This document shows, piece after piece, positions 1 through 64,000 of a stretch of 64,000 nt of DNA; the stretch's first letter is position 1; each line of letters opens with the position of its first letter. A program made the translations under genes and the position numbers. The notes beneath the pieces are model-generated. The model searched no databases. It was given only the letters and a program-made list of their open reading frames with translations, and had not been told where the DNA came from. The stretch lies in assembly GCA_005223125.1 (NCBI GenBank), contig NJBH01000010.1, positions 50,220-114,219 on the forward strand. The letters are read 5' to 3'. This DNA comes from Promethearchaeota archaeon Loki_b32. GTDB taxonomy: Archaea > Asgardarchaeota > Lokiarchaeia > Sigyniarchaeales > SOKP01.

Positions 1-116
1 GTCAAATGTGGGAAACGCTCATCTAATTCTTCCCTATTATACGATAACGTTAGTCCTTCATTGTCCTCAACTTTAATTTTATTTTTAGGTTTTCTTTTTT
101 TTTCTTCATCTCCCAT
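1..116 (-). CDS. DUF2095-like archaeal protein, N-terminus (truncated by window edge)
   Basis: Hand-translated MGDEEKKRKPKNKIKVEDNEGLTLSYNREELDERFPHL; AGGAG SD upstream; 'E..FPHL' resembles DUF2095. Confidence 0.55.
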   Translation of the reverse strand, partial: MGDEEKKRKPKNKIKVEDNEGLTLSYNREELDERFPHL

Positions 117-412
117 GGATTTAATAACTCCTATAAGATGATTCATACAATCTATTTAATTAACGTTTATATATTCTAAGTCCGTTTTAGCCATATTATA
201 TATAATATATAAGTTAAATAATTATTTAATTTTTAAAAATTTAAAAGATTTTTATGAAGGGTTTTGCTTTAAATTAACATAGGGTAAGTTGAGTAAAGCT
301 TTTTTAAAAAATTAATAATTTGTTAACATATTCTTTTTAATAAATGATATTCTTTAAGTAAATTTAGGACTTATATTTATTATAATATCTAGATTTGATA
401 AATTAAAGGAGA

Positions 413-1144
413 GTGTTAATCTTGCTTAAGAAAAAGACATTCATACATCGAAATATTCCCTATTCTTTTAACTGGAATAAGATGCACCATAAAGAAAAAT
501 ACTCTCAATTAACTGTTAATAGAGAAGAATTAAATAGTCTTAAAGAACATTTTAAAAAAGTTTACGAAGGATTAATCCCTAATAATCTATTTAATTCAAG
601 AGATTTTCCTAGGGTATCTCAATTTAAAATCAAGGGTATTAAATCTGCTTTTATTAGAAGTTTTAGCAAAAATTTACTCAGATCTGGTAAAGTTCAATAT
701 CACAATTCTAATTCAAAACTACCTAAGTATGCTCAAAAAGTATTTGATATTTATCGAAAAAATAATTTTATGGGTATCCCTGGACATGATCCGATTTTAA
801 AAAATATTTTAATTAAAGATAAAGATGCTATTGCGATAGAAGTACCGATTTGGAGTGAAAAAGAGAATAAAGAAATTACAGGTCATATTGATTTGATTCA
901 AATTGAGAATGATTCTGTTAAAGTGATTGATTATAAACCTGAAGGTAATTTTTTGCTTTCTCTCCCTCAAGTTGCCATGTATGGGGTTTTAGTTAAATCT
1001 AAATTGAATTTAAATAAAGTTAAATGTATTTCATTTAACAAACAGGGTGCTTGGGAATATGATCCAACAATATTAAAAATGGATATAAAAGATTATTTGA
1101 TCTCCCATCAAATTGATGAACGTCCATGGGAATTATTTATTTAA
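413..1144 (+). CDS. PD-(D/E)XK (RecB/Cas4-like) nuclease
   Basis: Motifs EVPI, GHID, IDYK, Q..MY; no Cas4 Fe-S cysteines; AAGGAGA SD before GTG. Confidence 0.75.
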   Translation: MLILLKKKTFIHRNIPYSFNWNKMHHKEKYSQLTVNREELNSLKEHFKKVYEGLIPNNLFNSRDFPRVSQFKIKGIKSAFIRSFSKNLLRSGKVQYHNSNSKLPKYAQKVFDIYRKNNFMGIPGHDPILKNILIKDKDAIAIEVPIWSEKENKEITGHIDLIQIENDSVKVIDYKPEGNFLLSLPQVAMYGVLVKSKLNLNKVKCISFNKQGAWEYDPTILKMDIKDYLISHQIDERPWELFI

Positions 1145-1156
1145 ATTTATCAATAT

Positions 1157-1432
1157 TTAGAATTTTTTACCTTTAGGCTTAGATATTTCGGTTTTCTCCT
1201 CTGTTTTTAAATATCCCCTCAATAGGAAATAAACTAAAAGTAAAGAGATAATTTCAGTAATAACACCAAAAAAAGTAATTGTTGTTCCATTAAATCCTAA
1301 ATATCTTAACAATAAAGCACACCCCAAACCGGCAGATGCTAAAAATACAATAATAATTCCCTTAATAATTTCAAAAAAAGAGTCTTTTAAATACGCAAGT
1401 TCATTTTTAATCCATGAAAATATTACGACCAT
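1157..1432 (-). CDS. Small two-TM membrane protein
   Basis: Two hydrophobic helices, basic tail. Confidence 0.6.
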   Translation of the reverse strand: MVVIFSWIKNELAYLKDSFFEIIKGIIIVFLASAGLGCALLLRYLGFNGTTITFFGVITEIISLLLVYFLLRGYLKTEEKTEISKPKGKKF

Positions 1433-1588
1433 GAGAATCTACTTGTTCTATCTATTCTATGAATAAATTAAAGAAAGAATATTTTAATATCTTTCTGATT
1501 TCTAAAAGAAAAGTTAAAAATAATGAGTTCAAAACAATGACTACAGATTTTATCTGGAAACAAATACTTTAAAAAAAAGAATTTACTA

Positions 1589-3988
1589 CTAAATGGATTT
1601 CTGTTTACTTTTGAATTTTGTATATAATGCTTTATCTAATAAACGACCAATTTTAATAGCAATTTGATTTCCAATTTCATACCTTTCTCCATCGATTAAA
1701 TTTCTTTTTTGTTCAGCAGTGGGAATTTTTCCCAGTCTCTTCATCAAAGTTTTTTCAATAATATTATTTACAATCTCCATAATTTTCTCGTTATCTGGTA
1801 ATTTAATCTCTGAAGTGAAATTCCTAATTTTTTCCATAGCAAAATTAAAAAATTGGCTGATCAATTCAACTGGATCTCCTCTTAATTCACTATGAAGTTT
1901 TATATTATCAGTAGCTATTTTTGTATCTTTTTCTTGCCAATACAACTGATTTGGATTAATCCCTGGACTATTTATTCTCATTAGGGAACTTGTGATTCTG
2001 CGTTCAATCCAATTTAAAGTACTTAATTCTTGTTCCTCACGGAGTTTTTTAGCTTTTTCTTCTTTTTCTTTCTCTTTAGACTCAATGATGCGTTCTACTT
2101 CTGATTTCCGGATTTCTTCAAACTTTTCAAATCGTTTAATTATATCATATCCTATACAATATGAAATTGGAGATATTAAATCAGATTTCAACTTTAATTG
2201 AGCAATATCTTCATATATTGGACTAGGTTTGTTTTTTAATTCAGAACTTGCTTCTTTTAAAGATATTTCCATGAGTCGTGCTAAAATGAATCCATTAACT
2301 AAAAAGGGTTGGTTATTTGCGTTAAATACAGTAACTAATTCTTCTTGTCTTCTAATTAAACGTTTTATAATCAATTCTTCGAGTTTAATTTTAATCCAAT
2401 CTTCTGAATCAGTAGTTCCATCTATTTTCTTTAATGCTAATAAATATAAAGATCTATCATTAGAAACCTTAAGATATAATTCTATTATCCTACTTAGTTG
2501 TCTCAATATCTTTGATAAAATATAAAAGAAAATATCTTTTGCTAATTCATTTATAATCTCGTCAAACTCTAAAATAAATAATAATTGAGAATAATTTTTT
2601 AATTTTAATTCATCTAAAAAGACTTTATCAATGGCTTGTTTTTTTCTAATGTATTGCCTTAGATTATTTATAGTTATTCCTGTTTTCTCTTCCAAAATTC
2701 TTGGTAAATTCGGATATTTATCAATGTCTTGATTTATAAGGTTTAATAGGCCAAATTCAGAGGTTGCGTTTGATTCATCAACAATATCTCTAAGATCTTG
2801 AAAATTTAACTGAGATAATGCTTTTTTTGCTACAAATATTAAATTCTTTTTATTGTCATTTAAAGATACAATATCGAGTTTCTTAATATTATATCTTACC
2901 ATATTTCTTTTCACTTTTTCTGCAAGATCTTCATCCACATTAAAGAAATGTAAAATATTATACACTCCATATTTTTGTAATGTGTAGATTATATCATCAA
3001 AACCACATTCATTTATACATTGTAAAAAATAGATGAAATCATTTGGATTTTTTTTTAATTTTTTAATTAATACGAATTTTAAAAAGTTTAAAATTTTTAA
3101 TTCGAATTGATCATAATCTATTTTTTCTTTTAGACCATCTTCAATTTTTTTTATTAAGTCTTTTTTTAGGTTATTCGCCTCTATAAATGTATTCAAACCG
3201 GGGATAGATATCGGAAATCGGTCTAAATTGAAATCTAGTACCTTTCTTTTTATCATTCTTACTGGCATTGCTTCAATTTGTAATTCTTTATATGATTTAA
3301 ATTCAAAATCAGTTTGTGTTTTATTGATTAATCGATCTAAAGTTGCTAATTCGATGAATTTATCTTCTTTTTCCTCTAATTCTAATTTCTTCTCTAATTC
3401 AACAGAGATGTCCTTAAAAGCAGCAGTTTCTTCTAATATTTCCTTTTTTATTTTATTACTTAGACCTATCAAATCACCTATTAAATCATAAAAGTAGAAT
3501 GGGGGATAATTCCTTATGATTTCTTGTAACTCTTGTTCAATTTGAACCTCAATGTCTTTAATCATTTGTTCTTTTTGAATCTCTTGGGTTTTTTCATTTC
3601 TTACTTCAATTAAAAAAGATATAAATTTATTCTCTAAATCAATTATCTTATTGAGAAGATTAACTTCTAAATTTAAAGAGTTTTTTAATATTGAGTTAAC
3701 CTCCTCAATTAGGATCTTTTTTTCTGCAATCTCTAAATTTTTAGTGGAATCGAAAGTAAATTTATCCATATCTAAGAGTTTCTGAACTCGAATTCCTAAA
3801 CTGTGATAGATATGAATAGTAGCGGTAGCTATTAACAAATCATTAAAGTTAGTTTTCTGACTAATAAGTTCAAAGATTTTATTTTTATCAGCTTCCCTTT
3901 TAAAATGAGAAATTATTAAATCAACAGTCTGAAAAAATCTAAACGTACTTTCAACTGCTGTTGTTTTTCTTTTTACTCCACTAATCAT
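1589..3988 (-). CDS. Large alpha-helical/coiled-coil hypothetical protein
   Basis: 799-aa ORF; start overlaps upstream gene stop (ATGA); GGGTGAG SD. Confidence 0.75.
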   Translation of the reverse strand: MISGVKRKTTAVESTFRFFQTVDLIISHFKREADKNKIFELISQKTNFNDLLIATATIHIYHSLGIRVQKLLDMDKFTFDSTKNLEIAEKKILIEEVNSILKNSLNLEVNLLNKIIDLENKFISFLIEVRNEKTQEIQKEQMIKDIEVQIEQELQEIIRNYPPFYFYDLIGDLIGLSNKIKKEILEETAAFKDISVELEKKLELEEKEDKFIELATLDRLINKTQTDFEFKSYKELQIEAMPVRMIKRKVLDFNLDRFPISIPGLNTFIEANNLKKDLIKKIEDGLKEKIDYDQFELKILNFLKFVLIKKLKKNPNDFIYFLQCINECGFDDIIYTLQKYGVYNILHFFNVDEDLAEKVKRNMVRYNIKKLDIVSLNDNKKNLIFVAKKALSQLNFQDLRDIVDESNATSEFGLLNLINQDIDKYPNLPRILEEKTGITINNLRQYIRKKQAIDKVFLDELKLKNYSQLLFILEFDEIINELAKDIFFYILSKILRQLSRIIELYLKVSNDRSLYLLALKKIDGTTDSEDWIKIKLEELIIKRLIRRQEELVTVFNANNQPFLVNGFILARLMEISLKEASSELKNKPSPIYEDIAQLKLKSDLISPISYCIGYDIIKRFEKFEEIRKSEVERIIESKEKEKEEKAKKLREEQELSTLNWIERRITSSLMRINSPGINPNQLYWQEKDTKIATDNIKLHSELRGDPVELISQFFNFAMEKIRNFTSEIKLPDNEKIMEIVNNIIEKTLMKRLGKIPTAEQKRNLIDGERYEIGNQIAIKIGRLLDKALYTKFKSKQKSI

Positions 3989-6291
3989 AAATCACTCACC
4001 CATTCTCTATATACTTCTTTAAAATTATTTGATATTTCGAATCTAGCATTATTATGCCAAAATTTAAAATCTATTATGTGAAATAAATCACCCTTAAACT
4101 GTTCTTTTTCTTCATTTGTTAAAATATGCTTTAGTGTTACTGTTAAAGGTCTTGGAATTAATTTTGAAAAATATTTTTGTTCAGTATTTTTAACATAATC
4201 ATAAAATGTCTCAGCCCCATCTAGATTAAAATAATTGAAAGGAAGAGTATTCTCTAATTGTGGATTTAAATTATCTAATTCACTTTTAACATTTATTTTA
4301 ACGTACTTCGGAAATTCGGTATTGATATCAATACTTAGTTCAAATTTTTTATAGAATTCAAATAACAAGTTTTTTTCTTCAGAATCAGTTATTTTTGCTA
4401 TATATACATTCAAAAATTTTAGGAAATTTTCAATTTTTTGTTCATTTAATTCTCTCTCTTCAAAATATCCAATAAAATCATTGTAGACTTCTGTCAATGT
4501 CCATTTTCTTTGTTCTTCCGGTTTTAGATATTTCTTAGAATAATCTTTAATCCAATCAAGAATATAAAATTTCCATTCAAGATTTATACCTCCAATTCTC
4601 TTTTCTAAAAATCTATGAAATCTATTTGAAAAAGTCACAGGATCACTGATTTCTTTATCAGGTTCCTCCTTAATATAGCGATTTATTGTAGAGTGCCTTA
4701 AAACATAGCTTATTAAATAATTTAATTCTCTTGAAAATTTCTTAAATTTATCTATATGAATATTTATTTTATTTATGCTTGTTTCCATCTGGATCTCGGT
4801 AAAAGATACTAAATCATCTATCTTTAATTCAATATCATCAAAGAAAGTATCAATATTTTCATTAATTAAGAAATAAAATTCTTTAATTATCTCTTTTTCA
4901 TTAAATATAAGATTTTTTTCAAGAAGAATTGAATGTGTTTCAATTTGGTTGAAAAGAGATTCTTTAAATTCACTTATTAATTTCTGTCCTAATATTTTTG
5001 CTGGTTTTTGTTCTAAGTTAAATTTTGCATATAAATTATTCATTAATTTTATAGTTAGAGATTTCAATCGACGATAAGAAAGATATTTTGGCAGTGATAT
5101 TTTAACTAAATTAAGACTTTTAGTGATAATTTCTGAAAAATAACTAAAAATAGAACTCAATTCTATAATTCGTAAACTTTCTTTTTGAGTTATTGTTTGT
5201 TCGATAAATCTTTTTGCTATATTACATATATTTTCGAAATCTTCGTTTTCTAATTTTCCTTTACTCAAAATAAAATGAATGTATTTAGTTAGTAATTCGT
5301 TTAAATCCCCCATTTCTCCTGTACTCAGAAAAGCTCTAGAATATTCCAAAAATTTATTTAAATATCCTTGTAAATTAATTATCAATTTATTTACATTAGA
5401 AATTAGCCATTCTGCTGTATGAGCATCACTATATTCATTTATTTTATTGTTAATATTATTAATAATAAAAATTATTATTTCATCTTGGGATTCATCTAAA
5501 GTACCTGTGTTTGCTAAATTGATGAGATTAGTTCCTAAATTTAAAGTTTTATCTACGATAAAATTCGCACTTGGTTCTGATATTGAATACTTAAGATGTT
5601 CAATAGCTTGTTGCCCGCTAAATGGTGTTTTAATCTTTTGAAACTTAGGTTTTGAAAAAATAATCTCCATAGGTTTTTTATACCATAAAATCTCAACATT
5701 AGAGATGACTTTTGCATATGTATTCAACATATCCTTTTCTGTAGGGAGAGTTCTGCTTAAACCAATCAACTTTTTATTCCATTTGTCTTCAATTAGTTCT
5801 CCATAGAGTTTTTTACTAAATCTAGAAGCATATTTGTTATATACTAATTGCTTTTCCTCATTTTTTAATTCTGGTCGATCAGAAAATTCTTCTACCTCAA
5901 AAAATAATTTACTTATGTTATTAAGTGATTCTCTAGATTTATGAATGTCTAATACTCCTGTTTCTGGTTTTAAAGCAAGTAATAAACTTTCACAATCTTT
6001 AAATTTGCCTGGAATAAAAATCATTGATTGAGGGTATATGTTAATTCGAGCACTTTTTTCATCTATATTATATAGTTCAAACTCAATACTAAACAACTCT
6101 GCTCCCGTGTAATCCCGTAATATTGCATTATACATGGTCAAGAATTTAATCACTTCTTGGGCAAGTTCATTTACTCTTTTTCTTGTTAACCTTCCTGGAC
6201 CAATTACATCTCCAGCAATAACATCATTAGGAGACGAATATCCGAATATTATTGAAAATTGGTAACTTATTGATTCGCGTGTTGTTATCAT
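3985..6291 (-). CDS. Large hypothetical protein
   Basis: 768-aa ORF, translationally coupled to 1589..3988. Confidence 0.75.
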   Translation of the reverse strand: MITTRESISYQFSIIFGYSSPNDVIAGDVIGPGRLTRKRVNELAQEVIKFLTMYNAILRDYTGAELFSIEFELYNIDEKSARINIYPQSMIFIPGKFKDCESLLLALKPETGVLDIHKSRESLNNISKLFFEVEEFSDRPELKNEEKQLVYNKYASRFSKKLYGELIEDKWNKKLIGLSRTLPTEKDMLNTYAKVISNVEILWYKKPMEIIFSKPKFQKIKTPFSGQQAIEHLKYSISEPSANFIVDKTLNLGTNLINLANTGTLDESQDEIIIFIINNINNKINEYSDAHTAEWLISNVNKLIINLQGYLNKFLEYSRAFLSTGEMGDLNELLTKYIHFILSKGKLENEDFENICNIAKRFIEQTITQKESLRIIELSSIFSYFSEIITKSLNLVKISLPKYLSYRRLKSLTIKLMNNLYAKFNLEQKPAKILGQKLISEFKESLFNQIETHSILLEKNLIFNEKEIIKEFYFLINENIDTFFDDIELKIDDLVSFTEIQMETSINKINIHIDKFKKFSRELNYLISYVLRHSTINRYIKEEPDKEISDPVTFSNRFHRFLEKRIGGINLEWKFYILDWIKDYSKKYLKPEEQRKWTLTEVYNDFIGYFEERELNEQKIENFLKFLNVYIAKITDSEEKNLLFEFYKKFELSIDINTEFPKYVKINVKSELDNLNPQLENTLPFNYFNLDGAETFYDYVKNTEQKYFSKLIPRPLTVTLKHILTNEEKEQFKGDLFHIIDFKFWHNNARFEISNNFKEVYREWVSDL

Positions 6292-6713
6292 ATTCTAGTT
6301 TCATTAACCATATGTAATTCCTAAATTAATAAATAATTGGTTTTAAATATTTAACCCAACTTTAAAAAAATTAAATGGTTGATTTAAATATTTTTAAGTT
6401 TATAAAGTATTAAAATTTACTTTTGAATTGTATATAAAGTCCTCGTATAAAAATATTATAGTAGGAATGAGATAATTGAAAAAAAAGCTATTTAACAACA
6501 TAATTTTTTTAGATTATGCAAAACTTGAAGTCTGAGAGATATTAAGAATAGAATTTACCGCAAATTTCAAATTTAAGTGAATTTATAAACCTTGATTATT
6601 AATTTCATATTATCAAGAAAGTTCATGTTTTAAAAATAAAAATATAATAAGAAAAAAATTATTATATTTATAATAATAAATATAAAAGCTAAAAGCACTT
6701 AAGGTGTAAGCTT

Positions 6714-7118
6714 ATTCAATTCGGGTCTGATTTAGGAATCAATCAAGAGGATATCGAGAAGATAAGTCCTCAAATTACATTTATTACCTCTAACGCAGAT
6801 ATTGAAGCGATTGCGCTTGTAAGTTTTGAAGGATATCAAATTGCTTTCTCTGCTTTACCACAATATCATGTTGATGGGGACCAATTTTGCGGGCTTGCTA
6901 GCGCATTATTAATGACAGGTAGATCTACAATTCAAACTGTATTTCAAGAAGATCTAAGTGAAATAATAGTAAGAGCTGAAAATGGATATATTATTATTAC
7001 AAATGCGGGAAGGTTAGTAATTGTTTGTGCTGGGACTATAATTGATACCCTAATGAAGACTGTAAAAGTTATGAGAATAGCGGCGAAAAACCTCTATAAA
7101 ATTTTTGAAAGCCGTTAA
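6714..7118 (+). CDS. Roadblock/LC7 (MglB-like) protein; proposed ATT start
   Basis: Frame open from 6693; upstream of ATG6912 reads IEAIALVSFEGYQIAFSA..DGDQFCGLASALL, the roadblock N-half; AAGGTG SD at 6701-6706. Confidence 0.75.
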   Translation: MQFGSDLGINQEDIEKISPQITFITSNADIEAIALVSFEGYQIAFSALPQYHVDGDQFCGLASALLMTGRSTIQTVFQEDLSEIIVRAENGYIIITNAGRLVIVCAGTIIDTLMKTVKVMRIAAKNLYKIFESR

Positions 7119-7281
7119 ATTTAATTATTCATTTTAGTTCCTTTAAAATTCTTGTCTAAGTTTAATTCTAAAGAAAAAATTTTGAATATTCAAACTATTT
7201 TTACCAAATAACAATAGATTTTTATTTATTAATGTATGTATAATTGAAATAAAATAAAGAATTAGTTATTTTTTTGTTATA

Positions 7282-7332
7282 ATGGCAACTGTAAAAAATA
7301 TCACTTGGCAGTGGCCTTGGCGTTGGCAATAG
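7282..7332 (+). CDS. Trp-rich leader peptide MATVKNITWQWPWRWQ (trpL-like)
   Basis: ATG..TAG with four TGG among codons 9-15, 150 nt upstream of trpB2. Confidence 0.8.
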   Translation: MATVKNITWQWPWRWQ

Positions 7333-7388
7333 AGCCAATTGCAATGGAGTTTACTTAAATTTATTTTTTCATTTTAATATTTTTTCTT
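7308..7388 (+). promoter_or_regulatory. Putative attenuator: alternative stems plus U-rich tract
   Basis: TTGGC(7323-27)/GCCAA(7334-38) hairpin competes with GCAGTGGC(7308-15)/GCCAATTGC(7334-42); T-rich tract 7360-7388. Confidence 0.5.
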
Positions 7389-7482
7389 TAAATATTAAAA
7401 CCTCTTTCTAAATGAGCATTAATCATATTGGTCTCCAATATTTTAATGATACACATCTTAAGATGTGAAAAAATGATTAAAA

Positions 7483-8898
7483 ATGGGAACCAAAATGATG
7501 GATTATTATAACGGTAGAATTTTATTACAACCAAATGAAATTCCAAAAGAGTGGGTGAATATTTTACCAGATTTACCCTCATCTATGACGCCCTTGATAA
7601 ACCCAATGGATGGGAAGCCAGTTCCACCAGAAATGGCATTCGCTATATTTCCTAAAGAATGTGTTTTACAGGAAGTTTCGCAAGAACCTACTATTCCTAT
7701 TCCTAATGAATTAAGGGAATTTTTTGCTAAAACTTATCGACCAAGTCCACTCCACCGTGCTTTGGGATTAGAAAAAGACTTAGGATTAGAAGGAGATAAA
7801 ATAAAGATTTTTTATAAAAATGAATCTGTATCTCCAACTGGATCACACAAACCAAATACGGCAATAACCCAAGCATTTTATGCGAAAAAGGAAGGAACGG
7901 AAGAATTAGTCACCGAGACGGGAGCAGGGCAATGGGGTTCCGGATTGGCATATGGATGCAATTTATACGAACTTAAATGCACTGTATATATGGTAAGAGC
8001 GAGTTTTATCCAAAAACCAGGAAGAAAAATTCTTATGAGAATTTATAATGCTGAAGTACATGCAAGTCCTTCTAAATTTACTGAATCTGGAAGAAAATTT
8101 TTAGAAGAGGATCCAGAGCATGATGGAAGTTTAGGTATTGCTATATCTGAAGCATTAGAACATAGTATGCGAAGTGATAAAATTAAATACTCTCTTGGAA
8201 GTGTAGTCAATTTTGTTCTTCTACATCAAACTATTATAGGACAAGAAGCAAAAATGCAACTAGCGAAAATAGGTATTGAAAAGCCCGATATTGTAATTGG
8301 ATGCATGGGAGGAGGATCTAATTTTTCAGGTTTAATGATTCCATTTGTAAAAGATAAAATCAATGGCGTTCATCCAGATATAGAAATAATCGGTGCAGAA
8401 CCCCGTGCTTGTCCAAGTATTTGTAAGGGAGAATATAGATGGGATTATGGAGATACAGCTATGAAAGGCCCTATTGTAAAGATGCATACATTAGGACATA
8501 CCTTTATACCAACTCCAATCCATGCAGGAGGATTAAGATATCACGGAATGGCACCAATAGTCTCAATATTATACAACAATAAATTAATTAAAGCAACAAT
8601 GCATCATCAAACAGAAGTTATAAGAGCGGGAATTAAATTTACTCATACTGAAGGAATAATTCCCGCCCCAGAATCTGCTCATGCTATAAAAGAAGCAATT
8701 GATCAAGCTTTAAAAGCTAAAGAAAATAATGAAAAGAAAGTCATTCTATTCAATCTCAGTGGTCATGGCTTTTTTGATTTATTAGCTTATAAAGAATATA
8801 TGACTGGAAATCTTGTGGATTATGAATTGCCTACTGAAGAAATTCAGAAAGCCTTAGCTTCTATTGAGATGCCAAAAATCGACGATACTCAATTTTAA
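7483..8898 (+). CDS. trpB2: Tryptophan synthase beta chain, type 2
   Basis: SPTGSHKPNTA (PLP lysine), TETGAGQWG, GGGSNF, HAGGLRYHG, PAPESAHA, FNLSGHG. Confidence 0.95.
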   Translation: MGTKMMDYYNGRILLQPNEIPKEWVNILPDLPSSMTPLINPMDGKPVPPEMAFAIFPKECVLQEVSQEPTIPIPNELREFFAKTYRPSPLHRALGLEKDLGLEGDKIKIFYKNESVSPTGSHKPNTAITQAFYAKKEGTEELVTETGAGQWGSGLAYGCNLYELKCTVYMVRASFIQKPGRKILMRIYNAEVHASPSKFTESGRKFLEEDPEHDGSLGIAISEALEHSMRSDKIKYSLGSVVNFVLLHQTIIGQEAKMQLAKIGIEKPDIVIGCMGGGSNFSGLMIPFVKDKINGVHPDIEIIGAEPRACPSICKGEYRWDYGDTAMKGPIVKMHTLGHTFIPTPIHAGGLRYHGMAPIVSILYNNKLIKATMHHQTEVIRAGIKFTHTEGIIPAPESAHAIKEAIDQALKAKENNEKKVILFNLSGHGFFDLLAYKEYMTGNLVDYELPTEEIQKALASIEMPKIDDTQF

Positions 8899-9005
8899 AT
8901 TAAATTTTACTTCGCTTTTTTTTTTAATAAACATTACCAATCAACGAGAAAATCTTAAAATCAAAGAATCTTTTAAATAGTAAAACCTCTTGAGATTGGC
9001 TGTTA

Positions 9006-10076
9006 TTGAACGTTCTTTCAATACTAATTTTGAGTATTTTATATTCTTATGGAATTATACTTCTTTATATAACCTATTTGGCGAGAAAGAAACGAGAAAT
9101 GGGTGCATTTACCAATAATTTAGCTAATGCTATAATTCTAATAATTTCAATTACAATTAATGTTATTTTGATTACAGTTTTTAATCTTTCAGACGAAGAG
9201 TTCATAATTTTTCCTTTCAATGCTTTAATGATTGGATTTGTTATAGTTTTTTTTCCTTTGTTTTTTCTTTTTGTTAGACGTGAGAATATAAAAATAAAAA
9301 AACACATAGAGAACTCAAATAAGACTGAAATTCAATCGTTAAAAGAATTACCTCTTAAATATGATATTTATAGAAAATTAACTCATTTAGTGGCGCTAGG
9401 AGTAATTTTCTTCTATTTTACTCTTGGATTTTTAATCCAAAATGTATTTGTGGATCTACTAGAATTTATTCCAGGATTCATTTCCAGAATATTTCAAATT
9501 GGAGGTGATATTATGATCTTTACTCAAAATTTAGTTGTATTTTTAGTTGGAATTTCATTAATTGGATTATTAACAGCGGATATTGTAAGAATATTAGCAC
9601 CAAAGATATATCCTTTGAAGCAAGTCAATCAAATACTACGAGAAAAAGAATTACATTTAAGGTTAGGACCTCATATTTCTATGGGGATTGGATGTTTTTC
9701 AATCATTTTGCTATATGGTTTAATTCAACCGATAGGGCCTGTATTAATTTGTACTTCGATGGCAATGTCTATTTTTGGAGATACATCGTCTAATTTAGTC
9801 GGTAGGATGATAGGGCGTAGAAAAATTAGGAAAATAAACAAAACTTATGAGGGATTAGTTGCTGGCATTATTGTCTCCTTTTTCTCTGGAATCTCAGTAT
9901 TATATCTACTAAGAAATTTTTATAGTTTCAATATTTTAGGATTGTTATTAATTCCTTTTATAGGAGCAATGATTATTGGTTTATTGGATTATATAGACTT
10001 AGAGATTGATGACAATCTATCTTTTAACTTCTGTTTGTCAACAATATTCTTTACTATTTCGGTTTCATTTTTTTGA
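9006..10076 (+). CDS. CTP-dependent polyprenol (dolichol/phytol/DAG) kinase family membrane protein
   Basis: RKLTH, LREKE, GD..S..VG..G, KTYEG, IDDN motifs. Confidence 0.8.
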   Translation: MNVLSILILSILYSYGIILLYITYLARKKREMGAFTNNLANAIILIISITINVILITVFNLSDEEFIIFPFNALMIGFVIVFFPLFFLFVRRENIKIKKHIENSNKTEIQSLKELPLKYDIYRKLTHLVALGVIFFYFTLGFLIQNVFVDLLEFIPGFISRIFQIGGDIMIFTQNLVVFLVGISLIGLLTADIVRILAPKIYPLKQVNQILREKELHLRLGPHISMGIGCFSIILLYGLIQPIGPVLICTSMAMSIFGDTSSNLVGRMIGRRKIRKINKTYEGLVAGIIVSFFSGISVLYLLRNFYSFNILGLLLIPFIGAMIIGLLDYIDLEIDDNLSFNFCLSTIFFTISVSFF

Positions 10077-10131
10077 ATAAGTTGTATTTATATGACTATC
10101 ATAACTTTTTTCAATCAAGATAATTTCTTTA

Positions 10132-10641
10132 ATGAAGATGTTAGAAGAAAAATTAAAAATTGATAAAATATCCAAAGGATCCGTTATTGACCATATAGAT
10201 GCGGGATATGCTTTAACTATTCTAAATCTTACAGGGATAGATGAATCTAAAAATTTAATGACAATTGGAGTTAACGTTTCGTCAAAAAAATATACAACAA
10301 AAGATATAATAAAAATTGAAAATGTTTTTCTAAACGAAACTCAAATGCAGCAAATATCTATACTTTCTCCTAATGCTACTATTTCTTTAATTGAAAATTA
10401 TAAAGTTATTGAAAAGAAAAAAGTGAAACTTCCACAGATAATTAAAAAATTAATTTTATGCATTAATCAGACATGCATTTCAAATTCGGATGAACCAATT
10501 GATACTGAATTTTTAGTATTAGAAGAAAAACCCTTGAAAATACAGTGTGTTTATTGTGAACGTATATATAAGTTAGAAGAAATAGTTTTTACCTCAAAAG
10601 AAAAGAAAGAGAAAAAAGTAATACAAAGAATTAATCTATAA
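10132..10641 (+). CDS. pyrI: Aspartate carbamoyltransferase regulatory chain
   Basis: GSVIDHIDAG, KDIIKIE, C.N..CISN, CVYCER. Confidence 0.95.
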   Translation: MKMLEEKLKIDKISKGSVIDHIDAGYALTILNLTGIDESKNLMTIGVNVSSKKYTTKDIIKIENVFLNETQMQQISILSPNATISLIENYKVIEKKKVKLPQIIKKLILCINQTCISNSDEPIDTEFLVLEEKPLKIQCVYCERIYKLEEIVFTSKEKKEKKVIQRINL

Positions 10642-10656
10642 AAAAAATTCTTATTT

Positions 10657-11097
10657 TTATGTAAAGAGCTCAAGAACGGATGAAAAACCGGGAATAAAAT
10701 ATAGAGTTGTGTGAATAAAAACCCCAACAATCATAAATAAAAAGAAATAAATTCCAATCCCGGGTAAGATTATATTTTTCCAATACCATTCTTCTTTATC
10801 ATATTCATATCTAAAAATTATAAAACTAACAACAAAAGGAAATAGAAACCACCACGCTAGCATCCATAAGAATAAAAACCAGCCGATAAATCCAAAGATA
10901 AGTCTTCCTAGCAAAGCACTAAGTGCTCCAGTCAGTGCGCGAATCCAATATAATTTTGTTTCCTTTTCTAAACGAATATCTAATGCTTTTGTTGGTTTTT
11001 TTTCAGTTTTAATTGATTTTTGTTGTAGTTCTTTCCTCTTCTCTTTTAATAGTCGTTGTCTCCTTTTTCTAATATCTACCTTCTTATGCTTTCCCAT
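10657..11097 (-). CDS. EMC6-like three-TM membrane protein
   Basis: Basic N-terminus, LYWIRALTGALSALLG and 3 TMs resemble the EMC6/Rab5ip pattern. Confidence 0.5.
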   Translation of the reverse strand: MGKHKKVDIRKRRQRLLKEKRKELQQKSIKTEKKPTKALDIRLEKETKLYWIRALTGALSALLGRLIFGFIGWFLFLWMLAWWFLFPFVVSFIIFRYEYDKEEWYWKNIILPGIGIYFFLFMIVGVFIHTTLYFIPGFSSVLELFT

Positions 11098-11168
11098 AAT
11101 TATTATTATAAATATTATTTATTATAAAAATCATTATATATCTTGACAAACTAAAAATTAAACGTAAA

Positions 11169-13220
11169 ATGATAAAAGCTGCGAGAGAATTTTCGAATTT
11201 TGATGTATTCGTAATTGTTAAAGAATTAGATTTGATCTTGAGTAATGGTACAATTTTAAACATATATGAGATAGAGGATTTATTGATTGTTAAAATCAAC
11301 ACCACTTCTGGAAAGAAAAATTTAATTGTTAAAAAAGATGCTCGAGTTAATTTAACTGAATATGATTATCCTATTCCTAATTATCCCAGTCAATATATTA
11401 GTTCTTTAAGGAAATTTTTAAAAAATCGACGGATTTTAAAAATTTTCCAACACCAATTTGATAGAATTATCATATTTGAATTAAGTAATAAGGATGGCCA
11501 ACCTTGGAAATTCGTCATAGAATTATTTAATAAAGGGAACTTCTTGTTGTTAGATGAAGAAAATATCATTAAAATAGCCAAAAAGTATAGGAAATTTAGA
11601 GATAGAGAAATTTTGGCTAAAAAAAAGTACTCCTTTCCCAAATCTCAAGGTCAGAATTTTTTAACGATGAATAAAGATGAATTTAAAGATTTATTTAAAA
11701 ACTCTGATGTAGAGATTGTTAGAGATCTTTCTAGAAAAATTCACATTTCTGGTCTTTATAGTGAGGAAATATGTCATAGAGGAAAAATTGATAAAAGTGA
11801 GATTGGGAAAAACCTTACTGATGAGGACTATGAAATTTTATATGATTCTTTCAAACATTTAAGAAATCAATTATTATTTGGCCAAATAAATGCCCAGATT
11901 ATCTTTGATCAACACGGGAAACAAATTTCAGTACTTCCATTTGAAATTGAAATTCTAAAAGAAAATGATAAAAAGCAGTTTACTTCGTTTAATGAAGCTG
12001 TTGATGAATTTTTTTCAAAGATTGATTCTGAGATTTTAAAAAGTCCAGAAGATCAAAAAATTGATGAGAAAATTAAAACTCATGAAAAAATATTAAAAAA
12101 TCAAAATGAATATCTTATAGAGCTTAAGAGTAAAAAGGAAAAATATTATAGAATTGGAGAATTAATTTTTGCGAATTTAGATTCATTAGAAAAATTGAAA
12201 TCTGTAATTCTAGAGGCAAAATCAAAAGGTTATACTTGGGAGGAAATTAACAATAAACTAAAAATAGCAAAACTGGAAAATTTAAATGGAACGGAATTCT
12301 TCGAAAAAGCTATTCCGTCTACTAATCAAATGTTAATCAGGATTAACAATGGTGATGTTTATATTGATTTAAGGAAAAGCATAGGGGAAAATGCAAATAT
12401 TATTTATTCTAAGGGGAAAAAAGCGGAAAAAAAAATTACTGGAACAATTGATGCTATTGCTAAAATCCAAAAAAAACTTAATAAACTAAAACTTGAGAAA
12501 GAATCAAAAGAAAATGAAGTCGACTTTCTCATAAAAAAGCCAAAGAAAAAATGGTATGAGAAATTCAGATGGTTTATTTCTTCCGATCATTATCTGATTA
12601 TCGGAGGAAGAGATGCTACATCTAACGAAATCATTTTTAAAAAATATATTGATCCCCACGATTTAGTTTTTCATACAAATATCCCGGGTTCTCCATTAGC
12701 GGTAATCAAAAATCTTGAAAATAAGAAAATCCCTTTAAGTACTATCCAAGAGACCGCTGATTTTGTCGCAAGTTATTCACGTGCATGGAAAGAGACCTGG
12801 GGGATTGTAGATATCTTTTATATCCTCCCAGATCAAATTTCCAGAAGTCCTCCATCAGGTGAGTTTTTACCAAAGGGATCCTTTATAATTTCTGGTAAAA
12901 AAAATTTTATCAAGAATGCAAAAACAAAGTTAACAATTGGATTAAAAATCATTGAATTAGAAACAGACTCCAATAATAATCGTAGAATTTTTTACCCTAA
13001 AATTATTTCTGGTCCAGAGTTTGCAATAAAAAAGCAAACGGAAAATTTTATTACTATTATTCCATCAAAATCTGGTGGTTTAACAAAAGGAAAATTAGCT
13101 AAAGAGATTAAATCAATATTTATTAGAAATAGTGTTAAAGATTTAAGAATGTGGGTAAAATTGTTATCCATAGATGAAATAATCCTCTATTTACCAAGTG
13201 GAATTTCAAAGATTGAGTGA
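11169..13220 (+). CDS. rqcH: Ribosome quality-control factor Rqc2/NEMF
   Basis: FDRII, IELF.KGN.LL.D, KWYEKFRWF.SS, GGRDA..NE, SRAW, GSF.I.GKKN. Confidence 0.92.
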   Translation: MIKAAREFSNFDVFVIVKELDLILSNGTILNIYEIEDLLIVKINTTSGKKNLIVKKDARVNLTEYDYPIPNYPSQYISSLRKFLKNRRILKIFQHQFDRIIIFELSNKDGQPWKFVIELFNKGNFLLLDEENIIKIAKKYRKFRDREILAKKKYSFPKSQGQNFLTMNKDEFKDLFKNSDVEIVRDLSRKIHISGLYSEEICHRGKIDKSEIGKNLTDEDYEILYDSFKHLRNQLLFGQINAQIIFDQHGKQISVLPFEIEILKENDKKQFTSFNEAVDEFFSKIDSEILKSPEDQKIDEKIKTHEKILKNQNEYLIELKSKKEKYYRIGELIFANLDSLEKLKSVILEAKSKGYTWEEINNKLKIAKLENLNGTEFFEKAIPSTNQMLIRINNGDVYIDLRKSIGENANIIYSKGKKAEKKITGTIDAIAKIQKKLNKLKLEKESKENEVDFLIKKPKKKWYEKFRWFISSDHYLIIGGRDATSNEIIFKKYIDPHDLVFHTNIPGSPLAVIKNLENKKIPLSTIQETADFVASYSRAWKETWGIVDIFYILPDQISRSPPSGEFLPKGSFIISGKKNFIKNAKTKLTIGLKIIELETDSNNNRRIFYPKIISGPEFAIKKQTENFITIIPSKSGGLTKGKLAKEIKSIFIRNSVKDLRMWVKLLSIDEIILYLPSGISKIE

Positions 13221-13225
13221 AAAAA

Positions 13226-13969
13226 TTAAGCTTTATTTAACCAACGTCTAATTTTAACTATATTTCTATAGTCATCAAATAATATACCATCAATTTTCAT
13301 ATTAATCAGAGATTTAATATTAAAAATTGGATTTTTATATGAAATGAAGTCCCAGACTAAACATTTTACATTATTTATATGACATGTTTCGATGAATTCA
13401 ACATTTACTAAATTGGATCTTAAACTTATCATATCTGGTTTGAACTTTAACTTTTTAAGTTTCCCTAATTTCAAAAATTCATTAAATCTAAGTTCTATTC
13501 CTTTTGTAATATTATAACAAATTCTACTGTTAGAGTAAACAGATTTTATATATTCCAAATCTGTTAAGTTCCTCCCACTAAAAATGCAATCTTCTAATAA
13601 ATCATACTTTTTAACCAAATTTGGTACTATATTTCTCAAATTATACTCTTTTAATTCTATCATGAATTTGATTTTACCCTTAAAATCTTTTAAAACTTGG
13701 GACAAAAGAGGGACTTTAAAATTATATTTTATGGTTCCATATTTCATTATTTCATTGTAATTATAATTCTTTATTAATCCAGAACCAGTTGTAGTTCTAT
13801 CTAACGTAGAATCATGGATTATTATTATATTTTCATCTTTAGTTTTTCTGACATCGAATTCAATATAATCTGCTCCAACTTCTATGGCTCTTTTAAATGC
13901 ATTGATAGTATTTTCTTCAGAATTTATCCTAGTCCCTCTATGCCCAATATAATAAAACTTCGAGCTCAT
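13226..13969 (-). CDS. Glycerophosphodiester phosphodiesterase
   Basis: GHRG, ENT, IEFDV..TKD, HD..LDRTT, IELK. Confidence 0.92.
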   Translation of the reverse strand: MSSKFYYIGHRGTRINSEENTINAFKRAIEVGADYIEFDVRKTKDENIIIIHDSTLDRTTTGSGLIKNYNYNEIMKYGTIKYNFKVPLLSQVLKDFKGKIKFMIELKEYNLRNIVPNLVKKYDLLEDCIFSGRNLTDLEYIKSVYSNSRICYNITKGIELRFNEFLKLGKLKKLKFKPDMISLRSNLVNVEFIETCHINNVKCLVWDFISYKNPIFNIKSLINMKIDGILFDDYRNIVKIRRWLNKA

Positions 13970-13995
13970 AATTGGAATTTGGCTAAATTAAATGG

Positions 13996-14433
13996 TTACA
14001 TTTCTTGAATTACAAATAAATATATTAAAATTATTGCCAGCCCGAAAAGAGTAAAAACAAAAACAAATGGATTTAAGATTGCTTGTCCAATAGAAAGCAA
14101 AAAAAGCAGTAGTAAATCTTTCCAATTTAATGGTTTACCAACTAGTTCTTTATAATTACCTATGCTTGTCGTCATGAATAAGAAAAATAGTAAAATTACA
14201 ATTACTTTTATAAGAATATCAAGAAAGGTCCAAACCACATCGATATTCATGAAAATAGTTACAATTTCAATATTAAGGAAAATTGATATAATATAAAAAA
14301 TTCCCCCCAAGATTGCTGAGATTAAAACCGATCTATATGCAAATTCTTCATCTGTTCGATGTTTTTTCTTTAACTTGTGTTCCTTTTCAGGATGTTTAGG
14401 AATTTTTGACATTTTATCTTTTAATTCTTTCAA
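13996..14433 (-). CDS. Membrane protein
   Basis: About four hydrophobic segments. Confidence 0.65.
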   Translation of the reverse strand: MKELKDKMSKIPKHPEKEHKLKKKHRTDEEFAYRSVLISAILGGIFYIISIFLNIEIVTIFMNIDVVWTFLDILIKVIVILLFFLFMTTSIGNYKELVGKPLNWKDLLLLFLLSIGQAILNPFVFVFTLFGLAIILIYLFVIQEM

Positions 14434-15208
14434 TATTATCTTTTAATCTAAAAATTTTATAAATATAATACCCATATAGAATTCCAAGAATACTAAAAAC
14501 TACAATGCATAATATCAAAGGTGTTATATTACCAAGTGGAATTTCTGAAGCGGTGTATGATTTTATGTTAATAAGGATTATTGTACTTTTTTTAATTCCA
14601 CTTGGATAAATTGGCATGTCTCCATAAGTTATATTAAAAGCATAACTGTTACCAAAATCTAAAAGAACATCTTCCTCGTCTCCCACTCCGTCTTTAATTG
14701 GAATAGAGAATTCATAAGTCGAATCTTTTCCTTCTATTGTAGCAGCACCATTTCCATTATAATCGGTATCGTTTAAAAAAACACTATTGTTAATGTTATA
14801 GTCCAGGTAATCAAAATCATTGGTAGATTTGTTTGAAAATTGTATAATTTTCGCATCAAGAAATTCCTCTTGTTCAATTGAAGAACTATTTGAAATTATT
14901 AACCCAAAAAATTCGGTGTGTTCGTGTGCATCAATCTCTAACTCAAATTGTACTGTGATATAGAGATTTGAATCATCCTGCATGACCCATAAACTAATTG
15001 GTAACCCTCCTAAATCAATTGGAACTTTTGTAGCTTTATTCCACTCTTGTGAGGAAAGATCAATAAAACCATCAATTACGGGGGTTTCTCCAAATTCAGA
15101 ATCGATTTCTTCGGTTTCACAATATCCCTTTGATACAAAAAATAAGGAAATAACGGTTATATTAATAATTAAAATACTGATTACGATTCTAAAAGTTGTT
15201 TTCTTCAA
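14414..15208 (-). CDS. Secreted, C-terminally anchored DOMON/CBM9-like protein
   Basis: Signal peptide, PVIDG...EW, D..NLY, YEFSIP, C-terminal TM. Confidence 0.65.
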   Translation of the reverse strand: MKKTTFRIVISILIINITVISLFFVSKGYCETEEIDSEFGETPVIDGFIDLSSQEWNKATKVPIDLGGLPISLWVMQDDSNLYITVQFELEIDAHEHTEFFGLIISNSSSIEQEEFLDAKIIQFSNKSTNDFDYLDYNINNSVFLNDTDYNGNGAATIEGKDSTYEFSIPIKDGVGDEEDVLLDFGNSYAFNITYGDMPIYPSGIKKSTIILINIKSYTASEIPLGNITPLILCIVVFSILGILYGYYIYKIFRLKDNIERIKR

Positions 15209-15400
15209 GATTAAAAAGCCATATATTTTTAAATTGTTCTTATTTCGGTATTATCCAATATTAAAATTGATAATTAAAATTGAATTTAATATTTTTCGTA
15301 TATTCTTTGGGTTTTTCTAAAAAAACAACTTAAATTCAGCTATTACGAGCAAAAAATAATGATACAATTAACTGATTATTTTAAATTAATCGTTTCTAAT

Positions 15401-15853
15401 TTAATGAAGATAATTTGGTAGCATGATAACACAATTGAATTTATTTAAATAAACGATAATATAATTAATCAATCGCTTAGTTTCTCGTTTTGCTTCTTGT
15501 AAGTTCTTGCTTTTATATTCTGCAAATGGTTTAGGCCCAATAGCAACAAGGATCCCTGATAAATCTTTTTCCCTCTTAATAAAAAACCAAAAAGGTTTTT
15601 TTTTTTCATTATCTTTAACTACAATTAGCATCCAAGGATTAAGTGTCCAGTCATCATTATCAGGTCCTATTACTTTTTCTATTGTTTTTTGAGTAAAATA
15701 TTTTTTAGTCATACTAATTGTTTTTGAGAGTGCATTAAAATAACTTCTTTTAATCTTTAAGTATCCTCCAAAATATGACTTAGCATCAAATAATTCAAGT
15801 TCTTTCTCTTCACCATCTGGTAATTTCAAAAAAACTCTCCAAATATTCATCAT
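15401..15853 (-). CDS. Hypothetical protein
   Basis: ORF coupled to upstream gene. Confidence 0.65.
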   Translation of the reverse strand: MMNIWRVFLKLPDGEEKELELFDAKSYFGGYLKIKRSYFNALSKTISMTKKYFTQKTIEKVIGPDNDDWTLNPWMLIVVKDNEKKKPFWFFIKREKDLSGILVAIGPKPFAEYKSKNLQEAKRETKRLINYIIVYLNKFNCVIMLPNYLH

Positions 15854-16299
15854 TAATTTTCTTTGCTTTTTTTAAGTCCAATTTCTTCTATTTTTATTTC
15901 TTTAAATATATTTTTAATCTTTTCTAACGAAGTATTTAGTTCTTTGGCTTTGATTTCACTTAGACTTAAATTTAAATAACATTCATAAAAAAGTTGTTTT
16001 TCAATTAGTAGAACCCCAGAAGTATGAACAATTTGATAATTTTGGAGGATTTTGGATATCTCATCAATAATCTCATTAGAAAAGTTAAAACCTGAAAATG
16101 TTAGCTTTTTTATTTTTTCATTCTTTAGGGGATAAATTGATAATTTTATAGAGTTCTCGATAGTTGATTGCACTATTAAAAGGAATGGATATTCCTCGGG
16201 ATCTTTGATGTTTATTAAAGAAATTTTTAAGGTTGTTTTAGGAAGATCATTAGTACGCTGAACATACGCTTCTGTTAATTTATAGATTCTCATTATCAA
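15853..16299 (-). CDS. Hypothetical protein (possible C-terminal ACT-like fold)
   Basis: IVHTSG...YECYL pattern; co-oriented with RNase P genes. Confidence 0.55.
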   Translation of the reverse strand: MIMRIYKLTEAYVQRTNDLPKTTLKISLINIKDPEEYPFLLIVQSTIENSIKLSIYPLKNEKIKKLTFSGFNFSNEIIDEISKILQNYQIVHTSGVLLIEKQLFYECYLNLSLSEIKAKELNTSLEKIKNIFKEIKIEEIGLKKSKEN

Positions 16300-16337
16300 A
16301 TAAAATACAAATTTTTAATGTTCTTCTTTTTTCCTCA

Positions 16338-16661
16338 TTAATTATCGCTTTTTATTGAACGGATAGTTCCTGAGGTTTTTATAGGGGATAATATCACCTT
16401 AATTCCATCAATTTCTCTTACAAAACTTAAAGCTGAAATAATTGTTTCTTTAGTTTGGTGAGAAAATCGTATAATTCCATATTCTTTATCTATATTGAGT
16501 TCTACTAACCATAATCCAATTTTGTTTGCTTCTTTTAATCCAAAATATCGCCAAATCGAATGCCAAATTGATTTTAAAAGGGAATTTTGTGTGAGATCCA
16601 CATTATTTTCTTTAATTATTTTAAATAAAATATATCTTTGCCTTTCTTTTTTAACTATTAT
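16338..16661 (-). CDS. rnp2: RNase P protein Pop5 (Rpp14/Pop5); proposed ATA start
   Basis: RQRYILF upstream of GTG16601, GIIR..H, TSGTIRS; GGAGGGG SD; ATA overlaps rnp3 TAA. Confidence 0.85.
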   Translation of the reverse strand: MIVKKERQRYILFKIIKENNVDLTQNSLLKSIWHSIWRYFGLKEANKIGLWLVELNIDKEYGIIRFSHQTKETIISALSFVREIDGIKVILSPIKTSGTIRSIKSDN

Positions 16662-17380
16662 GTTTCCCCTCCTTTAATTAGTCTTACCTGTGGTTCAAAA
16701 TCGTTAGTATTTCGTCTATTAACTCTCTCTAATAACGAAATTGGGTTTATTTTAAAAATCTTTTTAGCCCTATCTAAAGGAACTCCTAAAAGTGAATAGC
16801 AAATGCTTATTAATGCTCTTGGATGTCTAAAATCATACATATCATCAAAATTTCCACTAATAATACAATTTACTTTTGATTTTAAAGCTAATTGAATAAA
16901 TCTATATAAGTTTCTTAGATTTTTTGATTGGTTTACTTTATTTTTCACCATAAGCGGAGCAAGAGAAAATTCTAAAAAAGAATTATTCTGTTTAATAAGT
17001 GAAATTACTCCAGGAGTAAGTGTTTTTATTAATTCAGAATTAGAAAAAGAGACGATATCAACTCTTGAATCTCTCGCTGCACGCAATTGAACTTCTTTAT
17101 TTAAAGATTCTATTGAAAGTATATCAGAAAAATTATTGAAGTGTTTAATTCTTCTTTTAAAATCTTCGGAATTATTTAATCTTAAATTTATTCGATATAA
17201 AGTATTTATCTTCGTTTCTAATCTTATTTTAGATTTTAATTCTAAAGGAATTGCTATTATATTGTTTTTAGGTTCTAAAATTACATTTTTAATACCTAAT
17301 TTCTCACAAAACTCTAATTTTTCAAGGATATCATTAAAATTATCGAAATTTGCTAGTAATCTTGATTCAAAATATGACAA
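16658..17380 (-). CDS. rnp3: RNase P protein Rpp30
   Basis: RAARDSRVDI, IISG....YDFRHPRAL, NP; TTG start after GAGGT. Confidence 0.85.
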   Translation of the reverse strand: MSYFESRLLANFDNFNDILEKLEFCEKLGIKNVILEPKNNIIAIPLELKSKIRLETKINTLYRINLRLNNSEDFKRRIKHFNNFSDILSIESLNKEVQLRAARDSRVDIVSFSNSELIKTLTPGVISLIKQNNSFLEFSLAPLMVKNKVNQSKNLRNLYRFIQLALKSKVNCIISGNFDDMYDFRHPRALISICYSLLGVPLDRAKKIFKINPISLLERVNRRNTNDFEPQVRLIKGGET

Positions 17381-17506
17381 ATATAATATTACCTCAAAAG
17401 AACTACTTGACTCTTTATAATTATGTAAAGAAAGGGGAAAATAAATAAATTTTATTATCACTAAATATTTAAAATGTTAGGTTTTCAAATTAAGTGATGA
17501 TTTCTC

Positions 17507-18796
17507 CTGATTAAAAAAAGAAAACTTTCTGAAATTAGAAAAAAGATTGAGAAAGGCTCAGCAGTTGTAATAACTGTCCAAGAATTAATAGATCGTATTA
17601 GTGATGGTGAAAAGGTTAAATTTGAAGATGTTGATATTGTGACCACAGCGACTAAAGCTCTTATGAGTGGAATAATGGGAATCTTTTCTTTTCGTCTTTC
17701 GCCACCTAAAACATTGAGAAAATTTATGGAAGTTCAAATTAATGGAATACCAACTTTTCCAGGACCTTGTCCAAATGAATATTTAGGCATAGTAGATCTT
17801 ATTATTTATGGAACTGCTCAAAGTCAAGCGATTGAGAATTATTGTGGGGGATCTCTTTTTAGGGAGATGGTAGAAGGAAAATTAGTAAATATTTCAGCTA
17901 AGAGTGCTGAGGGTGAAACCATTGAAAAAGAGATGAAATTAGAGGATATGCAATTTGCTAAATTAATGGGTACAAGACAAGCTATTAAAAATTATAACGC
18001 AATGATTAATTGTGAATCATATCAAGTCGATACTATTTTTTCTTGTTTACCTTTTGAACCTAACAAGTCAGAACTCACATTCTCTGGGTGTGGTGCGTTA
18101 AATCCTTTTCAAAATGATCCAGAATTTGAATCTCTTGGCGTTGGGTTACCTATATTAGTTAATGGTAATATTGGTCATCTTATAGGCCCAGGTACTCGAA
18201 ATTACATAGCAAAACCCAATATGATGACAATGGCGCCAATGCGCGGTATGAAACCAGAATATATGGGTGCTTTTAAGACTTCATGTGGATTAGAACCAAT
18301 TTGTAGTATTGCCATTCCTATTCCAATTTTAAATGAAAATATCTTCAATAATATAGTAAAATCTGATAAGGAAGTTCCATTAACAATTTTAAGTCTTGTA
18401 GGAAGAGAAAAAGTCGGTGAAATTACTTATGGTGATGTTTGGGATAATAATTTTCTCATGAAGTTCAATCCTGATGCTTGTGAAAATTGTGAAGAATGTA
18501 AAGCAATTGATAAATGTCCTACAAATGCTTTTATTGTCAAAAATGGTCTGATCACAGCAATAGATCGATCCCGTTGTTTTAATTGTGGAAATTGCACTTA
18601 TTTATGTCCAGAAGCTTTCAATTTAGACTTAAACAAAATTAAATTCGAAGGTTCTGAACTCCCTATTGTTTTAAGGCAATCAGATAGATATGGGGCGATA
18701 AAATTAGCTGAACAATTAAAATCGATGATCCTAAAGGGAGATTTCCCTTTAAGAAAACCAATTAGCAAATTGCAATTTGCTGAGGAAGTAAAATAA
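17507..18796 (+). CDS. COG1900/DUF39 (aspartate-semialdehyde sulfurtransferase / methanogenesis marker 16 family) with ferredoxin domain; proposed CTG start
   Basis: EIRKKIEKGSAVV, DVDIVTTAT.ALMSG, GPCPNE.LG.VD, FSGCG.LNP.QNDP, two CxxCxxC-type..CP motifs, RQSDR. Confidence 0.85.
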   Translation: MIKKRKLSEIRKKIEKGSAVVITVQELIDRISDGEKVKFEDVDIVTTATKALMSGIMGIFSFRLSPPKTLRKFMEVQINGIPTFPGPCPNEYLGIVDLIIYGTAQSQAIENYCGGSLFREMVEGKLVNISAKSAEGETIEKEMKLEDMQFAKLMGTRQAIKNYNAMINCESYQVDTIFSCLPFEPNKSELTFSGCGALNPFQNDPEFESLGVGLPILVNGNIGHLIGPGTRNYIAKPNMMTMAPMRGMKPEYMGAFKTSCGLEPICSIAIPIPILNENIFNNIVKSDKEVPLTILSLVGREKVGEITYGDVWDNNFLMKFNPDACENCEECKAIDKCPTNAFIVKNGLITAIDRSRCFNCGNCTYLCPEAFNLDLNKIKFEGSELPIVLRQSDRYGAIKLAEQLKSMILKGDFPLRKPISKLQFAEEVK

Positions 18797-18813
18797 AATA
18801 CAGAAGAAAAATT

Positions 18814-19257
18814 ATGTCTGATTTGAAATTACCTACGTTTGATCAAATTGGTATCTTAGTGAATAACATTGAGAAAACTGCAGAATTATATACTGGTTTA
18901 ATGAATTTTCAAGGTAAAATTAATATTATTGAACAAACCACTATTGCGAACTATAAAGGAAAAGAAGTATCGTTTAAAATGAAAGAAATAATGCAAAATT
19001 TTGGTGGAAAGCAGTTTGAAATTGTTGAATTATTAGAATCTACAGGTGATCATTTATATTCAGAATTTCTTAAAGAATGTAAAACGGGATTACATCATCT
19101 AGGCGTATATACTAAAAATGCTGAGACATTCATTAATCATTTTAAGAATGAATGCAATATTGACGTAATTCAAACGGGAAAAGTTGGAAGAGTTAAATTT
19201 TACTATTTAGATACTAAAAAAGTTTTAGGCTATTATCTCGAATTGATTGCTCTCTAA
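18814..19257 (+). CDS. VOC/glyoxalase superfamily (methylmalonyl-CoA epimerase-like)
   Basis: DQIGILV, QFEIVE, GLHHLG, YLDT..VLG..LEL. Confidence 0.85.
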   Translation: MSDLKLPTFDQIGILVNNIEKTAELYTGLMNFQGKINIIEQTTIANYKGKEVSFKMKEIMQNFGGKQFEIVELLESTGDHLYSEFLKECKTGLHHLGVYTKNAETFINHFKNECNIDVIQTGKVGRVKFYYLDTKKVLGYYLELIAL

Positions 19258-19323
19258 TTTGTACATCTTTGTTGAATCTCTTTTTATAATAAACTTTATT
19301 TTTTATTTGTAATAAAACTAAAT

Positions 19324-21057
19324 ATGTCAAATCAAGTTTTAAATGGTGGCGATTTGGTTGTTAAATGTCTTTTAAAGGAAGGAGTTACCAAAATCTTTGG
19401 TCTTGTTGGTGGAGAATTACTAAAGATTTATGATGCTATTGAACGCTGGGGTCGTGAAGAGGGAATTGATACTGTAATGGTCCGGCACGAACAAGCAGGA
19501 GCACATATGGCAGACGCATGGGCAAGAGCAACTGGAGAGATAGGTGTTTGTTTAGGGACAGCAGGACCCGGAGTCACTCATTTGATTCCAGCTGTTGCTG
19601 CGGCATATGCTGATTCGATACCAATGTTGGTAATTGGTGCTCAAGTTGGTAGAATGTTTGACAATATTGGAATATTACAAGGAGATTTAGACCAAATGAG
19701 TCTAATGAAACCTATTACAAAATTACAAATTTCAGTAGAAGATCCATATGAAATACCACATGCGGTTCAAAGATGTATAAAAACTGCGATGGCGGGAAGA
19801 AGAGGTCCTGTCTTTCTCGAGTTGAGGGAAACAGCATTAGTTAGAAGAGCTACTGTGAATGATCTTGAAAAAATTCGTGATCCAGAGCATTATCGCCCAT
19901 TATATAGACCTGCTGGAAATAAAGAAGGTATAATTAAGGCAGTTGAGCTTTTAAAGACGGCTGACAAACCTTTAATTGTAGCTGGTGGTGGTATCAATGC
20001 TTCAGAAGCCTTTGATGAGGTAAGCAAGTTATCAGAAACGTACAATATTCCTGTTGGAACAACTATAAGTGGAATAGGAGTAGTTACTACAAATAAAACA
20101 TTTATAGGGGGAAAATTGACAGCAATGGCATATAGAAGAGCTGCTATTGAAGCAAATGTAGTTCTATCTCTTGGTTGTAAATGGGACCATACGATTATCT
20201 ACGGAGCTTCCCCATTTTGGAATCAAGATCAAAAAATTATCCAAGTGGATATAGACCCGACTGAAATTGGTAAAAATAGACCTGTAAACATTGCTATTGT
20301 TGGAGATGCTAAAGCCGTTATTAACCAACTATTAGAAGAAATGGAAAAGAATCTTCCTAAAGAAAAAGTCACTGAATGGTCTCAATGGAATGAATATTTG
20401 CAAGATATTAGGAAAACTGATAAACAACAATTAGAAAAAATGTTAAAATCTAGTAAATTACCTATGAAACCTCACAGGCTTGTATATGAAATCTTAGATT
20501 TCATACCAGATGATACACAATTGGTTATCGATGGGGGAGATATTTTTGTTTTTTCATTGGATTTAATAGGGCTTAAACCACGCCCCCCAAGAAGTTTTTA
20601 TCGCTCTGTTTCAATGGGTCATTTAGGTATTGGGATTCCGTACGCTATTGCCGCACAATTGGCTAACCCAGATAAATTAGTTGTATGTATTACTGGAGAT
20701 GGTAGCTTTATGTTTAACGTACAAGAATTGGAAACAGCGATAAGGTTAAATCTACCTATAATTACTATAATTGGAAATAATTGCGCGTGGGGTATGATAA
20801 AATCAAATCAAAAACTTAATTTGGGTAAAAGATACTGTGATGTAGATTTTCCCCCAATAGATTATGCAGAAATTGCGCGTGGTTTTGGATGTTATGGAGA
20901 GAAGATAAGTAACCCTGAAGATATAAAACCAGCATTGCAACGTGCTATTGATTCAAAAAAACCTGCAGTTATTGATGTAGATATTGCTTTTGAAACGCCC
21001 CCCGCAATGAAATTACTTGGTCTCTTTAAGAAGGAAAAAGGATTATTTGGTAAATAA
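19324..21057 (+). CDS. Thiamine-diphosphate enzyme, acetolactate synthase / 2-hydroxyacyl-CoA lyase family
   Basis: RHEQAG.HMAD, TAGPG, GDGSF...N motif. Confidence 0.9.
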   Translation: MSNQVLNGGDLVVKCLLKEGVTKIFGLVGGELLKIYDAIERWGREEGIDTVMVRHEQAGAHMADAWARATGEIGVCLGTAGPGVTHLIPAVAAAYADSIPMLVIGAQVGRMFDNIGILQGDLDQMSLMKPITKLQISVEDPYEIPHAVQRCIKTAMAGRRGPVFLELRETALVRRATVNDLEKIRDPEHYRPLYRPAGNKEGIIKAVELLKTADKPLIVAGGGINASEAFDEVSKLSETYNIPVGTTISGIGVVTTNKTFIGGKLTAMAYRRAAIEANVVLSLGCKWDHTIIYGASPFWNQDQKIIQVDIDPTEIGKNRPVNIAIVGDAKAVINQLLEEMEKNLPKEKVTEWSQWNEYLQDIRKTDKQQLEKMLKSSKLPMKPHRLVYEILDFIPDDTQLVIDGGDIFVFSLDLIGLKPRPPRSFYRSVSMGHLGIGIPYAIAAQLANPDKLVVCITGDGSFMFNVQELETAIRLNLPIITIIGNNCAWGMIKSNQKLNLGKRYCDVDFPPIDYAEIARGFGCYGEKISNPEDIKPALQRAIDSKKPAVIDVDIAFETPPAMKLLGLFKKEKGLFGK

Positions 21058-21097
21058 TTTATACTTTATTTTAATATTTTTAAAGAATGATAGTATT

Positions 21098-21892
21098 ATG
21101 AATGAAAAGTTTTTGGTAGGGAAAGTAGCTCTTGTTACAGGAGCAGGAAGTGGATTTGGTCGAGAAATGGCGATTGCTTTTGCAAGTAAAGGTGCTAATT
21201 TAGTATTAAATGATATAAACCTTGAAAGCATCGAAGAAACTCGAAATATTATCTTAAAATCATATAAAGTTGATATATTGCTAATAAAAGCAGATATTTC
21301 TGTTTTTAATCAAGTTAAAGAAATGAGAAAAGAAGTTTTTGAAAGATTTGATAATATTTTTATATTGGTTAATAATGCTGGTGTTAGATTAGGTACCTTT
21401 TCACTTGTTACAAAAGAAGAGGGTTATAATAAAGTCATGGATGTAAATGTTAAAGGTGCTTGGAATGTGACAAAAGCATTTTATAGAAAAATGAGTAAAC
21501 AAGATTTCAAACCTATCGCAGGAAAAATTATTAATATAGCATCATGTGCAGGTACAGAATGTGGCGCTAATCCATATATTGGGATATATAGTGTAAGTAA
21601 GGCAGCACTTATTAGTTTTACAAAGCTTTGGGCACTGGAACTCGGATCCAGTAATATCACAGTGAATGCAATTTGTCCCGGTTTATTTTTAACACCTATG
21701 TACAAGAATAATCCTGAATTTATTCGAGAATTTATGAAAAGAAGAAATGTTAGGCTTCCAATAGATAGAATTGGTGAAGCAAAACAAGTAGCCGATGTTG
21801 CTTTATTTTTAGCTTCACCTGCTTCAGATTATATAACCGGCCAGAATATAATTTTAGATGGCGGGATGACTATTAGTATCAACAAGCTCTAA
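21098..21892 (+). CDS. Classical short-chain dehydrogenase/reductase
   Basis: TGAGSGFG, NNAG, YSVSK, VNAICPG; ATG21098 preferred. Confidence 0.92.
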   Translation: MNEKFLVGKVALVTGAGSGFGREMAIAFASKGANLVLNDINLESIEETRNIILKSYKVDILLIKADISVFNQVKEMRKEVFERFDNIFILVNNAGVRLGTFSLVTKEEGYNKVMDVNVKGAWNVTKAFYRKMSKQDFKPIAGKIINIASCAGTECGANPYIGIYSVSKAALISFTKLWALELGSSNITVNAICPGLFLTPMYKNNPEFIREFMKRRNVRLPIDRIGEAKQVADVALFLASPASDYITGQNIILDGGMTISINKL

Positions 21893-21940
21893 ATTTCCAG
21901 TAACGTTAACCTTTTCATTACATTTAAATGTAATGATCCT

Positions 21941-21978
21941 AAAAAAAGAAGAGAAAATAGAAAATTCCCTTCGTGGGA
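21941..21978 (-). terminator. Hairpin + pyrimidine tract after micro-gene 1
   Basis: TCCC-ACGAA-GGGA then TTTCTATTTTCTCTTCTTTTTTT. Confidence 0.6.
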
Positions 21979-22011
21979 TTATGCCGAGGGTGGAGTTATA
22001 GTGCAAGGCAT
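21979..22011 (-). CDS. 10-aa micro-peptide MPCTITPPSA (copy 1)
   Basis: GGAGG SD 8 nt before ATG; TAA; terminator; paralog at 26129. Confidence 0.65.
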   Translation of the reverse strand: MPCTITPPSA

Positions 22012-22303
22012 TTATTTGGCCTCCTAAAATCATTTAAGTAATGAATTGCATAAATATAAGGTAAACTAACCTTGAATTTGTCACAGTGTTATTATTTTAT
22101 TAGGATCGTTTTATTTAAAACACCCATAAAATCTAACAAAAAAGGAGGTGTTTCTATAAATAAATTGAATTAACATAATTGGAAAATTCTTGAAATCAAA
22201 AAGAATTTCTTGAAAATTGAAGAAATGAGTTATTGGTAAATAATTCTACTGCACACGCTGAAGATATCACAAAATATAAAAATTAATTAATCAAATATTT
22301 TTA

Positions 22304-25300
22304 TTGTTTGAATCAATAAAAACATTAAAACAAATTAACAGATTTATAATAAAACTTCTAATGACAAGGTTAAATGTTAAATTTCTTATAAATACTTCAA
22401 TAGAAAGTATTTTATCAAATTTAAATACTATATTTGAAAACCTTCTTCAAGAAATCAAATCATATCTTAATTTAGATTTAAAAGATTCAAAAATAAAAAT
22501 CGTTTATCATGAAGAAAACATATCTTCTGATAATATAAATCAAGATATTTTTAAGGTAGGGTTAATAAAAACTCAAAAGAATAATTCTCTATCAGTATTT
22601 ATTTCAAGAACTTATAGAAAATTTGTAAGAATGATTTTGTTGCGTGAAGCGTATAAATTTTTTATTCCAAGAGGCTTACAAGATAATAGAATTATTAACA
22701 TTTTTATTAACCAAAAAGTTGAAATTGATCTTCAAAAATCTGAATATATTGAAGATTGGAAAGATTTTAAAAGAAAAAGTGTCATTAATTATGATTTTAT
22801 GGAGGCAGAATTTGATAGATTAGAAAATTTCTTGAAACAAGAAAGTATAGGAAATAGACCAAGTCCATTCCAATTTTTCTTTATTTGGATAAGAAGAAAC
22901 ATTCAATTAATTGAAGATATTAAAGAAAATATTTATGATCTAATTTTTCAAGAATATAATCTAAGATATAACGAATATAATGATGAAATTATAGAGACTA
23001 TTAGTGTTATAACCAAAATATTTTATAAAATAAGGAGTTATCGCTCATTATTAGATTATCAGCAATATTTTAAAAAATTTAAAGATTCTGGAATTATCCA
23101 AACTAACTTAAGTTTAAGGAAATTTACAGCGAACATGCAGTGGATTAAGAATTTTAGCAATATAGCGCCTAGTTTTCAAGTTAATTGGCTTAGATTAGAT
23201 ATAATATCAATTTTATGCTTTATGAAATTTAATCCACTTATTAAAACTTCGAAAATCATGCAGGTTATTAACTTATTACCATTTTTTATGATGCCTAGAG
23301 ATACAAAAAATAGTTTTGGGATAGAAATTATTGGTCAATTTCTTATTCCAAAATGTTACGTAAAAGATTTAATATTTTTTTTAGGAAAATTGGAATCGAA
23401 TGGTTATCTTATTGAAAAAGAGTTATACATTATTACGGGAACGGGTTATACGGTTAATTTAAACTGCTTTAAAAGTTTTGCGAGCAAAAGTATAATACTC
23501 AATCCAGATAAACGAGATTATAATAAAGAATATGAAATTGAGTTTAGTATGGATTATGGCCTTGAAACATTTAATTCAAATCCTTCACTTCTTGATTGGC
23601 TTTTAATTGATAGGATTCGCTATTTTTCAATAACAGGATTAGGATTTGAAAGGAAATCAGAAATGTTAAGAGCATTGAAATCTGATCTTCTCAATGAAGT
23701 TATTAGCCAACGGAATTTAATTAGTGACATAAAAAAAAATTTGAATAGAATTCATAATTCACCTAATCTTAAAAGTAAATTTCTAGATTTTATAAATACC
23801 AATAAAGATTTTGGATTTTTTTATATAAAACAAATATTAAATGATTACATTACTACCTTTGATTCAATAAATAAAGTTTTATTAGAAAACCCATTAATTA
23901 ATAATTATTATCATCTTCAAAAATTTATTAAGGAACATGGGATTTCAAATTCAATTGAAGAAAATAATGTATTAAAAGCACTCAAAAAGAATATACTAAG
24001 AGAATTCATTTCTTTATATTTTAAATCTAAAAAGGCTTTTAAAGAGAAAGTTGATGAATATCGCAATTTCTTTAACATATTTAAAAGTCTTTATGATCTT
24101 AAGATTTTTAACTTAAATGCTGTCAATTCCATAATAAAGGATAAATCTTTAATAAATAGAATATACGAATCTAAAGAAGAAAAACTTAAAAGTTCATATG
24201 AAAGATATAAAGCTTATAACATCACAAATAATGCCATAGAACAGAGATTAGATGATTTTTTAAATATAGATCCCCCAATAATTCAACCAAGTTTATTAGG
24301 TACAATTGCGGGTATCAAACGTTTCACGAGATATTATGTTGCTCTGATTTTAAAAGATACACCACAGACGAGAGAAGGTATTGAAAATTTGAAATTGTTA
24401 TTTCCAATGGTTATTGTAATACCAATGTTGGAATATAAAACTCGTGAACATTATGTTTATTTTGAACTTCAAATACCAAATTTAAGTTTAAAAGAAAAAC
24501 AATTATTAAATTCTATTTTATATAATATTTTTAAAGATAATATCATAAATATCAAATCCTATTTATTCAGCGGGTTTTATGAAGCATTTTCAAGAAAGGA
24601 TTTTTATGACTTTGAAAAGGCAAATTTCTTTTATACTAAAGATCTGTTTGAAGAATTCTTTCACTATGTTCAATACAAATTAAATAATAATATACACCCC
24701 ATTTCAGAATCATTTAGTAACATTTCAAGAGATTTATGGGGAAAAAAGACTGAACTATCAAATTTCATCACCCTCATAGAGAAACGTGTTTCAAAAGAGC
24801 ACATAGATTTTAACCTAAACAATATTAATAAATTGTTAAGTTATTACAAAAATCTTGAATCAAATTTACTAGATTTAGAGAATTTTAAAAATTCTAAGAA
24901 TAAATACTTCTTCAGAAATTATATTAAATCGATAAAAATTATTCCCTCATTTCAACATTTTGGATTTGGGCAATATTATTTATATTTTTATCCAAGAGAT
25001 TTAAAGGATATAGATTTTAAGCATATATTACACAATTCCTTTCAAAAAATTAAATTTCCAATAAATATTGATAATTCTAATTCATTTTTGATTAAATTCA
25101 TATGGCCATACCAAAATCCAAATAAGTCAGTACTCAATTGGTTATTAAAATCTAAAAAAGTAATACGTGAATATTGTTTATTTTTCGTTAAAAAAGTCTT
25201 TCAAATTTTTCATTTCAATTATAATCTTAGTGCTAATGAATGGGATTTAGATCCAAATCGTTTTAGAATTTATTTTCAAAAAATTTTATTTAATCCCGAT

Positions 25301-25972
25301 TATGAACTTATTATACCTAGGATGAAAGAATTCAAGATCGGTGATATAAACATTTCAAATTATTTCACTCCAGACTCATCGGAATATATTGCGTTAACCC
25401 AATTATTTAATTGGAAATCTTTGGATATAAAATCGTATTTAGGAACTCGAAATTACAATATTATTAACCAAATAGTTGAATTACTAGAGAAAAAACTTAT
25501 ATTTCCTTTCATATCTGTAAAAAATCTAGATTTGAGCCAGAGGCTTTATATAATTTTACCTAAGGTAATTAGGGAAGATATTAATATACTTATCAAAATT
25601 TTTAATTTTTTTAATATTGGATTTATCTATGAAATTGAAGGAGAATATTACATTCAGGGATTAAATGAAGAGATTAAGTTTGAAAATGGGTTAATGATTA
25701 AACTTTATCTTCCAGATTGCCAACTTGATGAATTTGAAAAATTATTTGATTTAATATTTGAATATTTGGGGTTTAAACATTACTTAATATTAAGTAATTT
25801 GGTTAATGGAGATGATTTCCTTAAATCTATTTATGGTAATTTAGATTTTTTGAAATTGTATAACCCACTAAAAAATTTAATTTGGAATAATAAAGATAAA
25901 ATTTGGATGAATCATAAATTATTTACAAATAAATTTGAAAAAATATATCCACCTTTTAACATAAAAGAATAA
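22304..25972 (+). CDS. Large protein with repeated Lrp/AsnC-like segments, putative regulator
   Basis: 1222 aa; recurring I.P....(L/F)(G/D) motifs followed by beta-alpha units; start may be ATG22361. Confidence 0.6.
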   Translation: MFESIKTLKQINRFIIKLLMTRLNVKFLINTSIESILSNLNTIFENLLQEIKSYLNLDLKDSKIKIVYHEENISSDNINQDIFKVGLIKTQKNNSLSVFISRTYRKFVRMILLREAYKFFIPRGLQDNRIINIFINQKVEIDLQKSEYIEDWKDFKRKSVINYDFMEAEFDRLENFLKQESIGNRPSPFQFFFIWIRRNIQLIEDIKENIYDLIFQEYNLRYNEYNDEIIETISVITKIFYKIRSYRSLLDYQQYFKKFKDSGIIQTNLSLRKFTANMQWIKNFSNIAPSFQVNWLRLDIISILCFMKFNPLIKTSKIMQVINLLPFFMMPRDTKNSFGIEIIGQFLIPKCYVKDLIFFLGKLESNGYLIEKELYIITGTGYTVNLNCFKSFASKSIILNPDKRDYNKEYEIEFSMDYGLETFNSNPSLLDWLLIDRIRYFSITGLGFERKSEMLRALKSDLLNEVISQRNLISDIKKNLNRIHNSPNLKSKFLDFINTNKDFGFFYIKQILNDYITTFDSINKVLLENPLINNYYHLQKFIKEHGISNSIEENNVLKALKKNILREFISLYFKSKKAFKEKVDEYRNFFNIFKSLYDLKIFNLNAVNSIIKDKSLINRIYESKEEKLKSSYERYKAYNITNNAIEQRLDDFLNIDPPIIQPSLLGTIAGIKRFTRYYVALILKDTPQTREGIENLKLLFPMVIVIPMLEYKTREHYVYFELQIPNLSLKEKQLLNSILYNIFKDNIINIKSYLFSGFYEAFSRKDFYDFEKANFFYTKDLFEEFFHYVQYKLNNNIHPISESFSNISRDLWGKKTELSNFITLIEKRVSKEHIDFNLNNINKLLSYYKNLESNLLDLENFKNSKNKYFFRNYIKSIKIIPSFQHFGFGQYYLYFYPRDLKDIDFKHILHNSFQKIKFPINIDNSNSFLIKFIWPYQNPNKSVLNWLLKSKKVIREYCLFFVKKVFQIFHFNYNLSANEWDLDPNRFRIYFQKILFNPDYELIIPRMKEFKIGDINISNYFTPDSSEYIALTQLFNWKSLDIKSYLGTRNYNIINQIVELLEKKLIFPFISVKNLDLSQRLYIILPKVIREDINILIKIFNFFNIGFIYEIEGEYYIQGLNEEIKFENGLMIKLYLPDCQLDEFEKLFDLIFEYLGFKHYLILSNLVNGDDFLKSIYGNLDFLKLYNPLKNLIWNNKDKIWMNHKLFTNKFEKIYPPFNIKE

Positions 25973-26128
25973 TTGTTTTTTTTAGAATCCGACTGAATTC
26001 TGATTATTTTTATAGGAGTTTAAATAATAAATTCCTAAAAATAAGATAACACAGAGACAAATTTAGAATATAAATATTTCTTATTTACTAAAATCATTAA
26101 TTAAGTCATTCCTATAGGGTTAAAAAAA

Positions 26129-26161
26129 ATGCCAGGTACAATAACTCCTCCATTAGCATAA
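26129..26161 (+). CDS. 10-aa micro-peptide MPGTITPPLA (copy 2)
   Basis: AGGGT SD-like; ATG..TAA; 8/10 identical to copy 1 with four synonymous changes. Confidence 0.65.
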   Translation: MPGTITPPLA

Positions 26162-26202
26162 TCCTGCAGAGCGGGATTTCTATTTTCTCTTCTTTTTTTT
26201 TT
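26162..26202 (+). terminator. Hairpin + pyrimidine tract after micro-gene 2
   Basis: TCCTGC-AGA-GCGGGA then the same TTTCTATTTTCTCTTCTTTTTTT. Confidence 0.6.
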
Positions 26203-26263
26203 ATAATCAAAGAAAAATTTTTTTTGGTAACTTATAAAAAAATTAATCAAAAAAAGGAGTTTT

Positions 26264-27619
26264 TTATTTATAGCTATGTTTTAAATAAAATAAGGGAATA
26301 AGCGAGAAGAAAGATAAGAAGCCAACCATTAAGATCAAAGATTCTGTTGAAACAAAAGAGGATAAGAAGGTTCCCATTGGAATAAAAATTACACTAGCTA
26401 CTGCTAAACCTAATTTAAAAATTTGAAATGAAAATGTTTGATACTTCATATTTTTAGAAATTGAAATTGATAAGGAGATATAATTTAACATCATTATTCC
26501 TGCTACAAACCAGATTAAACTATATATAAATAATAAGATAATTAAATTTGAAAAGATCATGAGAAATGTCAATAAGATATAAATACAGTTGGTTATAATA
26601 ATAGCATATATTCTTTTATTTGCTATAAAATCCAGATCTAATTGTTTATTAAAATCTGGATTTAAATTAATCAATTTTTTTTTGATATTTCTTTTAGAGT
26701 TATTTGAAATCTTTTGACCAATCATCCATCCTAGAGTATTCAATAAAAGAAAAAAAACATAACTAAAGGAGAAGATCTTTAATCCTGTTTGTCCATATTT
26801 AGATGTAATCCAAGACACTAATGGATATTGGTACAACCTATCACTCCATATCAATATATAAGACAGTGTTAATAAAAGTATTTGAAAATGATGGGTTTTA
26901 TTGGAATTATCCTTTGTTTTGCGTGTGTGTGTGTGTGTGTAGGGCGTATTCTTGAAATCAAAACAAAATAAAGCAGTTAATATTGGAAGGATTACAATTC
27001 CTCCAAAGAGAAAGAAATAAATCCATAGTTCTAAATTAAAGATGTCATTAACTAAGATTATAAAAATTATAGAAGATATAAATCCACCAAAATTTGCCGA
27101 AATATTAACTATTATCAAATTTCTATCTTTAATTACCTCATTTAAAGATGATTCTAAAATAATTCGACTCATACACACTTTGATTATTTCATTACTTAGC
27201 AAATTTAATGCAAGAAAAGAACCAAAAAGGTATAAAAACACACCTGAAAAGATTGTACAAATAAAACTTAATATACACACTAAAATAGAAAGAAATAATA
27301 TCTTTTTTCTCTGGCGGTTATATTTATCAAAAAAGAAACCTAACGCAGGAGCTAAAAGTAAAACTGAAAAAGTAAAAACTTGTATAAATGCAAGGTCACT
27401 TCTATTTACATTTAATACATTTAATAGATACACGGGTATATAAACAACAAGATAAGTGTTTATAATACTTAAGGTAAAGTAGACAACAAATAATCCTATA
27501 TAATTTAATTTGATTTTTTTAGATGGCTGAAAAAGTAGAATTTCTTTTTTTAACTTAAGAGCTGAAGATTCTGTTAAACTTTCTTTTAATAATTCAGTTT
27601 TAAATCTTGAGTTTTTCAT
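26264..27619 (-). CDS. MFS transporter
   Basis: About 12 TMs; GFFFDKYNRQRK (MFS motif A-like). Confidence 0.8.
   Translation of the reverse strand: MKNSRFKTELLKESLTESSALKLKKEILLFQPSKKIKLNYIGLFVVYFTLSIINTYLVVYIPVYLLNVLNVNRSDLAFIQVFTFSVLLLAPALGFFFDKYNRQRKKILFLSILVCILSFICTIFSGVFLYLFGSFLALNLLSNEIIKVCMSRIILESSLNEVIKDRNLIIVNISANFGGFISSIIFIILVNDIFNLELWIYFFLFGGIVILPILTALFCFDFKNTPYTHTHTRKTKDNSNKTHHFQILLLTLSYILIWSDRLYQYPLVSWITSKYGQTGLKIFSFSYVFFLLLNTLGWMIGQKISNNSKRNIKKKLINLNPDFNKQLDLDFIANKRIYAIIITNCIYILLTFLMIFSNLIILLFIYSLIWFVAGIMMLNYISLSISISKNMKYQTFSFQIFKLGLAVASVIFIPMGTFLSSFVSTESLILMVGFLSFFSLIPLFYLKHSYK
26923..26940. repeat. (GT)9 microsatellite in the MFS central loop (encodes THTHT)
   Basis: gtgtgtgtgtgtgtgtgt. 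Confidence 0.9.
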
Positions 27620-27764
27620 TATCTCGTTTCTTTTAATAGATTTTGTTTGAGAATTTAAAAAGTAAAAGAATTTGATGATTTATTTACAGAAAGGTAAATA
27701 TATTTGAATTCGTATAAATATCATTCAGAAGAAGAATATAATAAGAGAGTAAATTTATATTGAT

Positions 27765-28349
27765 TTATTTCCCACGACCTTTATTTGCTCCAATACTGGG
27801 GCGGGTTTTTTCTGAACCCCATCCTTTTTTATGTAGGCCTCTAGCTCTTTTCCCGGCAGATGTCAGACCGCGCGTTACTCTTTTTGTATGTTGAGGCTCA
27901 GTGATCCAATTTATTTTAGGATCAGTTCTTATCACTGGGTGGCTTGGGTCAACCAATATCGCTTCATAATAATGGTGGCGTCCATCGGCATATACTTTAT
28001 AACTGTTTAGGACTTGCATATTCGGGTATTTTCTTTGAACACGTTCCTCCGCAACCCATTGAAGATTTTTTCCAGTCGTATACTTAGAAACCCCCATAGC
28101 TCTCGGTTTTCTCCCCCGTTTTGGACGGACTTTATGCATTCCTCCTTTCCTTATCCTTGCTCTCACAACTACGTATCCTTGTTTTGCTTTATATCCTAAG
28201 GATCTTGCTCGATGTATCTTGGTTGGTCTCTCTACCCTTTGAATCGATCTACCTTTTCGGTATTCAATTCCGCGATACCAATATGGTGTTTGATATCCAA
28301 TTTCATGTTTCTCAAAGGTCTCTTTGATATATTTATAGCCAGACTTCAC
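27765..28349 (-). CDS. rpl15e: 50S ribosomal protein L15e
   Basis: ARSLGYKAKQG, AEERV.RKYPN..VLNSY, RGLTSAGK..RGL. Confidence 0.97.
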   Translation of the reverse strand: MKSGYKYIKETFEKHEIGYQTPYWYRGIEYRKGRSIQRVERPTKIHRARSLGYKAKQGYVVVRARIRKGGMHKVRPKRGRKPRAMGVSKYTTGKNLQWVAEERVQRKYPNMQVLNSYKVYADGRHHYYEAILVDPSHPVIRTDPKINWITEPQHTKRVTRGLTSAGKRARGLHKKGWGSEKTRPSIGANKGRGK

Positions 28350-28512
28350 TTTTTCAAAGCACTCTTAAATTGTTATAACATTTAAAATTCACTGAAATTA
28401 ATTAATTTTATCATTTTCTAATCTACATAAAAAAGTTGTTAGATTGTATAATAAAATTTAAACGTCATATAAGATATTTTATTAAGTATAAGACATTAAA
28501 CATTTAAATAGA

Positions 28513-28587
28513 GGACCTATAGCCTAGCCTGGATAGGGCGTCGGACTTCTAATCCGAAAGTCGCAGGTTCGAATCCTGCTAGGTCCG
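28513..28587 (+). tRNA. tRNA-Arg(TCT), intronless
   Basis: GGACCTA/TAGGTCC acceptor; TCGGA-CTTCTAA-TCCGA anticodon arm; GGTTCGAATCC. Confidence 0.95.
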
Positions 28588-28612
28588 CTCGTTATTATTA
28601 CTAAACTCATGT

Positions 28613-29752
28613 TCATGATCTTAATTTTAAATCTAGAACCACTAACTCAGACTTCGGGGAAAAATGTTTTACAATTTTAGAATTAAGAATTTTGTCAATA
28701 GAGTAATTAAATTTACTTAAAGTTACTTTAACATTTTCAATCGTCTTTTCAATCACATCGGGTTTTTCAGTGAATTGATAATAATGTAAAATCCCCTCAG
28801 ATTTTTTCATTAAAAAACATGCAACATTTATATAATTGAGTGCTTTTTCGGGCAAATTCATTATAATTCTATCAGCCTTATTTTGAATATTTTTACCTAT
28901 TTCACTTGAGGGAAGAATTAGAGAACTTATATCTAAGTTATAAGGTATTACATTACCTAATAGTCTATTAAGACTGATGTTTTCTTTTATGTAATGATAA
29001 GCCACCGGATTTATGTCAAAAGCATGAATCATTACTTTATGTCTCTTAGCAATTTGAATAGCAATAGGACCTACTCCACTAAATAAATCAAAGATAACCT
29101 CACCTTCATTTATAGGAGCTGTAGCAAGGCGTTTTCTTTCAAAAACTAACCTAGGAGTGAAAAATATCTTTTTTATATCTAACTTAAAGCTACAACCATT
29201 TTCTCTGTATAAAGTCTCTGATTTGTCTTTCCCCTTCAAAAGTTTTAAATCTCTAACACGAAATTCCCCTTTAATTTCACTTGTTTTTTCATAAGTAGTT
29301 TTTACTTTTTTATTTACTGAGATTAAAGCATCAGCAATTATAATCTTGAGTGAATCATCAATTTTTGCATCTAAATCATTAAATTTATCAAATTCCAGTA
29401 TTGCTATATCCCCTATAATGTCATAAGAATTAGGTATATAATGAAAGAGACTCTCAGGAAGTATGTTTTTTAGAGCTTCTTTAAGAGATTTAAATTTATA
29501 ATCATTTCTTATTATTCCTTTACGCTTAATTATTTCATATTCAAACTGTTGATTTTTTAAAATATCAACAATTTCATTTTCGTCCAAAATTGGAAATAAA
29601 ATGAAATTATCTTCGTGAAGAACTTTCATTTTTTTATAAATAACTTGTAAATTTTTCTTAAATTGCTTGATAAAAGCTTGACCATCAGTGTTCTTAATTT
29701 TAACATATCTGGTGTCTTCAAATTCTTCTTTTCGCATATGTGTCTTAATCAC
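28613..29752 (-). CDS. trm5: tRNA (guanine37-N1) methyltransferase, Trm5 family
   Basis: SYDIIGDIA, GEFRVR, FFTPRL..ER, DLFSGVGP, DINP, IMNLP. Confidence 0.9.
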   Translation of the reverse strand: MIKTHMRKEEFEDTRYVKIKNTDGQAFIKQFKKNLQVIYKKMKVLHEDNFILFPILDENEIVDILKNQQFEYEIIKRKGIIRNDYKFKSLKEALKNILPESLFHYIPNSYDIIGDIAILEFDKFNDLDAKIDDSLKIIIADALISVNKKVKTTYEKTSEIKGEFRVRDLKLLKGKDKSETLYRENGCSFKLDIKKIFFTPRLVFERKRLATAPINEGEVIFDLFSGVGPIAIQIAKRHKVMIHAFDINPVAYHYIKENISLNRLLGNVIPYNLDISSLILPSSEIGKNIQNKADRIIMNLPEKALNYINVACFLMKKSEGILHYYQFTEKPDVIEKTIENVKVTLSKFNYSIDKILNSKIVKHFSPKSELVVLDLKLRS

Positions 29753-30161
29753 TAAATGTTATCGTAATTTTTTTTCCTGGAATTTTTAATTTATCTATCA
29801 ATTTTTGATTTAATTCATTAGAAGCTTTATTACATTTAATTAATATGGTTCTGCTACAAATAAAATTACTTTTCCTGAATACTATATCTTTTTCATCTAG
29901 AAGAGTTAAATTTGGATCACCAAACCCATAGAATTGATCTTCTACATTGTCAACTTTAATTAAAACATTAACTTTTTTTCCTCTACGGATCAAATCTTTT
30001 AAATCTGAACTGATATCTGCACATGCTTTAGAGCACTTATTTCCTAAGATACAAGTCCCTTTTTTTGTTAAATAGTCCGCTGTTGTTAACTCGATTGTTG
30101 ACTTATGAGAACATTGTATATTTTTATGTCCATAAGCAGTAATTTCTTCAATTATATCCAT
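29745..30161 (-). CDS. DUF371 family protein
   Basis: GHKNI...H.STIE.T...LT..G.CI.G; VFRKS.F...RT. Confidence 0.88.
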   Translation of the reverse strand: MDIIEEITAYGHKNIQCSHKSTIELTTADYLTKKGTCILGNKCSKACADISSDLKDLIRRGKKVNVLIKVDNVEDQFYGFGDPNLTLLDEKDIVFRKSNFICSRTILIKCNKASNELNQKLIDKLKIPGKKITITFSD

Positions 30162-30165
30162 TTAA

Positions 30166-31812
30166 TTAATCAGCTTTGAAAAATAATAACATATCTTTAA
30201 TTTCGTTAGATATTATGAAATTAAGGTTATACTTGGTTTTGAGTAAGTTTTTTATTCCATAAATAGGATGATCTTTATAGAAATTAATATTTTCTTCATA
30301 TTGATTAAAAAAAGTTTCAGGAATTAAAATTCCAAATTTTTTATATGACATATGATAAGATCGGATGTAATTCTCTGCTTTTAGCAAGCAATTTTTATAT
30401 AAATTTTCTTTCATTTCAGTGGAACTGATTGCTTCATGTTGGCCCATTGGAAATGTATCTAAAAGTTCAAGAGGAATAATTCCGAAAAAATTAGAAAGAA
30501 AAACAATATGTATAGATTTACGTGGAATTATTTCAGTTCTATTTATTTCACCTAACCAATTATTTATTGATGGTGAAAATTTTCCTTTAATATCTAATTC
30601 AGGTAATATTATTAAATATTGAGCGTCTAATGGTGGCCGATAATTTGTACTTAATTTTTTAATATATCTGTGAATCAAGGGTCTACTTAAACTTTCGGAA
30701 GAAACAAAAAGCCGGCCACACTTTTTATATAATTTCTCATGGAACTCAAAAAAGTCAAGATTCTTCTTAACAATGTTAAAAGCTTTAACTAAATTCGGAT
30801 GATTTCTAATTCTTTGGTCTACAAGTTCCCAGAGGTTTCCTTCTCTAATAGCCTGGCGAACAGTTTTTAATTCTGAGAAAGATAAATACAAATTATGCTT
30901 TGCTAATAGTTGGGTTTTTAAATCATCCTCAAAAGCCTTAAGCTCATTAGGGGTGTATTTCATGCAAATAGGACAGTGACATGGGAATTCAGTTAATTCT
31001 TCTATATTCTTTGTTCCTGTAGAAAGAGTGAAATACCGGTTTTTCTTAGCATAGAGGATATAGGCTGCGGAATCCATTAGATCACATCCACAAGCGATTG
31101 CTAAAGAGAAAAATTGAGGTAATCCTAGACCAAACATATGAATAGGCTTATTTGGGATAATATTCTTTTTTACTGTTAGCAAAACTTCAAGAGTTAATTC
31201 AAATCTGTAATCAAGAAATGCTTTAACAAGCCCTCCTATTGCGTAGACTGCAAAATCTAAATGACTCATTTCAACTGCGCTTTTTTTTAATAAGTCTTTA
31301 TACTTCCCTCCATGAACAGGTCCAAACCAGTTACAATTTGTATTTCTACGTCTTTCGATATTATCTTTAGCTCTTTTAAGAGTCTCATTTACTTTGAACA
31401 TAGCTTGTTCATACGTATCATCAAGTTGAACTGGTAAATCTAAAATAACCGGGAAATCTGAATCAATTTTTTCTTGGAATGCTTCGATATCAGCAGGATT
31501 AATAACCATTTCTTTATTATTATACATATATTGCTGAAATGCGCCGCTATCAGTTGCTATTAATCCATCAAAGTTCAAAAATTCATGAATACCTTTATTT
31601 AAAACTATTTCCCTTTTACTTCGGTTCTGATAAATAATATAAGCATTTGTAAAAACTGCTTGAGCACCTATCTCTTTTAAATCTACCATAGGTAGCAAAT
31701 TTTTATAAGGATGGATGACAGGAAACATATTTGGTGTGATCATCTCTTTTCCATTAATATTTATCTTACCAATTCTCCCCATTGCATCTACATCTTGTAC
31801 CTCAAAATTCAA
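30166..31812 (-). CDS. tgtA: Archaeosine tRNA-guanine(15) transglycosylase (no obvious PUA domain)
   Basis: TNAYII, TDSGAFQ, HMFGLG, G.DLMDSAAY, C.C..C..HN zinc site, GNLWELV. Confidence 0.93.
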   Translation of the reverse strand: MNFEVQDVDAMGRIGKININGKEMITPNMFPVIHPYKNLLPMVDLKEIGAQAVFTNAYIIYQNRSKREIVLNKGIHEFLNFDGLIATDSGAFQQYMYNNKEMVINPADIEAFQEKIDSDFPVILDLPVQLDDTYEQAMFKVNETLKRAKDNIERRRNTNCNWFGPVHGGKYKDLLKKSAVEMSHLDFAVYAIGGLVKAFLDYRFELTLEVLLTVKKNIIPNKPIHMFGLGLPQFFSLAIACGCDLMDSAAYILYAKKNRYFTLSTGTKNIEELTEFPCHCPICMKYTPNELKAFEDDLKTQLLAKHNLYLSFSELKTVRQAIREGNLWELVDQRIRNHPNLVKAFNIVKKNLDFFEFHEKLYKKCGRLFVSSESLSRPLIHRYIKKLSTNYRPPLDAQYLIILPELDIKGKFSPSINNWLGEINRTEIIPRKSIHIVFLSNFFGIIPLELLDTFPMGQHEAISSTEMKENLYKNCLLKAENYIRSYHMSYKKFGILIPETFFNQYEENINFYKDHPIYGIKNLLKTKYNLNFIISNEIKDMLLFFKAD

Positions 31813-32402
31813 TCGAAAAAATCACCTATTTTATCTTTCTGAAATAATTCTTCTAGCCAATCAATCTTACCTAGTATTAGATCATCATCAATTTTATTTC
31901 CATTAATAATTTTTATAATTTTTTCTGAAATCTCATTAAAAGAAGAAGTACTCGTATCAATTTCATAAATTGGAATGGATAAGCTTTTTTGAAGTAAATA
32001 GTTGGCACAATTTCCTAAGATTTCGCTCTGGACATTTTCAATTATTTTTTCTTTGAGATAACCTCGACTTTCTAATCTTTTCATTAATTCATAGGGTTCG
32101 CATCTTAATAAGATAGTAATGTCAAAATATTCATTAGGGATTATATCAGCAAAATGTCCTTCAATTATAAGAATTGATTCACTTGATTGTTGAAAATTTT
32201 TAATTAATTCGATAATATATTGAATTAATTTATCTGTATCAATGACTTGTGTTTCTCTCTTCTTATCATATTTAGTTATGTATTCATCTGAAAGTGCCAT
32301 TTGGTTTAAAGAGATTACTTGAGCATTATTTATTTCCGATACCATTTTAGAGATTGTAGTCTTTCCAGTTCCCGGCGTCCCAGATATTATAACTATTTTC
32401 AT
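31809..32402 (-). CDS. Adenylate kinase AK6/Fap7 family
   Basis: GTPGTGKTT, IIEGH, RL..RGY..EKI.EN..SEI. Confidence 0.9.
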   Translation of the reverse strand: MKIVIISGTPGTGKTTISKMVSEINNAQVISLNQMALSDEYITKYDKKRETQVIDTDKLIQYIIELIKNFQQSSESILIIEGHFADIIPNEYFDITILLRCEPYELMKRLESRGYLKEKIIENVQSEILGNCANYLLQKSLSIPIYEIDTSTSSFNEISEKIIKIINGNKIDDDLILGKIDWLEELFQKDKIGDFFD

Positions 32403-32480
32403 CTATAATTATTAATAAAGAGATTTGGTTAAAAAATTAATGGAAGTAATGGGAATACAGAAAGATTAAAAAAAAAATAA

Positions 32481-32584
32481 TGGGAAAGGGGGGCTTCGAA
32501 CCCCCGACCTCACGGTTATCAGCCGTGCGCTATACCAGGCTAAGCCACTGAAGAGATGCTTCGAATATAAGAATCCACTCTCCC
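32481..32584 (-). tRNA. tRNA-Ile(GAT) with 30-nt intron at about position 7/8 (32548-32577); alternative 5' end at 32597
   Basis: Anticodon arm CACGG-CTGATAA-CCGTG; T-arm GGGGGTTCGAAGCCCCC; BHB-like helix GGAG/CTTC with AG|T bulges. Confidence 0.8.
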
Positions 32585-32772
32585 AAGCCGCTTTCCCATT
32601 CAAGGATTAGTAGTAAATTCAATAATTCTTTATTTTTTAGAAACTGAAATAGTTACTATCAAAGTATAATTTGATCGAATAATTTAAATAATATATACCT
32701 AAAAAAATTTTTGAGTATTTAAAATAAATAGTTTAAAGGAGCATTTTATAATTAATTAACATAAGAAGAAAA

Positions 32773-33204
32773 ATGCCAAAAATTTTAAATTACTCGATTG
32801 TAGGGCTTGAGGATTACACAATTAGTTTTGAAAGTTATTGTTCTTTATGTGATATTCAACAGTTTTGTAAATACGGGAAAAAGGAACCTTTTTCGATTAA
32901 AATTAGTTGTGGTGATTTAAATAGAGCTAAGGAAAAGGTAAAATTTGACCAGCTTCAAAGATTACAAAAAACTGAAGATGTTTCAGTTCCATACGAGGAA
33001 TTAATTAAAAAAGTGAAAATAAATTTGACAAATATTATTTCTCAAATATGGAAAAGCAAAATTAAAGCGCATAAAGAAGAGATTAGATGTCTAGACACTC
33101 GTAAACTAGATCCAATCTTAGTAAGTCAGCAAGGTCAAGACTGGTGGCCAGACTTTAACGCTACAATGAAAGTTATTAATGAAGAATGTGAAAAAATTTC
33201 TTAG
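32773..33204 (+). CDS. Hypothetical Cys-containing protein
   Basis: CSLC....FC and further cysteines. Confidence 0.65.
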   Translation: MPKILNYSIVGLEDYTISFESYCSLCDIQQFCKYGKKEPFSIKISCGDLNRAKEKVKFDQLQRLQKTEDVSVPYEELIKKVKINLTNIISQIWKSKIKAHKEEIRCLDTRKLDPILVSQQGQDWWPDFNATMKVINEECEKIS

Positions 33205-33258
33205 TACGATTTAAGATTTTGTAGACTTTAAATACGCAATATTAAATTATATTGTGTT

Positions 33259-33891
33259 ATGGTTCTTTTTGGCCTGATTAATAAGAATTTTCTATCAGCA
33301 GAGGATATACTTAATGATATAATTAGAGGGTTGGAAAACTGGTGTATCGCTTTTAATAATTTCTTTCTAATTTTTTGTAAATACCTGAAATACATTTTTG
33401 TTTTTATAATTTTATCTATTGGAATATTAACCTTATTAAGATTAAGGGGTGTGTATCGGCAATCTAGATTAACCAGTTCAGAAAATAAAGAAGATTTATT
33501 TATGAAACCAAGATTAATCCTAGGGTGCTCTTATATTGTTTTAGCATTTGGAATTTTATTTAATTATCTTACCTATTTCTTCATTTGGTTGCTCGATCCA
33601 CTTCCAGATAGGCTAATTTATAATTTCATTTCGTTTAGTGGGATTGATCCTTATTATCTTAATGGAATTATTGATATTAGTATGTCACAATATGCTCATG
33701 AAAAAACGATATATTATTGTTTCTCTTTTGGTTCTTTATTGGCATTATTACAAGTCCTGTTAAGTTTATGGTATCTAATTAATAACAATCGTTTAATTAC
33801 AAATCCAAGTAAAGCTGTAGGATTTTTAATTTCGGGTGTTATGGAAGGAATTCTATTTGGATTCAATACATGTCTTCCATTTTTTCTATGA
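33259..33891 (+). CDS. Membrane protein
   Basis: About four TM helices. Confidence 0.65.
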   Translation: MVLFGLINKNFLSAEDILNDIIRGLENWCIAFNNFFLIFCKYLKYIFVFIILSIGILTLLRLRGVYRQSRLTSSENKEDLFMKPRLILGCSYIVLAFGILFNYLTYFFIWLLDPLPDRLIYNFISFSGIDPYYLNGIIDISMSQYAHEKTIYYCFSFGSLLALLQVLLSLWYLINNNRLITNPSKAVGFLISGVMEGILFGFNTCLPFFL

Positions 33892-34142
33892 TAATAGCAT
33901 TTAAAAAAAATCAAGTTTTATTATCTATATGGTGTCACATCTTGAGCGAAACATTTATATATTATACTTGTTTTTTAATGTTTGCATCAGAAGAATATAT
34001 TAGTCATTTTCAGTCACAAAATATTTACTTAGTATTTGTAACAATATTTTTTTCGACACACGGGTTAATTGTCGCTTAGAAATATTCATTAGTAAGAGAA
34101 TTGGTATATTTATAATTTTAAAAATAATATAGGGTTAGTATT

Positions 34143-35030
34143 ATGGAAGTTGAATCAGATTTAAGTAATTTTTCAAATTTATGCCCAGAATGTGGGGGCA
34201 AGATTATTTTACTTCATGAGAAGGGAGAAACAGTATGTGGGCAGTGTGGTTTAGTAATAAGTGAGCGAATTGTAGATATTTCCCATAGTGGTAAAAGAGC
34301 TTTTACAAAACAAGAAAAAGAAAGTAGAGAAAGAACAGGTTCTCCAATTTCAATATTATTACCTGATATGGGATTAAGTACAATTATTGATAAAGCTAAT
34401 ATTAAAAGCCCCGATTTGAAAAGAGCAGCAAAATGGAATTCTCGGATGACGTGGGACAAACGCAATATGTTAATTGCTACAACCGAATTAAAGAGGATAG
34501 GAAGTAATATGAACCTGCCAAATCATGTGAAAAAAGCAGCTATACGACTATATATAGAAGCTTTCAAAAAGAAATTGCTTCGTGGTCGATCTATTAATGG
34601 AATGGTTGCTGCCTGTTTATATTTTGCCTGTAGAGAAAGAAAAATCCCACGAACGTTACAAGAGATTCTAGACCAAACCTCGATTAGTGCTAAAAATGTT
34701 AGACGCTGTTATAGGACTCTAATAAGAGAATTAAATTTAAAAGCACCTTCAACAGATCCTATTTCTCTTATTCCAAGATTTATAGCAGATTTGGATTTAG
34801 ATGCAGATGCAGAAAATGCAACTATAAAGATTTTACATAGTTTTACTTCAAAATATTCCACAAGTGGGAAAGATCCAAAAGGTCTATGTGCAGGAGCATT
34901 GTACTTAGTTTGTAAAAAGAAAGACAAAAAAATATCACAAAAAGATATCGCAAACCTAGTAGGAGTAACTGAAGTAACTCTTCGCTCAAGATACAAAGAA
35001 CTTGTAAAAATGTTAAATATTATGGTATAA
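34143..35030 (+). CDS. tfb: Transcription initiation factor IIB
   Basis: CPECG/CGQCG ribbon, LLRGRS, PRTL.EI, GKDP.G..A.ALY, VTEVTLR.RY. Confidence 0.95.
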   Translation: MEVESDLSNFSNLCPECGGKIILLHEKGETVCGQCGLVISERIVDISHSGKRAFTKQEKESRERTGSPISILLPDMGLSTIIDKANIKSPDLKRAAKWNSRMTWDKRNMLIATTELKRIGSNMNLPNHVKKAAIRLYIEAFKKKLLRGRSINGMVAACLYFACRERKIPRTLQEILDQTSISAKNVRRCYRTLIRELNLKAPSTDPISLIPRFIADLDLDADAENATIKILHSFTSKYSTSGKDPKGLCAGALYLVCKKKDKKISQKDIANLVGVTEVTLRSRYKELVKMLNIMV

Positions 35031-35051
35031 TTAATAATTTAATTTTTTTTT

Positions 35052-35633
35052 TTAATCTTCTTTTTTTATCATTAATCTGATAAAATCTGGTAATGTTAGT
35101 AAATAACTTTGGGCATTTGGTAATTGATCTTTAATTTTGATAAAGAGTTGAGAATAATTTTCAGCTTTTTCCTTTTGTTTTAGTACATCATTACGTGTTT
35201 GTTCTCTTACCGGTTCAACAGGTATTCCTCTCATTACCGCTCGAGCAGGAATAGTTAATCCCGGGGGAACCTGACTTTGATTTAGAATAAGTGACCCTTC
35301 TCCAATAGAAGCTTCTTCATAAATTAATGAGCCTTCTTTTACTTGAACATAGTCTTCTAAAAAGCATCCTAAAAGTGTAACTCCTGACTCAATAATACAA
35401 TATCTCCCAATATTTATAGAACTCTTTTGTGAACGTGTAAATAAGATAACTCCATCAAAAACGGTGGTAAATTCTCCAATATTTATCGATGAATTTTCTG
35501 CACGAATGATTGATCCCGGCCAAATTATAACATTATCGTTAATGCGAATATCTCCTATTAGAGTTGCCATTGGTGAGACATAACTATTTTGACTTATTTG
35601 TGGTTTCTTACCGTTATATTCCATTATAGGCAT
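35052..35633 (-). CDS. Gamma-carbonic-anhydrase-like left-handed beta-helix protein without histidines
   Basis: P.A.LIGD..I....IWPG.IIRA hexapeptide repeats; G.P...VR; no His in the sequence. Confidence 0.8.
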   Translation of the reverse strand: MPIMEYNGKKPQISQNSYVSPMATLIGDIRINDNVIIWPGSIIRAENSSINIGEFTTVFDGVILFTRSQKSSINIGRYCIIESGVTLLGCFLEDYVQVKEGSLIYEEASIGEGSLILNQSQVPPGLTIPARAVMRGIPVEPVREQTRNDVLKQKEKAENYSQLFIKIKDQLPNAQSYLLTLPDFIRLMIKKED

Positions 35634-35729
35634 ATTAATCTCACTTGTTTTTTTTATAAAAAGTAATTAAAATTATTGTTTTCTTAATTCAAATTATATC
35701 TGAAAAAATTTAAACTTTTATTAACCTAC

Positions 35730-36545
35730 TTAGATGTAAGTTTTTAAAGGATTCTTGGATTCAAATAATATGAAGTCAACGTCAGAAAACTCTAAACTCA
35801 AGAGATTACATAATTGTTTCACCGCTAGTATTTCATTCTTATAACGAGATATTTCTATTAAATTGAATCCTATATCTCTAGCAAAAACGGCATCAAAATA
35901 ATTAATTTTTCCTGAAATATAACAATCACACATTATCTTCAAGGCTTTCTTAATATAATTTGTTTTTGATATGTCTCCACCAATAACACATATTTTTTTT
36001 ATTGGTTTTTTTAGATCTCCAACATATGGAACGTGTGTTAAACCTAAATTTGTTTTTATCCGGTTTATTAAATCTTCTAATGTGAAGGGTTGTTTCTTAT
36101 TTAAGTATTTTATTGGAGAGCATATTCTTCCAATGGGTATTTTTTTTCCTTCTTTATTTTTTATATCAAATGTGGTTTCTATTTTTAAATATAAAGCATT
36201 TACAATTGTATCTGAAATGCCTCCTTCTGCTGCTATAAAGGAGGAATTTAATACAAATATAGAAATTGGATATTTAGAGAGCAAGAATAACTTATTTATT
36301 ATGTTTTGATCAAATTTTTTTATTGGTTTGTTAATTAAACTGTGATTTGATATTATTAAATTGACTTTATGTTTTAATCCAAAATGTATTGCTTCCAAAC
36401 TTAAGTCTAATGTTAACATTACTTTTTTGATTAATTTATTATTCCCACTCTTGTCATAATACAATCCATATGTCTCGGAATTTATTCTAAATTCTCTAGG
36501 AGATAATTTATTTGTTAATATCGCTGTTAATTCTTGAAGTAACAT
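35730..36545 (-). CDS. Nif3/YbgI (DUF34)-like protein with degenerate metal site
   Basis: KKVMLTLD, LIISNH, IGRI, KKICVIGG, CDCYISG. Confidence 0.8.
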   Translation of the reverse strand: MLLQELTAILTNKLSPREFRINSETYGLYYDKSGNNKLIKKVMLTLDLSLEAIHFGLKHKVNLIISNHSLINKPIKKFDQNIINKLFLLSKYPISIFVLNSSFIAAEGGISDTIVNALYLKIETTFDIKNKEGKKIPIGRICSPIKYLNKKQPFTLEDLINRIKTNLGLTHVPYVGDLKKPIKKICVIGGDISKTNYIKKALKIMCDCYISGKINYFDAVFARDIGFNLIEISRYKNEILAVKQLCNLLSLEFSDVDFILFESKNPLKTYI

Positions 36546-36686
36546 TTCAATATCTCCATAAAAGCACTAATATGAAAAATTAGTCTAGTTTAATATGATA
36601 AAACTGAGTAAAGATTTTTTAATTTGAAATTAAAATATTTATATTAAATCTACTAATATCTTTAAATCAAAACGGGTCTAAAACAT

Positions 36687-37100
36687 ATGAAAGAAAAAGA
36701 TTGTATTTTTTGTAAATTAACTGAAAGAGAGATTCCTTCTCAAATTATTTTTGAAAATGAGTTAGACATTGCTTTTTTAGATATTTTTCCCATTTCTGAG
36801 GGACATACTATAGTCATACCAAAAAAACATTATTCAAATTTAGAATATATACCTGATTATGAACTTACTGAATTGTTTAAAGTTGTAAAGAAATTGGCTA
36901 TAATGATACATAAAAAATTAAAAATTGATGGATATAATATACTTCAAAATAATTTTACTGCTGCTGGACAGGTCATAAACCATTTTCATGTTCATATAAT
37001 TCCAAGAAACTTCGATGATGAAAAATTTCGTATAAAAATACCAGGAAATCAATCTTCTGAAGAAGAACTCAATAAAATCTACAGAATCTTAAAATCTTAA
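36687..37100 (+). CDS. HIT family nucleotide hydrolase
   Basis: CIFC, GHT.VIPK.H, AGQ...HFHVHIIPR. Confidence 0.95.
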   Translation: MKEKDCIFCKLTEREIPSQIIFENELDIAFLDIFPISEGHTIVIPKKHYSNLEYIPDYELTELFKVVKKLAIMIHKKLKIDGYNILQNNFTAAGQVINHFHVHIIPRNFDDEKFRIKIPGNQSSEEELNKIYRILKS

Positions 37101-37172
37101 AATATTGCCAAAATTTTAAGTTCGTTTAATAAACGTTTAGTTTAAAAAGAAAATTTGAGAACTATAATCGAG

Positions 37173-37373
37173 ATGAGTTTTAAAAGTTTTATTAAAAAGT
37201 TTCGATCGAAGACAAAGGAATTCTTCAGAGATGAATATGGTGGTAATCTTGTTGAATATGCCCTATTAATTGGATTTGCTTTATTTGTTTTTTTTATTAT
37301 TATTAGTGTTGTTACTTCAATGTTGGATTGGACAGTAGGGTTATCAGATGATTTTCTTGAATTATTCAAGTGA
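37173..37373 (+). CDS. Flp/Fap-like type IV pilin
   Basis: Basic leader, FFRDEYG|GNLVEYALL (E+5, Y+6), hydrophobic helix, short mature chain. Confidence 0.75.
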   Translation: MSFKSFIKKFRSKTKEFFRDEYGGNLVEYALLIGFALFVFFIIISVVTSMLDWTVGLSDDFLELFK

Positions 37374-37408
37374 TCTTATAAAAAACGTTAAAATAATAAA
37401 GCTAAATT

Positions 37409-37780
37409 TTACTTATTTTTAATGATTTTATTATCAACAAACATAAAATCATATTTTTCACCCCATTCATCAAGACGATTTATTACAAATTCATTATCTA
37501 GTTTTAAATGCTCCACAAAAATGTTAAATGGTATCCTATCTGATCTTTTCAAATATTTTCTTATTCTAGTATCAAGATCAGATTTTTCAGGTGGTTTTTC
37601 TTTTCTTTTCCTAGCTCGTAACTTCTTGAGGAGAGGATCATTTTTACTGTCGTTAAAAAAATATTCTACTATATTACTGATTACTTGAGCTTTTGTAGCC
37701 CCAAAAACATCTACTAATTCATCTATTAAACTCATATAGCTTTTATTAAGAGTAACTGTCGTTCTTGTAGTATCAGTCAT
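37409..37780 (-). CDS. Ribbon-helix-helix domain protein
   Basis: RTTVTL..SY..LIDELV.VFG.TKAQVI..IV. Confidence 0.7.
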   Translation of the reverse strand: MTDTTRTTVTLNKSYMSLIDELVDVFGATKAQVISNIVEYFFNDSKNDPLLKKLRARKRKEKPPEKSDLDTRIRKYLKRSDRIPFNIFVEHLKLDNEFVINRLDEWGEKYDFMFVDNKIIKNK

Positions 37781-37988
37781 ATTATGGGTGAAAAAGTAAT
37801 TCTATAATATTTATAAAAAAATTTCCATTTTTAAACTTTATGCTGATTGATGTTAATAATGCATAAATAAGCATCATTTATATATAACTTGAATTTATTA
37901 GATCATAAGAATAAAATTTTTCACTATAGGAATTAAAAAGTCGAAAAATTGTCGTGTTTAAATGTAATTAAGTGTGGAGGAATAAAAT

Positions 37989-38243
37989 ATGGCAAATAAA
38001 TCAACAACTGAAAATTATCCTGGCCAAAAAGAATATTTATCACCAATTCAATTTAATTTAATTAAAGCATTAAAAGAAGTTGGTCCATTAACTCGGAGAG
38101 ATTTGGTGAAGGAACTAAGGACTCCAAGAACGACCATATATGACAACCTAATGAAACTCCAAAAAAGAAAATTAATCGAAAAATTTTCTCGTAATAATGG
38201 AAAAAGAGGACGACCCGTTGTTTTATGGAAATTTAAATCTTAA
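37989..38243 (+). CDS. Winged-HTH (TrmB-like) transcription regulator
   Basis: GPLTRRDLV..L..PRTTIYD.L.KL; RGRP..LW wing. Confidence 0.8.
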   Translation: MANKSTTENYPGQKEYLSPIQFNLIKALKEVGPLTRRDLVKELRTPRTTIYDNLMKLQKRKLIEKFSRNNGKRGRPVVLWKFKS

Positions 38244-38568
38244 ACCATTTTTTTAATTTTTTATCTTTAAGTTATTAACAAAATCAAACAGTTAATAAAT
38301 TTTTAATAATAATATATACTCTTAAATTTCCATTGCAAATTTTATTTTAGAATAATATACTTTAATATATTCTTATAAATTTTAGAATAGGGCCCAATAA
38401 ATAATAATTAGAATATATATAAATAATTCTATTTACATTTTAATAAACGTTATTTTACAAATTAAATTTATAATCGCGAAATCATAATTACTCCAATCGA
38501 AATTAAGGAGTCTAAAAAATATTTTAATCATTATAAAATAATTTTACCTAATTTTGAAAACAAAATTA

Positions 38569-40401
38569 TTATTTTGGAATATAATAGTACTCATTTATTC
38601 TTTTTTGGTATATGTCTTTATTACTTCCCAATTTATTTACTCGTGGTCTCTTAGTAGCTGTATCTCTTCTAAATGTTATTTCCATCATTTTAAGAAACAA
38701 ATTAAAACCATCCCTTAAATTTTGAGGAGGTATAGCCTTACCTTTTAGACCAGGAATTCCTTCAAAAACTAATATTGAATCAGCAATGAAATCTTGTGTT
38801 ATAATATCATGTTCAACTACAAAACTGGCTTTCTTTAACTCTTCAATAGATTTTCTTATTAATTGAGCAACTTGTAACCTCATTTCAACGTCTAGAAATG
38901 CTGAAGGCTCATCTAATAAATATAAATCGGCTTCTTTTGAAAGACATCTAGCTATTGCGACTCTTTGTAATTCTCCACCACTTAATTCAGAAATTTTTCT
39001 TTCTCTTATATGCTCTAGATTTAAATTATTAATAAGTCTTTTTTTGTATGATTGACTCAAATGGGGGGCTAATTTTATTTGCGTTATGAGATCAGATACT
39101 AATCCTTCCTCCTCAATTTTAATATATTGAGCTTTTACAGACACATTTAATTTTCGAGTATTTTCACTATCAGTTTCGTTATTCTCAACATTGAAGTTAG
39201 GAGATTCAGTTTTTAATTTTTCTGAGATGGAATTTATAAATGTAGTTTTTCCGATTCCATTTGGTCCAAAAATTCCAATAATCTCACCAGCATGAATTTC
39301 ACTCCCAGACGCAGTTAATTTAAAGTTTCCAAAAGAAACTTCGATATCATCATAAGAAAATACCACATCTCCAGAATCAAATGGTGAATTTTGGGGCGGA
39401 TGTTCATGAAATGTTATAGGAACCTCCCTAAATCTTACGTTTTCATCCTTAATATATCCGTTTAAATAGATATTTATCCCAACTCTAACACCTTGAGGAT
39501 GAGATACTATACCATAAACACTAGGCTGTCCATATAAAATCGATACATAATCACTTAAATAATCTAAAATCGCTAAATCATGTTCAACTACTATAATTGT
39601 TTTATTCTTCTCTGATAACGTCCGAATTAATTTTGCCATATTGATTCTCTCGCTTACATCCAAGTATGAACTTGGTTCATCAAATAGATATACATCTCCG
39701 TCTTTAAGATAAGCAGCAGCAATAGCAACTCTCTGCAACTCACCACCAGATAATACTGAAATTTCTCTTTCTAATATTTTCGTAAGATTTAATTCCGCAG
39801 AAATATGATCTAACTGGTCTATGGCATCATTTTTACTTAAAAGATCAATTACTTTTCCCGATACAAATTTTGGGATTATAGCAATATTTTGAGGTTTATG
39901 AACTATCTTAGATTTGTTTTCATTAAGATCAATAAAATATTGATGTAGCTCAGAACCTTTATAGTGCTTAATTATTTCTTTCCAATTTGGTGTAGCTTCT
40001 TCAAATCTGCCAAAATTTATTTTTAATTCATTTGAAAGTAATTTTAATAATGTACTCTTTCCAATTCCATTTGGCCCAATTAACCCAAGAACTTTTCCTT
40101 TTTTAGGGATTGCCATTCGAAATAATGAAAACTGATCTTTACCATAGCGATATGAAATTTGATTTTCTAAAGGATCAGGTAAATTTACAATACTAATTGC
40201 ATTAAAAGGACATTTTTTAATACATATCCCTTCTCCAGAACATAAATTTTCAGTAATTATTACAAATTTATCATCAGGACTTAAAACTATGGTTTTATCA
40301 CCCGTTCTCACTCTTGGGCAATACTTTATACATGGTTTTTCTCCAAATGGACTACATTTATCTGGTTTACAAAAATCCCTATTTAAAACAGCAATCCTCA
40401 T
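38569..40401 (-). CDS. rli: Ribosome recycling ATPase ABCE1/RLI
   Basis: N-terminal Fe-S cysteines, two GPNGIGK(S/T) and LSGGELQR motifs, TFRRD....RPR.NK. Confidence 0.96.
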   Translation of the reverse strand: MRIAVLNRDFCKPDKCSPFGEKPCIKYCPRVRTGDKTIVLSPDDKFVIITENLCSGEGICIKKCPFNAISIVNLPDPLENQISYRYGKDQFSLFRMAIPKKGKVLGLIGPNGIGKSTLLKLLSNELKINFGRFEEATPNWKEIIKHYKGSELHQYFIDLNENKSKIVHKPQNIAIIPKFVSGKVIDLLSKNDAIDQLDHISAELNLTKILEREISVLSGGELQRVAIAAAYLKDGDVYLFDEPSSYLDVSERINMAKLIRTLSEKNKTIIVVEHDLAILDYLSDYVSILYGQPSVYGIVSHPQGVRVGINIYLNGYIKDENVRFREVPITFHEHPPQNSPFDSGDVVFSYDDIEVSFGNFKLTASGSEIHAGEIIGIFGPNGIGKTTFINSISEKLKTESPNFNVENNETDSENTRKLNVSVKAQYIKIEEEGLVSDLITQIKLAPHLSQSYKKRLINNLNLEHIRERKISELSGGELQRVAIARCLSKEADLYLLDEPSAFLDVEMRLQVAQLIRKSIEELKKASFVVEHDIITQDFIADSILVFEGIPGLKGKAIPPQNLRDGFNLFLKMMEITFRRDTATKRPRVNKLGSNKDIYQKRINEYYYIPK

Positions 40402-40540
40402 AATTTAGCTCACTATCATCTAAAAAAAAATATGAAAAATATAATTTGCTTACGTTAAATATACTATTATACATAATAGAAAAATTTTTGTAATACAGAA
40501 TATTACCCCATTAAAGAAAATTCTATGGAGTGAAGAGAAT

Positions 40541-42247
40541 TTGAGTAAGAATTTTCCAGTTCATTGGTTAGAAGAAATTGTCGAAGAAATTAACTCACGT
40601 AAACCTAATGAAATAACACTTTCTACAGGTAAGACTCCGTCAGGCCATATTCATTTAGGAATATTACGTGAAATTATAATTTGTGATGGGTTGAGAAGGA
40701 TATTTGAGGAACATGGCAAAAAAGTTAATAATTTATTATTTTTCGACAGTTTAGATGCAGCTAAACGATTTCCCGGATATATTCCAGAAAAATTCCAAAA
40801 AAAACACCTTGGAAAACCTTTTGCTATGATACCATGCCCTTATGAAAATTGTAATTGTGAGAGTTATGCTCACCATTTTGGTAACGCTCTAGTAGATACA
40901 TTTCCAAATTTTGGAATTGAAATAAAAACAATTTGGACCCATAAATTATATAAAACAAAAGAAATGCAGGAAAAAATAAAAATTGCTCTTGAAAACACAG
41001 ATAAAATTAAGGAAATCCTAAAAAAATATATTCTCCCTACATTAAGAGAAGAAGATAAAGAAGCATTCATAGAAATGCAAAATAATTGGATGCCAGTGAT
41101 GGCTATATGTGAAAATTGTAATAAAATTCAGCATCGTGATAATAAAGAGTCTATCAGACCAAATAGAGTAAAGGAATATTTTCATAATGAAGACGTAGTC
41201 TCATATGTATGTGAAGCATGTGGTTATACCGGAAAACTTTCTATCTGGAGTGGAAGATTGAAATTAAATTGGCGTATAGATTGGCCTGCTAAGTGGGCTT
41301 TATATAAAACCACTTGTGAACCTGCAGGAAAAGATCATAGTGTTAAAGGAGGTGCTTATGATACTGGTATTGAATTATGCCAAGAGTTATATGATTATGA
41401 AGGACCAGTAAAGGTTCCTTATGAATGGTTAAGATTAGGGGATCAAGACATGGGAACTTCTAAAGGCCATGTTTTTATACCTAAAAAATATCTAGAAATA
41501 GCCGATCCAAGAATTTATAGAACAATAATTTTGAGAACCAACCCAATAAAGCATATTACATTTAGGATTGAAGAGCTATCTCAGTATTATGATTATTATG
41601 AAAGAATGGAAGATATATACTATAATTTAGAAAAAACGGAAGGTTTTGAAGAAAGTAGGTTCTTTAAATACCTATATCCTTTAACCCAAATATCAGATAT
41701 TCCAAAAACAAAATTAAAACAGTTACCCTTGAAACTTTTAACCTTTTTAACACAAATTCAAAATATTTTAAGTATTGATAACCTTTATGAGAAAGCAAAA
41801 ACATATATGGAAAAAAATGGTTTTAAAAATGTGATTTCACTTCAGGAATTTAAGATATTACTGACCCTAACAAATAATTGGCTCAAGGAAGTAAAAAAAA
41901 TTATTGAAAGTGAAGAGGATCCTAAAATCAAAAAGGAGATTATAAGAAAGGTAGAGATTTTTACAATCCCTGAAGAAATCGATGAAAATTTGATAAATAT
42001 CATGGATGAAAAGCAAATTAAAGGAATACAACTGTTAAGAGAATATCTAAAAAATACTGAAGACTTAGAATCTGATTTGATTCAAAACAAAATTTTTAAT
42101 ATAGCAAAAAATGATTTGATTCTCCCCCCAAGAAAGTTTTTTGAGTCAATTTACCAAATTATCTTAGGTAAAAAGAGTGGACCGCGATTGGGACCTTTTC
42201 TTTCTTTATTAGATAAAAATTGGCTATTAAAGAGAATGAATGTTTAA
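40541..42247 (+). CDS. lysS: Lysyl-tRNA synthetase, class I
   Basis: TPSGHIHLG..RE, KL.WRIDWPAKW, EPAGKDH, MGTSKG, GPRLG.F. Confidence 0.95.
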   Translation: MSKNFPVHWLEEIVEEINSRKPNEITLSTGKTPSGHIHLGILREIIICDGLRRIFEEHGKKVNNLLFFDSLDAAKRFPGYIPEKFQKKHLGKPFAMIPCPYENCNCESYAHHFGNALVDTFPNFGIEIKTIWTHKLYKTKEMQEKIKIALENTDKIKEILKKYILPTLREEDKEAFIEMQNNWMPVMAICENCNKIQHRDNKESIRPNRVKEYFHNEDVVSYVCEACGYTGKLSIWSGRLKLNWRIDWPAKWALYKTTCEPAGKDHSVKGGAYDTGIELCQELYDYEGPVKVPYEWLRLGDQDMGTSKGHVFIPKKYLEIADPRIYRTIILRTNPIKHITFRIEELSQYYDYYERMEDIYYNLEKTEGFEESRFFKYLYPLTQISDIPKTKLKQLPLKLLTFLTQIQNILSIDNLYEKAKTYMEKNGFKNVISLQEFKILLTLTNNWLKEVKKIIESEEDPKIKKEIIRKVEIFTIPEEIDENLINIMDEKQIKGIQLLREYLKNTEDLESDLIQNKIFNIAKNDLILPPRKFFESIYQIILGKKSGPRLGPFLSLLDKNWLLKRMNV

Positions 42248-42280
42248 ATAATTTTAATTAAATATAATAAAAGTATAATA

Positions 42281-42460
42281 TTACGAATTAGATTCTTTTT
42301 TTCTCTTGAATAATTTTCGTTTTTTCTTTTCTTTTAAATTCTGATAACATTCTGGACAATAAGTAAAAGATTCGGAAATCATTTCACCACATTTTTTACA
42401 ATGTTTATGAGGATAAATATAAGTATCTGCTTTTTTTTTATATCTTTCGAATTTACTCAA
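42281..42460 (-). CDS. DUF2116-like Zn-ribbon protein (59 aa, below ORF-track cutoff)
   Basis: TTG start; PHKHCKKCGEMI.....YCPECY followed by basic tail. Confidence 0.7.
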   Translation of the reverse strand: MSKFERYKKKADTYIYPHKHCKKCGEMISESFTYCPECYQNLKEKKKRKLFKRKKESNS

Positions 42461-42502
42461 GATTAATCTCCAATTGCTTTTAAATATATAATTACTAATG
42501 GA

Positions 42503-43765
42503 TTATAACTTTTTCACTCCATTTCTATCAATTTTAATTTGATAAAATTGAGTATTTTTCAAAGAATTTGTAATTTCCACAGGATAAGACGGAAATATAG
42601 AAGAAAAAACATCTTTATCGTTAATAATTTCATTTAATTTGTTATGCCAATAACTTAAAACGGTGTCTATTTGATTTGGATTCACTAACGCAAAAACAGA
42701 TCCACCACCTCCCGCACCAGTTAATTTAGCGGCATAAACTTCAGGATTGTCTTCTATTATTTTGATCAAAATATTATTCACTAATCCAATTCCATATTTA
42801 AAACCAGTCTCTTTCATTATCTCGTTCATAATTCTTGTATTCTCCTTAAAATATTTTCCTAGAAGCTTCCAATTATGACACATTAAAGCAAACCTAGATT
42901 TCCACGCTATTTTAGCTAATTCATTATAGCTCTTCAAAATAAGCGGATTTTTCTGTAAATATATCTTCCTTAATTTTCCATGTATATCTCCACTTTTATG
43001 ATATACTCCTGAATAACAAACGATTATAGGGAGATTTTTCAATTCATATACAATATCAATTCTATCATAGATTGCTAAAGGTTCCTTTGATATATCTTTG
43101 TGGTAAAGTTTACCATAATATGAACAAAAACTTAAACCTCCTCTGCTTATAACATATCTGTCGCCATAACCTGAAGTAATTTTTAAATCTTCATCCTCAA
43201 TTTTAGTCGCCATTTCTGCTATAATGTCTCTATTTATAGGGAATTCATTTTCTTTTAATTTTTTAAAGTTATTATATAAATCAAAATACTTAGCAAATCC
43301 AAAGAGAACAGCAATTATTATAGCAGCGCTCCCACCTAAACCACTTTGTTTGGGAATTGTAGTTACTAATCCAATTTCAATATTTGACTTTAAGAAAATT
43401 TCTTCAAAATGTGAACTCATTTTATAAAATCTGTAGATACTAGCATAAATTAGTTTATTTTTTCCTTTGAGTTTATTCCTTATCTCATTTCTACTCTTTG
43501 AAAGTTTTTCCTCATAATTACATTCTACCGACCATTTAAGTATCAATTTTTTCATAGTATATATTTTTAATCGGCTCTCTTCATTAATTTTTTTAATATA
43601 TAAAAAAGCAGATAGAGGGTTATCTAAACCATTAATGGCGACTGAAGGCATCCAGAAATCTCCTTCAACGGCATCTAAAGGATTGATTAAATTTATTCGT
43701 GCGGGGGCTTGAATTACAACATCTGGTTTTAAACTAAAAAAAAACTCCTTTATTGATTTCAGCAA
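42503..43765 (-). CDS. GHMP-family sugar kinase
   Basis: APARI, P.QSGLGGSAA, AKLTGAGGGG. Confidence 0.85.
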   Translation of the reverse strand: MLKSIKEFFFSLKPDVVIQAPARINLINPLDAVEGDFWMPSVAINGLDNPLSAFLYIKKINEESRLKIYTMKKLILKWSVECNYEEKLSKSRNEIRNKLKGKNKLIYASIYRFYKMSSHFEEIFLKSNIEIGLVTTIPKQSGLGGSAAIIIAVLFGFAKYFDLYNNFKKLKENEFPINRDIIAEMATKIEDEDLKITSGYGDRYVISRGGLSFCSYYGKLYHKDISKEPLAIYDRIDIVYELKNLPIIVCYSGVYHKSGDIHGKLRKIYLQKNPLILKSYNELAKIAWKSRFALMCHNWKLLGKYFKENTRIMNEIMKETGFKYGIGLVNNILIKIIEDNPEVYAAKLTGAGGGGSVFALVNPNQIDTVLSYWHNKLNEIINDKDVFSSIFPSYPVEITNSLKNTQFYQIKIDRNGVKKL

Positions 43766-43924
43766 TTTGACTATCGGGACTATAATTTAAATTAATTAAT
43801 TATAACATGGTTGAAGTATTAAGTTTTATTTTAAGATTTCAATATTAATGTTAAATTGGATAATACTTCTGATGGTTAAGAAAAAATTTATGTTTTTATA
43901 AATCAAGTTAAAAATATTAATGAC

Positions 43925-45055
43925 ATGGTTAAAAAAGGCAAGTACAGACTTTTTTCATATCTTCTTGAAAACCACTTAATCTATTATAAAAGTTTAAAAT
44001 TAAATAATAAACTAATTGCATTCGCACTCATAGAATATTCAAATTTCAAATCAGTAGAACCTATTTTGGATGCCTTATTAAGAAATCGGGTAATAAAATA
44101 TTACTCTATTCAAATAGAAATTAATGAAAAAAGGGAAAAAATCTTACTTTTAAATTTTGAAGATTACCAAAAAGAAAATATAATTAAAGCATTTAACATT
44201 GTCCGACAAAATTTAGCAGAAATTGAAAAACCTGTTAAATTTTTAAAAGAAAAAATTTTAGAAAAAAAGTTTTTAACAATTTTCTTCCAAGATATAAATT
44301 CTAGCACATCAATTTCAAAAACTACGGAAGTAATTACAATTTCAGGTGAGAACAAACTAAAAAGTTTTGATTTTTTTAGTATTGATTTAAATTCAATTAA
44401 AAAAAGAAATTCATTCATTGTAAACTTTATAAATTTAGTCAAGAATTTAGGTAGAAGAGGATTTTTAATATTTAATTTTCAAATAGAAAATTATGATATC
44501 AAAATATCAGCTTATTTCGTAGATGTTTATGAAAATATTAAGAACTCTCTTAATTATGAGGATAAAATTAACAGCTTTTTTCATTGTAATTTAATTAAGA
44601 GACAGTATATTAAAATTCACTCAATCTATTCCTACTTTTGGAGATTAGGAATATCAAATACTTATTTTTTTCTTAGTGATTTTTATGAATTATTTTTCCC
44701 CCAAAAAGACATCTACTCTCAAGAATTATTTGATACTAATAATCAAATTGAAAAAAATTTATTAAGTAATAAAATTGAATATTTGAGATTAAGTACTAAC
44801 TTATTATTAATTGAAAACAGTTATCTTTTTATAATATTAGAAAATTTCAATTCTCAATACATCCATCGAATCCTTAGAGACCATTATCCTAAATATTTTA
44901 TTTATATTTTGATACTAGATGAATTGGGTTATAAAAAATTGTTAAAAATGAATTCTATTAAATTAATAGAAAGTATTAAAGTTATTCATCCAGAAGAAAT
45001 ACAAAAATTTAATTTTCAAGAATTCAAAAGAATAATACCCTTAAAAGATCCCTAA
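43925..45055 (+). CDS. Hypothetical protein
   Basis: 376-aa ORF, no recognised motif. Confidence 0.65.
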
Positions 45056-45304
45056 ATCAATAGCAATATCCTGAGCGGAGTATTCTGGATGTAGTTTGAC
45101 GAAAGCTTTTTTCTCTCCCCTTGAAGTAATCAAAGTATTAACTTTTATAACTTTTACATTGTGTAATTTTTCAATAGCTCTTTTAATTTGATTTTTATTT
45201 GCTCGTTTATTTACTATGAAGACCAATTTATTTTCTTTTTCGATTAAGTCAAATGTTTTTTCCGTAATTAAAGGTTTTTTTATAATTTTATAAAAGATTT
45301 CCAC
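45041..45304 (-). CDS. rpl23: 50S ribosomal protein L23
   Basis: PLITEK, NKLVFIV...ANK..IK.A.E, VNTLI...GEKKA.V.L. Confidence 0.96.
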
Positions 45305-45310
45305 TTTTAC

Positions 45311-46093
45311 TTACACCTCATAATTATTCAATTCATTGATTGCAGATTGTGTCCATAGAATTAATCTACCAGATGTTCCTCCTGGTGCTAAAGCATTAAT
45401 TGATAAATTTTCAACTTTTATAACATCTGTTCCAGAAATATTTCTTGAAGCTTTAATAATACCAAAATCATCTTTTATTACAATTAAAATTCCTTTCTTT
45501 TTTTTATATTTTCTACCTCTTGATTTACCCTTTCCTGCTCTTATCTTTTTACTCTTCTTAATTTTTATTAGATCTTCCTTTAACCCCAAACTACATAAAA
45601 TTGAATAGATTTTTGATGTTTTTTTAATTGTTTGGATTTTATCATCGACAACTAACGGGATCTCAGGTATATTTTCAATATAAAACCCTCCTTTTTTAAT
45701 CCATGATTTATCTCCAGAAGCAGAAATTGCATAAATTATTGATTGTTTATTTACTTGTTTGTTTATTTTTTTCTCAATCTTTTTTTCTGATTTTATTGGA
45801 TGTGTACGTCGACCTCCTTTAGCAAAAGGAACTCTTCCAACTTGCCTAGCTGTAATAAATCCACTCCCTTTTATTCTAGGGGCTCTAGACAATCCGTGTC
45901 CGGTCCCCCAACCTTCAGCAGTATTTCTTAAACCTGCTCTTTTATCCCTTCCCTGAATTTGCTTATTTTTACTTTGAGATATTGAACTGCCCATTTGAAT
46001 AAGATCTATTCTAGGTTTTAGATCAAAAATTTTTGGTTTATCAATAAATCCTTTCTTATGTCCCTCTAAATTATAAACATTGATTTTTTCCAT
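45311..46093 (-). CDS. rpl4: 50S ribosomal protein L4
   Basis: AG...TAE.WG.G.G..R.PR, GGRR.HP, RAGKGK.RGR, LAPGG..GRL..WT. Confidence 0.96.
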   Translation of the reverse strand: MEKINVYNLEGHKKGFIDKPKIFDLKPRIDLIQMGSSISQSKNKQIQGRDKRAGLRNTAEGWGTGHGLSRAPRIKGSGFITARQVGRVPFAKGGRRTHPIKSEKKIEKKINKQVNKQSIIYAISASGDKSWIKKGGFYIENIPEIPLVVDDKIQTIKKTSKIYSILCSLGLKEDLIKIKKSKKIRAGKGKSRGRKYKKKKGILIVIKDDFGIIKASRNISGTDVIKVENLSINALAPGGTSGRLILWTQSAINELNNYEV

Positions 46094-46115
46094 AATATCA
46101 CCAGGTTCTTAAAAT

Positions 46116-47135
46116 TTATCTTCTTTGTTGGCTTTCCCGACTTACAAATGTAATCTCTGGAGTATTTACAACAAAAGATCTTAATGGTCTAATTGTTTTT
46201 CTTAATCTAATTAATCGTTTTTTAGGTCCCGGAATAGATCCTAACAATAGTATGTAATCGCCCCTGATTTTACCATATTTAATGAATCCCCCTTTTGGAT
46301 TAATTTCTTCTTCATTCTCACCAATTACCATAATTCTTTTATGGTATTCTGTTCTTTGATGAAATCCTAACTGGCCCGCACGTGGAACCGTATAAAGAAC
46401 TCTTGCAGGATGCCAGGGGCCGATACAAGCAACAGCTCTTTTTATTTTATTATTTTTGCGGGTTAAAATTTTAATTCCAAATCTTTTGACAGGTCCTTGA
46501 AATCCCTTTCCTTTTGTTACTGCGATTACGTCTACTAATTCTCCTTCTGTTAAAACATCTCGAACTCTGATTTCTTTACCTAAATTATCATAAGCGAAAT
46601 TATATTCATCACGAGGATTTTTTATTGAGTTTATTTTTATTTCAATAATATCTGGTTTTTTTCTTGGTAGTGATGTATTGTATGGTTGTGTTTGAAAAAT
46701 ACCTCTAACATCACTTGTATCATTTAATTCGTTTAAAATGTTTTTTTTAATTTCTTCAGTATTATATTTTTCAAAATTTGGTAGATTTATTTTTCGAGAT
46801 ATGTAATGATTAAACTCCTGATTATATAATTCTCCAACAATGTATTTCCCATATTCATCTTCATTATAAACTCTAATACCGATTAGAATTAATGGTGGTA
46901 CTTCAACAACTGTTACTGGTTTCATTAATTCCTTTCCGAAATAAGGACTATTCCTTTGATCCTCTATATATGTAATATGAGTCATTCCCGCTTTAAATCC
47001 AGCAAAACCAAGAAAATTAATCTCATCTGAATTGTCTAACCAATGTCTTATTCGCCCTTTTATTTGTGTTGCTCTCTTTCTAGGTAGAAATGCTAATGAT
47101 CCATGTCTGGGGGCGTGCTTTTTACGGTGTCCCAT
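46116..47135 (-). CDS. rpl3: 50S ribosomal protein L3
   Basis: PRHGSL.F.PRKR, GFKAGMTH, TKGKGFQGPVKR.G, GPWHP. Confidence 0.97.
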   Translation of the reverse strand: MGHRKKHAPRHGSLAFLPRKRATQIKGRIRHWLDNSDEINFLGFAGFKAGMTHITYIEDQRNSPYFGKELMKPVTVVEVPPLILIGIRVYNEDEYGKYIVGELYNQEFNHYISRKINLPNFEKYNTEEIKKNILNELNDTSDVRGIFQTQPYNTSLPRKKPDIIEIKINSIKNPRDEYNFAYDNLGKEIRVRDVLTEGELVDVIAVTKGKGFQGPVKRFGIKILTRKNNKIKRAVACIGPWHPARVLYTVPRAGQLGFHQRTEYHKRIMVIGENEEEINPKGGFIKYGKIRGDYILLLGSIPGPKKRLIRLRKTIRPLRSFVVNTPEITFVSRESQQRR

Positions 47136-47267
47136 TATTTATCACATTACTTTTTGGAAATGAATTTTTCAAAATAAATAAATTTTTTCATTTAAAATTT
47201 ACTAATTGATTATCCGTTAATGGTTAAAAGAGGGTTATTTAAATTTTTCTTTATAAAATTATTATAA

Positions 47268-49448
47268 ATGGCATTGAAAGATCTTACTTATTTTAAGGAA
47301 AGAGCAAATTTTGATGGAAAGAAAGATATAATTTTAATCTTAGATTGTTATAACTGTTCTCAAAAAGAAAATAATCTCTATAAATCAAAAAAATGTATAA
47401 ACTGTTTTTTACACACATTATATAAATATAGGAACCGGAAATTTGATTATTTATCTATTTTATGGAATGAGACTATGATAAATGGTACTCAATTCAATTT
47501 ATTATTAGATTATTTTAAGATTTTAAAAAAAATCAAGAGAATCTATAACAAAACTGAAAAGAATAGAAATCAAAAATGCAAATATAGAGAATTTAAATGT
47601 AAAATCTTTTCTAAATCTTCTCATTTGTACAAACTCAATGAATTGGAATGGATGGATCCCGTTTATGTTTATCTTAACCTATTAAAGAGATTTTCGAGCC
47701 GAAATAAAAAGAATATAAAAGATTCAACTTGTCAAAAATGTTATAATTTTCAAGAAACTTCAGAAAACTATATTCTTAAAATTCTAAATAATTTAAGAAT
47801 TATACAAAGGTTTAAGAATTTCCAAGCAGATAATAAAAATCATGTAAGCAATTATGATTTCTATGGGCATTTTCTTTCAGGAAATTCATATATTGTAAAT
47901 AAACGTCAAGAATATCAAAATAAAAACTTAGATAGAGATAGAAAATTAATAAATTCATATACTACAGGAAAAAATAATATCTTTAAAGTCGATATTTATG
48001 AAAATTCAGCAGAACTTGAAAAAAATTATAAAGTCTCCTCTTTTTATAAAGGAGAGCTACATGAAGATTATTTCAATAGGATCATCAAAGAAATTCATAA
48101 AAAAATAGAACTTGCTGAATTTAATCAACTTATTTCACTAGAAAACTTAATAAAATTATACAAAAAGGAAGCAATAAAAATTTTAAATTCTAATTATGAA
48201 TTTGAGAAAACTGTTAATAAGAAGATAGGGCTTTTAGCCGCCTTAAAAAAGTTAAATTTAGATAAGCTATTTCCATTATTAATCGATGATTTCATTGAAG
48301 AAATATTCTTAGACTCCCCAAAAGATGAGATCTACTTAAATCACCAAATGTATGGCCGGTGTCGAACAGAAATAAGATTTAATCTAAAAGAAATCGAACG
48401 AATTAAAACGTTTGTTAGATTATATAGTGGAACTAGACTTGATTTTATGAACCCAATTATTAAATTTGTAATTAAGAATAAATTCTTCTATTGTAGGTTT
48501 TCTATAGATGTTGAACCAATTCAGATTAATAATTTTGCTTTAGATATAAGAAAGCTAAATAAGAATATCCTGACTATTCAAGATCTACTAAAGAATGGAA
48601 CCTTGGATCCGTTAATCGCAGCATTTCTATACTTTAACATTATTCGAAGAAAAAATATTACGGTCACGGGGGAAACTGATACTGGAAAAACAACTTTAAT
48701 TAATGCATTAGATTTGTTAACACCAAAGGAATTTAGAAAAATCTATATTGAAAACGTTACAGAATCACTAAATGAATTTGAGTATGGTAAACATCAATTG
48801 AAATATAAAGTGGATTCATTAGAAGATTCAATAATAGAAAAATATTCAAAAAGCAATCAAATTAAAACACTTCTACATAGAACACCCGATATTATCTATT
48901 TAGGTGAGATTCTTACAAAAGAAGAAGCATTAGCTATGTTTCATTGTCTTGCTGCGGGATTAAGAGGATTTCAAACAATTCACTCTAAAGATATTGATTC
49001 ACTTATGAATCGGTTTATCTATCACTTTGGAATAGATAAATCATGTCTAAACGATCTAGATTTAATCATTTTGATGAAAAAAGATGTTATGACAAGAAAA
49101 ATCGTAGGGGTATTTGAAATTTGTAAAACTTCTGAAACAAAAAATAAATTATTTAATTCGATTTTTAAATATAATCCAGAATCCAATAAATGGTTATTAA
49201 CAAAATCACTCTATGAGACAAACGTGATCTTGGATGTAAAAAGATATGAAAATTTGTCTAAAGGAAATTTCTTATTATTTATCAGATTTTATTATGAAAT
49301 ATTCTTATTTCTATTAAAAATAAAGAAAATAGAAAACTTCGAATTAATTGATTTTTTTCATCAAATTTCTTATTACTCACAAAAATCTGTTGGTTCCTTA
49401 AAGCATTTTTGGAATAATTGGAAAAAGAATCGAAGTTTAAATTTTTAG
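47268..49448 (+). CDS. Type II/IV secretion / pilus assembly ATPase (VirB11/TadA/FlaI family) with Cys-rich N-terminus
   Basis: Walker A GETDTGKTT, IENVTE, R.PD.IYLGEI, F.....G..G..TIH. Confidence 0.88.
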   Translation: MALKDLTYFKERANFDGKKDIILILDCYNCSQKENNLYKSKKCINCFLHTLYKYRNRKFDYLSILWNETMINGTQFNLLLDYFKILKKIKRIYNKTEKNRNQKCKYREFKCKIFSKSSHLYKLNELEWMDPVYVYLNLLKRFSSRNKKNIKDSTCQKCYNFQETSENYILKILNNLRIIQRFKNFQADNKNHVSNYDFYGHFLSGNSYIVNKRQEYQNKNLDRDRKLINSYTTGKNNIFKVDIYENSAELEKNYKVSSFYKGELHEDYFNRIIKEIHKKIELAEFNQLISLENLIKLYKKEAIKILNSNYEFEKTVNKKIGLLAALKKLNLDKLFPLLIDDFIEEIFLDSPKDEIYLNHQMYGRCRTEIRFNLKEIERIKTFVRLYSGTRLDFMNPIIKFVIKNKFFYCRFSIDVEPIQINNFALDIRKLNKNILTIQDLLKNGTLDPLIAAFLYFNIIRRKNITVTGETDTGKTTLINALDLLTPKEFRKIYIENVTESLNEFEYGKHQLKYKVDSLEDSIIEKYSKSNQIKTLLHRTPDIIYLGEILTKEEALAMFHCLAAGLRGFQTIHSKDIDSLMNRFIYHFGIDKSCLNDLDLIILMKKDVMTRKIVGVFEICKTSETKNKLFNSIFKYNPESNKWLLTKSLYETNVILDVKRYENLSKGNFLLFIRFYYEIFLFLLKIKKIENFELIDFFHQISYYSQKSVGSLKHFWNNWKKNRSLNF

Positions 49449-49464
49449 ATTTTTATTTAACTAT

Positions 49465-49887
49465 ATGACAAATCTTATAGAAAAATCGTTATTACTCGGT
49501 TTTGGAATTTTTACTATATCAATTTTTTCTACCATCCTGATACCATTTTTAGGAAAAATAGCAGTATTTAACCAGAATGAATATAGATCTTTAGAATCTT
49601 ATACGATTTTTATAAATGAAGTTGATATAGGCATTACTAATGTAGTTCAACACCCTAATGAACCCTTTCTTAGGGTAATTGATTATCCTGATAATTTAAA
49701 TATCACTTTTTATGACAACTTTGCTAAATACGAATTTATTTTGGAAGAAAAGATTTATGTTAAATTTTATGAATACAATACATCATTTATCAATCGTTGT
49801 TTTTACCAAATCCCTGTACAAACATACCTCTTGAATATTTCTCAGCAATCAACATTAACTAGCGTTAATTTTATTAATTTACACTAA
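49465..49887 (+). CDS. Pilin-like protein without a leader peptide
   Basis: N-terminus TNLIEKSLLLGFGIF aligns with mature Flp pilin GNLVEYALLIGFALF. Confidence 0.55.
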   Translation: MTNLIEKSLLLGFGIFTISIFSTILIPFLGKIAVFNQNEYRSLESYTIFINEVDIGITNVVQHPNEPFLRVIDYPDNLNITFYDNFAKYEFILEEKIYVKFYEYNTSFINRCFYQIPVQTYLLNISQQSTLTSVNFINLH

Positions 49888-49901
49888 ATCTTATCAAAAA
49901 T

Positions 49902-51428
49902 ATGAAAAATTTTAAGTATTATATCAGATTTTGTAATAAATTCAATAAACATTATTTACCTAAATTAAAATTTAGGATATTAGATGAAAGATACAATTAT
50001 TTTTATAGAAGAATATATAATATCGATGAAGATGACATAAATAGAGCGAGTTTTTTTATTTGTATTGTCTCATTTAGTATTATTGTATTACTATCATTAG
50101 CTTTTCTTAAATTAGATCTTTCGATTATAATTATATACTCCCTAATTTTATCATTTATGCTCTCGTTTAGATTCAATTTAACACTCTTTCATGAAGTTAA
50201 CAAAATGGAAACAAAAATTAATACTATACTTTATCTAATTAAAATTGATTTTTCTTTAATACAAAAAACGTTGAAGAATAATGCCGATTCCTGTGTAAAT
50301 TTTATAAAACTTATTAAGGAATATCAGCTACCAATTTTTGGCAATTTTAAATATATATTAAAAAGAATTCATGAAGGTTATAAACCTGAAGATGAATTAT
50401 TTGAACTTTTAAGTCCGTCGAAGGATTTTAACCAATATTTAAGACACTTATTAATCAATAATTTTGATAACAGATATGAAATCGATGAATTTAAAGAGGG
50501 TACATTAGAAAAAAACTTTAAAGTATATTTAAGAGAAATCCAATCAAAGATTAGTATTATCTTTTTTATTGGTATATTTTTTCCTATAGGACTATGTTTT
50601 TTGATTTTATTTCAAGTAATAGACTTAATAATAGCAGTTCTTCTAATTCCTTTCTTTTTATATATCTTAAATTTTTTATGCCGTAAATATGTTAAAAAAA
50701 ATACTTATTTGATTGGAGTTTTAAAGGAATATTCAAGTTTAGAAAAGAAAAAATTTAATGAGTTTTTATTATTTTTAGAAAGTTTTGCCATAAATCTAAA
50801 AAATAATATATCCCCCGAAAGAGCCTTCCTAAAATCATACACACAAAATAAAAATCTTTTTGTAGTACTGAATCAAACGATTAAAAGTCAGATTTCAAGT
50901 CTTTTAAATTTTAAATGCTCTTTTCATGATATGATACAATTTTTTAAATTAGAATTAAAATCTATGCGATATAATATAATACTCGATGCAATAGAGAAAT
51001 TTGTAGCAGAAAATGCAAATTATTCCTCTACTAAAATTTTCGAAATTCTACATGTTGTTCATAAACATCAAGAACTTGAAAAAAAACGGGAAGTCGTTAT
51101 TAAGGGAGAGAAATTTAAAATATTTTTCTTTTTATTTCTCTTACCATTATTAATAGGGACAATCTCAGGTATGTTTCCTTTTTTTGTATTAATAACAAGT
51201 AATATTAATTCAATTACAAGTGCGAGTTTAATAGATTTTAGTAATCTAATAAGTATCTATAATATTTTTTTAATTTTTTTTGTATTTATATCGAGTTTAT
51301 CAATTACTTCCATAAATTTTTTGAAAATTATTAATATTCAGAAGAAATTCTTAATTATACTTATTTCTAATCTTTTATTTATCTTAACTTTTTTGATATC
51401 ATTTACAAATATTTTAAATCTTATTTAG
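49902..51428 (+). CDS. TadC/T2SSF/FlaJ-like membrane platform protein
   Basis: Two repeats of TM pair + soluble helical domain (G..PE; SPE.AF); follows the secretion ATPase. Confidence 0.65.
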   Translation: MKNFKYYIRFCNKFNKHYLPKLKFRILDERYNYFYRRIYNIDEDDINRASFFICIVSFSIIVLLSLAFLKLDLSIIIIYSLILSFMLSFRFNLTLFHEVNKMETKINTILYLIKIDFSLIQKTLKNNADSCVNFIKLIKEYQLPIFGNFKYILKRIHEGYKPEDELFELLSPSKDFNQYLRHLLINNFDNRYEIDEFKEGTLEKNFKVYLREIQSKISIIFFIGIFFPIGLCFLILFQVIDLIIAVLLIPFFLYILNFLCRKYVKKNTYLIGVLKEYSSLEKKKFNEFLLFLESFAINLKNNISPERAFLKSYTQNKNLFVVLNQTIKSQISSLLNFKCSFHDMIQFFKLELKSMRYNIILDAIEKFVAENANYSSTKIFEILHVVHKHQELEKKREVVIKGEKFKIFFFLFLLPLLIGTISGMFPFFVLITSNINSITSASLIDFSNLISIYNIFLIFFVFISSLSITSINFLKIINIQKKFLIILISNLLFILTFLISFTNILNLI

Positions 51429-51445
51429 AATGAAAAATTCTTTCT

Positions 51446-51745
51446 TTAAGAAAATGCAATGAGGTAAATCGATTCAATTGTTAAATACATACCAATAAAA
51501 ACATTTATTAGCGTAGAATAGAAAAAAACAAGTTTGAAAAATGGATTTTCCTCTATATTGTCAATATATAATAAAATTTCTAATTTCTCTAATATTAAAT
51601 AAAAGGGAATTAATATAATAAGAAAAATCGACAAAGAAATTAAAGTAATGCTCATATCAACAGAAAGAGCGGAATATATAAAAATAAATATATTAATTCC
51701 TAAAATTAATAAAACTTCTATTAAAAGTATTTGATACTCCAACAT
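51446..51745 (-). CDS. Small membrane protein
   Basis: Three hydrophobic helices. Confidence 0.55.
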   Translation of the reverse strand: MLEYQILLIEVLLILGINIFIFIYSALSVDMSITLISLSIFLIILIPFYLILEKLEILLYIDNIEENPFFKLVFFYSTLINVFIGMYLTIESIYLIAFS

Positions 51746-51909
51746 ATCTTAAACTATATGTAACATTATTTATTTAAAGAGCTCATATTGTTAATTGCTA
51801 GAATCAAATCTCAAATAATTTTTTTTAATTTTTAATAAAATCCCTCCTGATTTTATAAACACTAAAATTGTTAGAAAATATTATAAAAGAATAAACTCTG
51901 ATAATAATT

Positions 51910-52398
51910 ATGAGAAATTTAAAATTAAAAGGACTTAAATATAGCAAAGGGAAGTATTACCTATATAATGATCGATTTGTATTTTTTCCTCCTCAAGTTA
52001 TCGATATCTTATCTTCTATTTATGGGGAAGGTGTAAAGTCTTTGTTAGTTTGGCTCGGAAAAAAGGCAGGCTGGACACTGATACAAAATTGGGATGAAAA
52101 TTTAAAACCAAAAACACTAGAAGATTTAATAAATCAAAGTTGTAATGTATTGAATAATCATGGATGGGGGCGATTCGTTCCAAAACAAATTACAGAGGAT
52201 TTAATAATAATTAATCTTTTTCATAACATTTCTTCAGAGTTAGAAAATAAATCTAAATATTTTTGTTATTTTGTAACGGGGTTGTTAACAGGTATTGGAG
52301 AATTTGCAATTTATAGTGTGAATGTTACTGAAACTCAATGCTGTTTAGAAGAATTAAATTTAGATTTTTGCGAATACAAAATAGAACGAATTAAATAA
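51910..52398 (+). CDS. V4R domain protein (Bet3/TRAPP-related fold)
   Basis: GK.AG, GWGRF, C.F..G.L.G, ETQC......FCEY. Confidence 0.85.
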   Translation: MRNLKLKGLKYSKGKYYLYNDRFVFFPPQVIDILSSIYGEGVKSLLVWLGKKAGWTLIQNWDENLKPKTLEDLINQSCNVLNNHGWGRFVPKQITEDLIIINLFHNISSELENKSKYFCYFVTGLLTGIGEFAIYSVNVTETQCCLEELNLDFCEYKIERIK

Positions 52399-52408
52399 AC
52401 AAAAGTAT

Positions 52409-52804
52409 TCACCAAGGATCCCATTCTTCGGGATTTAATTCCTCATTATCACTATTATCAAGATTTTTTTCAGTAGAATCAGGGGGTATTTGAAATAAAT
52501 TTTCCTTTAAACTTGGAATTTCTTCTTCGACCTCTTCTTGTTTATTTTCAATTAAATTTAAGTCTTCCTCTAAAGTAAGTGTTTCTTCTCCAATAACAAC
52601 ATCCTTAAAAGCTAAAATTAGAGAAAGAAAATTAAAAAATTCATCTCTATTCATTTTAACTTTTACTGAATTATCACTATTTAAAAGGGCTAATTTAATT
52701 ATCCGGACTTCACCACTAATCTCAACAGAAGTTATTTCGATATTTTCCTTTTGGTTTTTTAGTTGAATTTTCCACGAAGTTTCTCTTGTTTTTTCAATCT
52801 CCAT
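52409..52804 (-). CDS. Hypothetical protein with acidic tail ending EEWDPW
   Basis: ORF composition. Confidence 0.65.
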   Translation of the reverse strand: MEIEKTRETSWKIQLKNQKENIEITSVEISGEVRIIKLALLNSDNSVKVKMNRDEFFNFLSLILAFKDVVIGEETLTLEEDLNLIENKQEEVEEEIPSLKENLFQIPPDSTEKNLDNSDNEELNPEEWDPW

Positions 52805-52890
52805 CTTTTACTTTTCACATTAAAAATTATTTAAATCTCATTAATTTAATAAAAATTCTTTAATTTAAAATTAATTCCAAATTTATTTAA

Positions 52891-53558
52891 TTATATTATA
52901 AGTTTTATTGAATATACCAATAAGTATGTAAGGATAATTAATATAATGAGGGGAGGACGAAATTGAACTAGTACCTGGATTTTTTTTTTTTTAATGTTAT
53001 ATACTAAAAATACAGACTTACATAGAAATTTTTCCTCCTTGCAATCACCTAATTTTGAATAATCTAAGAATTTATAGAAAAATTTAATGTATAATTTCTC
53101 AGAGCCCGAGTATCTTAAATTTGAGCTAAAGAAAATGATGAACGAATTAGGATCTTTTAAAATTTTATTCAAAATAAAATTTAATATATATAATAAGATA
53201 AAAAAAAATGAAAAGAGCAAAAAGAAAGAAGTTACAAGATTAATGTTTAAAAATTTTACAGGGTGAGTAATAAATATCAAAATAATAAGTTTACCATCAC
53301 TGCCACCTATTATTTTTAAACTAAATAATAATAGTGAAGGAAAGAATGTAATTAAAAAAAAAAAACCTTCCCAAATATAACAGTCATAAAATTATTCGAA
53401 AAAAACAAGAGCTCAAATATATTTAGAACAATACTGAAACCAAAAACCAATTTAAAAAAGCTATTTGGAATTTTACGATATCTTATATCAAGATAAGACC
53501 CAAATAAAAATAAACTTCCGAAATAAAAAACAGTTAATAAAACTATCAATAATACCAT
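52891..53558 (-). pseudogene. Prepilin peptidase (A24 family) frameshifted at a T12 tract
   Basis: SYLDIRYRKIPN (first Asp) in 5' ORF; IIGGSDGK (GxGD-type second Asp) in another frame; +1 T at 53354-53365 joins them. Confidence 0.8.
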
Positions 53559-53562
53559 ATTA

Positions 53563-53856
53563 TTAAAAATCTCCTTCCCAAATGTCTATCAATTTCTTAA
53601 GACTTCGTGCTTTCATATTTTCCATTTTATATCTAAAGATTTTAATTCTTCCAAACTTCTTTTCTTGGATTAAATCCATCATCTTAAGGTAGTTTAAATG
53701 CTTCAAGACACAAGTATGATTTAATCTTGTTTTCCTAATAATCTGTGAGATAGCTAATTCTCCATTTAACGCTAAAGTCTTTAAAACTTTCACTCTGGCC
53801 CTCGATCCCATAAGATCTTCAATCAAATTTTTGTGTCCTAATTTATTAACAATCAT
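53563..53856 (-). CDS. ArsR-like winged-HTH protein
   Basis: GSRARVKVLK.L...GEL.IS.I...T.LNH....KHL..L; EKKFGRI. Confidence 0.85.
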   Translation of the reverse strand: MIVNKLGHKNLIEDLMGSRARVKVLKTLALNGELAISQIIRKTRLNHTCVLKHLNYLKMMDLIQEKKFGRIKIFRYKMENMKARSLKKLIDIWEGDF

Positions 53857-55058
53857 ATCTCAATACCTTTTGAGTTTAATATCTCTATTGCGTTTTTTTC
53901 TAAATTACGTAGACTTAAATCAGGGATTTTTATTATAGCACGTCTACCTTTTATCTTTTCACTAACAATTTTGGTAACTATTATATTCTCTCTTTTAAAC
54001 TCTTGGAGATAATGCCATAATTGAGAATCAGATCTCGGATTTAATCCGACATTTTCACATAAGATATAATACCTTTTTAGGGTTTCTATAAATGAAATTT
54101 CAATCTTATCACTATTATCTAAAGCTTTTATTATGGCAAGTAAAAAAGTCAATTTTTGTGAATTCATCTCTTCTAAAATATCCAGTGTTGAAAATGGAAG
54201 TAAATCCTGATTTCCAAGTCTGATACATTCTGCTGTTATATACTTTAGATTTTTACTCTCAGCGATTTTGCATGATCTCCACAAGAGATTTAATCCACCT
54301 CTAATATCACCAGAATTATATGTAATTTCAGATACCATTCTAATAAGTTTGTCAGAAATTATATTTATTTTAAGACTGTTATCCGTTCTATACTTTAAAA
54401 TGTCAAAAATTTGATTATTTGAATATTTCTTAAATTTTAATATATTTCTTTGTAGAGTGCTAACTGTACTGTTATCTAAATTGTTTAAACATGAAATATC
54501 TCTTACAATTCCTATAATTGATAGTCTCTGATCACCTTTCACGGTGTCATCGTTAATCCGGGTTAATGAATAAATTAAATCTTCATGTTTATTTATTATA
54601 TAACTCAATTCATCTAAAACAACTAATATATGTAAATTATATCGTTGAAGAAATTCAATTAAAATATCTAATAAATCTTGTGAAGAATAACCTCTTTTTG
54701 GAAATTTATTATTCATTAATTGAACTAATCTAATTAATACGTTATAGCTAGTTCTCTCTTTTCTACAATTAACATGAACATATTTTATATTTATATTTCG
54801 TTTCTTTGAAGCCCTTTCTAATAATTCTCCAAATAATTTTACGGTAACAGTTTTTCCTATTCCCGTTTTTCCGGTTATAAGAATCTTCCTTGATATTGAA
54901 TTTGGATTAGTAATTAATCCTAGAAAAAGTTGAGATAATAATGAAAGTTCTTTGTCTCGGTGTGGTAATTTTTCCGGAATATAATTTATATCAAGCTTAC
55001 TCTCATCTTTGAATAACGATGGTCTTTTTAATAACTCTTCAAAATACTCCATTGTCAT
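53853..55058 (-). CDS. cdc6: Cdc6/Orc1 replication initiator
   Basis: YIPEKLPHR..E, GKTGIGKT, VHVNC, VVLDE, ILKYR, GDIR, C-terminal wHTH. Confidence 0.93.
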   Translation of the reverse strand: MTMEYFEELLKRPSLFKDESKLDINYIPEKLPHRDKELSLLSQLFLGLITNPNSISRKILITGKTGIGKTVTVKLFGELLERASKKRNINIKYVHVNCRKERTSYNVLIRLVQLMNNKFPKRGYSSQDLLDILIEFLQRYNLHILVVLDELSYIINKHEDLIYSLTRINDDTVKGDQRLSIIGIVRDISCLNNLDNSTVSTLQRNILKFKKYSNNQIFDILKYRTDNSLKINIISDKLIRMVSEITYNSGDIRGGLNLLWRSCKIAESKNLKYITAECIRLGNQDLLPFSTLDILEEMNSQKLTFLLAIIKALDNSDKIEISFIETLKRYYILCENVGLNPRSDSQLWHYLQEFKRENIIVTKIVSEKIKGRRAIIKIPDLSLRNLEKNAIEILNSKGIEI

Positions 55059-55325
55059 ATAATTTATTCAAAGGGATTTTATTGTGATTTAAGATAACAA
55101 TCGTTTATAATAAAGTACAGAGTGTTAATTTTTTAACAAAAAATATTAAATATTATTCTATAAATAATATTCAAATCCTCCCAAAAATCTAATAATATTT
55201 TTCGAAATCAGTCCTGATTGTTACTCAATAATAGAAGTTTTTCAGAATTTTGTCGGTTTTTCAGAATTTATATATTCACTTTATCAGGACTCTACTAATA
55301 TAAATTTAGAAATTTACCTTAAGTT

Positions 55326-56594
55326 TTAATATCTAATTATCAGGTCAGTTAACAATTTTTTACTCTTATTTTTTTTATTAGAGATTATAAATGACAAAAC
55401 TATTAATATAATAATTAAAATAGACATAAAAGATAAGATACTCATTTGTAAGGAATTCTTTTTATCAGAATATGTCTCTCGATTAATTTTAAGACTTAAG
55501 GATAATGTTTTATTGTTTAAAAAATTAGTTCCATTAAAAATGATATTGATATTAAATTCTTGACCCTTTAAATTAAAATTAAAGGATCCTTGAGGAATTT
55601 TAATTGTCAGAACTCCAAATTTATCAGTTTTATATTCGTTGATATAAATTAATGTTTTGTAATCATAGATTTTCAATACTATGTTATAAATAGCAAGTGG
55701 TTTTAAAGATTGGTTAAAGTAATAATAACAAAACAATCTAATTTCCAAATCTTCACTCTCTATTAAAGATTCATTAAAGCTTATAATATCAATAATTAGT
55801 TGATTTTTCTCTAGGCATAATTCATAAATAAATTTAGTGTCGTTATATATCCTACTATCTATTATCGAAAATACTAAGAAATTCTGCCCTAGATTTAGAT
55901 ATGTAAGTGAATTTAAACATAGATCAACCATACCTGATAAATTCGTTGTGTAAGTACTTTGATAGCTAATAAAATTATTGGAATATATCTTAAATTGTAT
56001 AGAATAATTAATTAAAAACAGATTACTTTCAGAGGAGTCATCATAAAATTTTGCCGTAAGATATAAACAATCACCATATTTTATACGATCCCTATATCCT
56101 GTTAATTCACATAAAGGTTTTCTTTTAATTACTTTGATTTTAATAGCATCTAGAAAAGTGCAATCCGCATATGAAGTAAAAAAATCCTTATAATAGCTAA
56201 AGAATTTTATATAGAGGATATTGGAATAATTTGTAAAATCAATATTCAACTGTTGAAGGTTTACAGTCCAATTTTTTTCAAAAAAGCCAATTTCGTCGTA
56301 TTCAGGAGAATTCCAAATTTTTATGTCAGAACCATTAAATATTTGAACTTGGACATAAGAATTTTCATTATTAATATCATAACTTAATTCCCAAGATGCA
56401 TTTATTTTGATGTCTTCATCAATGAAATATATCGTTTTGTCAGTTTTTAAGAAATTGAAATTAACGTAAAAAGCATTAACGAAACTAATAATGCTCAAAA
56501 AATCTATTAAAATCACTAATAGAAATATAAATTGGTTTTTTTTTTTCACACTCAGTTTTTCTAGTTTAATGTATAAAAACCTAAATAATTCCAA
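55326..56594 (-). CDS. Secreted beta-rich surface protein with C-terminal TM anchor
   Basis: Signal peptide, repeated T(N/D)..G Ig-like motifs, N-glycosylation sequons, C-terminal TM. Confidence 0.7.
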   Translation of the reverse strand: MELFRFLYIKLEKLSVKKKNQFIFLLVILIDFLSIISFVNAFYVNFNFLKTDKTIYFIDEDIKINASWELSYDINNENSYVQVQIFNGSDIKIWNSPEYDEIGFFEKNWTVNLQQLNIDFTNYSNILYIKFFSYYKDFFTSYADCTFLDAIKIKVIKRKPLCELTGYRDRIKYGDCLYLTAKFYDDSSESNLFLINYSIQFKIYSNNFISYQSTYTTNLSGMVDLCLNSLTYLNLGQNFLVFSIIDSRIYNDTKFIYELCLEKNQLIIDIISFNESLIESEDLEIRLFCYYYFNQSLKPLAIYNIVLKIYDYKTLIYINEYKTDKFGVLTIKIPQGSFNFNLKGQEFNINIIFNGTNFLNNKTLSLSLKINRETYSDKKNSLQMSILSFMSILIIILIVLSFIISNKKNKSKKLLTDLIIRY

Positions 56595-56656
56595 AAAAAT
56601 TTATGTTATCAAATATTTAAATTTAAAATAATAAATGAATAAAATCTGTAATAGAA

Positions 56657-56851
56657 ATGGGAAAAGTACGAACTGTTTTAATTAAAAGTGTGTCAAAAGA
56701 ATTAATAAATAAATACCCTAATGTATTCACTACTGATTTTGAAAAAAATAAAAAATTATTGGATAAATATCTTGAAATAGATTCAAAACATTTAAGAAAT
56801 AGAATCTCAGGATATATTGTGAACTTATTAAAAATTAGGGAAAAAGAATAA
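56657..56851 (+). CDS. rps17e: 30S ribosomal protein S17e
   Basis: MGKVR, FT.DFE.NK, SK.LRNRI.GY. Confidence 0.96.
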   Translation: MGKVRTVLIKSVSKELINKYPNVFTTDFEKNKKLLDKYLEIDSKHLRNRISGYIVNLLKIREKE

Positions 56852-56940
56852 ATTCTACAAAATAAATATCTTTGATCTTTTGAATAATTTAAATAAATTT
56901 TGAGAAAAAAGGGATAATCATTAATGACAATATAAAAAAA

Positions 56941-57315
56941 ATGGCAGATCTTCTTAGATCTGGAAATACAATGCTAAATATGGCTTGTCCTGTTTGTAAT
57001 AATCCATTATTTCGAAATAACGAAGGAGTTACTTTTTGTCCAACTTGTAATAGAGAAGTTTTAGTCATCAATAATAAAACTAATCAAGAAATTAGTACAA
57101 TGAAAAACAAGATACAAAATAATAAGCAACAAAAAGAATTTCACCAAGACAGGCAAAATGAGTTAGTTAATCTATTAGAAGATGTACTATTTGAAAAAAT
57201 AGAAATGATTACTCATAAACTAAGAAATGAGAGTCATTTACAGTTAATAGAAAATTATACGAAAATTTTAATAAATTGTCTAGATCTTCTAAATAAAATC
57301 CCAGAGCGGAAATAA
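56941..57315 (+). CDS. UPF0148 / Auto_anti-p27 zinc-ribbon protein
   Basis: MADLLRSG.TML..ACPVC..PLF, FCPTC. Confidence 0.88.
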   Translation: MADLLRSGNTMLNMACPVCNNPLFRNNEGVTFCPTCNREVLVINNKTNQEISTMKNKIQNNKQQKEFHQDRQNELVNLLEDVLFEKIEMITHKLRNESHLQLIENYTKILINCLDLLNKIPERK

Positions 57316-57404
57316 AAACAATAAACAGCTTCACTTGATATTAAATATTAAGTTTTGACTTATTTCCAATTTATTTAAAAATATAGAAAATAAAAAAGAA
57401 CAAA

Positions 57405-57516
57405 TGCTTCTGCCGGGATTCGAACCCGGGTCCCGAGGGTGAGAGCCTCGTATGCTTGATCCTAATCATAGTTTAATGAAAGCTACGTTAGATTGACCGA
57501 ACTACACTACAGAAGC
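57405..57516 (-). tRNA. tRNA-Glu(CTC) with 37-nt D-loop intron at 21/22 (57456-57492)
   Basis: GCTTCTG/CAGAAGC acceptor; CGAGG-CTCTCAC-CCTCG; helix GGTC/GATC with AA|N bulges and CTAA/TTAG stem. Confidence 0.9.
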
Positions 57517-57669
57517 AGAAAATATGTATTTGATCAGTATTCTAAAACGCTAATAATAATAAATTTATATGATTTAAAAAATTTAATATGGTCTAAATCC
57601 AATTTCGCAAAATTTAACAAAATATTAAATTAAAATAAATTAAATTCTCTCAGTTTTTCACAATTATTA

Positions 57670-58692
57670 TCAGTTAATAAAAATTGGCTTTAACAAATTT
57701 ACATAATGATCTCTTATAGAATATTCTGCAATACTAGTAGCTTCTGATATGATTTTCTGTGTTAAAATTGGTTTTTGATCATAATCTTTTGCTATTAATT
57801 TATCTGCGAGGTATATAATTGCTCCTGTCAAAATAAAGGGATTTCTACCACCTCTTTGCCATAAAGGTAATGCTTCTAATATTTCACGACATTTCATAAT
57901 TAATTTATTTTGAAACTCATGTTCTGACCATAATACTCCTTTTTTCACTATCCGTTCTTTTAAAAATTTATGTTTTATAACTTCATCTACTAATCTAATG
58001 AGATAATCTTCGCTTCGATGAGGGAGTGAATCATTATTTAAATAATGTTTATATCTTATTCCATCTCTTAAAATTAATCTAGGATTTACACGGTGTCCAA
58101 AATTTTGAAATGCATTTGAAATTTCGTTAATAGTTATTGGAGCATTGTGGTTTTCTTTCCTCGAAGCAAAGAAAATACAAAATGCGATTAGCGAAATGTT
58201 ATTAATTACCTTTTCTTCACTTTTAACTATTTTTTTATAGTAATAAGCCACATTATTTCTAATATTTTTATTAAGGTTGAGATATAATGAAATCTTGTTT
58301 AAAATGTTAAAGATTCTATATTCTGTTTCATGATTTTTAATTCGCAAAAATTGGGCATAATTCTTTTTTAATCTTCTAAATAATTTTTGCTCACTTGGAG
58401 GTAGAAGTTTTCCGCTTTTATCTTTCAAATATTTAGATTTTTCATAATCAATAAATGAACCTAAGCCTCCTATGAAATCTGTTCGCTCTCCTAAGGCTAC
58501 ATACTGTTTACTCAGACTATTTTTGTTTTTTAAATCATGAAATATAAATGAGGATTCTCTATAGAGATTGTTAATTACTAATCCACATTCTTTACAAATC
58601 TTTTCAAAGCTATTAAGGATAGTTTTTCCTCCACATTCTGGACACTTTCCAGTATCTTCCCTATTAGTTTCAATTTGACTAATTTTTAACAC
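57670..58692 (-). CDS. Divergent TFB paralog
   Basis: CPECG/CKECG ribbon, two cyclin folds, GRNP.....A.IY, TQ..I......EY.IR. Confidence 0.85.
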   Translation of the reverse strand: MLKISQIETNREDTGKCPECGGKTILNSFEKICKECGLVINNLYRESSFIFHDLKNKNSLSKQYVALGERTDFIGGLGSFIDYEKSKYLKDKSGKLLPPSEQKLFRRLKKNYAQFLRIKNHETEYRIFNILNKISLYLNLNKNIRNNVAYYYKKIVKSEEKVINNISLIAFCIFFASRKENHNAPITINEISNAFQNFGHRVNPRLILRDGIRYKHYLNNDSLPHRSEDYLIRLVDEVIKHKFLKERIVKKGVLWSEHEFQNKLIMKCREILEALPLWQRGGRNPFILTGAIIYLADKLIAKDYDQKPILTQKIISEATSIAEYSIRDHYVNLLKPIFIN

Positions 58693-58928
58693 ACTTATAT
58701 ATAGAATTTAAGTTTAAGATTTCAGGCTTAAATTATTTTAATTTCGTAGAACAGTATTATCGTTTAATAAAATGGTTTTTCTATGAAATGGAATAACGTT
58801 CTATTGGGAAAGAGAGAGATAATTAAAAGTAAAAAAGTAGGAATTTATAACATTCAATTTAGATGTAATTTAAACTGTATGTGAATATAAAATTTCACAA
58901 ATTTGTTAAATTCAGGATTTAGATAGAA

Positions 58929-59168
58929 ATGAGTCAAACTCCTAATAATATAGAAAAAATTAAAAATATTTCAAGTCAGAATTGTAAAGCATTGGAAAAC
59001 ATAATTAAAAAGCTAAAACCCATCATAGGAGGGAAAAGAGAAATTATGTATTCCGATATAATAAATTTAATTATTCGAGAAGGATTTATTGAGGAAGAGT
59101 ATAAACAATTAATAATATGGTGTAATTATAAAATTAGACTAGGAAAAACTTTTGTAGAATTCGAATGA
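58929..59168 (+). CDS. Hypothetical protein
   Basis: 79-aa ORF. Confidence 0.55.
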   Translation: MSQTPNNIEKIKNISSQNCKALENIIKKLKPIIGGKREIMYSDIINLIIREGFIEEEYKQLIIWCNYKIRLGKTFVEFE

Positions 59169-59384
59169 AACCTAACATGTTTCAATAGAGTTGAGCTTTA
59201 ACTTTAAATATATTGTCTAATCAAAAAATTCTAATATCACAAAGGAAATATAAATACTAAATTATAATAATACGTATTAATATATTAAAATAAAAATTAA
59301 TAGAATATTTCATTAATAACAAGTTCTTTTTGAAATAAATTCAAAGGAGCGATTTTTTTTACTTTAAAATTAAATAATTAAGGT

Positions 59385-60080
59385 ATGATTTCAATGGTGC
59401 GATTCACAGCAGATCATAAAGTATATATTAAACTATTATATTGGGGGATGGCAGGATCTGGAAAAACAACAACTGTAGATACATTATATAGATATACTAA
59501 AGAAGTTGAAAAAGATATTGAACCTACGGGGAATTTAACAAAAATCTCAATGGCTAGTGGATCAACATTATATTTTGATAGGGGTATTTTTCAATCAACA
59601 AAACAAAAGAGTCGGGGAAAGGTTTTTTATCATGTATATACTGTTGCTGGTCAGAGAAGGTTTTCACCTTTAAGAAAAAAAATATTTAAAGGAACAGACG
59701 GAGTTATCTTTACCGTTGATTCACAAACTCACTTTTTTGAAGATAATATAGAATCATTAAAAGAATTAAAAAATGTTACCCGAGGTAAATTAATTAATGA
59801 AATTCCTCTCATTATAATGCTTAATAAACAAGATCTTAAAGAAGTCATCGGTGAAGAAGATTTTAAACAGGTATTAAAAGATGAAAAACTATGGTATGAG
59901 CCTGGTCATAAATTTTATATTTGGAATCCTATAATTTATAAAACCTGTGCTTTATATGAACAAAGACAAAATGTTTACAGAAGTTTTTCAGAATGTGCTA
60001 GAAGAACAGGGTTATATCAGATCTACGGAGACGGAGAGGCTCCAATTGGAGATAATTTTAAAGAATTTCGTGCTTTGTAG
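59385..60080 (+). CDS. MglA/Arf-like small GTPase
   Basis: KLLYWGMAGSGKTT, TLYFD, YTVAGQ, NKQD, CA. Confidence 0.9.
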   Translation: MISMVRFTADHKVYIKLLYWGMAGSGKTTTVDTLYRYTKEVEKDIEPTGNLTKISMASGSTLYFDRGIFQSTKQKSRGKVFYHVYTVAGQRRFSPLRKKIFKGTDGVIFTVDSQTHFFEDNIESLKELKNVTRGKLINEIPLIIMLNKQDLKEVIGEEDFKQVLKDEKLWYEPGHKFYIWNPIIYKTCALYEQRQNVYRSFSECARRTGLYQIYGDGEAPIGDNFKEFRAL

Positions 60081-60369
60081 ATTTTTTTAATTTCTGTTGA
60101 TTAGATACCTCAAAATTTTTCCTTTTTTTCAATTAATTATTAAAATATGCAGTATGATCTAGAAGATTATAAGGAGTAAATAGAGGTTGTAAATATTCGA
60201 TGAAAAAAACTAGACAAGGATGATCTACAATTAGTAGGAATGATAATTTATAGTTACTTTGAGGATTATAAAAACCTAAACTCCAATTAATAAATTTTCT
60301 GTTATTTAAAAAAAGTATAAAAAGTTTTCTTCATTTTTATGAGTAAATTTAAAAAATTGATGTGAATAA

Positions 60370-60573
60370 AAAACGGGTTTATATAATAATATAAAAGATA
60401 ATTTACCAAAACAGTTTTCAATTTTTCAACTAATGAGCGTTTTAGGAATTGATGCAATAGAAGTACGTAAAGTAAGAAATTTATTGAAGCAATTTTATTT
60501 ACAAGGTTACATAAAAAGATTATCTAAAAATATGTATCAGAAGCTTGATAAAGAGAGCAACAATAACAATTAA
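60370..60573 (+). other. Unannotated small winged-helix reading frame; 5' end uncertain (frameshift, ACG start or pseudogene)
   Basis: LYNNIKDNLPKQFSIFQLMSVLGIDAIEVRKVRNLLKQFYLQGYIKRLSKNMYQK. Confidence 0.5.
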
Positions 60574-61163
60574 TTAATAATACTTAGATTAACCTTTAGT
60601 TGCGGAAAGATAAATTTAATTAATTCACTAAAAGAATCTAACACACCTTCTCCCCTAATTGCTACAGTTTTTTTAAAGGATATATGTCTAAACTTATTAT
60701 AATCAATATTTGCTAAAAATCCCTCTTGTGTTAGATCTTGAATTGTGAACAAATCACATTTGTTCAATGAAATTATAATAGGAATATTATAAAATTCAGA
60801 TCCAAATAATGTTTTTAACTCATTCCAAGATCTCAAATTATGTTCTAAAAATTCGATTTGAGAATCAACTACAAAGATTAACCCATCAACACCATTTAAA
60901 GTTGCAGGGCGAGTACTTGCATAGAAATCTTGGCCTGTTGCAGAATAAATTAAAAATTTTAAACCCCATTCCGCTCCTTTAAAATTTAATACACCGAAAT
61001 CAAAAAATAAAGTACGTCCTACTGAATTATCAATTGATTTGACGGAATCCTCTTTATTAAAATAAGAAAATAGAGATTTTATGGATGTAGTTTTCCCTGA
61101 CATAGCAGGCCCATAATATACGAGTTTAACTTGTAAAGTTTTATTTTTATAATCAAATATCAT
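60570..61163 (-). CDS. MglA-like small GTPase
   Basis: KLVYYGPAMSGKTTS, RTLFFD, SATGQ, NKCD, TVA..GEGV. Confidence 0.9.
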   Translation of the reverse strand: MIFDYKNKTLQVKLVYYGPAMSGKTTSIKSLFSYFNKEDSVKSIDNSVGRTLFFDFGVLNFKGAEWGLKFLIYSATGQDFYASTRPATLNGVDGLIFVVDSQIEFLEHNLRSWNELKTLFGSEFYNIPIIISLNKCDLFTIQDLTQEGFLANIDYNKFRHISFKKTVAIRGEGVLDSFSELIKFIFPQLKVNLSIIN

Positions 61164-61171
61164 ATTATTAT

Positions 61172-62068
61172 CTAACCCCAAAGTGAGACTATTTTGTCAC
61201 CAATAAACGCTTTTTTACCATCCTCAATTAAAAATGAATAATGTTCACCCCATTCTTTCTTAATAAATGAAATTATTCTTTCAATTGGCGCTTCTTCATA
61301 ATCTATTGTTTCAAAGAGAGTTTTACTACCTATTCGCGTTTGAATACCAATATTATTCAACAAATTCAATCTAGAGAGAATAAAAAAAGCACGTTTTGAA
61401 CCTGAATAAAAATTTTGAATTTCCCTTTTGAAAATATTCTTTTTTAACTCATTTTTTTCCTCTTCAAAGTCAAGTAGTGTTTTTAATAAATCTTTATCGA
61501 GTTGATTTGTTGTTATTTTGTCTGATAACACTCTCTTCATTTTAGCTATGGATTTTTCAGTATCCTGAGATATCTTTTTGAAAATATTTTGTTCAAGCGT
61601 TAAATCTATTAATTTTAAGTTAATTCCTTCAACCTCTATGGAAATTGTATTAGATGAAATTGTGATAAATAACAAATCCTTTACTTTAGTTCTAATTTGA
61701 TCTTTAATATTAACTAATTCCTCTTTTTTTTTAGGAATTGTCAATCCAATAAGCCATGAATTAAGATCTTCAAATTGACTTAAAGCTTTAAGAGAAACAT
61801 TGCAAGGACATCTAATATGAGCACGTTGACAATTATAATCGATATTTTCATTTGATATGAGAGTTTCATAATCAATTGTTGATATAAAATCAGTATAAAA
61901 AACATAATCTTTTCGAAAGTGAACAAGTTCGGAAAGTTCAATCAAAAAATTATCAATTTTATCCGAATCTTCCCCTAAAACTACCACAGGAATCCTATCT
62001 AATAGGCAATATAAAATTAAAGAATTATAATTCCTTTTTAACTTATCTAAAAATTCAAAAAAATTCAT
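61172..62068 (-). CDS. Hypothetical protein, possible cDENN/folliculin-like domain
   Basis: ILYCLL.RIPVVV.G........L..L..L and WLIG pattern. Confidence 0.45.
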   Translation of the reverse strand: MNFFEFLDKLKRNYNSLILYCLLDRIPVVVLGEDSDKIDNFLIELSELVHFRKDYVFYTDFISTIDYETLISNENIDYNCQRAHIRCPCNVSLKALSQFEDLNSWLIGLTIPKKKEELVNIKDQIRTKVKDLLFITISSNTISIEVEGINLKLIDLTLEQNIFKKISQDTEKSIAKMKRVLSDKITTNQLDKDLLKTLLDFEEEKNELKKNIFKREIQNFYSGSKRAFFILSRLNLLNNIGIQTRIGSKTLFETIDYEEAPIERIISFIKKEWGEHYSFLIEDGKKAFIGDKIVSLWG

Positions 62069-62080
62069 TAACTCACCTCA

Positions 62081-63082
62081 TCATTTTATTACTAGCTCTC
62101 CTAACATTCTCTTAATGTCAAAAGATCTGTGATCTTGAATTTCTGATGCTTCTTTGACAAGAGAATCGATTTTTTTAGAAAATTGAGGGAGTATTAATCG
62201 AATTAATCCTAATTTTTGTCTTAGTTTCCCAATTTCAGTACTAAAAATTGCTTTCCCTAATCCATCAATAAATTGAAAAGAATTTTGACAATCAAGCAAA
62301 ATTCTATCGGCTTGCATTTTTTTTAATAACCAAGCACATCTATTCGCTGTTTGGAACAATGAATAACTCATAGCAGAGATTTTATCTAACTTATCGGAAT
62401 CGATATCAGTATTTTTTAAGATTTTAGATGCAATAAAACCTCCTTCAATCGTTATAAAAGCATAATTTAAATCAGGAATTGTTATCGAAATGTTCTTCAA
62501 AACTTTTCTTAATTCTAGAGATATAGCTTCTGAAAAACTTAAGGAAAAAGAAGATACTCTCAGATCAAAATCCTCAGTTTCTTTAATATTGAATCCTTCA
62601 ATTATATTTTGAATTTTCTGATTATTGAATTGAATTAAAGGTGGTTTAAAAGACTCTCCAGAGGTAATTAATGTAGTTTTAATTTTTTTTAAACACTCAT
62701 TAGTTTGTAAGAAGATTCCTCCTAAATTTATATTTGGTTGGGCTGTAATTGCTATAAAGAATTCATGATTACTATCTAAAATACCTTGCATTTCTAAAAT
62801 TTTATTTAATGAAGTGTGTAGAGGGCTATTCAATGGAGCAATTAAAATTTTTGCCTTTTTCCCCTCTATAAGAATATATTTTAAATCCTTTGGGTGTAAA
62901 TGAATTCCAACGTTAAAGATTGCACTAGTTGCTGAACTCACATTAAATATTTCATCTTTTGAAAACCATACTCCAGTAGATTGTATAGGATTACCATCTC
63001 TTTGAGTTAAAACTGCGTTTTCTACTCCTTTGAGCTGTTTAATTTGGTCTAAATGGATTCCAATTTTATCTTTAAGATGCAT
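62081..63082 (-). CDS. Tandem double roadblock/LC7 protein
   Basis: GV..AVLTQRDG.PI and ITIEGGFIAS..ISAMS.SL repeats; NLG.I / LGL.R ends. Confidence 0.85.
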   Translation of the reverse strand: MHLKDKIGIHLDQIKQLKGVENAVLTQRDGNPIQSTGVWFSKDEIFNVSSATSAIFNVGIHLHPKDLKYILIEGKKAKILIAPLNSPLHTSLNKILEMQGILDSNHEFFIAITAQPNINLGGIFLQTNECLKKIKTTLITSGESFKPPLIQFNNQKIQNIIEGFNIKETEDFDLRVSSFSLSFSEAISLELRKVLKNISITIPDLNYAFITIEGGFIASKILKNTDIDSDKLDKISAMSYSLFQTANRCAWLLKKMQADRILLDCQNSFQFIDGLGKAIFSTEIGKLRQKLGLIRLILPQFSKKIDSLVKEASEIQDHRSFDIKRMLGELVIK

Positions 63083-63432
63083 TTTAAACCTTAATTTCTC
63101 TTTTTGAAATGATATCCTTTAATTTTAATAGAGATTTTTAAACTACGAATAAATTTAATAACGAATACTTAATCTTACGTAGAAAAACAAAAAAATTTAA
63201 AATGGATTGTACCTATATTATATATTAACAAATCGCATCTTTACCGGTGTGAGCTTGGATTGCGGTATACATCCGTTAGATGAAGAGTAATATCATTGAT
63301 GCGGTATAAAAAATGTAGTTATACCTTTGATAAGTATAACTGAAGTAAGTTTAATTAAGAACCCTAAAGAACAAAAAGCGACATTTCAATTCCAAATATT
63401 AATAAAGTTCTTGCATAAACTTCAAAAGAATT

Positions 63433-64000
<568 letters not shown>

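Follow-up and report, generated by a model that had tools for sequence, protein, structure and literature searches.

Introduction

Among bacterial leader-peptide attenuators, trpL (RF00513 Trp_leader) and the his, leu, thr, ilv, pheA and pheST attenuators typically place a short ORF on the same strand upstream of the biosynthetic genes of one amino acid, with the cognate codons near the 3' end of the ORF and inside a hairpin strand, a U-rich tract before the structural gene, and a peptide that is otherwise unconstrained. A second described system, TnaC of Escherichia coli tna, is a short Trp-containing leader in which ribosome occupancy near the stop decides downstream transcription; it senses free Trp, needs W12, D16 and P24, and acts through Rho to control an enzyme that degrades Trp. 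The published mode of Trp-dependent trp control in archaea is TrpY of Methanothermobacter, a DNA-binding promoter repressor, and archaeal transcription terminates at oligo-T independently of a hairpin.

Leader sORFs for Trp and other amino acids are also described ahead of the matching biosynthetic genes in actinobacteria (PMC1262725), and polycysteine leaderless sORFs in mycobacteria (bioRxiv 10.1101/834739). As of 2021, no transcription attenuation or antitermination mechanism was known in archaea (PMC8448881), and in 2025 functional evidence for archaeal transcription-translation coupling was scarce (PMC13681488). In the literature searched, no paper joins Asgard archaea with trpB2 and none treats leader-peptide attenuation in Asgard or other archaea, control of this kind being published only for bacteria; the preliminary description of this DNA, which knew of no established Asgard case, agrees with that record.

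The window analysed here is the whole stretch of 64,000 nucleotides from Promethearchaeota archaeon Loki_b32 (assembly GCA_005223125.1, contig NJBH01000010.1, positions 50,220 to 114,219). It carries a Trp-rich short ORF upstream of a tryptophan synthase gene. Judged by comparison with relatives, this ORF encodes a genuine regulatory leader peptide, which is conserved, is tied specifically to tryptophan genes and has RNA structure associated with it; its host is an Asgard archaeon.

The leader ORF and its gene

The protein-coding features of the locus and the signals around them are as follows.

7219 to 7228, + strand: TATA-like box TTTTTATTTA, probable promoter of the leader-trpB2 transcript, recognised by its invariant TTTTTA columns
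7282 to 7332, + strand: leader sORF, product MATVKNITWQWPWRWQ, with Trp codons at 7306, 7312, 7318 and 7324 and stop TAG at 7330-7332, read from the sequence and from conservation
7485 to 7487, + strand: Shine-Dalgarno-like GG(G/T) of trpB2, the GG invariant and 8-10 nt ahead of the conserved ATG
7495 to 8898, + strand: trpB2, a TrpB-like PLP enzyme of 467 aa from the conserved start, assigned by profile matches with the start taken from alignment
8916 to 8925, + strand: T10 run after the trpB2 stop, read directly, a probable transcript end

The 16 codons and stop of the leader read ATG GCA ACT GTA AAA AAT ATC ACT TGG CAG TGG CCT TGG CGT TGG CAA TAG. The upstream neighbour gene, on the + strand like the leader, ends at 7118, and 163 nt separate the leader from the conserved trpB2 start. 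Across the genome searched (4.13 Mb, 29.9% GC, 95.5% complete), the leader has the highest Trp density of all 44,770 ATG sORFs of 8-40 codons, with four Trp in its 16 codons as against 1.03% of residues in long ORFs; at the genomic TGG frequency, the probability of at least four TGG in 15 codons is about 2e-5. Five sORFs of up to 45 codons contain W-x-W-x-W genome-wide, and the leader is the sole intergenic one, the other four lying out of frame within long ORFs. A chance origin of the Trp-rich leader is thereby excluded. Sequence and genome coordinates (start 7282) bear out the preliminary description on the 16-codon ORF with four TGG in alternate codons, and the counts given above do the same for its view that such Trp richness was unlikely to be accidental.

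The downstream gene encodes a TrpB2-type PLP enzyme (NF009057, 642 bits; TIGR01415, 588 bits), and the former of these matches upholds the earlier placement of a tryptophan synthase gene, trpB2, directly 3' of the leader. Close orthologues of 80-90% identity are found in metagenome-assembled genomes of Promethearchaeota/Promethearchaeia. In the alignment of 28 same-genus sequences, the first ATG, at 7483, is preceded by an in-frame stop in most orthologues, and the real trpB2 start is therefore ATG 7495.

In the 100 nt 5' of the leader, TTTTTA (7219-7224) forms the only invariant columns among 28 same-genus loci. It is located about 60 nt ahead of the leader ATG, a position that would leave the leader a 5' UTR of roughly 30 nt. 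Since the only invariant box of the region sits 5' of the leader, the arrangement argues for a transcript shared by leader and trpB2. At 7440-7447, ATTTTAAT resembles a TATA box but forms one strand of a covarying helix (P3, below), so its conservation needs no promoter role, and the interval from the leader to P3 has no conserved box outside the genus. A scan for sigma-70 promoters and terminators was set aside as not informative for an archaeal host.

Conservation of the leader across Asgard relatives

The leader sORF was present at 29/29 same-genus TrpB2 loci retrieved, 130-165 nt ahead of the gene, with the core W-Q-W-P-W-x-W and a variable N-terminus (MATV, MPII, MTLAKNL or MIKWFNFMATGNY at the beginning). 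In other genera of the same family (f1) the core takes the forms WRWQWAWRWCR, WHWHWRC, WAWHWLWR, WRWQWQWR, WRWHWHWCF and WQWRWRWI. Other families of the same class (f2, f3, f4, f5, f7) have leaders ending, before the stop, in TWPWH, WAWH, WAWRP, NWAWPRRE, FWRWQWCWRWQ and IWPWNN, and three families outside the class (f28, f33, f18) have leaders ending in SWHPWRSWRWQ, GWPWRGPWQ and FWWHWF. The leader is thus found in at least six further Asgard families under a common design, (W-x)n followed by 1-3 codons and the stop, with an unconstrained N-terminal half and a peptide length of 13 to about 70 residues. The expected conservation of Trp-rich sORFs across Asgard genomes was accordingly observed in the genus, the family, the class and further families, in counts that overstate the support because the relatives are not independent.

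An in-frame ATG without intervening stop was retained in 63/67 family sequences, the other four having TTG or GTG. On the opposite strand, a P-x-P frame was considered as an antisense proline-rich ORF and rejected as not conserved, with an ATG in 23/67 family sequences and a variable extent. Since the in-frame ATG is kept and the antisense frame is not, the frame is selected as a translated ORF and not as a mere nucleotide motif.

About 20 TrpB2 loci from outside the Asgard archaea (Chloroflexota, Bacillota, Methanomethylicia and others) lack a sORF of this type at a similar distance; W-x-W sORFs do occur at three non-Asgard TrpB2 loci, but 600-800 nt upstream. Likewise, no W-rich leader was seen within 700 nt upstream of trpE at 28 Asgard loci.

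Hungry-codon sensing by itself accounts neither for the strictness of the W-x-W spacing nor for the Q and P that are almost invariant in the genus. It also leaves unexplained a separate observation: after TGG, codons that start with C are preferred, and each of the resulting TGGC repeats is able to pair with GCCAA.

RNA structure of the leader region

Helices were specified by hand and their pairs counted on a 67-sequence family alignment (A2); RNAalifold on raw MAFFT alignments recovered only parts of P1 and P3. The RNA features of the region are the following.

7284 to 7316, + strand: P0, GGCAACTG (7284-7291, start region) pairing with CAGTGGCC (7309-7316, codons W9-P12)
7323 to 7338, + strand: P1 hairpin, TTGGC of the last Trp codon pairing with GCCAA, stop codon in the loop
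7342 to 7348, + strand: nearly invariant motif CA(A/T)TGGA, just 3' of P1, identified by conservation
7360 to 7369, + strand: T-rich tract TTTATTTTTT, with T6 at 7364-7369, read directly, a candidate termination site
7373 to 7399, + strand: P2, an A/U-only hairpin, TTTAATATTT...AAATATTAAA, in the predicted fold
7411 to 7456, + strand: P3 element of 46 nt, with its helix at 7417-7448, a conserved loop, and ACAC after the helix
7452 to 7467, + strand: P4 hairpin CACATC-TTAA-GATGTG, with compensatory CG-UA changes

Taken together, the P0-P4 set was paired in 76% of cells, as against 71.3% in column shuffles (0/500 reached the observed value) and 34-47% when the partners were slid. The best-supported helix is P3, with outer stem CATTAA/TTAATG and inner stem ATATTG/CAATAT, which is paired in 87% of cells and has changes on both sides in 9/12 pairs. 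These changes follow the paths AU to GU to GC and UA to UG to CG, which is the signature of an RNA and not of a DNA palindrome. A covariance model built from P3 (R1) scored 64 bits at the trpB2 leader, the next-best match in the own genome being 25 bits, and gave no match in five genomes of other families (three complete f2, one f4, one f7).

P1 is a hairpin conserved as a structure, with 4/5 pairs changing on both sides and the pairing kept across lineages, as can be seen from its arms: TTGGC/GCCAA, GGCGT/ACGCC, GGTCTT/AAGACC, GGCATT/AATGCC, TGGCG/CGCCA, GGCTTT/AAAGCC and GTGGC/GCCAC. Among relatives it pairs the last Trp codon or codons with the bases that directly follow the stop, which itself is located in the loop or the 3' arm. 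A hairpin enclosing the stop codon is in itself a weak discriminator, since it was found in 95% of leaders as against 66-78% of control sORFs.

In P4, compensatory changes affect 5/6 pairs, but only 58% of cells are paired family-wide. The pairing of P2 (68-72% of cells; 9/10 pairs changing both sides) is clear only within the genus. P0 is part of the predicted minimum-free-energy fold and is paired in 79.6% of cells over the 67 sequences, but with 2/7 pairs changing both sides it has weak support.

Several further pairings were considered. The CA(A/T)TGGA motif is complementary to CAGTG within the leader, and the corresponding CAGUG:CAUUG pairing, a possible extension of P1, is complementary in 25/67 sequences and does not covary. 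The same holds for the alternative GCCAA:AUUGG, which is complementary without covariation. A GCCAAU-UGC-AUUGG hairpin was rejected because its pairing was lower than in shuffles, and an anti-SD pairing UUUCC:GGUAA was rejected as too weak, with a central U·U mismatch. Among the candidate pairings tested, no covarying antiterminator or mutually exclusive pair was found. The preliminary description had proposed mutually exclusive stems over the Trp codons and the stop: the stems are present, while the candidate alternative pairings do not covary. Its long U-rich tract after the stems is also there (T6 at 7364-7369; 50% T over 7333-7410). A T-run of at least 5 within 90 nt of the leader stop occurs in 85% of family sequences, which is modestly above AT-rich chance, and in the family of the window the T6 run follows P1 at about 25 nt, unlike a bacterial intrinsic terminator.

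A more compact version was found in f2, a sister family of the same order to which three complete genomes (4.3-6.0 Mb) belong. Its leader ends W-P-W-H-stop and is directly followed by a hairpin of 7-12 bp, GCTCTAR...YTAGAGC. The leader stop is located within the 5' arm of this hairpin or at the beginning of that arm, and GTTCGGTTTTT follows the hairpin. The alternation of the stop between TAG and TAA covaries with CTA/TTA in the 3' arm (5 A-U and 4 G-C pairs), and a T4-5 run follows 7-9 nt after the hairpin. Read from its sequence, this hairpin with its T-run has the shape of a bacterial intrinsic terminator that a ribosome stalled at the last Trp codon could open.

Link to tryptophan synthesis and a related isoleucine leader

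The own genome (95.5% complete) gave no match for trpA (TIGR00262), for the trpE chorismate-binding domain (PF00425) or for canonical trpB/trpB1, which leaves TrpB2 as the one Trp-forming enzyme detected; its role is presumably the salvage of indole. Where sister genomes possess a trp operon, the same module (W-rich sORF, P1, CATTGG, P3, P4) stands ahead of trpD-trpC-trpF-trpB-trpA. It was seen at 7/8 such loci, the eighth being cut by a contig end, and is therefore one cis module common to two Trp-biosynthetic transcription units. The operon-leader sORFs include MATEKIILFRWQWLWRA, MSTVKIFSWRWQCWWRV and MAPENNSFWRWQWPWRWQ, others ending in WFWAWRWRA, WIWAWRWHA and WFWDWPWHA, and one that is degenerate, GWQMPWRY. 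R1 scored 58, 41 and 40 bits on three trp-operon leaders, and the operon leader is located ahead of trpD or of a small ORF, not directly upstream of trpE.

In genera g21 and g22 (one genome each), the module is at the operon and none precedes trpB2. The leader before trpB2 was absent only in trpE-positive genomes, 5/11 as against 0/39 trpE-negative ones (Fisher p 2e-4, from related, non-independent genomes with only about three independent loss events), and where the downstream RNA module is lost, the leader sORF is lost too. Wherever TrpB2 provides the sole route to Trp, the module is always kept.

A scan of the own genome for intergenic sORFs rich in a single residue retrieved MNKNTKFLGFTQNMIKIISTIIII, followed by a stop, 164 nt ahead of an ileS paralogue (isoleucyl-tRNA synthetase of 953 residues, TIGR00392, 817 bits). 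An Ile-rich sORF ending I-I-I-(I/R/G)-stop is found 143-168 nt upstream in 17/17 same-genus orthologues, with the Ile codons in the 5' strand of a predicted long hairpin that is followed by T-runs. The leader design is therefore not peculiar to tryptophan. His-rich (MHSHSHHKKT), Cys-rich and Phe-rich sORFs of the own genome did not lie upstream of matching genes, and no polycysteine leader was seen there ahead of cysteine synthase.

Proposed mechanism and alternatives

In our judgement the sORF is probably a cis-acting regulatory leader peptide that gauges charged tRNA-Trp. Transcription would start at the TATA-like box near 7219, and ribosomes would translate the 16-codon leader. With Trp scarce, a ribosome would stall on the alternating UGG codons in the 5' strand of P1 and its possible extension, hold P1 open and let expression run on into trpB2; with Trp ample, it would reach the stop and leave, P1 would form, and expression would be reduced. 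Premature termination in the U-rich tract 7360-7390 would be the most likely cause of the reduction, since in f2 the element has the shape of a terminator and within the genus the T-rich tract keeps its position. We infer the stalling and which way expression responds, as well as the termination and whatever part P3 or CAUUGGA may play. The preliminary description had put forward Trp-sensing, ribosome-controlled attenuation in this archaeon, and the in-silico predictions of that proposal held (conservation, P1, the upstream TATA-like box and the trp-operon module), with termination as the presumed output.

A wider reading, which we advance tentatively and rate somewhat below an even chance, is that these leaders form an Asgard family of ribosome-mediated transcription attenuators (for Trp at trpB2 and the trp operon, for Ile at the ileS paralogue), in which the stalled ribosome would prevent hairpin-assisted termination by the archaeal RNA polymerase and P3 would be a lineage-specific accessory RNA layer.

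A serious rival, though in our estimate less likely than not, keeps the same sensor: the ribosome position would instead refold the 5' UTR (CAUUGGA, P3, P4) and so act on trpB2 translation initiation or mRNA stability, as in translational attenuation of the ermC type. P3, the best-conserved and best-covarying element, lies just before the SD/AUG at both trpB2 and the trp operon, and in the window sequence its region is able to pair with the SD/AUG region. Moreover, TCCAAT at 7434-7439, located in the loop and 3' arm of P3, is the complement of the CA(A/T)TGGA motif, with 83% of cells paired. This CAUUGGA:UCCAAU pairing shows no covariation, which can neither support nor refute it since both motifs barely vary. 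Against such refolding, the UUUCC:GGUAA anti-SD pairing is weak at its central U·U mismatch, the predicted accessibility of the trpB2 SD/AUG was unchanged when the leader was masked by a ribosome in folding, and f2 has a terminator-shaped hairpin and T-run at the leader stop but no P3.

A nascent W-x-W-x-W peptide could alternatively sense free tryptophan or indole in the exit tunnel and stall at the stop in the manner of TnaC, making trpB2 ligand-induced. The strictly alternating W and the WQWPW that is nearly invariant within the genus suggest a constraint beyond codon identity, and the stop always follows the Trp run at a distance of 1-3 codons. We regard such an arrest peptide as very unlikely all the same, given that the residues between and after the Trp vary widely from genus to genus (Q, P, R, A, H, L, C, S), that the last codon is Q, R, H, A, F or L and never a conserved Pro, that Trp induction would be illogical for genes that make Trp (trpB2, trpDCFBA), and that the Ile leader of ileS has the same design with a different residue.

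Just as improbable in our estimate is that the ORF is incidental and the conserved bases serve as a site, in RNA or DNA, that a protein or tRNA recognises (an operator or a T-box-like element, for example). The TGGC repeats, GCCAA and CATTGGA are conserved as nucleotides with few synonymous changes (CAA, CCC and CCA once each), and UUGGA could conceivably pair with the tRNA-Trp anticodon loop. However, the 63/67 family sequences that keep the in-frame ATG do so despite a variable N-terminus in DNA of about 25% GC, distant families, whose nucleotide sequence differs, always keep the stop within 1-3 codons after the last W, and an Rfam scan of 6000-7800 returned no RF00513 Trp_leader, no T-box and nothing relevant even at E<=10.

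The least credible reading, a free-standing Trp-rich micropeptide on its own transcript ending at the T-tract, with a trpB2 promoter in 7372-7410, could draw on the T6 run 3' of the sORF and on the AT-rich P2 region (TTTTAATATT) as a TATA box, but is opposed by the unconstrained N-terminal half and the range of lengths from 13 to about 70 residues, by the absence of a conserved box between leader and P3 outside the genus, by the constant tie of the sORF to Trp genes in two gene contexts, and by its loss together with the downstream RNA module.

If the wider reading of an Asgard family of transcription attenuators is correct, it would be the first attenuation mechanism in Archaea and would provide direct functional evidence of regulatory transcription-translation coupling in the closest prokaryotic relatives of eukaryotes. 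The module is a concrete and easily mutated test case, and cultured Asgard strains probably carry the f2 version, provided that the three complete f2 genomes are those of cultured strains. It also suggests how a Trp auxotroph may tune indole salvage, and that leader-peptide sensing could be older or more widespread than the bacterial examples imply.

Comparison with known systems

In contrast to TrpY, the element described here needs no protein sensor, and its conserved parts behave as translated or folded RNA. It was not assigned to the T-box riboswitches, with which it shares only a UUGGA motif and no Rfam match. With TnaC it has in common a short Trp-containing leader in which ribosome occupancy near the stop would decide downstream transcription. 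Unlike in TnaC, the residues flanking Trp vary, the last residue is not Pro and the controlled genes make Trp; we therefore do not place the leader with TnaC, its last codon (Q, R, H, A, F or L) and its downstream genes (trpB2 or trpDCFBA) differing from the W...D...P-stop pattern and the tryptophanase gene.

The actinobacterial and mycobacterial leaders are likewise conserved amino-acid-rich sORFs that emerged from comparative genomics, and their output is not always a classical pair of terminator and antiterminator. All of them are bacterial, and the mycobacterial ones are leaderless and act on operonic translation or transcription, whereas the present leader would have a 5' UTR of about 30 nt and has a dedicated RNA structure.

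From trpL the locus differs in its archaeal host, with archaeal RNA polymerase and no Rho, in Trp codons that alternate as (W-x)n where those of trpL are adjacent, and in controlling a trpB2 that stands alone, the remainder of the pathway being absent from the genome. From bacterial attenuators in general it differs in that no covarying antiterminator was found, in a T-run that is not next to the hairpin (in this family) and in the extra hairpin P3 before the SD. What it shares with them is the short ORF on the same strand upstream of genes for one amino acid, enriched in Trp codons that lie near its 3' end inside a hairpin strand and are conserved together with the ORF while the other residues drift, and a U-rich tract before the structural gene. 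By this analogy, the logic matches that of the bacterial leader-peptide attenuators and the leader would extend an established type of control to a new domain of life.

Leader modules at further trp genes

The module described upstream of trpB2, comprising the Trp-codon-rich leader and the covarying hairpin P3, was also found upstream of the trpD-C-F-B-A operon of sister genomes, at the following loci.

L239:2059-2560, trp-operon module
L244:409-930, trp-operon module
L240, L241, L242, L243 and L245, trp-operon modules

At least two sister genomes (G195 and G198), and possibly a third (G018), have a small ORF between module and trpD, with ...MLGPEK(T/N)K(A/T)A... in its sequence and a length of roughly 80-95 codons. 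Separately, one genome of a sister genus (G241, contig C50; loci L145 and L146) carries two trpB2 copies on opposite strands, 15 kb apart. Each copy is preceded by its own Trp leader and the leader subtypes differ, one having ...FWQWPWSWL and the other ...FWRWQWPWRF.

A candidate Ile-sensing leader

A second sORF, rich in Ile codons, lies outside the window in the Loki_b32 genome, 164 nt upstream of the gene for a 953-aa isoleucyl-tRNA synthetase (IleRS) paralogue.

G000:C49:49099-49173 (locus L202:100-174), + strand, Ile-rich sORF MNKNTKFLGFTQNMIKIISTIIII*

This sORF type is kept in all 17 of the 17 same-genus orthologues of the paralogue, and a long hairpin is predicted whose 5' strand would hold the Ile codons, with T-runs coming after it. 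Genome searches for ileS recovered two IleRS genes in many genomes of the genus, the types being of about 1048 aa and about 955 aa with mutual identity of about 35%; between these two types, the Ile leader is restricted to the 955-aa one among the genus genomes. In Loki_b32 itself, the 953-aa type alone exceeded the search threshold. The Ile-rich sORF is put forward as a candidate Ile-sensing leader.

Genes around trpB2

The surroundings of trpB2 in the window include the following.

1589-3988, - strand, large ORF of 799 aa, upstream
3985-6291, - strand, large ORF of 768 aa, upstream
8916-8925, T10 run, between trpB2 and the next gene
9006-10076, + strand, 356-aa multi-pass membrane protein

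Pfam and NCBIfam gave no match for any of these three proteins. Within the genus, the membrane protein gene is conserved as the immediate 3' neighbour of trpB2, and the GDTSSNLVGRMIGRRK motif of its product recalls cytidylyltransferases of the CdsA or dolichol-kinase type.

Follow-up and report, generated by a model that had tools for sequence, protein, structure and literature searches.

Two micro-genes around a giant Lrp-like protein suggest a candidate peptide-signalling module in Lokiarchaeia

Two ten-codon open reading frames of almost the same sequence bracket the gene for a giant protein in Promethearchaeota archaeon Loki_b32, which raises the question whether they encode a signal that this protein reads. 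The window, i.e. the whole stretch of DNA that was analysed, comprises 64,000 nucleotides. Both reading frames were re-found where the original prediction had placed them, at 22011-21979 on the minus strand (ORF 1) and at 26129-26161 on the plus strand (ORF 2), and so were the 8 nucleotide differences between them, with 6 at third codon positions and 4 synonymous codon changes. ORF 1 encodes a Pro-rich peptide of 10 residues, which starts with Met-Pro and has no signal peptide; the peptide of ORF 2, also of 10 residues, is identical to it at 8 of the 10. The peptide pattern matches only twice in the 4.13-Mb genome, at these two ORFs.

Each ORF is part of a duplicated unit of about 190 nt, inverted around the giant gene (71% identity, E 9e-16), and the homology spans about 115 nt upstream to about 40 nt downstream of the ORF. 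Unit 1 (21941..22130, minus strand) consists of a TATA box (22119-22112), a strong Shine-Dalgarno (SD) site (22025-22020), the ORF (21979..22011), a hairpin-forming region and a pyrimidine tract (21963-21941). Unit 2 (26010..26199, plus strand) has a TATA box (26019-26026), an SD site near 26116-26119, the ORF (26129..26161), an 8-bp hairpin (26160-26178) and a pyrimidine tract (26177-26199). The TATA-like box lies 108-110 nt upstream in both units. An SD-like site, a hairpin after the stop codon and a U-tract had been claimed for both copies: folding after the stop (z = -2.6 and -3.6 versus shuffles) and the tract, 23 nt of pyrimidines identical in both units, bear this out, while only copy 1 has a strong SD site, that of copy 2 being weak. 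A transposon reading of the locus was dropped, as no transposase-like fold or family was found. The DNA contigs examined had no strand-switch joint that links unit 1 to unit 2.

ORF 1 is divergent from the giant gene and ORF 2 is convergent with the gene for a major facilitator superfamily (MFS) transporter (PF07690; 26264..27619, minus strand), so that both micro-genes face the 3′ end of a convergent gene (SDR, ending at 21892; MFS, ending at 26264). The geometry of an attenuator, with a leader ORF upstream of the operon it controls, is thus absent for both window copies and present in some relatives. The claim that the micro-genes are no attenuator leaders holds for the window; many relatives, in contrast, have a micro-gene that leads into an operon. 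As a side observation, the MFS stretch was almost without DNA cover in two of four runs, which proves nothing.

The giant gene (22361..25972, plus strand) probably starts at ATG 22361 and encodes 1203 amino acids, as judged from close homologues of 1201-1210 amino acids; the 1222 amino acids given originally correspond to an alternative start, TTG 22304. The protein has no match to a Pfam or NCBIfam family above cut-off, including Lrp and tetratricopeptide repeat (TPR) families in Pfam, and no membrane segment is predicted. The structure model is confident (pLDDT 89, pTM 0.91) and points to a metal-less zincin-like domain followed by four Lrp-like modules, not to TPRs. The four Lrp/AsnC-like modules, together with a helical insert at residues ~431-640, are predicted for 22976..25795, with ferredoxin-like domains at residues 281-358, 658-735, 869-950 and 1058-1145. 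Helix-turn-helix (HTH) domains combined with RAM-type ferredoxin-like domains, the hallmark of Lrp/AsnC regulators, are present in the model, and its atlas neighbours are of the HTH_AsnC type. The best fold match is NirDL (Z 13.4, rmsd 5.1, 296 aligned residues), which covers a fused module pair at residues 208-771, and whole chains of Lrp/AsnC regulators match residues ~203-371 (Z 7.6-8.3, rmsd ~5). The HTHs of modules 1 and 4 are the best conserved parts, and in the basic recognition helix Ser251, Arg253, Lys254 and Phe255 are 72-97% conserved. A shared operator was searched for and none was found. The Lrp fold is also used by enzymes, among them NirDL itself.

Residues 1-205 (22361..22975) are predicted to form the zincin-like domain. 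Nearly all of its top 50 fold matches are zincins, the best with a middling Z of 7.2 (rmsd 4.7, 165 aligned residues). The His-Glu-x-x-His zinc motif is degenerate: Arg95 replaces the first His, Glu96 is kept and the second His is lost. Among 138 aligned relatives, position 95 is Arg in 122 and His in none, and position 99 is His in one. The domain may be a pseudo-peptidase which binds peptides, and the whole protein is a candidate for a receptor of peptides that regulates transcription.

That micro-genes are linked to the giant's family was confirmed in validation loci, where a micro-gene adjoined a giant homologue on any side in 41 of 75 cases compared to 22 of 1511 control genes, and a divergent one in 34 of 75 compared to 8 of 1511. 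Side and orientation relative to the giant vary. Rule-based calls found peptides in 74 of 111 giant loci; some of the 37 loci without a call are explained by contig ends or detector misses. The giant is restricted to one family of Lokiarchaeia (114/134 genomes; 0/26 outside), and so is the MFS transporter (97/134; 0/26 outside). One genome (L204) keeps the genes for peptide, radical-SAM enzyme and MFS, and a giant was not found there; in L188, peptide and MFS adjoin a gene unrelated to the giant.

The peptide itself is far less stable than the original prediction had supposed. A search for its motif, MP-x-TITPP-x-A, drew a blank in 160 related genomes of the class and in viral contigs, and the motif is not conserved outside the species; metagenomes yielded one near-identical locus, L063, and a second match (L064) was taken as chance, in unrelated GC-rich DNA. 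A DNA search with the micro-gene unit returned only AT-rich noise outside the window's genome. Instead of two variable specificity positions, the whole peptide is hypervariable across the family, with 58 distinct sequences among 62 calls of bare peptides. Two main precursor forms exist: bare Gly/Pro-rich 8-14-mers, and precursors of 35-40 amino acids with a signal peptide. In the latter, 1-3 basic residues and a hydrophobic core are followed by mostly small residues and a tail of 8-11 amino acids; Pro is the last residue in 26 of 27. By sequence, a secretion signal with a short tail is found at about 23 loci, including a second paralogue in the window's genome; the window's 10-mers have none. 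A leader followed by three repeated cores occurs only in L061 and L105; the window's peptides lack a leader.

The transporter, the sole match to the MFS query in the genome, would export the bare peptides. A gene of this MFS family is present in 51 of 51 genomes with bare or repeat peptides and in 2 of 10 with signal-type precursors only, though these genomes are not phylogenetically independent; the same contrast is seen inside the window's genome. A test on independent pairs, with only 4 supported pairs, was not significant. Some loci carry an additional tailoring gene, and many relatives have a co-directional order of peptide, B12 radical-SAM, YcaO, ThiF or methyltransferase gene and MFS. 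The enzyme type swaps between lineages, while the giant is present with all peptide forms. The repeat-core precursors adjoin YcaO. No tailoring gene adjoins the window's peptides, and signal-peptide loci mostly have none in the flanks read.

Taken together, we consider it probable, well short of certain, that the locus encodes an exported peptide signal and its cognate cytoplasmic receptor and regulator, RRNPP-like in working and unrelated by descent. Each micro-gene would yield its own small transcript, translated into a Gly/Pro-rich 8-14-mer; in the window two 10-mers would result, with Met probably removed. Bare peptides may leave the cell via the linked MFS; in some lineages a tailoring enzyme would act on them first. 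In other lineages a similar tail may be exported behind a signal peptide and then cut free. The peptide would build up outside, as expected for density sensing, and re-enter via general oligopeptide ABC importers, and three oligopeptide-binding proteins (PF00496) are encoded in the genome. In the cytoplasm it might bind the metal-less zincin cleft, the first pair of Lrp effector domains, or both, and alter the giant's DNA binding and thereby expression of the genes under its control. We rate it as an even bet that Lokiarchaeia evolved gene-encoded peptide communication of their own. In this reading, a pseudo-zincin joined to four Lrp modules would be a new receptor class, the two export routes would be interchangeable, and chemical tailoring specific to each lineage would define many private channels, with up to several in one genome.

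Alternatively, a RiPP-like cluster could make and export the peptide as an effector (antagonist, chelator or other metabolite), with the giant only regulating the cluster or providing self-protection and no cell-to-cell signalling taking place. The co-directional operons of many relatives, the YcaO-linked repeat precursors, a layout resembling microcin C, and L204 with its production genes and no giant all fit such a role, which we nevertheless regard as unlikely: the window's peptides and most signal-peptide loci go without a tailoring gene, the products are short, flexible and Gly/Pro-rich with no common warhead, and extreme sequence turnover suits specificity codes. The giant could also be an enzyme that matures the peptides (a peptidase, cyclase or decarboxylase-like protein), as its top fold match is the enzyme NirDL and about 90% of the family retain Arg95 and Glu96. 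We judge this improbable, since the family has no zinc motif and conserves the basic HTH helix, signal-peptide precursors would exit the cytoplasm before release of the tail, and production genes persist in L204, where no giant was found.

Even less probable is a role within the producer cell, as modulators of giant or MFS or as leader peptides for a downstream operon. Ribosomes can stall at Pro-Pro, the window's peptides lack an export signal, and many relatives show a micro-gene, a hairpin and then an MFS or tailoring operon; but the genes that both window copies face are convergent, export is implied by the form with a signal peptide, many of the micro-genes stand alone and are leaderless, and side and orientation vary. 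Finally, the units might be non-coding (small RNA or terminator duplicates) with ORFs arising by chance. At 25 of 33 nt, ORF identity in the window pair barely exceeds that of the whole unit, so that this pair by itself is no proof of coding, and the wobble bias claimed for it did not extend to the bare peptides (34/89, p=0.19, for pairs selected by giant identity). A codon test on pairs picked by peptide identity (64/127 at third positions) was rejected because it is circular. Nevertheless we give a non-coding origin very little credence, because signal-type ORFs are biased towards changes at third positions (49/108, p=0.006), about 70 loci share start, stop, length and Gly/Pro bias despite diverging DNA, and nothing in Rfam reaches gathering score.

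Of the proposed peptide, receptor and transporter module, the linkage, the signal-peptide form, the MFS co-occurrence and the Lrp-like fold with its basic helix stand in support. The analogy to RRNPP systems (Rgg/SHP, Rap/Phr, NprR/NprX, PlcR/PapR, AimR/AimP) stands for the putative logic: a short ORF adjoins a cytoplasmic regulator gene, the mature peptide is short and hypervariable, precursors may carry a signal peptide and a C-terminal tail, and oligopeptide importers are present. Repeated cores are likewise known from some RRNPP precursors (PMC11343458). The analogy fails for the receptor, since RRNPP receptors bind unmodified peptides via TPRs (PMC4873490), whereas the candidate here is predicted to combine a pseudo-zincin with Lrp-like modules; moreover, the candidate system is archaeal, its bare form goes with an MFS and it can do without tailoring enzymes. 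With Lrp/AsnC regulators and the siroheme decarboxylases NirDL/AhbAB the giant shares the HTH and ferredoxin-like effector domain, but adds a helical insert and a zincin-like head, and it joins four modules in one chain where Lrp/AsnC proteins have a single module of ~150 amino acids matched by Pfam or NCBIfam. The effectors known for Lrp proteins are amino acids rather than peptides. Microcin C-type RiPPs and streptococcal radical-SAM RiPPs under Rgg/SHP control resemble part of the family in uniting a tiny precursor gene, hairpin, tailoring enzyme and MFS exporter in one operon; in contrast, the family here includes bare peptides without leader. Microcin C requires Asn at the peptide end, whereas most peptides here end in Pro or Gly.

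Cell-to-cell signalling in archaea, as proposed here, is known from the Haloferax disk-forming signal and the Methanosaeta carboxy-AHL. The former, from the best model of a largely unexplored field, is an unidentified small molecule read via a two-component system, and no gene-encoded peptide/receptor pair is described in that work (PMC12240190, PMC13464002). Our literature search found no description of a peptide/giant/MFS module, whose parts and descent match no described family. For Asgard archaea, close relatives of eukaryotes, the module puts names to candidate ligands and to a candidate receptor, so that peptide messaging there could be tested without culture, using synthetic peptides and a single purified protein. 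If the reading is true, Lrp modules or a dead peptidase read peptides, and a natural library of ~60 ligand-receptor pairs exists.

When the other giant of the genome was co-folded with its own 37-aa precursor, the score was 0.37, versus 0.00 for the best control (at least 42% contact agreement between runs, partner pLDDT at least 36). Among solved complexes, 58 of 80 attained this mark, as did 2 of 110 mismatches; only 7 of the 80, but both mismatches, did so at 0.60 or under. The models weakly suggest peptide binding for this paralogous pair. The correlation of Lrp domain divergence with peptide difference over all pairs was nil; relative divergence rises with peptide difference from 0.94 to 1.29 in Lrp domain 1 and from 1.06 to 1.38 in domain 2, in pairs which are not independent.

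The two 10-codon ORFs of the original prediction were both found in the window (22011-21979, minus strand; 26129-26161, plus strand), and its counts are right: they differ at eight nucleotides, six of them at third positions, and four codons are changed synonymously. The peptide pattern (MP-x-TITPP-x-A) has just these two matches in the whole genome (29.9% GC). DNA comparison of the two units (21941-22130 and 26010-26199) revealed a duplication exceeding the ORF (~190 nt, 71% identity, E 9e-16). In both copies, a TATA-like box precedes the ORF by 108-110 nt, a foldable stretch follows the stop codon and a 23-nt pyrimidine tract has the same sequence. The copies are inverted with the gene for the giant regulator-like protein (1203 aa, 22361-25972, plus strand) between them, and each lies opposite a convergent neighbour. 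On its own, this pair does not tell whether the duplicated unit is coding or non-coding. The cassette is bordered by housekeeping genes on the left (homocysteine synthesis, glyoxalase, TPP enzyme, SDR; 17639-21892) and on the right (L15e, Trm5, DUF371, archaeosine TGT, kinase; 27765-32402), and in relatives it again lies close to the same genes. Inverted unit pairs surround the giant in one clade (loci L034, at both contig ends, L037 and L038, and the window). Identity between the copies is complete in L034 across the visible ~190 nt and falls to 71% in the window; in L035 the order is mirrored relative to the MFS transporter gene. These arrangements suggest that the giant, lying between the copies, has undergone inversion or gene conversion.

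Most of the giant's named homologues belong to the Promethearchaeota (Lokiarchaeota). Within the host family, 114 of 134 further genomes carry the gene, with one to four copies each; it was found in 0 of 26 genomes from other families of the class. A search of 1.8 billion representatives with the N-terminal domain gave 171 relatives, of which the best 150 are about 1200 aa long or shorter pieces. The host genome itself carries a second giant (40% identical; L184, 1654-5316, minus strand) paired with a divergent gene for a 37-aa signal-peptide precursor (5595-5705, plus strand), and a third copy truncated to the C-terminal ~200 aa near a tRNA-like sequence (contig C48, 128836-129483).

The exact peptide, predicted as a motif with two variable positions, was found in 0/160 related genomes; giant homologues are flanked by differing Gly/Pro-rich short ORFs with the same accompanying elements as in the window. 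A micro-ORF rule fixed on the initial 30 loci was applied to 75 new loci, with 1511 genes of the host genome as controls. A divergent upstream micro-ORF with a U-tract precedes 34/75 new loci vs 8/1511 control genes, and a micro-ORF on either side was found for 41/75 vs 22/1511. Under a second rule, a few misassignments of which were later corrected, a peptide was called in 74/111 loci (50 bare 8-14-mers, 23 signal-type, 1 repeat-type). The bare calls (n=62) comprise 58 distinct sequences, 47 with Pro at the second place; their genes have a hairpin 3′ of the stop codon, with a median z of -3.0. Many of those that lack an SD show a TATA box 25-29 nt upstream, the spacing of leaderless archaeal genes. 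Signal-type precursors (35-40 aa) have a basic start, a hydrophobic core, mostly small residues and then an 8-11-aa tail, with a final Pro in 26/27 calls. Pro close to both peptide ends should confer exopeptidase resistance. In a codon test on ORF pairs picked by the giant's identity alone, third-position bias was present in signal-type ORFs (49/108, p=0.006) and not significant in bare ORFs (34/89, p=0.19); residues of bare peptides thus turn over rapidly while start, stop and length are kept. Three distinct peptide genes lie next to a single giant in L044, L104 and L124.

The most frequent neighbour of the giant, on either side, is a single MFS family (48/114 loci; 26264-27619, minus strand, in the window), followed by an acetate-CoA ligase alpha-like gene (27/114 loci, L070 and 26 others). 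The MFS family shares the giant's range (97/134 host-family genomes, 0/26 outside) and has one match in the host genome, with no copy at the second cassette. It occurs in 51/51 genomes with bare or repeat peptides and is missing in 8/10 genomes, from three genera, with signal-type precursors only; the association with bare peptides is suggestive, not proven, because the tree yields only four supported independent contrasts. Several seemingly orphan MFS genes turned out to be accompanied by a peptide gene and by part of a giant where the contig ends.

In the giant, no match to a Pfam or NCBIfam family passes the cut-off, and no membrane segment is predicted. Its model is confident (pLDDT 89.2, pTM 0.91) and contains four ferredoxin-like domains; NirDL is the top fold match (Z 13.4, rmsd 5.1, 296 aligned), residues about 203-371 match whole Lrp/AsnC regulators, archaeal AsnC-type proteins with two modules are its neighbours in the atlas, and the first HTH retains a basic recognition helix. 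For the N-terminal 205 residues, zincins occur throughout the list of structure matches at middling Z. The zinc histidines are lost, and Arg95 (122/138 aligned relatives) and Glu96 (126/138) are conserved; peptides could plausibly bind in such a cleft, which is conserved but lacks the metal. The other giant of the host (residues 12-960), co-folded with its own precursor, scored 0.37 vs 0.00 for the best control, a level at which passes are wrong more often than right unless the pairing is likely beforehand; with contact agreement of at least 42% and partner pLDDT of at least 36, this result lends weak support to binding.

One type of short peptide would thus have two alternative exits, either behind a signal peptide or through a dedicated MFS transporter, and this speaks for a product with an extracellular role. 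Since the giant accompanies every peptide form and is predicted to be cytoplasmic and regulator-like, and oligopeptide importers are encoded in the host genome, we favour an exported peptide signal with the giant as its probable cognate receptor, and infer everything beyond the gene anatomy. The predicted analogy to RRNPP systems holds for this putative working logic; the structure model and fold matches of the giant, however, lack the tetratricopeptide repeats that define RRNPP receptors (PMC4873490). RRNPP propeptides, too, can contain repeated cores (PMC11343458). Quorum sensing in archaea has been described as largely unexplored (PMC13464002), and the module was undescribed in anything our literature search found.

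Two important exceptions count against an exported signal with a receptor: L204 retains peptide, radical-SAM and MFS genes in a genome where no giant was found, and in L188 peptide and MFS lie next to hypF. The L204 peptide-like ORFs lie at 1100-1130 and about 1295-1325; the second, without a normal start codon, is possibly decaying. A RiPP-like effector cluster regulated by the giant is a less likely alternative. When longer flanks were read, many loci were seen in which peptide, tailoring enzyme (B12 radical-SAM, YcaO, ThiF or methyltransferase) and MFS run in the same direction, and YcaO adjoins repeat-core precursors: in L061 (5439-5576, with L173) and L105 (with L174), YcaO and MFS follow a 46-aa precursor in which a Cys-containing core occurs three times, a candidate for a new type of archaeal RiPP. 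The window holds no tailoring gene. That the giant is an enzyme, as the NirDL match might imply, is unlikely given the conserved basic recognition helix and the lost zinc ligands. An intracellular or leader role of the peptides, conceivable for the bare forms without a signal peptide, is more doubtful still in view of the signal-type precursors, which imply export. Non-coding units, as the window pair alone would allow, are very improbable beside the codon bias of the signal-type ORFs.

ThiF-like genes adjoin the giant's peptide genes in L170, L171, L172 and L182, a layout recalling microcin C clusters; L170 and L172 add a methyltransferase gene, and L172 has an MFS gene as well.
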